From the NCBI RefSeq assembly GCF_028641065.1, contig NC_073412.1, positions 5,084,001-5,148,000 on the forward strand: a stretch of 64,000 nucleotides of DNA, in the 5' to 3' direction. The first letter of the stretch is position 1; each line of letters starts with the position of its first letter. Below the pieces are notes generated by a model. It was given only the letters and a program-made list of their open reading frames with translations, searched no databases and was not told where the DNA came from. The position numbers were made by a program, and so were the translations under genes. Below are positions 1-64,000 of this stretch, one piece after another. The DNA is from Leucoraja erinacea (Eukaryota).

Positions 1-862
1 TGCCAACAAGTGACCTGAGGGTGACAACTACCTGAAGAGTCCTGACTCGTGACGTCATCAATGCTGCCTCACCTGCTGAGTTAATCCAGCGCTTTGTATT
101 TTACTCAATATTCCAGCACCTGCAGTTCCTTGCCTCCACACCAACTTCTAATATAACATGTCTTTCAGATAGGAAAAAGGTGCCAAAGCTGTTCACAATA
201 GCGTGGTCAAAATAAAATGAACAATAAGGCACACTACATATTGGGGCAGTATTCAAAAGCTTCATCACAGAGACAAGTTAAAGAAGATCATGAGCCTGGA
301 GGTGTTTCCACAGATCGGAAAGGGTTTTCAAAAAAACAAGGATATACATTTTCAAATGATGCTCAATCAGTATCCCGTGCAAGTGAGCAAGCAAAGGAGT
401 GCAGCAAAGGGAAACTGATTGTGCCCGGATCAGACACATCTCCAGGGAAAAAAATACGCCTCTCTCAAAAAATATTTACATGTCCTATTTTTATTCTGGT
501 TTGAAAACAACTGTTGCTGGGCTACAGAATACATTTGCAATTTAATTAAAAGGGCAAATTTAAATATTAAAGAAAGTTAAGAACGTTTTTAAAATACTTA
601 TAATTTCCTAATAAAATCAAAATTTGTGTTAGTCAATGGCCATACATTGACAAAAGCTGCATTGCTGTTTTATTAAAGGCAGAAGACTAGCTGATGATTC
701 ACGTAGAGACAGTTTCTCTAAAAAATACTTGCTCCTCCATAATTGGTTTAGCATGACTGGTTAGCACACAACAAACCCTCGGTGCAGATTACAATAAACT
801 AAACTAGCTAATAAACAATAGAACATATGCCATATCCAATTATTATTGAGTACCAAGAAGCA

Positions 863-899
<37 letters not shown>

Positions 900-1619
900 A
901 TTATTATACTATCTTGAAAAATGCTTTAAAAATGCCTGGGAGAATTCATGTAAAGTCTAATTTTTGTGCATCAGGTAATCGGTGACCCATGCCCGTGTAC
1001 AGGTTGGATGGTTTTACTTGTTTCACACTCAGGAACCTGATCCTTAATTCCCTTTGCTTCGATCGAACAGGAACCCTAATCTTCCCACCACTATCAGAGA
1101 ATTAAACTCCGGTGCCTGGGACTACATGCTTGGAAATGCTGCCCGCCCGAACACAATGGATACCTGGGTCACACGCCTGACACAATTGCACCCCTGGGTC
1201 AGACCGCAACATACCTGGAATTCTGGACTTTCTCCCAATAGTCGCGAGTACCTGAGAATCCAGGTGACTGGGTAATCCCATTCTACAGGCACACCTGGTC
1301 AGTCCTTCCCCAGATATACTTGTGTACATAGGTCACCAGCACCTGAGTCAACTCTTCCCCAGACACACTGGTAATATAGACCAGTCTTCCCTGGAACACC
1401 TGGATTACCCTTTCCCCTTTGCGCACCATGGGTATGCGGGTCATTCTGTCTCGAGGGTCACCTGTGGATAGCGCCGTCTCTCCCGCCCCCCTCCGGACAC
1501 CTCTCCCTCCACCCCAGGGCTCCTGGATCTCACTTCTCCTCATACCTGGGGACAGAGACCACTCTCTCCCACTTCCCCCTGATACTCTTTTCTCTCCCCC
1601 ACCCCCCCCCAGGCTCCTC

Positions 1620-3245
1620 TCCCCCCACCCATGGGCGGCGAGACCACTCTACCACTTCTCACACCTGGGCCCCTTCCCCCCCCCCCCCCCCACACCTGGG
1701 CACCAAGATACCTCTGCCCACCTCTCACCTGGGCCCCTCTCTCCCCCACACACCTGGGGACAGAACGACCTTTCCCTGTCACACCTGGGCCCCTCTCCCC
1801 CACACACCTGGGCCCCTCTCCCCCCTACACCTGGGCACCAAGACAGCTTTCCCTGTCACATACCTGGGCCCCTGTGCCCCACACCTGGGCACAGAGCGAC
1901 ATTTCCCTTTCATACCTGGGCACCGAGACACTCCTCCCCCCCACTCCCCTACACACCTGGGCATCGAGACACCTTTTCCTCTCACACCTTGGTCTCTCTC
2001 TCTCCCCCCCACACACCTGGGCACAGAGCGACATTTCCCTCCCCCATACACCTGTGCCCCACTCCCTCACACACCTGGGGACAGAGCGACATTTCCCTCT
2101 CCCCCACACCTGGGCATCGAGACACCTTTCCCTTTCACACCTGGGCATCGAGACACCTTTTCCTTTCACACCTGGGCATCGAGACACCTTTTCCTCTCAC
2201 ACCTGGGCCCCTGTGCCCGATACCTGGGCCCGTCTCCCCCACACACCTGGGCCCCTCTCCCCCATACACCTGTGCCCCACTCCCCCACACATCTGGGGAC
2301 AGAGCGACATTTCCCTCTCCCCCACACCTGGGCATCGAGACACCTTTCCCTTTCACACCTGGGCATCGAGAGACCTTTCCCTTTCACACCTGGGCATCGA
2401 GACACCTTTCCCTTTCACACCTGGGCATTGAGACACCTTTCCCTTTCACACCTGGGCATCGAGACACCTTTCCCTTTCACACCTGGGCATCGAGACACCT
2501 TTTCCTCTCACACCTGGGCACCTCTCCCCCATACACCTGGGCCCCTCTCCCCTACACCTGGGCACCAAGACAGCTTTCCCTGTCACATACCTGGGCCCCT
2601 GTGCCCCACACACCTGCGCACAGAGCGACATTTCCCTCCCCCACACACCTGTGCCCCACTCCCCCACACACCTGGGGACAGAGCGACATTTCCCTCTCCC
2701 CCACACCTGGGCATCGAGACACCTTTCCCTTTCACACCTGGGCATCGAGACACCTTTTCCTCTCACACCTGGGCCCCTGTGCCCGATACCTGGGCCCGTC
2801 TCCCCCACACACCTGGGCATCGAGACACCTTTCCCTCTCACACCTGGGCCCCTCTCCCCCACACATCTGGGGACAGAGCGACATTTCCCTCTCCCCCACA
2901 CACCTGGGCATCGAGACACCTTTCCCTCTCACACCTGGGCATTGAGACACCTTTCCCTTTCACACCTGGGCATCGAGACACCTTTCCCTTTCACACCTGG
3001 GCCCCTGTGCCCGATACCTGGGCCCCTCTCCCCCACACACCTGTGCCCCTCTCCCCCACACACCTGGGCACAGAGCGACATTTCCCTCTCCCCCACACCT
3101 GGGCATCGAGACACCTTTCCCTCTCACACCTTGGTCTCTCTCCTCCACACATCTGGGGACAGAGCGACATTTCCCTCTCCCCCACACCTGGGCACCGAGA
3201 CACCTGTCTCACCTGTGCCCCTCTCCCCCACACACCTGTGCCCAT
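1620..3245. repeat. C-rich complex minisatellite built on a CACACCTGGG core (main ~29-bp unit cacacctgggcatcgagacacctttcccttt)
   Basis: Dozens of CACACCTGGG cores with recurring sub-units. It explains the 508/365/266-aa low-complexity ORFs. Confidence 0.95.
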
Positions 3246-3267
3246 GAGACACTCCTCCCTCCCTCAC

Positions 3268-3325
3268 CATCACTCTGCTCCTGCAGCAAGGCGGCCTCGG
3301 CTCCGTCGTCTCCGGGGTAGCACAT
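3268..3325 (-). CDS. Probable first coding exon of an unidentified gene continuing off the left end (MCYPGDDGAEAALLQEQSD-)
   Basis: caccATG Kozak-like start at 3325 inside a CpG island, ending at a strong G|GTGAGG donor (phase 1). In-frame upstream ATGs also exist. Protein not recognised. Confidence 0.55.
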
Positions 3326-3570
3326 GGTGTTGCCGCGCCGGTGGCCGGTGGGGCTGGAGGTGGAGCTAGGGCTAGGCCCGGGGATCGGGCCGGCGTTCGG
3401 CAGTTGCCGGGCCGCTCCCGCTCCCGCCCCCCCCCATGGCCGCGCTCGGTGCCGCCGCCCCCACATTGTGACCCGGCTCGTTGCCGCCCAACCGCCGCCC
3501 GGCCCGCACCCGGCCCCACCACAGCGCCGCCCGCAGGACGGGAGGCTCCCCTGCACCACCATTCGGCCCC
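3280..3570. promoter_or_regulatory. CpG island / promoter region of the left-hand minus-strand gene
   Basis: Very GC- and CpG-rich with CCGCCC GC boxes, against an AT-rich background. Confidence 0.75.
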
Positions 3571-3599
3571 TTTCACCCATACTCAAAGGTGAGGTTATT

Positions 3600-4233
3600 G
3601 GGTGATTTCACCAAAGGTCAAATGAGCGTAGATCCCCCCTCACGTGACCGAAAATTTTAACTGGAGGACATCTCTCAGTTTGGTACATGTAAGTGAATGG
3701 GGAAACACGCACTTTCCCACCCGTTAAAAACATGGAAAACGGCCGATATTTGAGCTGAAATTTTCTGTGCTAGTCGGTGTGACCGTGAAGCACAGCGACC
3801 TAAATGTTCAGGCAAAACAAAAGATAGAAAGTGAGGTAATTACAAGAGGGAACTGAAGGTGGAAAAACAGCGGAAGTGAACAGCGGACATTTGCCGTGGA
3901 GATTTTAAGATCCAAAATATCGGGAATTATCGCGTTTGCTCGCTGAATTTCATCAAAAGTGAGGCATTATTAACTTACTTTTGATGAAATTCAGCGAGCA
4001 AACGCGATAATTCCCGATATTTTGGATCTTAAAATCACCACGGCAAATGTCAGCTGTTCACTTCCGCCGCTTTCTACCTTCAAAATCGGCCATTTTCCAT
4101 GTTTTTAACGGGTGGGAAAGTGCGTGTTTCCCCATTCACTTACATGTACCAAACTGAGAGATGTCCTCCAGTTAAAATTTTCGGTCACGTGAGGGGAGGA
4201 TCTACGCTCATTTGACCTTTGGTGAAATCACCC
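3600..4233. mobile_element. Long palindromic (foldback) non-autonomous DNA transposon, copy 1
   Basis: Ends GGGTGATTTCACCAAAGG...CCTTTGGTGAAATCACCC; TATT on both sides (3596-3599, 4234-4237); hairpin centre near 3968; about 105 bp deleted from the right arm near 4082. Confidence 0.9.
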
Positions 4234-4264
4234 TATTGTCACCACCTGCACCAAGTAAGGTGCA

Positions 4265-4938
4265 GTCCTTGGTCCTTGGTCCTTGGTCCTCCAAAATATT
4301 CCAAATGGAATTTAAACTGGAGGTGGTGGAGGGAAAACTTAAGCCAGAAAGGGTTTTGGGAAGAAAGAACTACCTTAAATTTAGTTGCATCTGGTTGGGT
4401 AACTATAGTTGGGTGAAGATTATTCCATGCTTTAATTGTGCGGGGGAAGAACGAATTGCTGTACACATCTGTCTTGGTAGCTGGAATCTCAAATTGGATC
4501 CAATGTCCTCAACATCTGTCTTGGTAGCTGGAATCTCAAATTGGATCGAATGCCCTCGTCTGCTCCTAATTGGTTTGGGTTTGGTGTAGGTCTTGTAGTC
4601 TATGTCGAGCTGACCATTTAACATTATGTAAAAACAGGTCAAAAAGTGAGCTTCACGTCTGTCTTGGAGAGGGTTCCACCCCGACCAGTGAATTCAGAAG
4701 TTTGGTGACACTCGCTTCTCTCTCATAGGTGTTAGTAACAAATCGAGCTGCCTGTCTTTGGACACGTTCGATGGAAGAAATGTTTTTATTTGTGCATGGG
4801 TCCCATGCTGCAACTGCGTAGTCCAAATGAGGTCTAACGAGGGTGAAGTATAGCTTCTCCTTGACAGAAGTTGAACAATGGTGAAAGTTGCAGCTCAGAA
4901 AATTTAGGACACCTGTTGCTTTCAGTGAGACTGGAATC
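4265..4938 (-). mobile_element. 5'-truncated LINE (CR1/Crack-like ORF2 C-terminus) with a (GACCAAG)n tail
   Basis: Translations LYFTLVRPHLDYAVAAWDP...IERVQRQAARFV and NSFFPRTIKAWNNL; tandem tail at 4266-4288; internal ~48-bp duplication at 4463-4546. Confidence 0.85.
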
Positions 4939-6618
4939 ACTATACAGCCATACTAAAAAAGAGCAACAAGACACACAAGAACAAGAGGAAGAAGTTTGAA
5001 CTTTATTGCCTTCCATCCCAGCGAAGAATGTGGAATCCACTGTGATGGATGTTTATGTTAACTTTTATGTGGTTGTGTGTCTTGTTGCTTCACTGTGTAT
5101 GGCTGTACGGTAACTGAAATGTCATTGTTCCTTAATTGGTACATGTGACAATAAACTGACCTTGAAATCTTGAACTACGTAAAAGTCAACATAAACTTCC
5201 GCCACAATGGATTCCCCACATTCCTCACTGTGATGGAAGGCAATAAAATCCAATCTCTTTCCTCTTTTTCTCGAACCATCCACAGTTGGAGAGATCGAAG
5301 CTCCCGCAGCCGGTGGTCGAAACTCCAATGATCGGGGCGGTCAAAGCTCCCGTGGCTTGGAGCTCCCAAAGTCGGTCCCTAACCAGGGACAGCGAGCTCC
5401 TCGATGTTAAAGTCCACAGGCTCCCGTAGTTGGAGCTCCCGAAGTTGGTCCCCAGCAGAGGCCGCCAACTCCACAATGTTAGGCCGTGGTGTGAACGGTG
5501 ATGCGATATGGAAAAGAATCACCTCCGTTGTTGTAAGAAATGTTTTAATTAAGTTTCCCCCAACCTCCCCCCCACCCCCATTCATTTGTTGTATATATCT
5601 CTCTACATCACCATCTATATCTCTCGTTTCCCTTTCCCCTGACTCTCAGTCTGAAAAAGGGTTTCAACGCGAAATGTCACCAATTCCTTTTCTCCAGAGA
5701 TGCTGTCTGACCCGCTGAGCCAGCTTTTTATGTTTGTCTTTACCTTAATAGGCAGGGTTCTCCCGGCCTACCCAGTTTTTTTTTGACATGGTGCTTTTAC
5801 TGAAAACTTTTCCAATATCCTGGAAGTAGCCAGCCTCTCGTTAACATCTCACCCAAAAGACAGTGCAGCAAAAAAGTTTGCCAAAATCTTTTACCATTTG
5901 AGCGCATCAGTGCATTTATCAGTGGAGGAGGTTAAAGAGCACAATGAGCTTTGGGAACTTTCATCTTTATGTAAAAGTCACCATGCTTTGGAGAAAACAA
6001 GTTAAGCAAACACAAAAACCATTTTGTTCAAACCCAGCATTCCTTTCCCAATGCCAATGGCTTTGCTTTGCCTTCGCAACACTTGGTGTTCAAGATTTCA
6101 AAGAGTTTTGTTTTAATCTGCCAAGTATACATTCATTGAATTATCAATTGCTTTTAATGTATGTTTTCCATTCCATGAAAAAGACATTCTTTATTTTAAT
6201 CTGAGCGAGTTGTCCTGCATTCTTTCCACTGGGTTATCGATCACAATGATCCCAGTCTTTTGGTAAGAACTCAGGAAAGTAATTGAATATATCTTTGGTT
6301 ACAATCCAGGTGATTATTCCATGTCAACATGCACCAAACCATAGTGATCACAAATCAACTATCAACATGCACCAAATCATAGTCTTAAATGAAACCAAAA
6401 AGTTAAATAGCAACATACAAACTTTCCGACATTACTTTTTTCCACACTTCAAATTTAGTCAGATCCTCATCAGTTTATCAGATTTTTTATCAGATCCTTG
6501 ATATGAATGTGGAGGAAGTGATAATTATTTAATAAATCAGATTTAGAACCTCAATGCATGGATCTTAAATAGTTAGTTTCTAGAACTTAAAAATGTAAAC
6601 AAGTTTGATCCCACTCTT

Positions 6619-6930
6619 TAGTTTAGTTTAGAGATGCAGCGCGGAAAACAGACTCTTCGGCCCACTGTGTCCGCGCCGACCAGCAATCCCCGCACATTAA
6701 CACTATCTGACACACACTAGGGACAATTTTACATTTACCAAGCCAATTAACCTGCAAACTTGTACGTCTTTGGAGTGTGGGAGGAAACCGAAGATCTCGG
6801 AGAAAACCCAGGAGGTCATGGGGAGAAAGTACAAACTCCGTACAGACAGCACCCGTAGTCGGGATTGAACCCGGGTCTCCGGCAGTGCAAGTGCTGTGAG
6901 GCGACAACTCTAGCGCTGTGCCACCGTGCC
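6619..6930 (-). mobile_element. tRNA-derived SINE (V-SINE/HE1-like)
   Basis: A/B-box-like 5' head, conserved core, (CTAAA)n tail; same family at 9577-9863, 18983-19270, 45913-46195 and elsewhere. Confidence 0.85.
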
Positions 6931-7972
6931 TCTTTAAATTATTATTTTGTTCATTCTGCAGTTGTGGGAATCTCTGGGAAAATTGTATTTCTCATCTGCT
7001 CAGAGTTCTTTCAGCAAAACCAGAATGGTTTACTTGGTGACCACACTGATCTAGATCTGTACTCGCAGACTGCATATAGGGAGACACAAGAGACGGCAGA
7101 TGCTGGACACAACAAAGTGCTGGAGGAACTCAGCGATTCAAGCAGCATCTGTGGAGGGAATGGGCAGATGACTTTTCGAGTTGGGACACTGATTATAGTA
7201 GGAGAGAAAAAGTTGTAAAGGACATTCAGGGTGATAGCTTTCACTTGTACTTTGAAAGGAAAAAAAATGAGTTTCATGGTCACTAACTGATGGCAGCTGT
7301 TAATCTACAAATCATACACACTTTGTCGGGAACATTCTTAATGCCGTTGACAATTCATTCACTTTCACAACTACCTACATGTGGATGCAACATATGTTGT
7401 CTTTTTCTCTCCCGCTCACCGAAAGAACAGCATCTTTTCACTTGTCACCATCAAATCTCGTGAGCAGCAGGAACAATCAATTATTAACCAAGCAAATGTG
7501 TTGGCTGTTGAACAACTGAACACTAAGCTCAATGCACACAGGTTGATAGGATGCCCTCCAACACATCTGTGCCAATAAATCCCTGCAAAGAAGCGGAATG
7601 TATCAACCAAATAGATTCCAGAATTTGGGATCTTGGTTCTCTTTGCCGGTACGGACCCAAAACTCAGGTCCCTGATAACAGCATTTTTGGGCGACTGGCC
7701 TGTGTTTTGAAGACTCTGTGATGGGCCCACCACAATGAGCTTCTCCCCAAAAGTATTGGAGCGCGCATTCCCACTTAACGTTCTCACAAAAGATCATTAA
7801 CCCGACAATTAAGTTTCTCTCTCTCCACAGATACTTCCTGACCTGCTGAGTATCCCACAGATTTTATTTGTTCATGTAACATTTCATAAAACTCCGCTTT
7901 CCTTGGGTTATCTCACAGATTTGTTATTATAACTAATTTAGCAGCATCAACTCACTCAAAACAAGACTCTTA

Positions 7973-8186
7973 TGCCCCTGTCCCACTTAGGAAACCTGAA
8001 TGGAAACCTCTGGAGACTTTGCGCCCCACCCAAGGTTTCCGTGCGGTTCCCGGAGGTTTTTGTCAGTCTCCCTACCTGCTTCCACTACCTGCAACCACCT
8101 GCAACCTCCGGGAACCGCACAGAAACCTGGGTGGGGCGCAAAGTCTCCAGAGGTTTCCGTTCAGGTTTCCTAAGTGGGACAGGGGC
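7973..8186. mobile_element. ~215-bp palindromic MITE, copy A
   Basis: TIR GCCCCTGTCCCACTTAGGAAACCTGA... of about 80 bp, interrupted in the right arm by small changes. Confidence 0.9.
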
Positions 8187-8550
8187 CTCTTACCAATTTA
8201 AATAAAATTAAATCAAATTAAATAGAAACAGTCATTAGTGGAAGACACAATAGGAATATTTTCTACTTCACCTATGTACACCTTTGCTTCCTTCCTCATT
8301 TTCAGACGGTGCAAAGAAACTGCAAATTACAGCAGCACTTCATGTTTAAGATCTGAGGTAAATGTTTTCACTATATATTACGAATAGCGAATGTAGTGCA
8401 AGGCAGTTTACCTTCAAATTAGATATATGTCCATGGTAATCATGCAAAGGGTAGCTATAACATTTCAACAAGCTGCAAGACTATAAATACTGGTTCAAAT
8501 GCGTTTATAACTTCATTCAATGCAGGCATTATTGGCAAGTGATTCCCTAA

Positions 8551-8766
8551 TGCCCCTGTCCCACTTAGGAAACCTGAACGGAAACCTGTGGAGACTTTGC
8601 ACCCCACCCAAGGGTTCCTTGTGGTTCCCGGAGGTTGCCGGTGGTTGCAGGTAGTGGAAGCAGGTAGGGAGGCTGACAAAAACCTCCGGGAACCGCACAG
8701 AAACCTTGGGTGGGGCGCAAAGTCTCCAGAGGTTTCCGATCAGGTTTCCTAAGTGGGACAGGGGCA
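8551..8766. mobile_element. ~215-bp palindromic MITE, copy B (opposite orientation to A)
   Basis: Same TIRs, flanked by TAA...TTA; internal spacer is the reverse complement of copy A's. Confidence 0.9.
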
Positions 8767-9576
8767 TTAGTCTCTGTTGATGTCAAACAACCACAACCAT
8801 CTTAATTTGAAGTAAGACTCCATCCATCTATTCACTTAGTTTCCTCCCCACCTAATGATTTTTATATTAACGAAGACATACCTGGAGCTACGAGAGCTGC
8901 TGCCTCACAACGCCAGAGACCTGGGTTTGATCCCGACCACGTGTGCTGTCTGCGTGGAGCTGGCACGTTCTCCCATTGACTGTGGATTTCCTCCGGATTC
9001 CTCCCGCATCTCAAAGACATGCAGGGTTGTATGTAAAATAGCTTCTGCAAAATTGCCCCTAGTGACATCGGACTTGTGTGAACGGGTGAAAGATGGTTGG
9101 CACGGACTTGGTGTCAATGGGACTTTGCCATGCTGCATCCCAAAGAAATCTTATTTTGGTGTCAATGGCACTCTCGAGGTCACCTTTTCCCCCTTGCCTT
9201 ATCTTTGGACCAAATTTGAACCAAGGTCAAGAGCTGGTTGGCTTTGGCAAGGTCTACACCAAGCAGGTTACACATGAGAAACTGAAATGATTGATGATAG
9301 TCAATAATAACTTTGGTTCCTGAGCTCAAAGCTGCAAGGTTAATTCAACAAAGACAGACACAAAATGGTGGAGAAACTCAGTGGGATAGGCAGCATCTCT
9401 GGGGAGAAGGAATGGGTAATGTTACGGGTCTCAACCCGAAACACCTATTCCTTCTCTCCAGAGATGCTGCCTGTCCAGCATTTTGTGTCTATCTTCGGTG
9501 TAAACCAGCATTTGCAGTTCCATCATACAAGTTCATTCACTTGGTTTTCTGGCTCATCAGTAAATTACATGAGTTT

Positions 9577-9863
9577 GAGTTTAGCAGTATAGAGTGGAAA
9601 CAGGCCCTTCGGCCCACCAAGTCTACATCGACCAGTGATCCTGTATACTAGCACTATCCTACACACATTTTATAATTTTTCCGAACCCATTTAAACTACA
9701 AACCTGTATGTCTTTGGGACTGTGGGGGAAAACCAGAGCACCCGCAGAAAATCCACGCGGTCACTGGGAAGAACGCACAAATTCCGTACAGACAGCACCC
9801 GTAGTCAGGATTGAACTCACGTCTCTGATGCTGTAAGGCAGCAACTCTACCATTGCGCCACCG
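9577..9863 (-). mobile_element. tRNA-derived SINE
   Basis: Same family as 6619-6930. Confidence 0.8.
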
Positions 9864-10207
9864 TATATTAGGGCAAAACGTCATGAAACAGCTAGGCTGT
9901 ACCGTGTGAAAACAGAATTCTCTAGGATCAGAGGGACGAGAGCTAAACAGGTGAGAACTTAAGCAAATTTGTTACTACTGCAATACAAAACGAATGCACA
10001 TAAAAACGGAATGAAGCAAACAAAATTAACAGCTAAAGGAAATAAACTGATATTCCCAGAGAAAAATAGCCAACCACCCATTAAGAGAGGGTAAAGTTTT
10101 GAATCTTGCAAAATTCACATGTGCCATTGCAATCTATCCATCAGCCTACAGAACCACCATGCATAATGTCCTCATAATCCTGAGGCTACCGAGTGAGAGT
10201 TCAGAGG

Positions 10208-10417
10208 TCACTGCATGCAGCATGCTCTGAAGAGCAGCATCCCGTCCGAGTTGATGCACAAGTCCACGGTCTCGTTGGCGGCAATGAAGAGCACGGACCC
10301 TCGGCAGACGTTGATCTCAGACGGGTCGGCGGTGGCCAAGGCTTCTCCACTGATTACAAGCAGGATACTCGCAGAATCAATGGAAGATATCGTGTATTCT
10401 TCCACGGAACTTGGAAT
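10208..10417 (-). CDS. MPI: Mannose-6-phosphate isomerase exon 8 (last coding exon)
   Basis: cag acceptor; IPSSVEEYTISSIDSASILLVISG...GSVLFIAANE...LLFRACCMQ* matches the PMI type I C-terminus. Confidence 0.95.
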   Translation of the reverse strand: MPSSVEEYTISSIDSASILLVISGEALATADPSEINVCRGSVLFIAANETVDLCINSDGMLLFRACCMQ

Positions 10418-10859
10418 CTGGGTTAAAGAGATTTTCTTTTAGTTTACAACATTTTCCGGTGACATTGAACTTCATTAAATTCTGCAGTCTATTCCGATTA
10501 TACCGTTTAAAAGGCAGTTAAATAACCTGGACAAATCACACCGAGTATTAAAACAGTAAAGAACTGATAGCAAAGGAGATGATGCAGAGATTCATCAGCA
10601 TGACTGGGTGGTGTTTCAGTTACGAGGAGAATTTTTTTTCCCTGCCGAGGTGGTTGAGGGGACAGGCTGGATGTATATAAAATTAGGAGGGGTTTAGATA
10701 GGAAAGAATGCAGGAAACGTTCCCCATTAGAGAATGGAGAACATAGATTTAGAACATGGACAGTATAGCACAGGAATGGCCCACAATGTTTGTGTCGAAC
10801 TTGATCCCAAGATATTTTATCTTCCTGCACATGATGCACTTCCCTCTATCCTTTGCACT

Positions 10860-11155
10860 TCAATAGACAATAGACAATAGACAATAGGTACAGGAGAAGG
10901 CCATTTGGCCCATCAAGCCAGTACCGTCATTCAATATGATCATGGCTGATCATCCACAATCAGTGCCCCGTTCCTGCCTTCTCCCCATATCCCCTGACTG
11001 CACTATCTTTAAGAGCTCTATCCAACTCTCTCTTGAAAGCATCCAGAGAATTGGCCTCCACTGCCTTCTGAGGCAGAGGATTTCACAGATTCATAACTCT
11101 CTGGGTGAAAAGGTTTTTCCTCATCTCCGTTCTAAATGGCCTACCCCTTATTCTC
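10860..11155 (-). mobile_element. CR1 LINE 3' fragment
   Basis: LRIRGRPFRTEMRKNLFTQRVMNL; (ctattgt)n-type tail. Confidence 0.85.
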
Positions 11156-12215
11156 AAGTGCCTATTTAAAAGCCTCTTAAGCACCACTATCGCATTAGCC
11201 TCTGCCACCACCCCTGCTAATGCGTCTAGGCTCCCAGCACATGGTGTAAAACAACTTGCCCCGCACATCTCTGTTAAACATTCCCCACAAGGAGTTAGAG
11301 ATCCAGTGATGATCTGAAGGGGACCTTTACAACCCAGGGAGTGGCGAGAACCTGGAATGCACTGTGAGAAAAAGTGGTAGAAGCAGAATTGTTGACGGCA
11401 TTTAATAAATGTCTACATGGAAACCTTAATTGTCTGGGCATAGAAGGTTTATAGGCCAAATACAGGATGATGGGATGAACATGGATGGGTGTCCACTGGT
11501 TGTTGTGAACATGATGGGCTGAATGGCCTGCTACCTTGTTCTAACTATGTTGCACCTCTGGAGAAGGGGCATGCAGTGTTTGCAATGAGTATACCAGAAA
11601 CGCGCGATTGTAAGCATCATAAAAGGCTGCAAAGATTGGGGTGATCTTTATCTTGAGAACAGGCTATTGAACAATGATCCTTCTATAGAGGGATGTGGGC
11701 CCTACCTGGGCAGGCGGGGCACCTTGATCAGCATGAGCAAGTTGGGCTGAAGAGCCTCTTTCCCAATGCTGTAGGGCTTTAAGGCTCTAACTGATTTAAA
11801 ATGTATGGACTATTAAAGACTTGTTGGGACTATTAAAGTTAATATCCAAAAGACATGCCTACTTAGTTTTCAATAGAAGAAGCATAAATCTAAGATGAGG
11901 CATGGATAATATTTCATCTGAAAATCCTTTGGTCAGGGAATGCAAAACTTATTACTGAATAATCTGGTTGATGAAAATTGCAGACGCATATAAAAGGAAG
12001 TAGGATATAAATATATAGACAAGGGAAAAAAGAATGGGGGGGGGGATATATTGTGTAGGTAAATGATAGAAACTTGAGGTAGTTGATAGCAAATGGGAAG
12101 AATGAAATGGGGTAGGATTCGTGTAAATGGTCAGCGTAGACTCAGTTGGCTGAAGGGTCCGTCGCAGTACTGTACGACTCTTAAGTGAGATGGTGAAGGA
12201 GTAAATAAAATGGAA

Positions 12216-12442
12216 GGTACACAAGAATGCTGGAGAAACTCAGCGGGTGCAGCAGCATCTATGGAGCGAAGGAAATAGGCAACGTTTCGGGCCGAAACCC
12301 TTGCGGGTTTCGACCCGAAACGTTGCCTATTTCCTACAGGGTTTCGACCCGAAACACAAAAATGCTGGAGAAACTCAGCGGGTGCAGCAGCATCTATGGA
12401 GCGAAGGAAATAGGCAACGTTTCGGGCCGAAACCCTTCTTGA
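12216..12442. repeat. Penelope-derived terminal repeat cluster (direct plus inverted copies)
   Basis: ctggagaaactcagcgggtgcagcagcatc...aacgtttcgggccgaaaccc occurs twice, with an inverted piece between. Confidence 0.75.
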
Positions 12443-12762
12443 AATAAAATGGAAGCAAGCTTCAATGGAACATAACCACAGGAGTGGGTCTGAACCAAAT
12501 TTCTTAGTGGCAATTTTCAAGCAATCTTCTTATCTCAGCCAAGAGCATAAAGATTCAAGCCTGTGGTTTGGCAGGAAGGCAAGTTTCAGCAGCATGCTAA
12601 GTTTCTGGATTCCTGGTGTCAAGATTTCTTAACATGCACTTGTTTTGGTGTCAACAGAATGGAAACTAGATCACCACACCGTTACATTGGTATGTATACG
12701 CGGCAACAAAAACATGCAGAGGATCAAATACGAGCGGTCTTGGTCAAGAATACAAGTCATAC

Positions 12763-12971
12763 CTCTATTTTTATTACTGAAAAATCAGGCACTGGAGGGT
12801 TGTACATGAAAACACATGGATCACAGGGATCCCGAACGAACGGGAAGATCTTTTCTCTTGCTGGGGCAGGCGTGTAATTCAGCATCTCGCAGAGGGTGTG
12901 AACGTCAATGAATTTTGGAGTGAGACCAGCTCGCACAGTGTTATCGGAACATGCCATGCATTCTATGCAAT
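12763..12971 (-). CDS. MPI: MPI exon 7
   Basis: (D)[23 protein letters not shown] catalytic-region motif; 209 nt; ag/gt boundaries. Confidence 0.97.
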
Positions 12972-13344
12972 CTGGAACAGATGAGCTTAAGTTAATTAGC
13001 ACTTACTGACGATTCACACAATATCACTACATTTCTCAATAGCGGCCAAAAATAGACTGCAAATTCTTTTTCTTTTTTTTTTAAATGGAAAGCATCTCAA
13101 CATCACTATGCATATCAGAAATGCGTCTGCATTAAAAATAATGATTATAGAGTCATGCAGCAGAGATGCAGGCTCTTCGGCCCAACTAGTCCATGCAGAC
13201 CAAGATACCTCATCTAACCCAGTCCTATTTGCGTCTATTTGACTCATATAATAATAATAATAACCATATAACAATTACAGCACGGAAACAGGCCATCTCG
13301 GCCCTACAAGTCCGTGCCGAACAACTTTATATTTTTCATATATA

Positions 13345-14730
13345 ATAATACATTTATGGGCGCCTTTCAAGAGTCTCAAGGCCACCTTACAAAAATTTAG
13401 CAAGTAGAGGAAAAACATGTAAGCGGAATGAAATAAATAGTAGAGACATGACTAGTACACAAATTAAAGACAGAATTCAATTCAAAACACAATATGAGGC
13501 AATTCAAGCACAGATGAAAAGGGAGGGGGACGTGGGGCTAAGGATAGGCAGAGGTGAAGAGATGGGTCTTGAGGTGGGACTGGAAGATGGTGAGGGACAC
13601 GGAATTACGGATCAGTTGGGGGAGGGAGTTCCAGAGCCTGGGAGCTGCCCTGGAGAAGGCTCTGTCCCCCAAAACTGCGGAGGTTGGACTTGTGGATGGA
13701 GAGGAGACCCGGCTGATGTGAATCTGAGGGACCGTGAGGGTTGGTAGGGGGAGAGGAGGTCAGTGAGATATGGGGGGCCAGATGGTGGAGGGTTTTGTAG
13801 GTGAGGATCAGGATTTTGTAGGTGATCCGGTGGGAGATGGGAAGCCAGTGAAGTTGTTTGAGGACTGGAGTGATATGATGCCAGGATTTGGTGTGGGTGA
13901 TGAGTCGGGCGGCTGCGTTCTGGACCAGTTGGAGTCGGTTGATGTAGGTGGAGCTGATGCCAAGGAGAAGTGAGTTGCAGTAGTCCAGTCGGGAGGAGAT
14001 GAAGGCATGGATGAGTCTTTCAGCAGCGGGAGGTGTGAGAGAGGGTCTGATTTTGGCGATGTTGCGGAGGTGAAAGAAGGAGGTTTTAATGACATGGCGG
14101 ATGTGAGGCTCAAGGGAGAGGGTGGAATCAAAGATCACGCCAAGGTTGCGGGCCTGGGGACCTGGGGAGACAGTGGTGCCGTCAATGGTGAGAGTGGAGT
14201 TATTGATTTTGCTGAGTGTGGATTTGGAGCCTATGAGGAGGAATTCTGTTTTATCGCTGTTGAGTTTGAGGAAGTTATGTTGCATCCAGGTTTTTATAGC
14301 TGACAAACAGGAGTTGATATGGGAGAGGGGGGGGGGTTGTGGGGGGATTTGGTGCCGAGGTAGATCTGGGTGTCATCGGCGTAACAGTGGAAGTCCAGGT
14401 TGAAGTGGCGGAGTATCTGACCAAGGGGGAGGATGTAGATGATGAAGAGGAGGGGGCCGAGTACGGAGCCTTGGGGAACGCCTTGAGTGACTGTGGCTGT
14501 AGCAGAGGTGTGGTTGTGGAGAGAGATGAAGTGGGATCTGTTGGAAAGGTAGGAACGGAGCCAGCTGAGTGCAGAACCTTCAATGCCGAGGTCTTTGAGT
14601 CTGGTGAGCAGGATGTTATGGTTCACTGTATCGAAGGCTGCGCTCAGGTCGAGGAGGATGAGGATGTTGAGGGAACCAGTGTCAGCAGAGGCGAGGAGGT
14701 CGTTGAGGACTTTGAGGAGAACAGTTTCTG
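13345..14730 (-). mobile_element. L2-type LINE ORF2 fragment (RT domain to 3' end), frameshifted
   Basis: GVPQGSVLGPLLF...YADDTQIY and NFLKLNSDKTEFL...SRLDYCNSLL...LHWLPI; frameshift at a G-run near 14330. Confidence 0.93.
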
Positions 14731-14734
14731 TGCT

Positions 14735-15090
14735 CTATCCCTCGAAGGCTCTCCTATCCATGTACCTGTCTAGAGGTGTCTTTTAAATGCTGTTATAGTA
14801 CCCGCCTCAGCTTCCTCCTCTGGCAGCTCGTTCCATATACCCACTGCCATCTACTGAAAAAGTTGCCCTTCAGGTTCCTATTAAATCTTGTCCATCCCAC
14901 CTTAAACCTACATCCTTTGGTTCTTGATTCCCCGACCCTGGTTAAGAAACTCTGCGCATTCACCCTATATATTCCCTTCATGATGTGACACACCTCTATA
15001 AGACTGCCCTCAGCCTCCTGCGCTCCAAGGAATAAAGTCCTAGACTGCCCAGCCTTTCCCAGCTCAGGCCTTCGAGTCCTGGCAACATAC
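14735..15090 (-). mobile_element. Degenerate CR1 fragment
   Basis: IMKGIYRVNAQSFLTRVGESRTKG...FNRNLKGNFF. Confidence 0.8.
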
Positions 15091-15781
15091 TCAAAAAAAT
15101 GAATATTGTTCACTTAATATCTCACACTGAAAGGCTACAACACTGAGATTACAGCAGATAAAAAGCTCATAAAAAGTCGCCAATTTGTTTTATTCTCCAT
15201 CAATATTTTCCAACCCACCGAGTGTTCCAACGTTTTCCCTTTTTTCGCTAGCAGAGCTGCATTCTGTAATCTATGGCTCAAAGTTTATTAACACAAATTG
15301 TGAGCAGGAATGTGCGAAGTGGTGAGGAATGCCACAAACAGTAGTGAAAAATCTAGAATATTTGCTGAGAAGATCAAAGAAATATTCAACGCTGAGTCTG
15401 AACCTACGCTGGAATTAACCGAGGGGTATCGCAATATTTCAATTTAAATCAAATTCAAAATTAGTGTCATTTTAATCCAAGAACTCGTTTCAAAATTGTC
15501 ATGTCACCTCATGATTTGGTCAAATATTATTTTAGAAAGGTGCAAATTCTTATCAAAGTAAATTTGGTGATGCAGGAGCCCAAGACTTTGGGTGAGCATT
15601 TACCATTCACAACTGCTTGGTTTGATAATGAGGTTATTAGGAAAAATATATTGTAATTAAATCTCTTTATTGTTAGTCATTCCAATCCTAGTGCCCAGAA
15701 ACAGGCCCTTCAGCCCAACAAGTCTATGTTAACCCCATTTACCAAAACTTGGTCTGCAGCCTCCATGTCTGGGGACTCTTA

Positions 15782-16483
15782 AGGGCCTGTCCCCTTGTCC
15801 GCCATTTGCACGTCACGCAGATGGCGGGCGAAGATTTTGTACATCACAAAATCCTGGGACGCCGCGCGCGACCGCGCGTCACTGCCTACGTCACCACACA
15901 CCATGCGCACGTTGCGTCGTGACATGTAAATGATGTTGCGTAATTAGAAACATAGAAAATAGGTGCAGGAGTAGGCCATTCGGCCCTTCGAGCCTGCACT
16001 GCCATTCAATATGATCATGGCTGATCATCCAACTCAGTATCCCGTACCTGCCTTCTATCCATACCCCCTGATCCCTTTAGCCACAACAGCCACATCTAAC
16101 TCCCTCTTAAATATAGCCAATGATCTGGCCTCAACTACCTTCTGTGGCAGAGAATTCCACAGATTCACCACCCTCTGTGTGAAAAATGTTTTTCTCATCA
16201 CAGTCCTAAAAGACTTCCCCCTTATCCTTAAACTGTGACCCCTAGTTCTGGACTTCCCCAACATCGGGAACAATCTTCCTGCATCTAGCCTGTCCAACCC
16301 CTTAAGAATTTTGTAAGTTTCTATAAGAACCCCCCTCAATCTTCTAAATTCTAGCGTGTACAAGCCAAGTCTACTAAATTCTAGCGTGTACAAGCCGAGT
16401 CTACTAAATTCTAGCGTGTACAAGCCGAGTCTTCTAAATTCTAGCGTGTACAAGCCGAGTCTAGGCCAAGTGGGTGAGGCCCT
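15782..16483. mobile_element. MITE with AGGGCCTGTCCC-type ends, split by a nested CR1 insertion (15946-16462)
   Basis: Left end tta|agggcctgtcccc, right end gtgggtgaggccct|tga. The CR1 (minus strand) carries a 30-bp x4 tandem at 16337-16462. Confidence 0.7.
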
Positions 16484-16862
16484 TGAATCTCTCTCCAGGC
16501 TGAAGGGTTAATTAACATAGAAACATAGAAAACAGGTGTAGGAGGAGGCCATTTGGCCCTTCGAGCCAGCACCGCCATTCATTGTGATCATGGTTCCAAC
16601 CCAAAATATCACCTATCCATGTTCTCCAGAGATGCTGGACACAAAAAGCTGGAGTAACACAAATGGTCAGACAGCATCTCTCCTGTCTGACCCGCTGAGT
16701 AACTCCAGCTTTATGTCGGTTTAAACCAGCATCTGCAGTTCCTGCCTACGCATTTCTCCACAGATGCTGCCTAACCTGCTGCGTTTCCCCAGCACGTTGT
16801 GTCTTTTTATTTTTGTCACATTGCATCTGTCCTCTCTTTTTTCTAAAGTCTTTGGTTCTCAC

Positions 16863-17036
16863 CTCCATAAAGATACGCATGAGGTTCATTAGCTCCCAGG
16901 AAGATGGCTTCCCCGGGCTTCAGCTTCACCACATTCAGAAAGTAGATGACAAAGCAGCCGACATCCCCCGGAAACTGGGAGTGTAATCGCAGCAACAGCT
17001 CGCCGTTGCTTTCTGCTGCGTCTCTGCCTGCAGCAC
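16863..17036 (-). CDS. MPI: MPI exon 6
   Basis: ...[46 protein letters not shown]; 174 nt; ag/gt boundaries. Confidence 0.97.
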
Positions 17037-18628
17037 CTGCAACACAAGTTTAGTCCAGTTGTTTGTCACGTGTACTAAGGGACAGTGAAAAGCTTTTAAT
17101 GCGTGCTAACCAGTCAGCGGAAAGATAATGCACGATTACAATCGAGCCATTCACAGCGTACAGATACACGATGAGGGAATGGCACAAGGTTTTTATTAGA
17201 TCCAAACTATGGCTTGCAACACATCAAAACTGGGCACAAAGCATCAAGGCCACAAATACCAGTGACTCAAAACTAGTGCAAATGGAGGGCAGTATTTCAG
17301 CTGGGTCCATTCGGCCCTCCTGGGACATGGTGACCCACCTTCCTTTCCAGCAGTCACCAACCTATTGCCCACCATTCCTTCCCCCCTACCCAACACTATT
17401 TTCCAGCAACCATGCTATTTTATAAAATTTACATCGAGGAAAATCCAGGATTGTTCACCTTTGAACAAAGTCTGAAGTTAGACTTAACTTTCAAGAAGTT
17501 TTAGGGAAACAAAATGCATTGGACTAACACAGTGGGGATGGTGATCATTTTAATTCTCATAATCAAATGCAGCAACTTGATAAGATCTGATGGGTTGCAG
17601 AGGAAAGCAGATTGATCGGTCTGTGGGGAAGGTGCATGGAGATTGAGTAGCTCTTTTATACATGTGTAGGAAGGAACTGCAAATGCTGCATTTTAAACCG
17701 AAGATAGATACGAACTGCTGGAGTAACTCAGCGGGCCAGGCAGTATCGCAGAAGAGAAGGAATGGGTAATGCTTCAGGTCGAGACCCTTCTTCAGACTGG
17801 AAGTCGGGGAAAGGGAAACGAGAGAAATAGAACAAATGAATGTAAGATATGCAAAAAATTAACAATGTTAAAGGAAACAGGCCATTGTTAGCCGTTTGCA
17901 AGGTAACGTTGGGTGGGGGAGGGATGGAGAGGGGGAGTGAAGGTGTTACTTGAAGTTAGAGAAATCAATATTGTAAGCTGCCCAGGCGTTTATACAAACA
18001 GCCTTCTGCAGTGCAAGAAATTGTGATTATTTTGAGGAAGGGTGAAAATTCACCTTCAGTTGGTGGATCTGAACAGAGGTGGATATGTTAGTCACTGGTT
18101 GCATTCATCCCTACATATTGTGACCCATGTAAATTAAAGGAGGGGAGATGAGAACAATAGCTCAGTGCAAATAATCACACACCCATCTCCCCAAGTGCCA
18201 GCTCAAACAACATTCTAGCACTAAAGCAACACATCGCTGCTTTATGCCGTACCAAAGATGATGCGAAGCAAATTAGACCCCATTCATCATGGGAAATATG
18301 AAAGATTTCATGGTGTTAGTCGAAATGCCAAAAGTTCTCGATATCCTGATTAGCATTTCTCTCTCATCATTCATATTATTGCAGCTTGTAGGATCGTGCC
18401 ACTTGTAAAATGGGTGCTTGCTTAACACTGACGACAAGTGATTCGTGCTTGTGAGTCACTGCCAACAGCTGTGATGCAATAGATAAGTGCAAATATTGAC
18501 ATCAGAGTCCCATATGTTGGCAAACCCACTTGTTAGAAACCAAGAGATATTTCATTGCACATTAGTTAAGTGCAAACTAATTTACATTTGGCCTCAACGG
18601 CGTACTGCTGTGTGTTAATAGCACAAAC

Positions 18629-18808
18629 CTTCTTCCAGCACTCTCTTCACCAACATGTTCAGCTGATCAACAAAGGTCTTCTTTTCACAGTTCATCATTC
18701 TGGTAAAGCATTTCTTCAAAGCATCCGATATCTGGCGTGGGTGACCTGGGCTATTTTCAAGTATTTCCGCAGCTTCGTTGCCAATCACTGCATGGAACTC
18801 CGGGACAT
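18629..18808 (-). CDS. MPI: MPI exon 5
   Basis: VPEFHAVIGNEAA...LKKCFTRMM...LVKRVLEE; 180 nt; phases match the neighbouring exons. Confidence 0.95.
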
Positions 18809-18982
18809 CTGCAACAAAGCACAAATGTTTCAGAGATAAAAGGGAAACCATCAAATGTCACATCTCTGTTGAAGAACGCTGGAGTAAAAAAAAAAAACAC
18901 ATATTGAACCAATTTTTTGTTTGAAGTAAAAGTGGATACCTCAGCGATATTGAAAATATTTGTATTAACACATTAATTTTAA

Positions 18983-19270
18983 GGGCGGCATGGTGGCGCA
19001 GCGGTAGAGTTGCTGCCATACAGCGCCGGAGACCCGGGTGCGCTTCCAACTACGGGTGCTGAATGTACGGAGTTTGTACGTTCTCCCTGTGACCTGCCTC
19101 TATTTTCTCTGAGATCGTCGGTTTCCTCCCACACTTCAAAGACGTTCAGGTTTGTAGGTTAATTCGCTTGGTATAAGTGTAAATTGTCCCTAGTGTGTGT
19201 AAGATAGTGTTAATGCGCTGGTCAGTACGGACTTAGTGGGCCGAAGGGCCTGTTTCCACGCAGTATCACT
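18983..19270 (+). mobile_element. tRNA-derived SINE
   Basis: Head TGGTGGCGCAGCGGTAGAG (A box) plus the family core. Confidence 0.85.
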
Positions 19271-20268
19271 AGAAATAAATGTTCCTTTACAATTATTCAT
19301 TTCAAACTTGGTGATCGTAAAAAGATTGTGCATTTCAAAGCCTCTTTCTTAGTCCATCTCAAAACCGTTTATAACTATTGAATTACATATAAGGGATACA
19401 CTTCTTTATATTCAGTCTGGCACATTGCCACAACTTGTAGAGCTGCCAACTGACATCTCCAGCTATCCGGATTCAGTCCTGACTGGTATTCATAAGGTCA
19501 TATGTGATAGGAGTCAGAATTAGGCCATTCGGCCCATCAAGTCTACTTCACCATGCAATCATGGCTGATCTATCTCTCTCAACTAACTCCATTTTCCCCA
19601 GATCCTCTGACGCCCATACTAATCAAGAATCTATCTCTCTCTGCATTAAATATATATTCTCTACATCCAAATGTCTCCATTCTAATTCTAATATAGGTAA
19701 TGTGTTCTCTATGTGGATCTGTGTATATTCCCCGCGGGAATTCGTTTTTCTCCCGTTCCCTTCCCCGTACCAAAGACATGCAGGTTTGTACATTAATTAG
19801 CCATTGTAAACGTCCCTCTAAACATAGAAAATAGAAAATAGGTGCAGGAGTAGGCCATTCGGCCCTTCTAGCCTGCACCGCTACTCAATATGATCATGGC
19901 TGATCATCCAACTCAGTATCCTGTATCTGCCTTCTCTCCACACCCCCTGATCCCTTTAGCCACAAGGGCCACAACATCTAACTCCCTCTTAAATATAGCC
20001 AATGTACTGGCCTCAACTACTTTCTGTGGCAGAGAATTCTACTCTAGTTTGTAGGTGAGCAATAGAATCTGGCAGATTATGGCGATCAAAAGAATTAGGC
20101 ATGATACTTGTCGCTGAGTGCTAGGATCAGAAGGGTTGAACTTGCAAAATTGCTCTAAAAAAATTAAGATAATAGCCTGCAGTGTTTCTTTCCCCCGATA
20201 AGAATTACCAACAGGATTTCCTGGAGATTGACCAGGATGTTACAGGGAGGAGAAGGAACACCTCTTAC

Positions 20269-20410
20269 TTTTCAAAAATCCAATGATTTCCTCCACAGGT
20301 CTGAATCCGCAAAGTGCTTCAAATGGAGTCAGTGCAATGGCCATCTCTGGCTTGTGATTTTTATCAGGATATCGATCTGGAAACTGTGCATGAAGCTTCG
20401 CAGCTAGTTC
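20269..20410 (-). CDS. MPI: MPI exon 4
   Basis: [38 protein letters not shown] (PMI type I signature); 142 nt. Confidence 0.97.
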
Positions 20411-20777
20411 CTGCAGGACACAAGTTCCAAACCTATGAACAATGCAGTACTATTCCGTAAAATATCAACTCTGACTTCAATTGCTGACTTCTATGTTTAT
20501 TTGGCTCATGCCTTGGTGCTAGGAATCTTGGAACAGGAGGAAATATATCCAAGCCAGGAGCAGTAAGAACCAAGTCAATATCATTCTATTCTGTACAACA
20601 GCATGAGACAAACCTTTCCCCACCCTGGCCCGATAGTGGTAGCATTTCCGCCCCTTCGTTCATAGCCCATCATAAATACTTGGGGGAACAATGTAAATGA
20701 TTTAAATACTTTGCCTAAATTCTGACCTTAGGAAAGCTCCCAATGCACTACAATGAAAAAAAATAATGCTTAGAAAT

Positions 20778-20980
20778 ATGTAGGAAGGGACTGCAGATGC
20801 TGGTTTACACCAAAATGTTGTGTAACTCAGCGGGACTGGCAGCATCTCTGGATAGAAGGAATGGGTGACATCTCGAGTCGAGACGTCTGAAGAAGGGTCT
20901 CGACCCGAAACCTCACTCAATCCTTCTATCCAGTGATGCTGTCTGTCCCGCTGAGTTACTCCAGCATTTAGTGTCTATGC
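20778..20980. repeat. Inverted pair of Penelope-derived terminal repeats
   Basis: The left half is the reverse complement of the right half around 20875-20885. Confidence 0.75.
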
Positions 20981-21183
20981 AAAGAAACATTTTTGAAGTG
21001 TAGTTTACTTTAGTTTAGAGATTTTGCATAGAAACAGTCCCCTCGGCCGACCAAATCCACACTGACAATCGATCACCTGTTATCCCATTTTCTCATCCTA
21101 AAAATTGGGGGCAATTAAAAAAAAAAATGTTTTCAAGCAGATGCCAATTATAACCTATAAACGTGCACATCAACTCAAAAAGG

Positions 21184-21365
21184 ATCTATGGAGCGAAGGA
21201 AATAGGCAACGTTTCAGGCCGAAACCCTTCTTCAAACTGAAGAAGGGTTTCGGCCCGAAACGTTGCCTATTTCCTTCGCTCCATAGATGCTGCTGCACCC
21301 GCTGAGTTTCTCCAGCTTTTTTGTGTAACCTTCGATTCTCCAGCATCTGTAGTTCCTTCTTAAAC
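21184..21365. repeat. Inverted pair of Penelope-derived terminal repeats
   Basis: atctatggagcgaagg...cccttcttca AAC tgaagaaggg...ccttcgctccatagat hairpin. Confidence 0.8.
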
Positions 21366-21694
21366 TCAAAAAGGATACTTTATAAATTTCTGATTTCTAT
21401 TTTTATTTGGTTTGTTCCCTGCGGGTGGATGCGGAAGGACATTGAAACACCTGAGAGAAGCCCACACAATCACAGGGAGAAGTTTCTCCACATCTCAGTA
21501 CACATGACAATAATAAACTCACAATACAAAGAGTTTGTGCAGCATATGGGGGAAAAAGGAGAGGAGTCAGATGAATGGGGAATGCTCAGCTGGAGGCCGG
21601 CATGATCAGGAAGTAGCCATAAGATGGAGACGACTTCTTGTTTAGGCATGTGATGAGTGCAACTTGGCGAGCAACGATAGAGCTGCTGCCGCTA

Positions 21695-21898
21695 GCCCGT
21701 CCCACTTAGGAAACCTGAACGGAAACCTCCTAAGGTTTCCGTGCAGTTCCCGGAGGTTGCAGGTGGTTGCCGGAGGTTGCAGGTAGTGGAAGCAGGTAGG
21801 AAGACTGACAAAAACCTCCGGGAACCGCACGGAAACCTTGGGTGGAGCGCAAAAGTCTCCAGAGGTTTCCGTTCAGTTTCCTAAGTGGGACAGGGGCA
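21695..21898. mobile_element. ~215-bp palindromic MITE, copy C, nested in a SINE (21675-22170)
   Basis: Interrupts the SINE head at ctgctgcc|ttacagcgc. Confidence 0.85.
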
Positions 21899-22334
21899 TT
21901 TACAGCGCATTGCCAGACACCCGGGTTCGATCCCAACTGCGGGTACTGCCTGTACGGAGTTTGTACATCCTCCCCGTGACCCCGTGGGTTTTCTCAGAGA
22001 TCTTCGGTTTCCTCCCACACACTAAAGGCGTACGGGTTTGTGGGTTAATTGGCTCGGTGTAAATGTAACAATTGTCCCTAGGATTGTGTTAATGTGTGGG
22101 GATCGCCGTTCAGTACGGACTCGGTGGGCCGAAGGGCCCTTTTTCCGCCCTGTACCTCTAAAATAAACTAAATGCATTTATACTCGAAGCAAAGTTTGCT
22201 GTGTTTTAAAACAATTTTGTTTGGAGTTTGAGACTACAGAGAGCAAACAAAATCAAAGCGTATATTGCACGCTCCACACACGGCTATCTACCCAATGATG
22301 CTGCATGTAAAGTACTACAAAACCTTTTGCTTGC

Positions 22335-22535
22335 CTTGTTCGGATGAGCTTGAATAGATAACGAGATGTTGACTGAGAGCACCTTGAACAAAAAGGGCAG
22401 CTCTCCTTGGAAGATATCCTTCACTTTTGACCCCAGGCCGTTAGGGTGCTTCGAAATCCACTGCCCGAGAGTCTTTTGGGAAATTCTGTTGTCGCAAATG
22501 AGTGCATCTCCTTTGGGGTGTGCTCCCATCCATAG
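22335..22535 (-). CDS. MPI: MPI exon 3 (ends at a GC donor)
   Basis: [11 protein letters not shown]...[22 protein letters not shown]; 201 nt; donor AAG|GCAAGC. Confidence 0.93.
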
Positions 22536-22988
22536 CTAATGGAAAAAAATAATAATAATCATAAAACAGCATCACCTCTCAAGCTAGCTGATAATTTCCA
22601 CATCTCGCAATATTGCAAAACGTGTTTCCTAATTATATTGCACATGGGTTTCTCATTTTTGAGTTGCTTGTTCACATGGCAACACCTTCAATAAATGCAC
22701 TCTGTGAATGAGGTACTTGTAAATTTAATTTATATTAAATTGCCGTATGTTTTTATCAGTAGTCTTCCTTCCCAGCATGAAGCAAAGCTGTCCAAAGCAT
22801 AATTTATACATAAATTACTTCGCTGTTCTCTCAATACACGCCAATGAGCAGAGTGACATTACTAAATTTTTAAGTCTGTGCCACACTGTAGTTCTCAATA
22901 AATTGTGTTCAGTTCCTGGCACCGTGTTATAGGAAAGATTTCACCTGGAAAAGGTCAAATTTACGAGGATGTTGCCAGGATCTGGGCT

Positions 22989-23433
22989 CCCTCACGTGAC
23001 CGAAAAATTCTATTCACTGGAGCACAGGAGGTGATCTGTAGGGTACACAAGTGTTATAGATCAGGTAATGCATGTGCCCAGAGTAGTGAATGGGGGAAAG
23101 CGGAAAAAAGATTTCATAGGAATTCAACACCACACAAAATGGTGGAATGGAACAAGGCTGTCGATATTTGAGCTGAAATCCCAATGTTTGAGAAACAGTT
23201 AGCTTGTCGGGATATGGACCGTGAAGCACAGCGACCTAAATTTTTATCAGTAGAAAGTAAGGTAATTACAAGAGGGAACTGAAGGTGCCAATCCAGCGGA
23301 AGTGTTTAGCAGACATTTGCTATGGAGATTTACAGGTCCAAAATATCGGGAATTATCGCGTTTGCTCCCTGAATTTCATCAAAAATGAGGCATTATTAAC
23401 TTACTTTTGATGAAATTCAGCGAGCAAACGCGA
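22989..23433. mobile_element. Partial, scrambled copy 3 of the long palindromic element (left arm plus central hairpin)
   Basis: Matches ccctcacgtgaccgaaaa, gatatttgagctgaaa, gaccgtgaagcacagcgacctaaa and the centre gaatttcatcaaaa...ttttgatgaaattc. Confidence 0.8.
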
Positions 23434-24059
23434 TTTACGGTAATGGCTGCTCGTTGGTACTCGGGGCTCTCGTGGACATTTTTCAACATGTTGAAAAATC
23501 TTGCCGAGCGAGTCTTCCCGAGTACCTGCCGTCAGCGTTACGGGCCGCTAAGAGACGTCCCCGAGCTCCGACGTACCCGCTACGTTCATTCTCCGTGCTT
23601 CCCACGAGTTTGATTTTTTTTAAACTCGGGAGAGCTCTTGGAATGAACTCGTACCGTGGGACAGGGCCATCACGTTGCTTTGCAAAAAATTAAGTAACAG
23701 CTGCAGATTCAACAAGCACAGACAATGGAAAAAAATATCCCAGCGAGCACCGTTTCGTTTAACGCTCCATTTTCTAGGAATGTGTCTGGAACTCCAATCG
23801 AGGTATTACCATTTAGTCACACAACAAAAACATATCTTGAACATGCAAGCGACCGTAGATAAAACAGTTCATGCAAAGCTGCAGAATAAAGAATGCAGTA
23901 CAGGATCAGCAGCCAAAGCAGCAAAACAAGTCAGAGAAAGTTTCCAAAGATTTGACACTACGATCTTAAAACGCTCGCCCATCTAGCCTGTCCACACACG
24001 CATCTCCTCGTTGAAAATGATGGCCTAGGATTTTGTTTGAAGCATAATGAAGAAAATAC

Positions 24060-24187
24060 CTCAGCATAGGGCTTTTCTTCATCAATGACTACCGAAGAAT
24101 CATTACATGAAACCAGTTTTGCCACCTCGCTGTCCAGTCCAACCTTCCCCCAGGCGTAATGCTGCACGGCACATTTCAACGGAAACA
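24060..24187 (-). CDS. MPI: MPI exon 2
   Basis: (V)[24 protein letters not shown]...KPYAE; 128 nt; ag/gt boundaries. Confidence 0.97.
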
Positions 24188-24786
24188 CTAGGGAGAAACA
24201 AAAGATTGTAAAGCTCTAATGGTCTCTGAATCTCAGCACAATACCCAAGTTTCCAAGAAGACACATGGAACAAGGACGGCATGGTGGCAACGTTACTGCC
24301 TTACAGTAATATAATATCAAGGGGGTAGTTAGCGTGTGTGTGGAGGGGGGGTTTAGCTAGTGTGTGTGACGCTGCATGCTGCACCCCCCCCTCCTCCCCG
24401 CAACCGCACGTTAGGGGAACAGACCCAACGGGTCTGCACTTGGTCGAGTGCATTTTAAAAATGGACACCGTACGATGAAATAGACATTAGAAAATTCTTA
24501 CAGGGCAATTAGTTTGCACGGAACTTTGGGGCCCCACCATCCAGAACACAGTTGGAGTTTGCAATTTCATTGTGCTGGTTACTTGTTAAAATTTAAAGCT
24601 GAGATTGACAAAAAAATGTTTATTAACCAAAAATATCGAGGAATATGAGGGTTATGGCCTAATGATAATCTTGTTAAATAATGGAAGAGACTTACGGGCT
24701 GAATTGTGAATTATTGTTCCAAAATACCAAGAGTCTAGAGAGGGTGTACAATGTGTATATTGTCATATGGTGCTGGCTCGAAGGGC

Positions 24787-25080
24787 CTACTCAAGAGCCC
24801 TGTCTAGTTCTCTCTTGAAAGCATCCAGAGAACCTGCCTCCACCGGCCTCTGAGGCAGAGAATTCCACTGACTCACCACTCTCTGTGAGAAAAGGTGTTT
24901 CCTTGTCTCCGTTCTTAATGGCTTACTCCCTATTCTTAAACTGTGGCCCCTGGTTCTGGACTCCCCCAACATCGGGAACACGTTTCCTGCCTCTAGCGTG
25001 TCCAAGCCCTTAACAATCTTATGTGTTTCAATGAGATCCCCTCTCATACTTCAGAGTGTACAAACTCCAGAGTGTACAAG
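24787..25080 (-). mobile_element. CR1 fragment
   Basis: MRGDLIETHKIVKGLD...FSQRVVSQWNSLP. Confidence 0.88.
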
Positions 25081-25785
25081 CTTCTCCATAGAGATTGACA
25101 ACTGCAGATATCCTCAGCACAAGAGGAATGAAAGCAAACGTGCACACACCCTGCAGTGATTGCAAAAGCAAATTTAAATGCATGCATCACTGGAAATGAA
25201 TGCAAACCATCCTGCTAACCCAGTAGGTAAACACATCACACAATGCCTGTCACCTGTCCAAAATCTCCCATCGGCCCATGATATCAAAAACCATGACAGA
25301 ATTATAATTGTTAGTGAAAAACATACTGCCCAAATGTCAACTTGACCAGCCTAAATTATAGGTAGGGAGAAACGGCCAAGGTTGATGCCAGAAATTAATT
25401 TTAAAAGCCTTACGGGCTACTTTAAAAAAGATCTGAGGATTCTAATACAATAATCTTACTGTTCGGATTTATTCAGATTACGTACTGCAAAACTCTGATA
25501 AGAGAGGACAAGGTTGGGGTAGAGGGGGGACTGAGGGATTACAACTGAGGGAGGGATAGTTCAGGGTCAGGAAGGGACAAGGACGAGGGGGGGGGAGAAA
25601 GAGAAAGGTGTGAATGAGGAGAGGGGGGGCAGGTTGGAGACGGGGGGGGGAGGGAGAGGGAGAAGGAGGTGGGGAGAGGGGTGCGAGTGAAAACTTTGAG
25701 AGGGAGGTTTCAGGGTCAGGGAGGGAAGAGGACAAGTTGGGATGAGGGGGGGGCTGATTTATTACTCAGAGGGAGGTGTTAAGAG

Positions 25786-25954
25786 NNNNNNNNNNNNNNN
25801 NNNNNNNNNNNNNNNNNNNNNNNNNNNNNNNNNNNNNNNNNNNNNNNNNNNNNNNNNNNNNNNNNNNNNNNNNNNNNNNNNNNNNNNNNNNNNNNNNNNN
25901 NNNNNNNNNNNNNNNNNNNNNNNNNNNNNNNNNNNNNNNNNNNNNNNNNNNNNN
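25786..25954. other. Assembly gap (N run) in MPI intron 1
   Basis: Run of n characters flanked by G-rich sequence. Confidence 1.
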
Positions 25955-26579
25955 GGGGGGGGGGGGAGGTAAAGCTGGGGGGCAGGAAGATTATTCCCGA
26001 TGTTGGAGGAAGTCCTGAACAAGGGGTCACAGTTTAAGGATAAAAGGGAAGTCTTTTAGGACCGAGATTATTAAATCATTTTTTTACACAGAGGGTGGTG
26101 AATCTGTGGAATTCTCTGCCACAGAAGGTAGTTGATGCCAGTTCATTGGCTATATTTAAGAGGGAGTTAGATGTGGCCAGAGTTGGAACACATCCAATGG
26201 GCCAAATTACATTTTTATTTTATTCTAAGATATAAAAAGGGAGCAGAAGTAACAAACTACTGGAGGAACTTGGAGGATTAGACATCACCTGTTGAGGGAA
26301 ATGGTCAGACAAGAATTATTGTATGTGGAGGAGATGAAGCAGTAATTGAATGTTGAGCAAACGATAAACTGCTGAAGGCACTCAACGGGTCAGGCGGCAT
26401 CCATGAAGGGAATGGACAGACAGGGAGCTAGATGTGGCTAAAGGGATCAGGGGGTATGGAGAGAAGGCAGGTACAGGATGGGGAGGGGGAAGGTGGGGAG
26501 GGGACATGATCATAATGAACGGGGTGGGGGCTCGAAGGGTAGAGGATGGCCTACTCCTGAAGGGGAGAGGTTTCTAATG

Positions 26580-27084
26580 GGGGGTGATGGGGAGAGGACA
26601 GGGTGGGGGTGGGAGGGGGAGAGGACAGGGTGGGGGGGGGGAAGAGGACAAGGTGGGGGGTGGGGAGAAGACAAGGTGGGGGTGGGGAGGGGTCAAGGTG
26701 GGGGTGGGGAGGGGTCAAGGTGGGGGTGGGGAGGGGACAAGGTGGGGGTGGTGGAGGGGAGAGACATGGTGGGGGTGGGGGGGGAGGACATGGTGGGGGG
26801 GAAGGGGAGAGGGACATGGTGGGGGTGAAGGGGAGGGGACAGGGTGGGGGTGGGGAGGGGACAAGGTGGGGGGAAGGGGGAGGGGACAAGGTGGGGGGGA
26901 GGGGACAGATGGGGGTGAGGAGAAGGACAAGGTGGGGGTGGGGGAGGACAAGGTGGGGGTGGGGAGGGGACAAGGTGGGGGGGAGGAGACGATAAGGTGG
27001 GGGGGAGAGGACAAGGTGGGGGTGAAGGGGAGGGGATAAGGGTGGGGGTGGGGAGGGGACAAGGTGGGGGGTGGGGAGGGGACA

Positions 27085-27116
<32 letters not shown>

Positions 27117-27540
27117 AGAGGACAAACATAGAAACATAGAAATTAGGTGCAGGAGTAGGCCATTCGGCCCTTCGAGCCTGCACCGCCATTTAATATGATC
27201 ATGGCTGATCATCCAACTCAGTATCCCGTACCTGCCTTTTCTCCATACCCTCTGATCCCCTTGGCCATAAGGGCCACATCTAACTCCCTCTTAAATATAG
27301 CTAAAAACAAGGTGGGGGGGGGGGGGAAGACATGGTGGGGGTGGGGAAGAGGACAAGGTGGGGGGGGGGAGGAGAGGACAGGGTGGGGGTGAAGGGGAGA
27401 GGACATGGTGGGGGTGAAGGGGAGAGGACATGGTGGGGGTGAAGGGGAGAGGACAAGGTGGGGGTGAAGGGGAGAGGACAAGGTGGGGGTGAAGGGGAGA
27501 GGACAAGGTGGGGGTGAAGGGGAGAGGACAAGGTGGGTGG
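26580..27540 (+). repeat. G-rich minisatellite (ggggacaaggtgggggt-like), interrupted by a CR1 3' end at 27125-27302
   Basis: Repeated G4-G6 tracts; potentially G-quadruplex forming. Confidence 0.9.
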
Positions 27541-27647
27541 GTAGGTGTGTGGGTGAATGAGCAAAATCCTTCCCCTCAAGCCACTGCATGAGAGGCGCGG
27601 GCCCGCATTGCCGGCCGAATGAACCCGCCGCAGCTCCCTGTGCCCGA

Positions 27648-27788
27648 TGAGCCACCTCATCCCCACACACAGTGAGAGGGTGAGAGCCACCTCATCCCCA
27701 CACACAGTGGGTGAGAGCCACCTCATCCCCACACACAGTGGGTGAGAGCCGCCTCATCCCCACACACAGTGAGAGGGTGAGAGCCGCC
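27648..27788. repeat. ~29-33-bp tandem repeat x4 (gagccacctcatccccacacacagtg...)
   Basis: Direct tandem units next to the MPI exon 1 donor. Confidence 0.9.
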
Positions 27789-27826
27789 GTAACGTGTGAC
27801 CTGCCCGCTCTTCACACAACCCTCAC

Positions 27827-27842
27827 CTTTCACCGTCGCCAT
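27827..27842 (-). CDS. MPI: MPI exon 1 (ATG GCG ACG GTG AAA G)
   Basis: 16-nt coding exon with GTGAGG donor; joins exon 2 to give MATVKVFPLKC, comparable to human MAAPRVFPLSC. Confidence 0.85.
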
Positions 27843-27922
27843 CACCGCCCTCTCTGGAAGACGACGCTTGCTTGCGTGTGAGGTCACCGTCATGCGTAAT
27901 CACGTACAGCGCGTACCCGTGA

Positions 27923-27942
27923 TGCCTGCTGGGAGTTGTAGT
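27923..27942 (-). promoter_or_regulatory. ZNF143/THAP11 (SBS)-type motif in the MPI promoter
   Basis: Minus strand reads ACTACAACTCCCAGCAGGCA, about 80 bp upstream of the MPI ATG. Confidence 0.75.
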
Positions 27943-27975
27943 CGCATCCAGGAAACCTCAGTGTTATGAGCAAAG

Positions 27976-27976
<1 letters not shown>

Positions 27977-28011
<35 letters not shown>

Positions 28012-28129
28012 TTTATAATATAATATAAATTTAGAGTCATGCAGCAGAGATGCAGGCTCTTCGGCCCAACTAGTCCATGCAGACCAAGATACCTCATCTA
28101 ACCCAGTCCTATTTGCGTCTATTTGACTC

Positions 28130-28209
<80 letters not shown>

Positions 28210-28327
28210 TTTATAATATAATATAAATTTAGAGTCATGCAGCAGAGATGCAGGCTCTTCGGCCCAACTAGTCCATGCAGACCAAGATACCTCATCTAAC
28301 CCAGTCCTATTTGTGTCTATTTGAATC

Positions 28328-28383
<56 letters not shown>

Positions 28384-28499
28384 TTTATAATATAATATAA
28401 ATTTAGTCATGCAGCAGAGATGCAGGCTCTTCGGCCCAACTAGTCCATGCAGACCAAGATACCTCATCTAACCCAGTCCTATTTGCGTCTATTTGAATC

Positions 28500-28576
<77 letters not shown>

Positions 28577-28712
28577 TTTATAATATAATATAAATTTAGA
28601 GTCATGCAGCAGAGATGCAGGCTCTTCGGCCCAACTAGTCCATGCAGACCAAGATACCTCATCTAACCCAGTCCTATTTGCGTCTATTTGACTCATATAA
28701 TAATAATAATAA
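27977..28712. repeat. Compound tandem array: 4 x (~100-bp SINE-derived unit plus variable (AAT)n tract)
   Basis: tagagtcatgcagcagagatgcagg...gactcat units start near 28032, 28230, 28404 and 28597. Confidence 0.95.
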
Positions 28713-28789
28713 CCATATAACAATTACAGCACGGAAACAGGCCATCTCGGCCCTACAAGTCCGTGCCGAACAACTTTATATTTTTCATA

Positions 28790-29175
28790 TATAATAATAT
28801 ATTTATGGGCGCCTTTCAAGAGTCTCAAGGACACCTTACAAAAATTTAGCAAGTAGAGGAAAAACATGTAAGCGGAATGAAATAAATAGTAGAGACATGA
28901 CTAGTACACAAAGTAAAGACAGAATTCAATTCAAAACACAATATGAGGCAATTCAAGCACAGATGAAAAGGGAGGGGGACGTGGGGCTAAGGATAGGCAG
29001 AGGTGAAGAGATGGGTCTTGAGGCGGGACTGGAAGATGGTGAGGGACACGGAATTGCGGATCAGTTGGGGGAGGAAGTTCCAGAGCCTGGGAGCTGCCCT
29101 GGAGAAGGCTCTGTCCCCAAAACTGCGGAGATTGGATTTGTGGATGGAGAGGAGACCGGCTGATGTGGATCTGAT
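28790..29175 (-). mobile_element. L2 3' end (paralogue of 13345-13726)
   Basis: Near-identical to the intron-6 copy, including its flanks. Confidence 0.85.
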
Positions 29176-29492
29176 GTGGAGGAGCTCCTCTAGTATCTTT
29201 GATTATGAGAGAGTCAAAAGTCACGATAGACACAAAATGCTGGAATAACTCAATGGGCCAGGCAGCATCTCTGGATAGAAGGAACGGGTGACCCGAAACA
29301 TCACCCACCCCTTCTATCCAGAGATGCTGCCCCGCTGAGTTATTCCAGCATTTTGTGTCTATCTTTGGTGTAAACCAGCATCCAAAGCTCCTTCCTACAC
29401 ATCAATTGTCAATAGTGCTTTATTGCCATATGTCCCAGATAGAACAATAACATTCTTACTTGCAGCAGCACAACAGAATTTGTAAGAGAGAG

Positions 29493-29622
29493 TCAAGATT
29501 CCCACATTGATCTTTCTATCCTGGGCCTCCTCCACTGTCAGAGTGAGATCAAACACAAATTGGAGGAACACCACCTCATATTTTGCTTGGGATGCTTACA
29601 ACCCAGCGATATGAATATTGAT
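29493..29622 (+). mobile_element. Penelope-like element fragment (C-terminal end of the GIY-YIG endonuclease region)
   Basis: Translates as LSILGLLHCQSEIKHKLEEHHLIFCLGCLQPSDMNID, resembling the PLE 'E..LIF.LG.LQP.G.N' end. Confidence 0.7.
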
Positions 29623-30119
29623 TGGATCTTGGGCAGAGCAGTTACCAAATCAAATTGCGATGAATTCTGGTAGGATGCTTTCCATGTGCATAAAGAAACT
29701 GCAGATACTAATTTAAACCGAAGATAGACACAAAATGCTGGAGTAACTCAGTGGGTCAGGCAGCATCTCTGGAGAAATGGAATAGGGTTTCAGATATATT
29801 AAATACCACAACCTCAAATAAGCTCTGAACTGCATAGACTTGGGGAAATTGGTTTGTCCTTCTGCACTATTATTGTTAGTTTGTTTTGTTATGTATTCGT
29901 GTCATACGTCATAAGTCCAAGTTCAAGTGAGTTTATTGTCATGTGTCCCTGTAAAGGACAATGACATTTTTGATTTGCTTCAGCACACAAAAACTTACTA
30001 CAAAACAGATAAGTGGGCACAAAATTTCGTTCAGACTGAAAGGTCTGAATGACAATAAAGGAAATTCAATTCAATTCAATTCAAGTGATAGTAGAATTAG
30101 GCCATTCGACCCAGGTCTA

Positions 30120-30164
<45 letters not shown>

Positions 30165-30166
<2 letters not shown>

Positions 30167-30401
30167 GTCCTGCCTCAAGACCCATCTCTTCACCTCTGCC
30201 TATCCTTAGCCCCACATCCCCCTCCCTGTTCATCTGTGCATTAATTGCCTTATTATTGTGTTTTATATTGAATTCTGTCTTTACTTTGTGTACTAGTCAT
30301 GTCTCTACTATTTATTGAATTCCCCTTACATGTTTTTTCTCTACCTGCTAAATTTTTGTAAGATGTCGTTGAGACTCTTGAAAGGCGCCCATAAATAAAA
30401 T

Positions 30402-30428
<27 letters not shown>
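30165..30428 (+). mobile_element. L2 3' end, inverted relative to 28790-29030
   Basis: ctcaagacccatctcttcacctctgcctat...gggcgcccataaat plus (TTA)n tail. Confidence 0.85.
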
Positions 30429-30438
<10 letters not shown>

Positions 30439-30869
30439 CACACATATATACAGACACACTCATATATATATATATGTGTGTGAGTGTGTGTGTAATACAA
30501 CTATTTTTTCTCCTTTATTGTAGTGTTTAGTGTGGTGTGTTGCATGGCTGATTTTTTGTCACAGTCACTATATCTGGCGATGCAGTTAGAATCCCTTATC
30601 ATTATTCAGCAGAACTCTAGCTTTTGCGATGAAACTGCCTTGAACTGAAACGTTGACTGTTTTGATCTCCAAAACTGCTGTATAACTTGCAGAGTCTTTG
30701 TTCTTCAGATTATCAGCATCTTAAGTTTATTTATCTGCTTTTTGGTTGCCTGCTTTTGGTGTCTTCCAGCCAATATGTTGCATGGCTTCAATTCAATTCA
30801 ATTCAAGTGATAGTAGAATTAGGCCATTCGACCCAGGTCTAGTGTGTGTATATATATATATATATATAT

Positions 30870-31345
30870 TACTGTTATTTGTTTTTAAATCTCTGAATGG
30901 GCTCGCCCCGCCTTACCTCTCTGAGCTGCTCCACCCATACACTCCTGCCCGGTCCCTCAGGTCAGCTGGTCAGCTGCTCCTGGAGGTACCGAGGTCTAGT
31001 CGGAGGCTCAGAGGGGATAGAGCCTTCTCTGTTGCTGCTCCGGCACTCTGGAACACCCTGCCGCTGCACATCAGACAGGCCCCCTCACTGTCCATCTTCA
31101 AATCCAGTGTTAAAACGCATTTGTACTCCCTGGCTTTTGACCATGCCTGAGGCTTTGCTTCTGTTTGTGGTGTTTTTGATGTTTCTTTATTTTACATGTC
31201 TTTTCCTACTATTTCTTTTGATTGTTATTTTTGGTGTGTATTAACTTTTTTTTTGTCAATGATTAGTGATGTACAGCACTTTGTTGCAGCTATGTTTGTT
31301 TTTAAAGTGCTATATAAATAAAATTATTATTATTTATTATTATTA
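30870..31345 (+). mobile_element. L2-clade LINE 3' end (second family)
   Basis: LLFVFKSLNGLAPPYLSELL...GDRAFSVAAPALWNTLP...FKSSVKTHLYSLAF*, followed by a (TTA)n tail. Confidence 0.9.
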
Positions 31346-31374
31346 TATATATATATGTTGCATGGCTTGCTGTG

Positions 31375-31950
31375 TGGCGAGATGGCGATCGACGTCATCG
31401 CGCCGAGGCCCCCCCCCCTCTCCGCCACGCCCTTTATTGTGACGTCACAGTGGGCGGGGGGCGGGGCTTGTTGGAGGGAGGTAGGTGGGGGGGGAGGGTA
31501 GTTCGCGCGTGCGCGCTGCCCGGACCCGTCGGGCGTCAGGAAGTCAGCGCGAGCCGGTGGGGGCGGGGGGGCCGGCGGGAGTGAGAGCGAGCGAGAGAGA
31601 GTGAGTTGTCCGCTAACTTCGACGGCCCCGAGACAACAACAAACATGACAGAGTTCGACGCCAACCCGTTCGCGGACCCGGTGGAAATAAACCCCTTTCA
31701 GGTAGAGAAAGCCGCCGCGCTTTCGCGTTCGTTTGTTCGTTCGTTCGTTCGTCGATCGATGGTCAAAACGAAATGTTCGGCTGGGCCTCAGCCGTTCTCG
31801 AGCGAAACCTAACTTGCTGGCTGGTGATTGACGGGGCGCTCGGCCAATGGAGAGGCAGCCCGTGGTCGACCCGGCCCCCAAAGTGGGCGGGACGTGGCCA
31901 GGCGGTTGATCAAGTTAGATTGTCGCGGCACAGCCTTTGCCTGTCGGACA
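31375..31950 (+). promoter_or_regulatory. SCAMP2 CpG-island promoter
   Basis: Perfect CRE TGACGTCA at 31440-31447, GC boxes, GCGCGTGCGC (NRF1-like) near 31505, CAGGAAGT (ETS) near 31537. Confidence 0.85.
31645..31701 (+). CDS. SCAMP2: Secretory carrier-associated membrane protein 2, exon 1
   Basis: MTEFDANPFADPVEINPFQ (NPF repeats; human SCAMP2 begins MSAFDTNPFADPVDVNPFQ); GT donor. Confidence 0.95.
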
Positions 31951-32015
31951 AAACTTTTAGTGCAAAAGTTATTGGCGAAAAAGGGTCCTGTAGCCTTCAT
32001 TGACAGAGTCAGGCT

Positions 32016-32460
32016 TTTGTTTCCCCCTCTCCTCCAAAACTTGTTTCCCCCTCTCCTCCAAAACTTGTTTCCCCCTCTCCTCCAAAACTTGCTTCCCCCT
32101 CTCCTCCAAAACTTGTTTCCCCCTCTCCTCCAAAACTTGTTTCCCCCTCTCCTCCAAAACTTGTTTCCCCCTCTCCTCCAAAACTTGTTTCCCCCTCTCC
32201 CCCAAAACTCTCCTCCAAAACTTGTTTCCCCCTCTCCTCCAAAACTTGTTTCCCCCTCTCCTCCAAAACTTGTTTCCCCCTCTCCTCCAAAACTTGTTTC
32301 CCCCTCTCCTCCAAAACTTGTTTCCCCCTCTCCTCCAAAACTTGTTTCCCCCTCTCCTCCAAAACGTGTTTCCCCCTCTCCTCCAAATCTTGTTTCCCCC
32401 TCTCCTCCAAAACTTGTTTCCCCCTCTCCTCCAAAACTTGTTTCCCCCTCTCCCCCAAAT
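32016..32460. repeat. 24-bp minisatellite (cttgtttccccctctcctccaaaa), about 18 copies
   Basis: Near-perfect tandem units; explains the LFPPLLQN repeat ORFs. Confidence 0.97.
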
Positions 32461-35400
32461 CTGTAGAGAGATCTGCAGTTCCTTCTAATTTAGAGTGTGA
32501 ACCTGACCATGACCAGGGTTTAAAGTGGGTAGGAAGGAACTGCAGATGCTGGTTTACATTTTCAGTGGAGCAGACCCATTCCTTCTCTCTACAGATGCAG
32601 CCTGACCCGCTGAGTTATTCAAGGAACTGCAGATGCTGGTTTAAGCCGAAGATTGTCACAGAATGCTGGATTAGTTCACTTGCAGTCTGAAGAAGGGTCT
32701 CGATCCGAAACGTCACCCATTCGAGATTGCTGCCTGACCCGCTGAGTTCCTCCAGCATTTTGTATCTATCAAGGGTTTAAAGTGAAGCAGGAAACAGGTG
32801 CAGCGCACTCCTTAAGAAAGGCCAATCCCAGAGTTTGAGTAACGTCCACACCCATTCCTTCATGTCGTCATTTTTTTTTAAAATAAACTAGAGTTGCTCT
32901 TTAAAATGAAGTATCATTTGGGATTATTTTTGCACGGATTTGCAACATAGGAACGAAGCATTCAGAAATCAAGACAAAATGCACAGGTATTAGAGAATCA
33001 CAAAGTGTTGGAGTAACTCAGCAGGTCAGGCAGTATCTCTGGAGAAAATGGACGGATGATGTTGTGGGTTGGGATCTTTCTTCAGACTGAGAGTTTTTGT
33101 CACAGTCACTATATCTGGCGATGCAGTTAGAATCCCTTATCATTATTCAGCAGAACTCTAGCTTTTGTAATGAAACTGCCTTGAACTGAAACGTTGACTG
33201 TTTTGATCTCCAAAACTGCTGTATAACTTGCAGAGTCTTTGTTCTTCAGATTATCAGCATCTTAAGTTTATTTATCTGCTTTTTGGTTGCCTGCTTTTGG
33301 TGTCTTCCAGCCAATATGTCATTACGTTACTTGTCCTTCTTCTTACCCTGCTTACCTTTTGCCATCATAAGCCACTCTGACAATCGAGTAGTTAATACCA
33401 CCTCCTCACTGTATGCTGGGCAAATAAATTTCTCTTAACTTTAGATTTGTTTATCTATGTTTACCTAATCAAATTTTTTCATTATTTCAACTTATTGCAC
33501 ACCTATTTTATCCTTTTCCAGAGAAGACTCGGACTATTTATTATTTCCTGATTATTCGGTATAATCACCTTATTTTTTATCCATCTTCAATGCATTTTAT
33601 GATCACAACTGTTTGTGGGACTATGTGTGATCTATTTTATTTCATCACTTCCTTGACGTAGAAATGTTGCTGCATCCTTATTTACAAATTGACTTAAATT
33701 GTCCAGTTCTACTTTTTAATTCTATTTTGTTTGTAAACTACCCCTAATTTATTATGGTATTTATCTATACCATTATATGTGGACCTGTATTTCTGCCTCC
33801 AAATACCATAAAGATCTTAAAATTGTTTCAGTGCTGGATATGGTGCTTTTGAAGAAAGTAAGACATCAATGTTTTGTGAATTTAGTATCATCAGCGGGTC
33901 AGATAGCATCTCTGGAGAAAAGGAATAGGTGGGTTTAGTCGAGACTCTTCTTCAGACTGAGTTTGGGGAAGGGGAAACGAGAGATATAGACGGTGATATC
34001 GAGAGATATAGGCGTTGGATTAAATTTGACATTGAACCACAAAGATCAATTGAGAATGAAGGAATAAAGAAAACGCTCATGGAGGAAATTCCTGAGCCTA
34101 GTCAAGGAATCTGAAACTACGGCACCATCGTTAAATGACAATTCAAGAGTTGGAGTAACGTGAGGCTGTAAAGTAGAGCATGAAAACTGGGATCGTTGTT
34201 GTATAATTAATGCATTACTCAACATTGAACCAGCTAGGTTAACAAACCTGGGTGGCGGTGGTGGTCTGAAGAAGGGTCGGGACCTGAAACATCGCCTATT
34301 TCCTTCGCTCCATAGATGCTGCCTCACCCGCTGAGTTTCTCCAGCATTTCTGTCTACCTTGGGTGGTGGTGTGTGTGACTTGGTACCGAATAGGATACAG
34401 GCAGGAAATTCTGAGTAAATCCAAATTTACTGAGGATTGAAAGGAGATAAAAATCATGAAATTCATAAATGGGGTCCTGGTTTGAACTCAAAACTCTTAT
34501 GTTAGTGGTGATTAAAACAAGTCGAGAGTGTTTAATTGACATATGTACTGACTATGGAACAATAACATTCTTACTTGGCCCATTAACACTATAACAGACA
34601 AATAAATATGTGATCATCAGTAATACAATACCAGGCCCAGTAATAGTGCAAAATCAAACTCTATAGTGCAATCAGTCCAAAATCCATAGTAGATTATAGT
34701 TAGTTAGTATTGTGCCATGTTCAAGAGCCTGATTGGTGCTGGGAAGAAGCTGTTCTTGAACATGAATGTAATGGTTTTCGGGCTTCTGTACAACCACCTT
34801 CATGGTAGAGAGATGGGAACATGGCCAGGATGGTGTGTGTCTTTTGATGATACTAGCTGCCTTTTTGAGGCAATGCCACCTTCAGCGGTGGGGAAGTCAG
34901 TACCTGTAATGGATTGGACAATGTTTACCACTTTCTGCAGCCCCCTGAGTGTTTCCATTACCCAACCAGGCCATGATGCAACCAGTCAGCAAGCACAGTG
35001 GGATTATAGAATTAACTGTTAAGTCTTTTTATCGAGTCCGCATCACAAGATTAGAAATTGTTCAACTAGAGCTGAACACCCTTCTCGGCATCTGCATACA
35101 GTTGCATCTTGCGCTTCTTGTGCGTGGTGGTGGAAAGATTGGTGGAAATAGGGCCATGATGTGAATGCTCTTTCCTTGACCCCAACTGTTACATAATAGC
35201 AGAAGAAGTAGGGCAGCAAAGGAGGAACACGGTCAGGTGAACAATTAGTAAAAGCTCATTGCATCTGGAGTAGATCTATGTTCTTCGATTGGATTCCCCA
35301 GTGATATCATTGTCTGGGATTTTTTTTCCATTATTTCACGTCTCAGAATTTAGCAGCTAGGCTGCAAAAATGCTTTTCATTTGGACTTAGATGCATATTT

Positions 35401-35778
35401 TCCAAAGTTTAGGTGCTTCCAGAGAGGCTATACTTTTGCATTTAAAAACATGCGCATGTATTTGGCACATTGGATTGAAATTCTAGCAATGTACTGTGTG
35501 TATTCAATTACACACTTTTGAATATTTATTTAACGGCTGTAAAGTTTTTTCTCTTAAGATGGACTAAGGAGAAGACTTAAATTTCAGTTTCAACAAGCAG
35601 AAGTGTAAGATAAGATTCTCCACAGCTGAGGTCGTGTGACTCCCTACCCCTTAAAATGGCCTGAAAGGCTTCAAAGTTGCTATGTCAAAGCAGAAAAAGG
35701 GTAAAATTGGACAGTCTACCCAACATCACATTGTCTGTGCTGACTTTTTTTGTTGCACTCTATTCTACTCTCACCATA

Positions 35779-37898
35779 CAGCCTTGCAAATTCTTTCCTT
35801 TCAGATACTTTTCATTTCATTTAAATAAATCAAAGTAACCTTCTAAGTCAATTGGTAAATCTATTTGGTACCCTTTCATTATTTCCTGCAGTATGGGGCC
35901 CAGAATTGGACACAGTGCTTCAGTTCTGCCACAGTTTCTTCCTTACTCACATACTCCATGCCTCTGCTTATAATGAATTTCACAATCTGCTGCACCAATT
36001 TCAGAAAAATATACACAGATGCTTGCTGATTTCTGTTCTGGTATCTGCTGTTATAACAGTCAAATTTAGATTATATTGTCCCTTAGCCTTTCTATCAAGA
36101 TGCAGTGATTCATATTTTTCATTACATAGTGATTAATTTCACCATGCTACCGGCATCTTCATTGTTCATGACATCTCAGCCGCAGTACTGAAGAGTGGTC
36201 CAGCTGTTGCAATACCGTTCCAGTACAATTTTGAAAAACTGGCATTTTTCATTGATGTGAAAATTTGCTCAATTGTTGTGTTAACAAAAAACTGGATAAA
36301 TTGAATACCTCACCCCAACCTTGGATCAAAGCATTGAATTTTAGAGATGAGAGAGCAAGTCTTCCTTTCACACAAAGGCTATACTTGATTGTCGCATCAA
36401 GGTTTCTTGATAAAACAGATATGAATGGGAAAATGTAAGCTTTATCTGACTGAATACAGTAGGACTAAGCCACCGTTCAGATGTGGGCTGATAACGTATG
36501 CCACAAATTCCAGACAGACGCCTAATAACCTATCCTTAATGAACACCACTGAATTATCAGTAATTATGGAAGATCCCAAAGGAAACTAAACTGGACTAAC
36601 CACTGTCTTTGCCGATTAATGCATGTGTAGTATAACTACAAGAGCAAGTCAGGTTGAGCATCCTGTGTTAAGGAGCTTGCTTCCTGGTACCACAAAGCCT
36701 TTATACCACCTGCGTGGCATGATGTAATGCTGTTTGCTTGCCTTGAAGATAGAACTCCAACACCATCCAGGGGAAAGTTGAATTGGCAATCCATTCAATC
36801 CCCCAAATGTGTATTCCTTTAGTGTTGCACAATGTCTGCAGCCTTGCAAATTCTTTCCTTTCAGATACTTTTCATTTCATTTAAATAAATCAAAGTAACC
36901 TTCTAAGTCAATTGGTAAATCTATTTGGTACCCTTTCATTATTTCCTGCAGTATGGGGCCCAGAATTGGACACAGTGCTTCAGTTCTGCCACAGTTTCTT
37001 CCTTGCTCATATACTCCATGCCTCTGCTTATAATGAATTTCACAATCTGCTGCACCCCTTTCAGCAAAATATACACAGATGCTTGCTGATTTCTGTTCTG
37101 GTATCTGCTGTTATAACAGTCAAATTTAGATTATATTGTCCCTTAGCCTTTCTATCAAGATGCAGTGATTCATATTTTTCATTACATAGTGATTAATTTC
37201 ACCATGCTACCGGCATCTTCATTGTTCATGACATCTCAGCCGCAGTACTGAAGAGTGGTCCAGCTGTTGCAATACCGTTCCAGTACAATTTTTAAAAACT
37301 GGCATTTTTCATTGATGTGAAAATTTGCTCAATTGTTGTGTTAACAAAAAACTGGATAAATTGAATACCTCACCTCAACCTTGGATCAAACCATTGAATT
37401 TTAGAGATGAGAGAGCAAGTCTTCCTTTCACACAAAGGCTATACTTGATTGTCGCATCAAGGTTTCTTGATAAAACAGATATGAATGGGAAAATGTAAGC
37501 TTTATCTGACTGAATACAGTAGGACTAAGCCACCGTTCAGATGTGGGCTGATAACGTATGCCACAAATTCCAGACAGACGCCTAATAACCTATCCTTAAT
37601 GAACACCACTGAATTATCAGTAATTATGGAAGATCCCAAAGGAAACTAAACTGGACTAACCACTGTCTTTGCCGATTAATGCATGTGTAGTATAACTACA
37701 AGAGCAAGTCAGGTTGAGCATCCTGTGTTAAGGAGCTTGCTTCCTGGTACCACAAAGCCTTTATACCACCTGCGTGGCATGATGTAATGCTGTTTGCTTG
37801 CCTTGAAGATAGAACTCCAACACCATCCAGGGGAAAGTTGAATTGGCAATCCATTCAATCCCCCAAATGTGTATTCCTTTAGTGTTGCACAATGTCTG
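35779..37898 (+). repeat. 1060-bp tandem duplication (35779-36838 / 36839-37898)
   Basis: The two units differ at only a handful of substitutions. Confidence 0.97.
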
Positions 37899-40419
37899 CT
37901 GTGGGTGCCATCTATAAAATGCATTCCTAAGCTTTTAAGACAATGCCTTGTAATATCTCGAATAAAATCGGAAGGCAGATGAGGGATATTTGCCCTTGCA
38001 GGTTCCCCTCCAAATTGCACACCTGCATTGGAAATATATTGCCTTTTCTCTGTTGTGTATAAATCCTGTTATTGAACAGAACAGTGAGGACCACCTTCGC
38101 AAGAAGGACTGCAGCAGTTCATGAAGGTGGCTTATCAGTACCACCATTGTCTTAGCAATTAGGTATGGTCAATAAATGGTACATTTTCCCATGATACCCA
38201 CATCCCAAAAAACAAATAAACTATTTCAAATACATTTAAAGGGCGTTTCATTAATAATTGAAAAAGTCACAGTTAACGCTCTAATTCTGTATCATTATTT
38301 ATAAAGTTGCAGACCTATCAAAGTACAACTACACAAAATAATCTAGTTAACTCCCAAGAAAGAACAATATGAAATTGATTTTTGGTGTGATGCTTTAAAA
38401 ATATTCACTTTAGTTTACGCTTCATTTTACCTTATTTCCTCCGTAATTTCCAACCTACTGGAGAAATATAACAATTCTGTGCAGGTTTAAGTATCCCATG
38501 AAAAATAAATCACGGCTTTATGCAAACTATTAAGATTGTGTACTGTACCAATGCTATCTTTGCACATGGACATACATGTGAATTTGTGTCTGGTAAATTC
38601 CATCCAATCCGCCTCTGGTCCCCTCACATTCGTCTCCCTCTTCCTTTTAGCTCATCCACCTCCTACGCACGCATTACACCCACCGATCTCCTCCCCATCT
38701 GTTGGTTACTTATGCCGTTCACCTCTCTCTAATAGTTCCCACCATCACCTTTCTTATCTGATTTCAGAACCGGTTGCCTTTATGCTCCTGTTAATCACCC
38801 TCTGGCATTTGTGTCCGCCCCACCTGGCTCCGTCTGCTCTTTAGATAGACACAAAATGCTGGAGTAACTCAACGGCTCATGCAGCATCTCTGGATAGAAG
38901 ACCCTTCTTCAGAATGAGTGTCAGGGAGAGAGAGACAGTGATAAGGAAGACTCCATCTCCATCTGCATTTCCATCGGCCCTTTCCTTTGTCAGCTTCTGT
39001 CGCCCTCCCCAATCTGACTCCACCTGCCAATCTGACCACCCTAACCCCTGTAACCCCTGTCTCAACCTTACTGGTCCTGTTTTACTCCTCTTCACTCTGT
39101 CGAGATGCCAATTTTTCGGGTCAACTCTACATATCTTCCCACCACAGATGTTGCTCGATCTACTGCGTTTCTTCTTCAGTTTGGTTTTGTTCTAATTCCA
39201 GAATATGCGGTCCCGTGTGTGCCCATGAATTTTATCATATTGTTGTATTTACACCATGATTTTTCAGTCTATTCGTCGCATGAATCTTGGCAAAGATATT
39301 TAGTGACTTGTTTGACTCTGACTGCCACAGCCAGGTTCAATTCCATTCTTGTTTGATGTTTTTAAAGAAACTTCAGCACTGAACAATGATTTAAAAAAAC
39401 TTGTGTGTAAGAAAGAACTGCAAATGCTGGTTTAAATCGAAGGTAGACGCAAAATGCTGGAGCAACTCAGTGAGACAGGCAGCATCTCTGGAGAGAAGGA
39501 ATAGGTGACGTTTCGGGTCGAGACCCTTCTTCAGACAAACTCATTTTGCTTTCTTCACCTCCCCCTCTCTGCCCTCAGCCCCATTGAGATATACCCAATT
39601 GCAGCTACCTTTTAGTAATTCAGAGCAGACTAAGTATATAACCGATCATGCTTTATCTGTGTCCCTAGGAGGGAACTGCAGATGCTGGTATGCACCGAAG
39701 ATAGTCACCAAATGCTGGAGTAACTCAGCGGGACAGGCAGCATCTCTGGATAGAAGGTTTCTATCCAGAGATGCAGCCTGTCCTGCTGTTACTCCAGCAT
39801 TTTGTGTCTATCCACACATCAGTTGATTCATTAAGCTACTAAACCATAACTTCAAATAAATCGACAAACCAATTAAATCCCTCTATCTCTCTCCTGTGGC
39901 ATGTTCTGTTTACTATTTTATACATAATGTTTTCTCTCGCAGCCATACAGGCGACCCCCTGGCGACCACTCACGACCATACAGGTGACCCCCTGGTGACA
40001 CCCCGCGATTAGGTTGATGCTTAAAATGATCAACAATTGGAATTGAGTTGTAATCTTGGATGCCACTGGATTTTTTGAAGGACTTCGACCTGACACTGGA
40101 ATTTTCCAGTAGCGTTTGCACTAAACATTTGATTTTACACTGGTTTTGTTTTCCAGTAGCAACTGGTACTGGATTTTGTGACTTGCAAGCAGCTTGTCAA
40201 TTGGGTTACAATAACTCTAGGTGTTTTGAAATACACAGCTGATTGATGTGGGACGATGCAGCTAACATTGGATCAGTTTTATCAGTAGGGAAAGGTTCCT
40301 GCTCAAACATTCCAATGCTATGTCTGCATGTTGGTGTTGGTGGCACTTATTGCACCACCCTACATTCATTGCTGCTATGCCAAAGTCGGAGTGTGGCCTT
40401 TCAGGAAATGCATAACATT

Positions 40420-40810
40420 TCATAGAAAATAGGTGCAGGAGTAGGCCATTTGGCCCTTCGAGCCAGCACCACCATTCAATATGATCATAGCTGATCATCT
40501 AAAACAATTACCCCGTTTCTGCTTTTTTTTTTTCCTCATATCTCTTGATTCCTTTAGCCCGAAGAGCTACATCTAACTCTTTCTTCTGTGGCAGAGAATT
40601 CCACAGATTCACAACACAATTTTCCTCATCTCAGTCCTAAATTGCCTACCCCTTATTCGTAAACTGACCCCTGGTTGAAGACATCCCCAACATTGAGAAC
40701 ATTTTTCCTGCATCTAGCCTGTCCAATCCTTTAAGAATGTTATGTTTCTATAAGATCCCCTTTCATTCTTCTAAATTCCAGTGAACACAGGCCCAGCCGA
40801 CCCATTCTTT
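40420..40810 (-). mobile_element. Degenerate CR1 3' fragment
   Basis: catagaaaataggtgcaggagtaggcc... family end. Confidence 0.8.
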
Positions 40811-42653
40811 CAATTTCAATACCTAAATTCTGTTTTTATAGTGTTTTTAATGCAGCGAATATGCCTATGAGCAGCATTATCATTTATGCCAAGTTACATT
40901 AATGTGAGTGACCCAAACTGGGCTAAAGACACAAAGCATAAGCAAAAAGGAGTAGACCATTTAATTCCTTACACCTGCTTTGCCAGTCAAGGATATCATG
41001 GGATGATAGTTTAACTCATTGTAACTTTTCCAAGCTTGATCACTTATTTTGAGAATGAGACTCTTAGTTCTAGAGGTCCATCCAGGGAAACATCATCCCT
41101 GCATCTTACATGTCAAAACTGGAAGAATTTGTCCCCTCGACATGACTGGGAATAGGAGAAAATTAAGTTAGCTCTAACTTGCAGAGAAGGTGGGGGAGGG
41201 ATGTCTTCACCCAGTGACGGCTTATGCATGTCCCACTGTGCAACTGCCTCACAACTTCTACTGTCATTTTGTATGATCAAGCAGGGGTTAAGAGACTCGC
41301 CCCCCTAATCCAAATTGAAATAGACTTGGAATTAATGGAGTTGCTTGAAGATGATGAGGGGAGTTACAGAACTCGCCATCCTTACAGCTGTTGAGATGGT
41401 TCCAATGTGGAGTGATTGACCCTCTGGATGCACAATGATTGTGAAAACTGGTACCTCTTGAATGGAGTAGGACTGGAGGAGATTGCGATGGCAACCGTGG
41501 AGTGTTTTGAAAACTGGGATGCAAAATTTGGAATTAAACCATTGACTACTTAAGATAGACACAAATAGCTGGAGTAACTCAGCGGGAGAGGCAGCATCTC
41601 TGGAGAGATGGGTGACATTTTGGGTCGAGACCCTTCAGACTGGTTAAATATAAGGGAAACGAAAGGTATAGATGATGATATAGAGAGACTGCTTAATATC
41701 AGCTAAATAACTCTGATTACTCCTTGAGCCATGTTTCAGACTTTTTTTATGCTGGCATTCTTCACAGTCAAGGCTGAATTGATAATGCTGGTGTATAATT
41801 AAATTGCATGAGGCAGAGGATAGACATCCAGTCATATGTAACTCATTCAATTACGCTGATCTTGTTTATTCTGGAGAGATTTTGCGAATAGATGTGCATG
41901 TATTCCTCGTGAATACTCTCTACAGTGTTAAACTAAGAATAAAATGTTATTTATTAACTCTTCTCTTCAGGGTGATGGCTACCTGTAACTTATTATTTTA
42001 ATGCAGCAACCATGTATCTCTGTTGCCATTTAGTGATGCCAGAGGATATGTGTCCACGCACATTATATATAAACTATTCTTGCAGTTATGGTGGTACAGG
42101 CAATGCTACCCTAGATCTGAAGGAAAGCTTTTGGCTTCTAAATTGTCAATCTTTGCCTTCACTATGAGAATTGGTTCAAGTAAGCATGGTTGTTTCATAC
42201 TCGCTTCAATATTGAAGCTGGCACTTTTAAAAATAAAATGGCTTGTCTAAGAGACCAGAAGGGATCCAGCAAATGAGATATGTTTAATCACTGATAGAAT
42301 CTTTCATAAATTGCTGGGATAAAGATATGGACTAAAATATGCAGCTTGGCATTCTACTTTGTATAATTATTCCCCATTATTATTGTTCTGTGGAATAGGC
42401 CCTACAATTTTGTTTTATAAGTGATAGAGAGGAAGAGATTGCCAAATAAATGATTGAAATAATATAATGAGCACTTAAACAACTCATCTGAGCGATCTAT
42501 CCAGATCAGTTTTGTTTTATAGTTTATAGTTATCTGTGAATGAATCTAGATTTTATTCTGTGTTTTGGGGAAGTAAGAAAATTGAACCTTGTTTAAATTG
42601 GCGGTGTTTATCCAAAAGTATTTAAACTCACAAGCCTCTTTTTGCCTTCTCAG

Positions 42654-42734
42654 GATCCTTCGGTAACTCAGCTGACTAATGCCAACCAGCAAGGTATTGA
42701 TGATTTTAATCCATTCACCGAGAACAGCAGGCTG
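42654..42734 (+). CDS. SCAMP2: SCAMP2 exon 2
   Basis: DPSVTQLTNANQQGIDDFNPFTENSRL; cag/gtaagt boundaries. Confidence 0.93.
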
Positions 42735-45000
42735 GTAAGTTTCAACATTGATGATATCTTGTCCTCATTTTAGGTCCATGGAGCAAACTTTAACAGTGGT
42801 CCTTTTTCCTAGCTCAGGAGTTGTAGAAGACTTCTATTGGCAGTTTTCTGCAGATTTGCCAAAGCAAAGTGACTGTTCAGACATGTTCTGTGCACAAATG
42901 TTTTTGGCTACAACACTTGAATTCTCAACTTGAGCTGATGAGGGATATCCAGAAATGTTGCAGTGTTTCCCCATCAGGTAGATGTATTTTTTAGTAACAG
43001 TTGATTGCTGGGAAGGAAGCAGGTGGGAGTGGCATTGAACAGGGTGGTAATTTGTCGGTTAAGCTTGCCGCACACCACAAGCTACTGGAAGTCCCTCAGT
43101 TAAGCTTGGTATGCAAATTGTCAATCATTGATTAGGCCATCTTATAAAAATCATGAGAAGGGACCCAAACATGTTGGATCCCACCCACGTTCTCCCTGTA
43201 CATGTGTGGAATTTCAATGGGACTGTGGGCCCTGGAAGTAAGGTCACCAGCAAGTAGATTTTTGACAGGAAACCATGCAGCCTCTGTGTCATAGGTTCCG
43301 ATGTTAATACCTATTTTATTTATTTTGTCTTCGTTTACATTATTAAAAGTCTAACTTTGAAAGTGGGTTTATCCGTAGTTTTACTTTAAATGTTGGGTGT
43401 GTTGTTTTGTCCAGTGTGCTAGTGAAATTAATTTCAAATAGTACAGTCACGCACACATGGCTAAATTGGATTTTTAAAATAATTTGGAGGAATAATAGGT
43501 TCCAGCATTGATATAAATAACTACCAGATGTTCCTTAGATAGCGATAATTGGTGTGATTCCCATGCTTTGTTAGATCTGTGTCATTTGTGTACTTTTATC
43601 AATTGACATAATGCATTCACTTTTTCCTCCTACCTGATTTCTTGCTCCCAACCTATTGAGAAATGTTAGCTACTCACCAGGAGTACAGTCCACACCACCA
43701 ACCTTGGCTCTATACACTTCACTGAGTGTGGGGCTGAAAACATGGCTATGTTGCATGTAGTTCCAACATAGTTTATTCAGCATGGGAATATTCTCTTCTT
43801 GTTCGTCATCCAGGTCACAAAGCCCATTGTTGAACCCTATTAACTTTCTGGTTTTAAATTAGTTAACTTAATCAGGAGATTGGCCCCAATGTGCAAGGCA
43901 CATGACTTGCACGTCTGAATAAGGGTTTCGACCCGAAACGTCGCCTATTTCCTTCGCCCCATAGATGCTGCCTCATCCACTGAGTTTCTCCAGCATTTTT
44001 GTCTACCTTCGGTTTTCCAGCATCTGCAGTTCCTTCTTAAACATGACGTTATTTTATGTTAACCTAATCCAGGGGGTGGGAGATTGCAACCTTCACATGG
44101 TTGGCCCCGTTTCGATGAATGCAATCAACCCGGCGTGTACAATCAAACAAAAACAAATAGAACAAGTTGTCCTACAACTTTAGGTTGTGCATGCCATATG
44201 CAAGAAGAAGAACCTAATCCAGGATTATATTTGTGATTGTTATTTACTGTATAAAGTGAGAAGGTTTTGTTAAATACAGTATTTCTCAAAGCTATTTTTG
44301 CTAAAGAGATAGATTTAACCCAATAAGCACTGAACAGAATAAATTGTTTAGTGCTTATGGTATCTATTGCGTTCTTCGTTATATTATTGTTTTTAATTGA
44401 ATTGTTTTGTGTATGACATCCAAATAGGCAAAATAAAACTTCATTATTTATAATAAACCAGTTAGAACAATTCTACATATAGATTTACAACAATTGTGCT
44501 TTAATAATACTGCAGCGATTTATGAACCATGAATAAGAGAATGTATTTGTCACTTTGGTTGCCCAATGAATTCTGACGTTCAACGTTCAGTGCTATATAA
44601 AGTTGGATAAGTTAATTATATTTGACTGGTTCAGATGGGCATAACATGTCATGTACAATATCCGAATGAAAGCAATACATTCACATGCTGTCTAGGCCTA
44701 AATTGTTGCTCCTTCCCCCTCCTCTTCTCAACAAAGTGACAGTTGTTTGTTCAGCTTGTAGCTTGCCATTGCTGATATTAGATGGCTACTGTGTCTGCTC
44801 ATAAACACTGGGTGCACTTTAAAAACAACTTGTGGCAACATGAGGCATGGTATACATGAGTTTTAGTTTTACTGTATGTTTTCTACAATCACAAATGACC
44901 TTTATTGCAGATTTGATTCCCGATGTGTGGAAAGGGTCTGATGATGTTTAATTCAAAGTTTGCACCTTGGTATGTTCGTAATTTTATTTTTACTCTTTAG

Positions 45001-45096
45001 ACTCCTGCTGCAACAGATACCAAAGTTCCAACTGCACCGAAGGTTGCTCCTTCTCAGCCAGCAATCTTGCAGCCCACAGTGGAACCCAGTCCTCAG
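45001..45096 (+). CDS. SCAMP2: SCAMP2 exon 3
   Basis: TPAATDTKVPTAPKVAPSQPAILQPTVEPSPQ; tag/gt boundaries. Confidence 0.88.
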
Positions 45097-45912
45097 GTAT
45101 GCTAAATAATGGAATGTTATGGAATTCTGTTGTGCAGTTAACATGCACAATAAATATAAAATCTTAATAGAAGCTGACTTAATTCAGTTAGTGGTATTTA
45201 CTAACTTAATTCACGTAATTCAAACTGTGAATTGACAGATTGAACCAACCCATAAGAACAATGTACACCACAGATGAACGCACATTCTTTCACATAGCTG
45301 GGGATGAATGATCCTGCCTAATCCATAGCATGGGGTCCCCATTAATTACCCTCCTGTGTGACATCAATTAACTCTGACTGGATATTTTCCACGGTAGATT
45401 TAAAAAACCCATGAAAAGTATTTGAGAGGGAGTGTATCTGATCCGAGCCAACTGTTTTTCATTGCTGGGCAAGCTGTAGCTCTGTGTGGGGTACTCTCAT
45501 CTCCTAAGTCTGATTCAAGTTCTGGTTCAAGTTCTATTCTGCAGAATAACCACACACATCTGGGCTGCTCACACAGTATTAAGGGAGTGTTACACTTCCA
45601 GAGCATCTTTAACATGAGACACTGAAAGGAGGGATTGTCTGCTGTCTCAAGTGGAGCAAAACATCCTGTGACACTATGTCAGGGAAGAGTGAGGGAGATT
45701 TACTTGATGTTCAGACCAATATTCATCCCATATTTAACACAGAAGAACAAATGTGTCATGCCATTGTTATTGACAGAATTTTGTGCACTAATTTGCAACC
45801 ATTCATATTATTTTATAATAGTAGCAACCCATCAAAAATTGCTTCATTAACGGCAGACTCTTTCATGACTTAAAAGGAATGTGAAAAAAAGTTTGAATAA
45901 ATAATAATACTT

Positions 45913-46195
45913 GGGCAGCACGGTGGTGCAGCGGTAGAGTTGCTGCCTTACAGTGCTCGGAGACCCCGTTTGATCCCAGCTATGGGCGCTGTCTATACGG
46001 AGTTTGTATGTTCTCTCCGTGACCTGCGTGGGTTTTCGAGATCTTTAATTTCCTCCCTCACGCCAAAGACGTACGGGTTTGCTTGGTATGAGCGTAAATT
46101 GTCCCTGGTGTGTGTAGGATAGTGTTAGCGTGTGGGGACTGCTGGTCAGTGCGGACTCGGGCCTGTTTCCGCGCTGTATCTCTAAACTAAACTAA
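45913..46195 (+). mobile_element. tRNA-derived SINE
   Basis: A-box head and (CTAAA)n tail. Confidence 0.85.
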
Positions 46196-49100
46196 AGTAA
46201 TCTTGGGAATTATTTGCCTGTAAATGAAGGAAAATAAATCTTGGGTGTTTACAACGTGCAACAAAGATTCTAAAAATGCAGCATAATACAAAGAACAGGT
46301 TGAAGCATCATTGAATCGAACTGCAGATGCTGGAAATCTGAAATAAAACCAAAAGTGCTAGAAACATTCAGCAAGTCCGGCAGCATCTGTGGATGAAAAA
46401 CAGTTAACATTTCAGGTTGTTTTATTGTCCCGTGGTTCAAGCAAGTTCTGTGTGTTCTTACAACTCTTAAAGCATCCCTTTTAATTTGTTGACATCTCAT
46501 AATTGTGTGTAGTATTAATAAACAACTCCCTTATTACCATTTATTCTTTCGTCCCATTTCTTGATTGTATTCCTGCAGTGGAGATGTATTATTTCTGAAT
46601 TCGACTTCATAGACAATTAACCAACACTAGGAATGAGAAAATGGGGAACTATAGTTAACCTTGCTGCATCAGTAGGAAATTGCTACAACCTATTATTAGG
46701 AAAGTGGTGGCATGTGATTTAGAAAAAATTAATAGGAGTGGTGAAAGTCGACATGGTTTCATGAAAGGGAAATGATGGTTGACAAATTTGTTGGGAGTCT
46801 TTGAGGTTGCAGCTAGTAGATATGGATATGATATTTTGGAGTTTTGGCATACTTAATCAGATAATGGAATGGTTACTGCACAGAAGGAAGCCATTCGGGT
46901 AATAATATCCATCACACATCACAGGTCATGGTACCATACAAAGGCTGCAAGCAAAGTTGAAGTATGTGCGATTGGAGGTAATATACTGGTGAGAGTTTGA
47001 AATGTTATCACACATGCCAGTTTAGGTGTGGTGGGGGGGGGTCTTAAGTCAATAATTAGTTCCTTGGATAAGCACAAAATGCTGGAAAAACTCTGCCGGA
47101 CAGGCAGCATCTCTGGAGAATGGGTGATGTTTTGGGTTGAGACCCTTCAGACTTGGTCTTTTTAATGTTGAGGGAGATGTTGACGCGGCACCACTCACCA
47201 GATGTTCTGTCTCTCTCCTGTACGCTGGCTCGTACCCACCTGTGATGTGGCCAACAACAGTTGGGTGCTGCTGGGATAGGTGCGTGGAGGCCCTGACTGT
47301 TCACAATCTGTAACCCTAAGGATTAAGTTGAGTGTAAAAATCACAGGTTTGGTGCAGATGTAGACTAGTGTGCTGGTGGCTGGTGTGGGTTGTAACAAGG
47401 ATGTGGACATGTAGCGGTAGGTTGAGTGAGTAAGCAAGTATAAAGTGGAATAAAACGGGGGAAACAATTAGGTTTCTCTAATTTTGGTTGTGAGGGTGCA
47501 AGAGTTGAATTTTTATTTAATGTAGAGAGATTATAGCCCAAGTGAGACCATACCTTGAATATTATGGAAATCCATCTCCCTCAAGGCAAACTTGTGATAG
47601 AGAGAGTGATCTGAAGTTCACTTGATTCATTCTTGGTTCTAACCTACGTTCTAAATTTTTTCGGAATTCTTGGTTCTCAAAGAGATTTTGATTTGATTTT
47701 AGAAAAATGAGAGATGACTTCATATGGAGATGCCGAGTTGGGGTTTTGCTGACTCTAGGGTATTTTGAGTCTGGGGTAAGGTTATAATTAGGCCATTTGG
47801 CCCATCAAGATACAGTCACGAAAGTAGGTGTCAGCCAATTGGAACAGAAATTAGAAAAAGTCTTCACCCGAAGGGTAGTGAATCTTTGGAATTCTCTACA
47901 TGAGAAGATGGTGAAGGCTCCCTGAACACTTTTACTAAATCACAGATTATTATTAAAATGTAGAGTAAAAGATATTAAGGCAATGATGAGGTAGTTAAGG
48001 CAAGTACTATAACAACATTTAAAAGACATTTGGACAGGTACATGGATACGAAAGGTTTAATGACCAAACTTTGGCAGGCAGAACTAGTGGAGATGGGGTA
48101 TCTTGGTTGGCATGGGCAAATTGGGTCTGTTCCTTTCTGTATGACTAAGCATTGAGGGTTTGTGTTCATTCAGGATAGTGGTGCCCAGGTGAAAGATTGG
48201 CCTTGAGATCATTGAATCGAGAACAGAAACCAGTTGCAGAATGGCTTACTGCCTCTACTTATGCTGCAAGCTAGTAAAGAATATAGAATATATTCAAACA
48301 AATAATATATTTAGTGATATCTATAAGATAGAGCCTTGTTGAAAGAGTATATTTGCTTAATTACTATATCTAAAGTAAGTCTTAAATTTTGAAACTTGAT
48401 CAGAATTATTTTAGATAGTAATTTATGAAGATTTTCTGTTTTTTTTAGTTTAGTGCCAATGTTATGTCTTTATAGTAAAACAGGAGTCATTCTCAAAAGT
48501 TCTATCTAGCTTCAAATGTATTCAATGATACTGTCAGGGGCTGCTCACTTTTTTAATCTCCAGTTAAAAGTTTACTTCAACTTTATTTTAGGAAGTTATA
48601 CAATTTTTGATACAACAGATAACCCTCTTTTTTTAGCTGTAGTCTTTTTGAAAATTTGGCAAATTTGCCCAATTTAGATGATTGGAATGGTAGATTTTCC
48701 ATAGTTCCAATCATTCACTCTAAACAGTTAGTATTTTGCTATTTGGGTTATTAGTATGTTTCCCCAAGAGTGATCATGATTTGTGTCAATGATTGTGCAT
48801 ACTAGATGAGGAATGAGAACTTTTGAGATGGGCCCTTTCAGCAGTTGCAGATTATGGAAATAGACTCTCTAGCTTGTATTGCAGATACTACTGTTGCATC
48901 AGGCCAGGAAGTTTCTGACTACCTTATCCAATCCATTATCTACTCCAATTAACAATGACAAGTATTCAGAGACCTGCAGGTTATTAGGGGGAATTCCTTT
49001 CGAGTGTAAAGACAAGGTGAGAAGGACGATAGAATAAGGTAGGCTTGCTAACTGAGTATTTAAAAAGGCAGATATGTTAAATATAACCTTGGTTTTTGAT

Positions 49101-50270
49101 GCGCTTTTTCTGTTTTTGTATTTTATCAATGATCTTGCATACTGTTTTGGTTTGAATAAGTACCTATCTTAGTATCAACGTGCTTCAAGCACATAACTCA
49201 AACTGAGAATGTAACCCGATTTCTTTATTGCTTCAGTAATTTCTGCTCTTCATGCCCAACTGAATAAGTGACTATTCAAATGGATGGTGGGGAGGCACTA
49301 GAAGTTCCCTTTCATCATGTTTGGCATAACATTCATCATATTGTTTCTCTTTCCCCCCCCCCCCCCATCCTTCCTCCATCTCATCACATGCTGATTGTTT
49401 ATCAACTTGAATTTAATAGCTTTCAATAATCGAAGAAAGGTTTGTGAACTGTTATTTCTGCCAGAGCCTCTCCTTTCTATCAGCTGTGTGTGTTGACAGT
49501 GACAGGTATTGCATTGATGGCATGGTGCCTGATTTACCATATGGTTTTATCTAATACAGGTCTTGCATTGGGACGTGTTAGATAAAGGCCCACTGGCATA
49601 ATGTAATGCCATCCTTAATAGACCAGCCATAATTGTCGGCAAGTTATTGGAATAGTTCTGTGTCCATCAAAAAAACAAGTTTAAATTGGTATTACTTTAT
49701 GTCATGCAGGTCACTTGCTTGGGGGGGGGGGGGGGGGGGAGCTGAGCTTTCAGCTAATCAGTTTTGGACTGTAAATTAAATTTTAATTTGGAGTCATAGT
49801 GATACAGTGTGGACACTGTCCTTTCAGCCTAACTTGCCCACATCGTCCAACATGTCCCATCTATACTCGTCCCACCTACCCGCATTTTGGTCTAATTCAC
49901 CCCAAAGCTGTCCTATCCATGCAGCAACCCTGTCCTATCCATGTTGTTTCCAAAGTTTAAAAAGATAATATTTACTCCTTCCACGTAATGCAGCCCTTCT
50001 TCACTACCCACCGCATTCACCTGTTTGATGGGCCATTTTTCTTTAGTAGAGATCCAAGCTTGTTTTATAGAGAATTAGCAGAACCAGTCTTAAGTTGAAA
50101 TTGTACAGCTCAGAGGTGGATCCAGTTTTCTTCCAACACATTTCCCCATGCCTCTGCCACATGGACATTGTTTTGGGAATTTGAATGGTTAGTAAGGGGG
50201 GGGGGATTTATTTATCTGCGGAGATGTTGATCATTGCCATTTTTAATATTTTTTTTCTTGAATAACGCAG

Positions 50271-50382
50271 GCCAATGTCTCAGCTGCACAATTGGTACTG
50301 CTTCGACAGCAGGAAGAGCTAGAGAGAAAAGCTGCTGAACTAGACCGCAAGGAACAAGAACTCAAAAATGAAAGTTATAATG
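50271..50382 (+). CDS. SCAMP2: SCAMP2 exon 4
   Basis: Coiled coil LLRQQEELERKAAELDRKEQEL; 112 nt. Confidence 0.95.
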
Positions 50383-51139
50383 GTAGGAATTGGTTCATCT
50401 AGCATTCCTATGCCCATGCATAACATTCATCATTCTCTATAAATTAATCTATGGTCTTTTTCGATTATATTCTAGTCATGTGCTCCTTCTCTTGACTTTT
50501 GCTGCCTTGGGGGCCATTTTCCCCACTCAAACCTTCATCCATCTTTCTGAGTGTAGTTATTTTACTAAAGCTTCATCTACACCATTCCTTTCAAAGGCAT
50601 GCGTACAACCTAACACTTTAGCCATCTATTCTAATTTTGTCATTGCTCGGGTGAAAAGCAGGTCAAGTCTGTTTCTGTTCATATTTTCTGCCATGCTTTA
50701 GAGCTTGAATGAGCAACAAACCGTTATGAAATATGTATAGTAGAAACAGGCATTTCAGCAAAATGTATTAACATTTTTTTAAAAAAGGACAATTCCTTCC
50801 ACTTGAATTGTGGCCATTTTCAGAGGTGATTAAGTACCATCTGTGCACAGCAAGATTGTTAAGCCTTCATTTTAATGCTTGGGATGGTTTTGAGGAGGCA
50901 TTGCACAATGTAGTTAGATTTACACACCTTACTGGAAACATTGTGTACCTGGAAGTTAGAATTGAATAATGTATGAAAAATTGTTCTGGCCCCAGGCTTG
51001 AATTAACAATTGCAGTTCATCAAACCTTAACAGTTTTAAGTTCAATGAACTTTAGAGGCCTGTGTCATTTTTAGAAAACCCTTCCTCTTTAACACTTCTG
51101 GAAGTTTTTCTTCTAATGTTTCTTTGTTCTTCTGCACAG

Positions 51140-51268
51140 CAAAAAGAAATAATTGGCCCCCTCTGCCATCGTTCTGCCCCGTCAAGCCATGCTTCTACCA
51201 GGACTTTGCAGCAGAGATCCCAGCAGGCTTCCAGAGGACAGTAAAAATGTTGTACTATTTGTGGATGT
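51140..51268 (+). CDS. SCAMP2: SCAMP2 exon 5
   Basis: [20 protein letters not shown]...KMLYYLWM; 129 nt. Confidence 0.97.
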
Positions 51269-51729
51269 GTAAGTGTATAGATTTTACTATCTCAAGTTTA
51301 AAAAAAAAAATCACAATGTTTGTGGTTCCCACGGTGCATTCGTTGCTGACTGGGCCTGACACTGATGAAGCTCCCAACTTGCTTCCTTGATCTATCTACA
51401 GTGTGCTAGGTGATCCAGCCTCAAGGGCTTGGCAGCAACACAAGCTGGAGAAATTAGAGAACTGTTTGTGTTCTCAATCAATCTGAGAAAGATTGAGTTT
51501 CTTAATATGTAGGCTGAGGGATGACCTTAGAGAGGTGTATAAAATCATGCAGGAAATAGGGTGAATTCAATCTTTTACCCAGAGTAGAGGAATTAAGGTG
51601 AAAGGAGAATGATTTATAGGAACCAGTGGGGCAACATTTTCCATACAGAGGGTAGTGGGTTTATGGAGCAAGCTCCCAGAGGAAGAAGATGAGTAGGTAC
51701 AATAACAGCATTTAAAATACATTTGGATA

Positions 51730-52195
51730 GATCAAAGTCAAGTTTATTCATCACATACACATACGAGATGTGCAGTGAAATGAAAAGTGGCGATGCTTGC
51801 GGATTGTGCAAAAAAAACTACAAAACAGAATGGAACAGAAACACATAGTCACATATTACATACTTGTGGGAGGAAAAAAATAAAAAGAACAGCAATTTTA
51901 AAAAGACACAACAGTAAAAAGGTACAGTAAAGTTAGTCCCTGGAGAGATAGGTGTTTACAGTCCTAATGGCCACTGAGAAGAAACTCCTTCTCAACCTCT
52001 CCGTTTTCACAGCATGGCAACGGAGGTGTTTGCCTGACCGTACAAGCTGGAACAGTCCATTTTGTTGGCTCTGGAGTTGTACCTTCTGATGTATAGTTCC
52101 AGCAGGGGGGCGAGTGTAGTTCCCATATTGCGTTCGGCCGAACACACTACTCTCTGCAGATCCTTCTTGTCCTAGGCAGAGCAGTTCCCAAACCA
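51730..52195 (-). mobile_element. Rex1/Babar-like LINE 3' fragment nested in a CR1 remnant (51470-52315)
   Basis: LFQLVRSGKHLRCHAVKTERLRRSFFSVAIRTVN; CR1-like sequence resumes after 52196. Confidence 0.65.
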
Positions 52196-53015
52196 AGGAT
52201 ACATGGATAGGGAAGGTTTAGAGGGATATGGGCCAATCGCAGGCGGGGAGGTGGGACTAGCATTGATGGGGCTGTGCAAGTTGGGCCAAAGGGCCTCTTT
52301 CTGTGCTGTATGACTCAATCATCATATAAGTAACAATATTCAAGTGGCACCTTTTGTTTTTTTCTTGTTTATGATGGTATCTACTGTACTGTGTTTACAG
52401 ACATGTTCTGCTGCAGGTAAGAATACAGGACATGACAATAAAACGCTCTTGACTCAAAGTCCTGTTAAGATATTAGCTGTTTAAGAAATGTGAAAGGTGA
52501 CAGTAATTGAGGTGGTGGTTGGAAATAATGTGAGCTAGACATCTGCTTTCAAAGCAATCGTCTGCAAATAAATGAGCTGAATGATATATTTCACAGTTGG
52601 TTGATTTTAGAATGTCAGCAGCCAAGTTTCTTGAAGTGATGGCCTGAACAAATGTGATTGTGTGAACATTAAAGCTTCACCTGGTGAAAGGTCGTCAACC
52701 TAGAATATCAACTGTGTATTCTCTCCACAGACACTGCCCAGCCTATTGTGATTTTCCAGCATTTATTATTTTTAGTTTAGTTTATTGTCACGTATACAGA
52801 GGTAAAGTGGAAAGCTTTTGTGTGTTGCGTGTTATTCAGTCAGCTGAAAGACTTTACATGATTAGAATCAAGCTGTGTACAGATAAAGTACAAAGAGAAT
52901 AACGTTTGGTTCACAATAAAGTCCGGAAAAGTTCGATTAAAGATTTATTACAGATTTTCAGCATCTGCAATGTTTTGCTCTCCGATTGAAACTTGGCCTT
53001 TCGTTCTTCCAACAG

Positions 53016-53175
53016 TTCATTCAATCACACTATTCTTGAACCTCCTTGCTTGCCTGGCTGAATTTATTCAGGATGCTAAACATGGAGTCGACTTTGGCTT
53101 GGCCATCTTGTGGTTTTTGCTCTTCACTCCTTGTGCCTTCCTGTGTTGGTACAGGCCAGTTTACAAGGCTTTCAG
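53016..53175 (+). CDS. SCAMP2: SCAMP2 exon 6
   Basis: ...[28 protein letters not shown] (E-peptide); 160 nt. Confidence 0.97.
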
Positions 53176-53391
53176 GTAAGATATTTTTATTAATGTATCC
53201 AAAGTTTGTCTAATTTTTAGTGGTGAAATAATTTAAACTTATTTCCAACAATATATTTTTTTAAATATTCCAAAGTGTGGAATGATTTTCTTTTGAGGTA
53301 GCTTATGCACAGTTATTACTACATTTTTTAACATAAAATCAAGACTTAGGCTAAATGTTCTAAGCCTAATTTTTTTCCAATTGTTTTTCAG

Positions 53392-53493
53392 GTCTGACAG
53401 TTCATTCAACTTCTTTTTCTTCTTCTTCGTGTTCTTCTGTCAAATAGCTCTCTATGTCATTCAGGCAGTCGGCATTCCCAACTGGGGTGTCAG
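53392..53493 (+). CDS. SCAMP2: SCAMP2 exon 7
   Basis: [33 protein letters not shown]; 102 nt. Confidence 0.97.
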
Positions 53494-54227
53494 GTAAGCG
53501 TTTACCTTTATTGATGTCACGTATACCGAGGACAGTGAAAATATTTTATTTGAGTGCTATCTAATCAAATCGGATAATACTGTGCATGAATCCAACCAAG
53601 CTAAATACAAGCACAAAGGGTCGACCAAAGAAAAAGAAACCACAATGCAGAATATAGTTCCCAGCAATGTAGCATAACAGTTCCTAGAGAATACATCCAA
53701 GTCCGTAATGAAGTAATGTCAGTCTGAAGAAGGGTTTTGGCCCGAAACTTTGCATATTTCCTTCGCTCATCAGTCTGAAGGAGAGTTTCGGCCCGAAACC
53801 TTGCATATTTCCTTCGCTCCATAGATGCTGCTGCACCCGTTGAGTTTCTCCAACACTTTTGTCTACCTCCGTAATGAAGTAGATTAGAGAATAGGGGCTG
53901 TACCCTAGTTTATGAAAGGAACCTATTTTTTATGATGTATCAGGATGTCCATGCCGACCAGAATCCACCTACATGTCAGCGGCCAGGCTGTAATCGTACT
54001 CTACAATGTTGGAACAAAACGTTGCTTATTGTCATATTCCGTACATTAGCTCCAAAATGTTTTCTTCTCCTTTATATACTTTTTAGAAAGTAGCATGATG
54101 TTGTAATTTATTTAGAACCTACTGTAAGTCTAGCGAATGGGTTGCTTCTTGCTATAACAAAGGTCTTTTAGTTCTGCAAGAAAACATTAGCATGCTGCCA
54201 ATTAAACTACTGTATTTCTTTTTGCAG

Positions 54228-54345
54228 TGGCTGGATTGCAGCTCTCAGTTGGACATCAACGAACATTGCTGTGGCAGTGGTTATGATGGTGGTGGCAGCA
54301 TTTTTCACAGCATGTGCAGCCCTTGGTTTGTTTCTGATGCAAAGG
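54228..54345 (+). CDS. SCAMP2: SCAMP2 exon 8
   Basis: GWIAALSWTSTNIAVAVVMMVVAAFFTACAALGLFLMQR; 118 nt. Confidence 0.95.
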
Positions 54346-54777
54346 GTAAGAATACACCCTTCAGATTATGCTTTGCCAATACTTTGTTGCTTCAGACGTG
54401 ACTATTTCTAGTAGTCCATTTCTATTTCTGGCCTGGAAATCCACCTTCTAAAAGATGAATCTACTCCTGTTTGTATACTGTTTCTTACAAACTCCATGCT
54501 CCACTCTTTGTTAAGCTGCATTAGTTTAGTTTTGAGATACAATGCAGAAACAAGCCCTTCGGCCCACCGAGCCCACAATCCCCGCACGTTAACACTATCC
54601 CACACACACACACACACTAGGAGCAACTTACACGTGTGCCAAACCTACAAATCTGTGTGCCTTTGGAGTGTGGGAGGAAACCGAAGATCTCGGACAAAAC
54701 CCACGGGCAGAACGTACAAACTCCGTACAGTTTGTGAACCTGGGGGACTGAATTAATCTTTTTTCCCTTTCTTCCAG

Positions 54778-54924
54778 GTACATTCGATATTCCGCAGGAC
54801 GGGTGCTAGTTTTCAGCGAGCGCAGGAAGAATTCTCGCAAGGAGTCTTCACCAACCCCTCCGTGCGCAATGCTGCAGCCACAGCCGCATCAGCTGCTGCA
54901 CAAAGCACCTTCCAGGGAAACTAA
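54778..54924 (+). CDS. SCAMP2: SCAMP2 exon 9 (last coding exon)
   Basis: [24 protein letters not shown]...[10 protein letters not shown]; total CDS 1002 nt. Confidence 0.97.
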
Positions 54925-57167
54925 AATACTGAGAATTATTTCTCAAAGCTTTCCTATTTGTACGTTCTTTATAAAGATGCACTTTCATTGGTCAATATGT
55001 GTATTTTGTGTGTCTACCTAATAAGGGGGTAAAGATATTTGGCGTTAATCAGAGGGTTTCAAATAGATGCATTGACAATATCTCTACATTTCCTACTTTA
55101 AGGAAACAGCTGCTTAACTATCGGGGGAGAAAAATACATTTATATTTATGTATGTATTTTTTTCATATTTTGTATATGAAGAATCATTGACCAGTGTATT
55201 GATTATTGGAGAGGTACATTTACAGAAAAGGGTAAATATTAACTAACTTTGACTTTTTAAAATTGTCTTCATCCAACACACTGCATTTTATTAGTGTTTG
55301 AAGGTATTGATCAACACCATGTGGTGTATGATGATGATCTGTGTTCTGTAGCATCACTTTAGCCTGGTGGGGAAATGCTGGGTGTGAGCAGTTTTGGGAA
55401 TGGTGGTCCGCTTGTTGTCATGGAAAAACTAGTGACAAAAGTCACATCAGAGGCCTCATTATGACAATACAGCGTGCATGCTTAAATAATCTACGAAAAT
55501 AGGGTTTTCTATAAAAATAGACGTTTATTAAGTTCAAAATGTTTGGCTATTTAAAGAAAAGAAAGGTATTTAAAGACACAAGCCTGGAAATACATACCCC
55601 TGCAAGCCAAGCAGGTACTGAAAATAGAACATGCTAGTATTTCACAGAATTGTTTTTTAATTGCACAAACAATGAGTAAACATTAGTGCGCAAAACATAT
55701 TTATGATGCTTTTTACTGTTCAGGTGAACTTTGTTCCATTTCTGAGCAAATATCCACACATAAAGCATCAACTGATCTATTCTCAGATGCTGAAAAAGCC
55801 TGACTCTTTGAATCAGCCCTAATTTGATGAATATCTTGATTTTTTTTTTCGTTATTGTCATAATAAATTTTCTTTAATCTGAGTTTGGTGCATATTTAAA
55901 GGTGTGCTTTTAGGCAATAGTAGTATTGGATGGGCTTTTTTTTCTTCCTTCAAAATAGCAGCTGCTCAGAAAACATGCTTGAAAGAACCACTTCAAATTA
56001 GCCTCCTTTTGAAAATGAAGTATTTCTGTGGGGTGCGAAGTGGAACAAATATTTAAAGGCAGATTTTTTTTTTAAAGGATTTAATTGGTCAGATTTAATG
56101 TTTTCTCTGAATGTTATAGTTCACTAAATTTGTCTTAATTCACTTGGATCTTAAAAAAATCACCTCATTTTAAATGCCTGCATTTACTCATTCTGATACT
56201 GATTTTGTAAATGGTGTTGTCTCTACTATCAAAGCTCCTCTCTATTTTAGGGTTTTGGCGAGTTTAGCAGATGGTTGTGCTGTTCCCTGCTGACAAAATT
56301 AATAACCAGCTGTTAAATAAACTGGGGTGCCTGTGGTGGGGACTACGTTGAGTTACTTTCTAACATCTAGACTGTATAGTTTTTATCTGTCAAATTTTTG
56401 TTTTCTCTATTCCTTTTTTGCATTTTAACGAAACTCCCTTCAAAATAACATTGTCCTTGATAACAAGAGAACATCGGTAACAAGAGAAACTGAGGATACC
56501 TGATGGTACCTGTTTTTCACTCTCACTTTCTCACTCTCTCTCACTCTCTGTCTCCAGATAACTAGCTTTAGTGCAAGCCCATAGGAAGTCACAGGTGTGC
56601 ATATTGGTTCAGACTGTGATTTAGCCTCTGGGGAGTGAATGGCTCCGAACATGTTGTATCAGTCCCTTTCCAAATGTCGATATGACTGATACTCCCAGAT
56701 CAAGGAAATTTCTCCGACTTGATCCTTCAGATCCTCGAGTTTGGGTGAACAATTTTATTGTGCTCTCTCGTTGGTGCAATTGCCACTAAAATGTTAGAAT
56801 ACATAGAAAATGTAGCTGCAGACTTTCTTTTTGAATTATTCACAAAGATTTCTCTTTTCCTCCCTGCAGGTTAGTTTGGCATATAACAGGTGCTGTACTA
56901 CCAACTGAATATGAGCACATGAGCTTAGCACAAAACTAAACAGAAATGAGTGCAGTGTCCATTTTAGGGACTGTCACCCTTTAGCTCCAGAGCTCTTGGT
57001 TCACAGGACTTGTCTCCTATATTTGAGTATTGTATTAAAATCATATCAAAGTGAGCTGATGTAATTTTTTTTTTGATTTTCACAAATGTAAGTGGGATGT
57101 TCATTTGCTTGAGCAAACTTTCTATTGGAATGTATGGTGTTAGCTTGTTACTGTTAATATATTAAAA

Positions 57168-57213
57168 AATAAATCCATGCAAATGTCCTCTAAAACATTT
57201 GTGTTCCAATAAA
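57168..57213 (+). terminator. Candidate SCAMP2 polyadenylation signals
   Basis: AATAAA at 57168 and 57208, followed by T/GT-rich sequence at the end of a TE-free tract. Confidence 0.55.
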
Positions 57214-57361
57214 AATCTTTATCTCTTTAGTTGTTGCTCCTTGGCTCTTCAGACATGAAAATGTTATGTGAACTGCAATTAATTTTTCCATCAAACCTAA
57301 TGTCATTTCTCCCCTTCAAATATTTAAACCCAAAAATAAAAAGGGGGAGCTGAAATATATA

Positions 57362-57865
57362 TAAATAATAATAATAAACTTTATTGCGGACTCGAGGTCC
57401 AGATAAGGGGCAACATTACATAAAAATGCATTGCATATTGAAAAATATTATAAAGTACATTTAAAATCTTAGTATATCACTTATAAAAGCATCATAAATT
57501 ATATATTTAAAAAAAAACAATACATGAATTTAAAATACAGATTAAAAGAATGATCAATGTCCTACAACGAGACTACAATACCAGTGTCTCCACAGCTGGG
57601 ATTCGTAGCGTGTAGCTTCTAAAGTAGTGACTCCTGCAGCCACAAACATATTACTAGCACTACACCATCTAGGTTTCCTTAGCAGTGTTCTCATGTCATC
57701 GTTATATGCCGCCTTTAGTCTCTGCAAACTTGTCTTTCCATAGTTCGTACCACAGGTGCGCAGTGTAGAGTGGTGTGCAGTATGCTCTAAATAGCGACAT
57801 CTTCACCACATCTGCACACGCACCAAATTTACGCAAGAGAATATTCGCCTGTAAATACAGCATAT
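57362..57865 (-). mobile_element. LINE 3' end (possibly RTE-X-like) with a (TTA)n tail
   Basis: Minus strand translates LYLQANILLRKFGACADVVKMSLFRAYCTPLYTAHLW. Confidence 0.7.
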
Positions 57866-58308
57866 GAATCCAGTCATCATGGGAATGAACTGGGGGGGGG
57901 GGGGGGGGGATGATAATGATTATTTGGTATATAGCTGTTATAAGTCATACAATATCTCAATGCATTGTTCAGTAATTACATATTCCTGGAATTAAACTGG
58001 CTGTCTCTCAGTCAAAGCATAATTCTGTTTTATCCAGTTCAGGCAACATCTGTGGAGAGAATTCTCTCGTTGAGGTCATCCATCACTTTGTGTATATGCT
58101 CAAGATTCCAGCATCTGTAGCTTCGTGTCACTTTGAGCATTTAGGGTAGGCTCTTTGCATCTTTAACTTTGAAGCACTTGGTTTGCTGGATTATGACCCA
58201 CTGAATTGTGATATTCTCACAATGGTGAAATATTGGAATGACAGTTTGTCATTTCTTTGCTGACCTTTTCTGCCAGAGATGGCGGTGGAGGCAAATAGTG
58301 GTGTTAAA

Positions 58309-58513
58309 TTCCCCTGTCCCACTTAGGAAACCTGAACGGAAACCTCTGGAGACTTTGCGCCCCACCCAAGGTTCCCGGAGGTTGCAGGGAGTGGAAGGGG
58401 GTAGGGAGACTGACAAAAACCACCGGGAACTTTCTGAAACCGCACGGAAACCTTGGGTGGGGCGCAAATTCTCCAGAGGTTTCCGTTCAGGTTTCCTAAG
58501 TGGAACAGGGGCA
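58309..58513. mobile_element. ~215-bp palindromic MITE, copy D
   Basis: Same TIRs; right end GGGGCA|TAA. Confidence 0.88.
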
Positions 58514-60359
58514 TAAGGTTCTCTTGGATAGGCACGTGGACGTGCAGAGAATGGAGGGACATGGAACATGTCGGCGAGATTAGTTTTACTTGACATTCAT
58601 GTTCAGCACAAACATTGTGGGCCGAAGGGCCTGTCCTGGCCTGCACTGTTCTGTCTACTAATCTTGGGACAGTGCAGCCTTCAACTCAATGAAATGTCCC
58701 TGATTAACAAAATGGAATGGGCGAAAAATGGAAAGCTGAACAGAGTGGTGAATGGATGAATTAACTGCAATATGCGTTCCCTCAATTAATGGTGAAGCAC
58801 ACAGAGCTGGAGTAACTCAGTGGGCCAGGCAGCATTTGTGGGGGGAATGGACTCTTCTTTATGATATTGTCCTATTACACTGCTTCCCTCTTCACTGATT
58901 AATATAACTTATAAAGTTGAAAAGATCTGAAGTGTGAAAATTGGTGCTAGAGTGTTTTCCATTGCCTATGTTGGTCAAGAGGCTTTAATTCATACAATCC
59001 TAAATTGAGTGATTTATTTAAAGATACAGCGTGGAAGCAAGTTGCCAAGTCCATGCCAACCATCGATCACCCATTCACACTAGTTCTATTTGATCCCACG
59101 TTTGCATTCCCTCCCAGAGGCAATTTTATATTTGCCAATTAACTGACAAACCTCCAAGTCTTAGGACTTGGGACAAAACTCACACAGTCACGGGGAGAAC
59201 GTGCAAACTCCACCCAGACGACGGCAGAGATCAGGATTGAACCTGCGTCTCGGGCACTGTGAGGCAGCAGCAGCAGCTACCAGTTGTGCCACCCTAAGTG
59301 ACAAAAGTGGTAATGTCTAAAATGAATAATGTGGCTGTGATTTGCTTCTCACTTCTAATGGCAGATGAGGCTCCAGGGCCAACAATGTGCCATAGTCTGA
59401 ATGTAACAATCTCTGAAGAAGGGTCTTGACCCGAAACGTCACCCATTCCTTCTCTCCAGAGAGGCCGCCTGTCCCGCTGAGTTACTCCAGCTTTTTGTGC
59501 CTATCTTCGGTTTAAACCAGTATCTGCAGTTCCTTCCTACACATTGGGTTAATTGACTGGCAATGCTTTCCCCAGTGTATAAGGAGTGCATTAGAAAGTG
59601 GAATAACCGATGAGTAATCAAGGGTCGGCATGGACTCAGTGGGGCCAAAGGGCCTGTTTCCATGCTATAACTCTAAACTAAATTCAGCAGTTCAGGCAGC
59701 ATCTGTGCTATATGAACCAATCTATCTGAAGAAGCCAAGACCACGCCTGTCTATTCCATCCAGCATCTGCAGTTCCTTCCTACACAATGTGTCATCATAT
59801 CCAGTCTTGGATGGATATTTTTCAATGCAACGATGTGCAAATAATACTGAGATAGATTCCTTAAACCTATCTATATGAGACGTGGACAGTGAGTTATCCA
59901 CACACAGTTCAGTGGTATTTTAGTAAATCTTCCACTCTGCCCTTTCTCCCCATTGTAGCTAGCTGTGCGCCTGATAGTTTGAAAGCAGAGATAGTCGGCT
60001 GCTGAGTTTCCCTTTCTGTCAGCTGATCAGTGAGCAAAATTGAAAGTGAAACATAGAAACATAGAAATTAGGTGCAGGAGTAGGCCATTCGGCCCTTTCA
60101 GCCTGCACCGCACTCCAGCAGTCTAAATTACTGCACATTCATTGCACTTGAACAACTGCAGTCAAAGGTCATTAAGAGATGTAACATGGCTACTCTGAAA
60201 TCTTATGTTGAACTGCATTTTTTTCTGATTTATACTTTGTTATGGATCCGATCAAATTGTAATAGGTGAGTCAGTAAATTTATGAAATCCTTAAGAAGCC
60301 CCCTTCACTTTGGATTAACATAGTTTACTTTAGTTTATTCCAGAACCAGGAACTCCTAA

Positions 60360-60650
60360 GAATAAGGAGTAAGCCATTTAGAACGGAGACGAGGAAACAC
60401 TTTTTCTCACAGAGAGTGGTGCGTCTGTGGAATTCTCTGCCTCAGAGGGCGGTGGAGGCAGGTTCTCTGGATGCTTTAAAGAGAGAGCTAGATAGGGCCC
60501 TTAAAAATAGCCTCAGGGTCAGGGGATATGAATCGGGATATGGGGAGAAGGCAGGAACGGGGTACTGATTGGGGATGATCAGCCATGTTCACATTGAATG
60601 GCAATGCTGGCTCGAAGAGCCGAATGGCCTACTCCTGCACCTATTGTCTA
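60360..60650 (+). mobile_element. CR1 3' end
   Basis: Family 3' UTR ending ggcctactcctgcacctattgtcta. Confidence 0.85.
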
Positions 60651-60826
60651 ACCCCTCTAGAGCAAAACTGGAGACACTCAGCAGGTCAGGCAGCATCTGT
60701 GGAGTGAGAATCAGAGTTAATGTTCAGGTTGGGCAACCTGGACTAAACTGGGAGGGAGGGAGGGGGCAAGAGAGAAAGAAAGAGAAGGGGGGGGTGGGAG
60801 GTTGGCTTTCACCGAAAATAGTATAT

Positions 60827-61864
60827 GCTCGACATAGACTACAAGACCTACACCAAACCCAAACCAATTAGGAGCAGACGGGGGCATTCGATCCAATTTG
60901 TGATCCCAGCTACAAAGACAGATGTGTACAGCAATTCGTTCTTCCCCCGCACAATTAAAGCATGGAATAATCTCCACCCAACTATAGGGTGATTTCACCA
61001 AAGGTCAAATGAGCGTAGATCCCCCCTCACGTGACCGAAAAATTTAACTGGAGGACATATGTCACTTCCGGTACATGTTAGTGAATGGGGAAACACGCAC
61101 TTTCACACCCGTTAAAAACATGGAAAACGGCCGATATTTGAGCTGAAATTTTCTGTGCTAGTCGGGGTGACCGTGAAGCACAGCGACCTAAATTTTCAGG
61201 CAAAAAAAAAGATAGAAAGTAAGGTAATTACAAGAGGGAACTGAAGGTGGAAAAACAGCGGAAGTGCTTAGCAGACATTTGCCGTGGAGATTTAAAATCC
61301 AAAATATCGGGAATTATCGCGTTTGCTCGCTGAATTTCATCAAAAGTAAGGCATTATTGCCTTACTTTTGATGAAATTCAGCGAGCAAACGCGATAATTC
61401 CCGATATTTTGGATTTTAAATCTCCACGGCAAATGTCCGCTGTTCACTTCCGCTGGATTGGCACCTTCAGCTCCCTCTTTAATTTACCTTAGTTTCTATC
61501 TTTTTTTTGGACTGTAAATCTAGGTAGCTGTGCCTCACGGTCACCCCGACTGGCACAGTAAATTGCAGCTCAAAAACTGGCCGTTTTCGATGTTTTTAAC
61601 GGGTGGGAAAGTGCGTGTTTTCCCATTCACTAACATGTACCAGATGTATAGCATGTACTCCACTTGAGATTTTCGGTCACGTGGGTGCGGATCTACGCTC
61701 CAGTGACCTTTCGTGAAATCACCCTATAGTTACCCAACCAGATGCAACTAATTTTAAAGTAACTCTTTCTTCCCAATAACCCTCTCTGGCTTAAGCCCTC
61801 CCTTCACCACCTCCAGTTTAAATTCCATTTGGAATATTTTGGAGGACCAAGAAACCAAGAACCA
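60827..61864 (+). mobile_element. CR1/Crack-like LINE 3' end (same family as 4265-4938), interrupted by the palindromic element
   Basis: Sequence on both sides of 60987-61724 joins into the reverse complement of 4265-4610; tail gaccaagaaaccaagaacca. Confidence 0.9.
60987..61724. mobile_element. Long palindromic (foldback) non-autonomous DNA transposon, copy 2 (738 bp, full length)
   Basis: GGGTGATTTCAC...GTGAAATCACCC; TATA TSD at 60983-60986 and 61725-61728; symmetric about a 4-nt loop at 61354-61357. Confidence 0.93.
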
Positions 61865-61959
61865 TATACTATAATATAAATACACACACACACACACGAA
61901 TATAGAACCAAAAACCATATACTATAATATAAACTTATTTTAATATAATAAAATAAGGT

Positions 61960-62376
61960 CTTTATTCTCTGGAGCGCAGCAGGTTAAGGGGGGACCTGAT
62001 AGAGGTCTTTAAAATGATGAGAGGGATAGACCGAGTTGATGTGGACAAGCTTTTCCCTTTGAGAATAGGGAAGATTCAAACAAGAGGACATGACTTCAGA
62101 ATTAAGGGACAGAAGTTTAGGGGTAATGTGAGGGGGAACTTCTTTACGCAGAGAGTGGTAGCGGTGTGGAATGAGCTCCCAGTGGAAGTGGTGGAGGCAG
62201 GTTCATTGGTATCATTTAAAAATAAATTGGATAGGCATATGGATGAGAAGGGAATGGAGGGTTATGGTATGAGTGCAGGCAGGTGGGACTAAGGGGATAA
62301 AAATTTGTTCCGCATAGACTTGTAGGGCCGAGATGGCCTGTTTCCGTGCTGTAATTGTTATATGGTTATATGGTTA
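61960..62376 (+). mobile_element. CR1 3' fragment
   Basis: MMRGIDRVDVDKLFP...FFTQRVVAVWNELP. Confidence 0.88.
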
Positions 62377-62822
62377 TAAATATACACACACACACACACA
62401 CACGAATATAGAACCAAGAGCCATATACTATAAAATAAATACACACACACACGCATTTCGTTGTCTCTGTACTGTACACTGACAATGACAATTAAAATTG
62501 AATCTGAATCTGAATCTGAATCTGAAATCAATAAATAAATTTAGCTACAAGGAATTTAGAAGTTCCATGCAATGCACAGAAACAGCAGCTAACACGTGAG
62601 ATTTGTTGCACAAAGTTCATGTTTAATTGCTTGCATAGATATATTTTCTTCTCCCCCGGAAGCATTATATATTTTCTTCCGAGGGAAATTGCTGTGTGCA
62701 TCATTCGGCGGTGTAAAGAGCAGGCTGTAGGTGGAGTCTGAGTCGCTAGATGTAAATATCCCCTTCCTGTGTTTTCCCTTCCCAGCCCCGTTCAGTCCCG
62801 TCCCGTCGGATGGATTTGTCGG

Positions 62823-62921
62823 ATGGCGTCTGGATGCGCTCCCCCCAAACTACAGGAATACATCCTCACCGAAAAACTGGGCAGTGGATCCTATGCCACT
62901 GTTTACAAAGCCTACAGGAAG
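62823..62921 (+). CDS. ULK3: Serine/threonine kinase ULK3, first coding exon (gene continues beyond the window)
   Basis: [33 protein letters not shown]|gtgagg; human ULK3 has [21 protein letters not shown]; syntenic with SCAMP2. Confidence 0.92.
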
Positions 62922-63454
62922 GTGAGGGACTGCGTGTATCTGTGTGGTGTTACTGTTTGGAAGACAGACACACACACAAAATGCTGGAGTAACTCAGCGG
63001 GACAAAGTTGTCCCGCTGAGTTACTCCAGCATTTTGTGAAGCAACATCTCTAGAGAGAAGGAATGGGGTCGAGACCTCTCTTCAGTCTTTGAGAACTCGT
63101 ATTAAACGCTGTGTTTATTTTTATCTCGTTAATGCCTTGTCAGAGAACGTACAATCTCCGTACACCCGTAGTCGGGATAATTATTTATTCATGTGTGTAT
63201 ATATTTATATTATGGTGTATGGCCACACTGATCTGTTTTGAAGTCAATGCCTACTATGTGTTCTGTTGTCTGAAGAAGGGTTTCTGCCCGAAACGTTGCC
63301 TATTTCCTTCGTTCCATAGATGCTGCTGCACCCGCTGAGTTTCTCCAGCTTTTTTGTGTAACCTTCGATTCTCCAGCATCTGCAGTTCCCTCTTAAACAC
63401 CTACTATGTGTTCTGTTGTGCTGAAGCAAAGCAAGAATTTCATTGTCCTATACA

Positions 63455-63956
63455 GGGAGTGCAGAGAAGGTTCACCAGACTGATTCCTGGGATGTCAGGA
63501 CTGTCCTATGAAGAAAGACTGGATAGACTTGGTTTATACTCTCTAGAATTTAGGAGATTGAGAGGGGATCTTATAGAAACTTACAAAATTCTTAAGGGGT
63601 TGGACAGGCTAGATGCAGGAAGATTGTTCCCGATGTTGGGGAAGTCCAGGACAAGGGGTCACAGCTTAAGGATAAGGGGGAAATCCTTTAAAACCGAGAT
63701 GAGGAGAACTTTTTTTCACACAGAGAGTGGTGAATCTCTGGAACTCTCTGCCACAGAGGGTAGTTGAGGCCAGTTCATTGGCTATATTTAAGAGGGAGTT
63801 AGATGTGGCCCTTGTGGCCAAGGGGATCAGAGGGTATGGAGAGAAGGCAGGTACGGGATACTGAGTTGGATGATCAGCCATGATCATATTGAATGGCGGT
63901 GCAGGCTCGAAGGGCCGAATGGCCTACTCCTGCACCTATGTTTCTATGTTTCTATG
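63455..63956 (+). mobile_element. Young CR1 3' fragment
   Basis: VQRRFTRLIPGMSGLSYEERLDRLGLYSLEFRRLRGDLIETYKIL; (TTTCTATG)n tail. Confidence 0.92.
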
Positions 63957-64000
63957 ACACATAATAATAATAACTTTATTTAAAGAGCACTTTAAAAACA

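What the first reader, a model, noticed from the sequence alone, without database searches (positions are those of the whole stretch)
60983..61728. 738-bp fully palindromic mobile element with 4-bp TSD: candidate Sola2-like foldback family
Seen: the whole element is an inverted repeat with ~367-bp arms and a 4-nt loop (aaaagtaaggca-TTAT-tgccttactttt), and it has no ORF. The empty site is visible in the paralogous LINE at ~4390-4415 (minus strand cacccaacTATAgttaccc). Together with copy 1 (TATT on both sides) this makes a 4-bp AT-rich TSD with GGG...CCC ends the simplest reading. Established: Sola elements make 4-bp TSDs, and Sola2 is described with GRG...CYC termini and long TIRs, whereas Harbinger (3 bp), hAT (8 bp), Tc1 (TA) and piggyBac (TTAA) do not fit. 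Inference: a non-autonomous two-TIR derivative, possibly an uncatalogued family, able to form a large cruciform or dsRNA.
Basis: partly seen in the sequence, partly recalled or inferred. Interest (0 to 1): 0.7.

Follow-up and report, generated by a model that had tools for sequence, protein, structure and literature searches.

The report
Skate hairpin transposon is ISL2EU-derived
This 740-base hairpin is one of about a thousand gene-less copies of a known kind of cut-and-paste jumping gene (ISL2EU, not Sola2), built from two mirror-image ends that each hold a dead copy of the start of the transposase gene, and it is likely moved by its longer relatives in the same skate genome.

Summary
The inverted repeat is real (GGG...CCC 60987-61724), but its arms are 87% alike, not fully palindromic. 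The 4-bp TSD and Sola2 reading fail. Across copies the flanks are W-ATA-GGG...CCC-TAT-W, with a 4-bp direct repeat in 0 of 15 informative copies. Empty sites show element +4 bases. This fits a 2-bp AT duplication around AGGG...CCCT ends; a blunt A|T insertion of TAGGG...CCCTA fits equally well. The same ends enclose a 5781-bp element with 788-bp TIRs, a THAP-HTH-DDE_Tnp_4 transposase and a facing YqaJ gene, the ISL2EU (PHIS) layout; one such TIR is 96% identical to the right arm. Each arm is a decayed copy of the transposase's THAP exon, and the two meet at its splice donor. This copy belongs to a minority L-R hybrid subfamily, and its inner arms were likely made alike by arm-to-arm copying. 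RNA reads show the family's transposase spliced. Verdict: a new member of a known kind. Its TIRs are three times the published ISL2EU maximum, and I found no paper on ISL2EU in a skate. Repbase and Dfam could not be checked.

The parts
60986..61725 (.). Non-autonomous ISL2EU element, 740 bp, ends AGGG...CCCT (GGG...CCC core 60987-61724)
   Evidence: TIR identity to coding copies
60984..60985 (+). AT, left copy of the likely 2-bp target-site duplication (or target A plus terminal T if insertion is blunt)
   Evidence: sequence
61726..61727 (+). AT, right copy of the likely 2-bp target-site duplication
   Evidence: sequence
60987..61353 (+). Left arm, L-type; outer half of the family TIR; 85% to the L062 TIR, 95% to window copy 1
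61358..61724 (-). Right arm, R-type; 96% to the TIR of coding copy L062, 88% to L061
61127..61350 (+). Dead THAP exon in the left arm: ACG where the live exon has ATG, stop codons, a frameshift; ends at the old splice donor
   Evidence: tblastn 61154-61350 and alignment to the live exon; the live exon is Pfam THAP, E 4e-11
61361..61557 (-). Dead THAP exon in the right arm
   Evidence: tblastn
61354..61357 (.). 4-nt loop, private to this copy; the family centre is a 10-nt loop just past the THAP splice donor
60810..61860 (+). Host repeat (LINE-like, type not tested) split by the element; paralogous empty copy at ~4270-4610 on the other strand
   Evidence: (I21, I23); RNA reads skip exactly 742 bases
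3600..4233 (.). Copy 1: symmetric L'-L' type with a deleted right arm; its TATT left flank is a rare variant
   Evidence: (L157)
22989..23434 (+). Third, degraded partial copy that includes the hairpin centre

Best explanation
This is a non-autonomous ISL2EU (PHIS superfamily) element made of the outer ~370 bp of two long terminal inverted repeats joined head to head, and it is likely cut and pasted in trans by the family's THAP-HTH-DDE transposase into W-AT-W targets, likely duplicating AT. Shown: the termini, the flanks, the +4 net insertion, the coding relatives with the same TIR, the THAP origin of the arms, and splicing of the family's transposase RNA. Inferred history: (1) An ancestral short-TIR ISL2EU (like L063 and L065) likely had its left end, including the THAP exon, intron 1 and the start of exon 2, copied onto both ends. 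A tandem inner copy kept the working exon, giving 788-bp TIRs. (2) Internal deletion or template switching just past the THAP splice donor likely fused two arms into ~740-bp palindromes. (3) Symmetric L-L and R-R subfamilies likely recombined at that shared centre to give the L-R hybrid, which then spread on its own (20 copies, 4% mean pairwise difference). (4) In this copy the inner ~75 bp were likely made alike by one arm being copied onto the other.
For: Flanks: ATA precedes the exact 21-mer end 1946 times, against 26 BTA, 17 AVA and 17 with non-A at -1 (ends changed at both -3 and -2 were not counted). AT stands at -3/-2 and +2/+3 in 29 of 31 paired elements, with a 4-bp direct repeat in 0 of 15 informative ones. 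Empty sites were found for 14 of 77 elements; the modal middle was 4 nt in 12 of 14, and reads skip exactly 742 bases in 4 of 4 runs. Partner: 8 of 30 PF13359 loci share arm sequence at E<1e-20 within the transposase element, plus L042 by a nearby fragment. L061 is 5781 bp with 788-bp TIRs 99.5% alike. It carries THAP, HTH_Tnp_4, DDE_Tnp_4 and a convergent YqaJ+PHD gene, and has the PHIS D-K-D-D-P-R-E spacing (against PMC4122938). The L062 TIR is 96% identical to the right arm. Splicing: CT..AC joint 5478-5564 in 3 of 4 runs, 6 reads. Symmetry: among the first 100 exact ends on C1, 30 of 32 pairs have the same end type and 2 are mixed, against 15.4 expected. Both arms of one element share 12 of 80 doubleton alleles, against 0.5 expected. 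A 1-nt deletion on both arms occurs in this copy only, 1 of 77.
Against: No coding copy with an L-type TIR was found (best 85%). No single copy was shown to have both genes intact: L061 YqaJ has a TAA where L062 and L160 read through, L058-L060 lack YqaJ, and L062 has a stop in the transposase. The ends begin AGG, while Han 2015 says ISL2EU TIRs 'usually' begin GG directly after AT. Duplication of AT is not shown: 0 of 24 elements with a non-AT flank had it duplicated, so a blunt insertion fits equally. A doubleton allele shared by both arms could predate insertion if a rare subfamily was sampled once. No tree with curated ISL2EU proteins was built.
Confidence: 0.9

Rival explanations
1. Same ISL2EU family, but it inserts bluntly between A and T with no duplication, like its sister group Spy, and the element ends are TAGGG...CCCTA.
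For: It gives the same +4 net insertion. None of 24 non-canonical flanks is duplicated on the other side. Position -3 varies about as rarely as -2 and -1 (26, 17 and 17 against 1946). Spy inserts at AAA|TTT without TSD and is the sister clade (PMC4122938, passages).
Against: The literature gives ISL2EU a 2-bp AT TSD (PMC4482050 text and supplement 2). L058 keeps only A...T next to GGG...CCC with non-T/A outside; that is one event, with mirrored flanks. The one case with a non-AT host consensus (L099/L166) has no partner end.
Confidence: 0.25
2. Sola2-type foldback element with a 4-bp AT-rich TSD.
For: Net insertion is element +4. GGG...CCC ends. TATA...TATA in 13 of 27 copies. Sola2 makes 4-bp AWWT TSDs (PMC3627910, passage).
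Against: All 13 are the self-complementary TATA case, and 0 of 15 informative copies repeat 4 bp. Target TATG gives TATA...TATG (L074 locus). All 6 two-TIR elements seen with transposon genes inside (L058-L061, L160, L161) hold ISL2EU sequence; a seventh long one (L162) holds a LINE-like piece. The arms themselves come from the ISL2EU THAP exon.
Confidence: 0.01
3. A local foldback accident (replication template switch in a dead transposon end), not a mobile unit.
For: The inner arms of this copy show local copying.
Against: 20 dispersed full-length L-R copies with clean ends and unrelated flanks; a precise empty site.
Confidence: 0.01
4. L-R is the ancestral form (true left and right ends), and L-L and R-R arose from it by conversion.
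For: Mosaic arms exist (L021, L023, L078), so conversion between types happens.
Against: All coding copies seen with both ends have matching TIRs (L058-L061 arms 99.2-99.7% alike). Older L'-L' elements group with the L arm, and the R arm lies close to the L062 TIR. L-R is 2 of 32 pairs on C1.
Confidence: 0.15

Closest known systems
ISL2EU (= IS4EU) group of the PHIS superfamily (Han et al. 2014 PMC4122938; 2015 PMC4482050; e.g. ISL2EU_DRer / IS4EU-2_DR)
   Same: THAP + HTH_Tnp_4 + DDE_Tnp_4 transposase and a second ORF with YqaJ; PHIS catalytic spacing; AT-centred target with net 2-bp AT duplication; size 5.8 kb (published mean ~4.8 kb).
   Different: TIRs are 788 bp against a published 6-259 bp. 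The ends are AGG rather than GG. The preferred target is T/A-AT-A/T rather than A-AT-T. The TIR holds a dead THAP exon. The host is a skate, whereas PMC9179366 found none in elephant shark, gar or coelacanth.
Galileo, Drosophila foldback-like P-superfamily element (PMC4168063, passages)
   Same: Long, dynamic TIRs extended by recruiting transposase coding sequence; most copies are two TIRs with little or nothing between; material in one TIR spreads to the other.
   Different: P superfamily with a 7-bp TSD. It recruits the final piece of the ORF, whereas this family recruits the first (THAP) exon.
Spy (PHIS; PMC4122938, passages)
   Same: Sister clade; AT-centred fixed target; TIRs from 9 to 1474 bp by repeated expansion.
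   Different: Single ORF without THAP or YqaJ; AAA|TTT target with no TSD; invertebrates only in that paper.
Sola2 (PMC3627910, passage; original description not held)
   Same: G-rich ends, AT-rich target, net +4.
   Different: True 4-bp TSD and an unrelated transposase; neither is found here.

Membership tests
ISL2EU | Transposase with THAP, HTH_Tnp_4 and DDE_Tnp_4 | tested here: met
   L061: THAP E 4e-11, HTH 1e-13, DDE 1e-44; a public 502-aa protein 96% identical has all three
ISL2EU | Second ORF with a YqaJ exonuclease domain | tested here: met
   L061:2656-3861, YqaJ E 2e-21 plus PHD; one in-frame stop upstream in this copy
ISL2EU | PHIS catalytic spacing D(19-29)K(29)D(18-40)D(11-19)P(18-28)R(3)E | tested here: met
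   P0001: 22, 29, 21, 18, 23, 3; L061 has 30 in the second gap
ISL2EU | 2-bp AT target-site duplication | tested here: inconclusive
   AT on both sides in 29 of 31 and net +4 at empty sites: consistent, but not separable from a blunt A|T insertion
ISL2EU | TIRs usually start GG and are 6-259 bp (descriptive range in Han 2015) | tested here: not met
   AGGG start if the TSD is AT; 788 bp. The relative L065 has a ~19-bp TIR. This is a usual trait in the paper, not a strict criterion.
ISL2EU | The non-coding element shares its TIR with the coding element | tested here: met
   Right arm 96% to L062, 88% to L061 over 372 bp
ISL2EU | Transposase falls in the ISL2EU clade of a PHIS tree | not tested
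   No curated ISL2EU proteins were held as tool sequences
Sola2 | 4-bp TSD | tested here: not met
   0 of 15 informative copies
Sola2 | Sola-type transposase between the TIRs | tested here: not met
   The 6 two-TIR coding elements seen carry ISL2EU genes; no Sola profile search was run
   GGG...CCC would fit only if the ends lacked the invariant A/T
PIF/Harbinger | 3-bp TWA TSD and a Myb/SANT second ORF | tested here: not met
   Net +4 at empty sites; the second ORF is YqaJ
Spy | AAA|TTT target, single ORF without THAP | tested here: not met
   Target W-AT-W; two genes, THAP present

The most novel reading that the evidence does not exclude
A vertebrate ISL2EU family that was recently active grew its TIRs out of its own transposase first exon, so its ~1000 palindromic copies are dispersed templates for hairpin RNA 78% identical to the live THAP exon and silence the parent; and the family inserts bluntly at A|T, which would make the textbook ISL2EU 'AT TSD' a misreading and give ISL2EU the same no-TSD chemistry as Spy. 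Supporting hints: reads run through the hairpin centre in 4 of 4 RNA runs (12 reads), and three transposase-only copies are 99% alike. Silencing was not tested and the TSD question is open.
Probability: 0.12. Interest if true: 0.62.

Novelty: new member of a known kind. Interest (0 to 1): 0.32.

Why it matters
The element itself is an ordinary non-autonomous DNA transposon, and the Sola2 claim falls. Three modest points remain. (1) ISL2EU is present and abundant in a skate, with older relatives also in Amblyraja radiata, whereas PMC9179366 found none outside teleosts and proposed horizontal gain at the teleost base. (2) It is a clear case of TIR growth by capture of the transposase's own first exon, known for Galileo but far beyond the published ISL2EU TIR range. 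(3) PMC9179366 states that no proof of ISL2EU activity had been reported; young copies with an open, spliced transposase and a 740-bp substrate make a first assay feasible and could settle whether AT is really duplicated.

Tried and rejected
4-bp TSD: rejected. TA TSD with GGG...CCC ends: rejected, because empty sites show +4, not +2; one exception, L093/L167, is +2 and may be a TA slip. Telling AT-TSD from blunt insertion: 24 paired non-canonical ends gave 0 direct and 1 mirror. Of 18 extended non-canonical ends, only 2 had a partner terminus within 7 kb, and the one informative host site (L099/L166) had none; undecided. Search for an L-type coding copy among 30 PF13359 loci, 12 extended loci and 5 more: none found; the DNA search scored only 40 of 1378 candidates. 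The original Sola paper was not held (PMC id recalled). The run search listed no RNA holder by index: no evidence either way; raw reads were laid instead. Locus-specific transcription or A-to-I editing of this copy: cannot be told, as reads come from many paralogues and no DNA run of the same animal was laid. Earlier findings of this scan: nothing by sequence or words; 8 of 220 notes shown by place concern other elements. Literature searches for ISL2EU in skates or sharks listed no such paper. Repbase and Dfam are not available here, so prior curation cannot be excluded.

Full report
Observation. The window holds an inverted repeat at 60987-61724 (GGG...CCC, 738 bp) with 367-bp arms, a TTAT loop and TATA on both sides. 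The arms differ at 47 of 367 positions, all in the outer 287 bp, and no frame is open for more than 60 codons. Two more copies lie in the window, at 3600-4233 and 22989-23434. The only N stretch (25786-25954) is far away. A genome search gave 2750 candidates and scored 40; all 40 loci matched full length at 91-100%. An exact 24-mer end is found 1946 times, so there are roughly a thousand elements; this is a lower bound, since ends with T at position 13 or any mutation are missed.

Target site. Of 27 fetched copies, all have TA before GGG and TAT after the end, and 26 have ATA before. A 4-bp direct repeat occurs in 13 of 27, always the self-complementary TATA...TATA; the others read AATA...TATA, TATA...TATT and the like. 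In a re-count on 31 paired elements (25 of the 27, since L006 and L019 were not paired by the pattern; one extra element in L012; five from transposase loci), 0 of the 15 that are not TATA/TATA repeat 4 bp, and 29 of 31 have AT at -3/-2 and +2/+3. Genome-wide, the end is preceded by ATA 1946 times, BTA 26, AVA 17 and non-A 17. Paralogous empty sites were found in local data for 14 of 77 elements. The modal middle was 4 nt in 12 of them, and in the clear cases it is the first two letters of the left tetramer plus the last two of the right (TATA...TATG from TATG; AATA...TATA from AATA); in four (L003, L018, L026, L063) the commonest paralogue letters differ and the AT form is a minority. RNA reads from the host repeat skip exactly 742 bases in 4 of 4 runs (70-181 reads each). 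So the insertion adds GGG...CCC plus 4. That is either AGGG...CCCT with a duplicated AT or TAGGG...CCCTA inserted bluntly at A|T. I tried to separate the two with non-canonical ends: 0 of 24 had the odd dinucleotide on both sides, and the one site with a non-AT host consensus lacked its other end. The question stays open; the literature favours AT.

The coding partner. An AT target points to ISL2EU (Han 2015, PMC4482050: parts 1-2 of 4 read, supplement 2 whole, rows of supplement 1; Han 2014, PMC4122938: passages). A PF13359 search of the genome gave 151 matches; of 30 loci fetched, 8 share arm sequence within the element. L061:821-6601 is 5781 bp, flanked TATA...TATA, with 788-bp TIRs 99.5% alike. 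It carries a minus-strand transposase (THAP exon; HTH_Tnp_4 and DDE_Tnp_4) facing a YqaJ+PHD gene. The PHIS catalytic spacing is met. The closest public protein is a 502-aa little-skate protein, 96% identical, with THAP joined to the rest. L058-L060 are 3.4-kb derivatives, 99% alike, with an open transposase frame and no YqaJ. L062's TIR is 96% identical to the window's right arm and 85% to the left. Against this: no copy was shown to have both genes intact (L061 YqaJ has a stop that L062 and L160 lack), no L-type coding copy was found, and no tree with curated ISL2EU proteins was built. RNA reads cover the transposase, mostly sense in the stranded run X13, and cross the THAP intron (CT..AC) in 3 of 4 runs with 6 reads in all; the runs were added by species label and the reads come from several copies.

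What the arms are. Each arm matches the THAP exon (tblastn E 2e-14 and 1e-13; 78% DNA identity to the live exon), with ACG for ATG, stops and a frameshift, and it aligns end to end with the left ends of older relatives L063 and L065 at 62-67%. L065 has only a ~19-bp TIR. Those relatives also show W-ATA-GGG flanks, and their proteins cluster with Amblyraja radiata proteins, while the long-TIR transposase cluster has 3 of 3 members from Leucoraja. In L061 the TIR runs on through the intron into the start of exon 2, and a second, working THAP exon follows inside. I infer that the left end was duplicated in tandem and copied onto both termini. Galileo shows the same kind of TIR growth by recruiting ORF sequence (PMC4168063, passages). 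The palindrome's centre lies just past the THAP splice donor, where a CTT microhomology joins one arm to the inverted other (read).

Why the arms are 87% alike. The differences are subfamily marks, not decay: in 20 L-R copies each arm is 93-99.7% like the same arm of the window copy, with a mean pairwise difference of 4.0%. Most elements are symmetric. Among the first 100 exact ends listed on C1, 32 pairs formed: 18 R-R, 12 L-L and 2 mixed, against 15.4 mixed expected. The L arm groups with older L'-L' elements and the R arm lies close to the L062 TIR, so L-R is likely a later hybrid. Arms also copy each other: 12 of 80 doubleton alleles sit on both arms of one element against 0.5 expected, mosaic arms occur (L021, L023), and L058 has 18 bp of flank mirrored on the other side. 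The window copy alone of 77 has a 1-nt deletion on both arms, and it alone of 24 matched centres has the perfected 4-nt loop. Nearly all RNA reads at 61360 show the family letter instead.

Hairpin potential. The 740-nt RNA folds with 656 bases paired, -544 kcal/mol (no shuffle control). Twelve reads in 4 runs cross a hairpin centre, so some copies are read through, though strand-switch joints can be library artefacts. This copy lies about 1 kb upstream of the first RNA-covered part of ULK3 (exon 62823-62921, best PDB match ULK3 E 9e-9), with no coverage at 62414-62674, part of which the tool skipped as repeat. Nothing shows that this copy is transcribed, edited or regulates ULK3.

Comparison and novelty. 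It departs from published ISL2EU in TIR length (788 against 6-259 bp) and in the extra terminal A. PMC9179366 (passages) found no ISL2EU in elephant shark, gar or coelacanth and knew of no proof of ISL2EU activity. PMC12730594 and PMC4455052 (passages) were read for classification only. Four searches (listings only) showed no paper on ISL2EU in skates. Repbase and Dfam could not be searched, and Han's spreadsheet supplement was not read, so the family may be curated already. Verdict: real, explained, a new member of a known kind; interest 0.32.

Noticed in passing
L058:1043-1060 and 4454-4471 (G000:C38): A 3.4-kb transposase-bearing copy has 18 bp of host flank mirrored as a perfect inverted repeat on both sides and lacks the AT target; arm-to-arm copying likely ran past the end into the flank.
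   Followed up: partly
window 7964-8775: Another element with ~173-bp inverted ends 91% alike (ends read GCCCCTGTCCCACTT... and ...AAGTGGGACAGGGGC), unrelated to this family; not classified.
   Followed up: no
window 62675-62922: First coding exon of a ULK3 orthologue on the + strand (best PDB match ULK3); RNA coverage starts about 62700.
   Followed up: partly
L038-L056 (G000, many contigs): Other DDE_Tnp_4 families with open ~445-465-aa frames and Plant_tran similarity (L066, L067 tested; Harbinger-like), some copies 97-99% alike; PMC9179366 found no Harbinger in elephant shark.
   Followed up: partly
L069:3790-5415: A second, unrelated ISL2EU-like transposase with THAP, HTH and DDE in one 542-aa frame.
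   Followed up: partly
L063:8336-9798; L076; L080; L092: Longer two-TIR derivatives (1.1-1.5 kb) with older arm types closer to the live THAP exon; they record earlier stages of the same family.
   Followed up: partly
L061:1492-1719: An older, 70%-alike inverted copy of transposase exon-2 sequence just inside the TIR at the YqaJ end, suggesting more than one round of TIR extension.
   Followed up: partly
L167 (G000:C9): One insertion adds only +2 against the host repeat consensus; a TA slip or a rare different cut.
   Followed up: partly
window 1500-3200, 26550-27560, 31900-32550: GC-rich minisatellite arrays with units of 22-31 bp.
   Followed up: no
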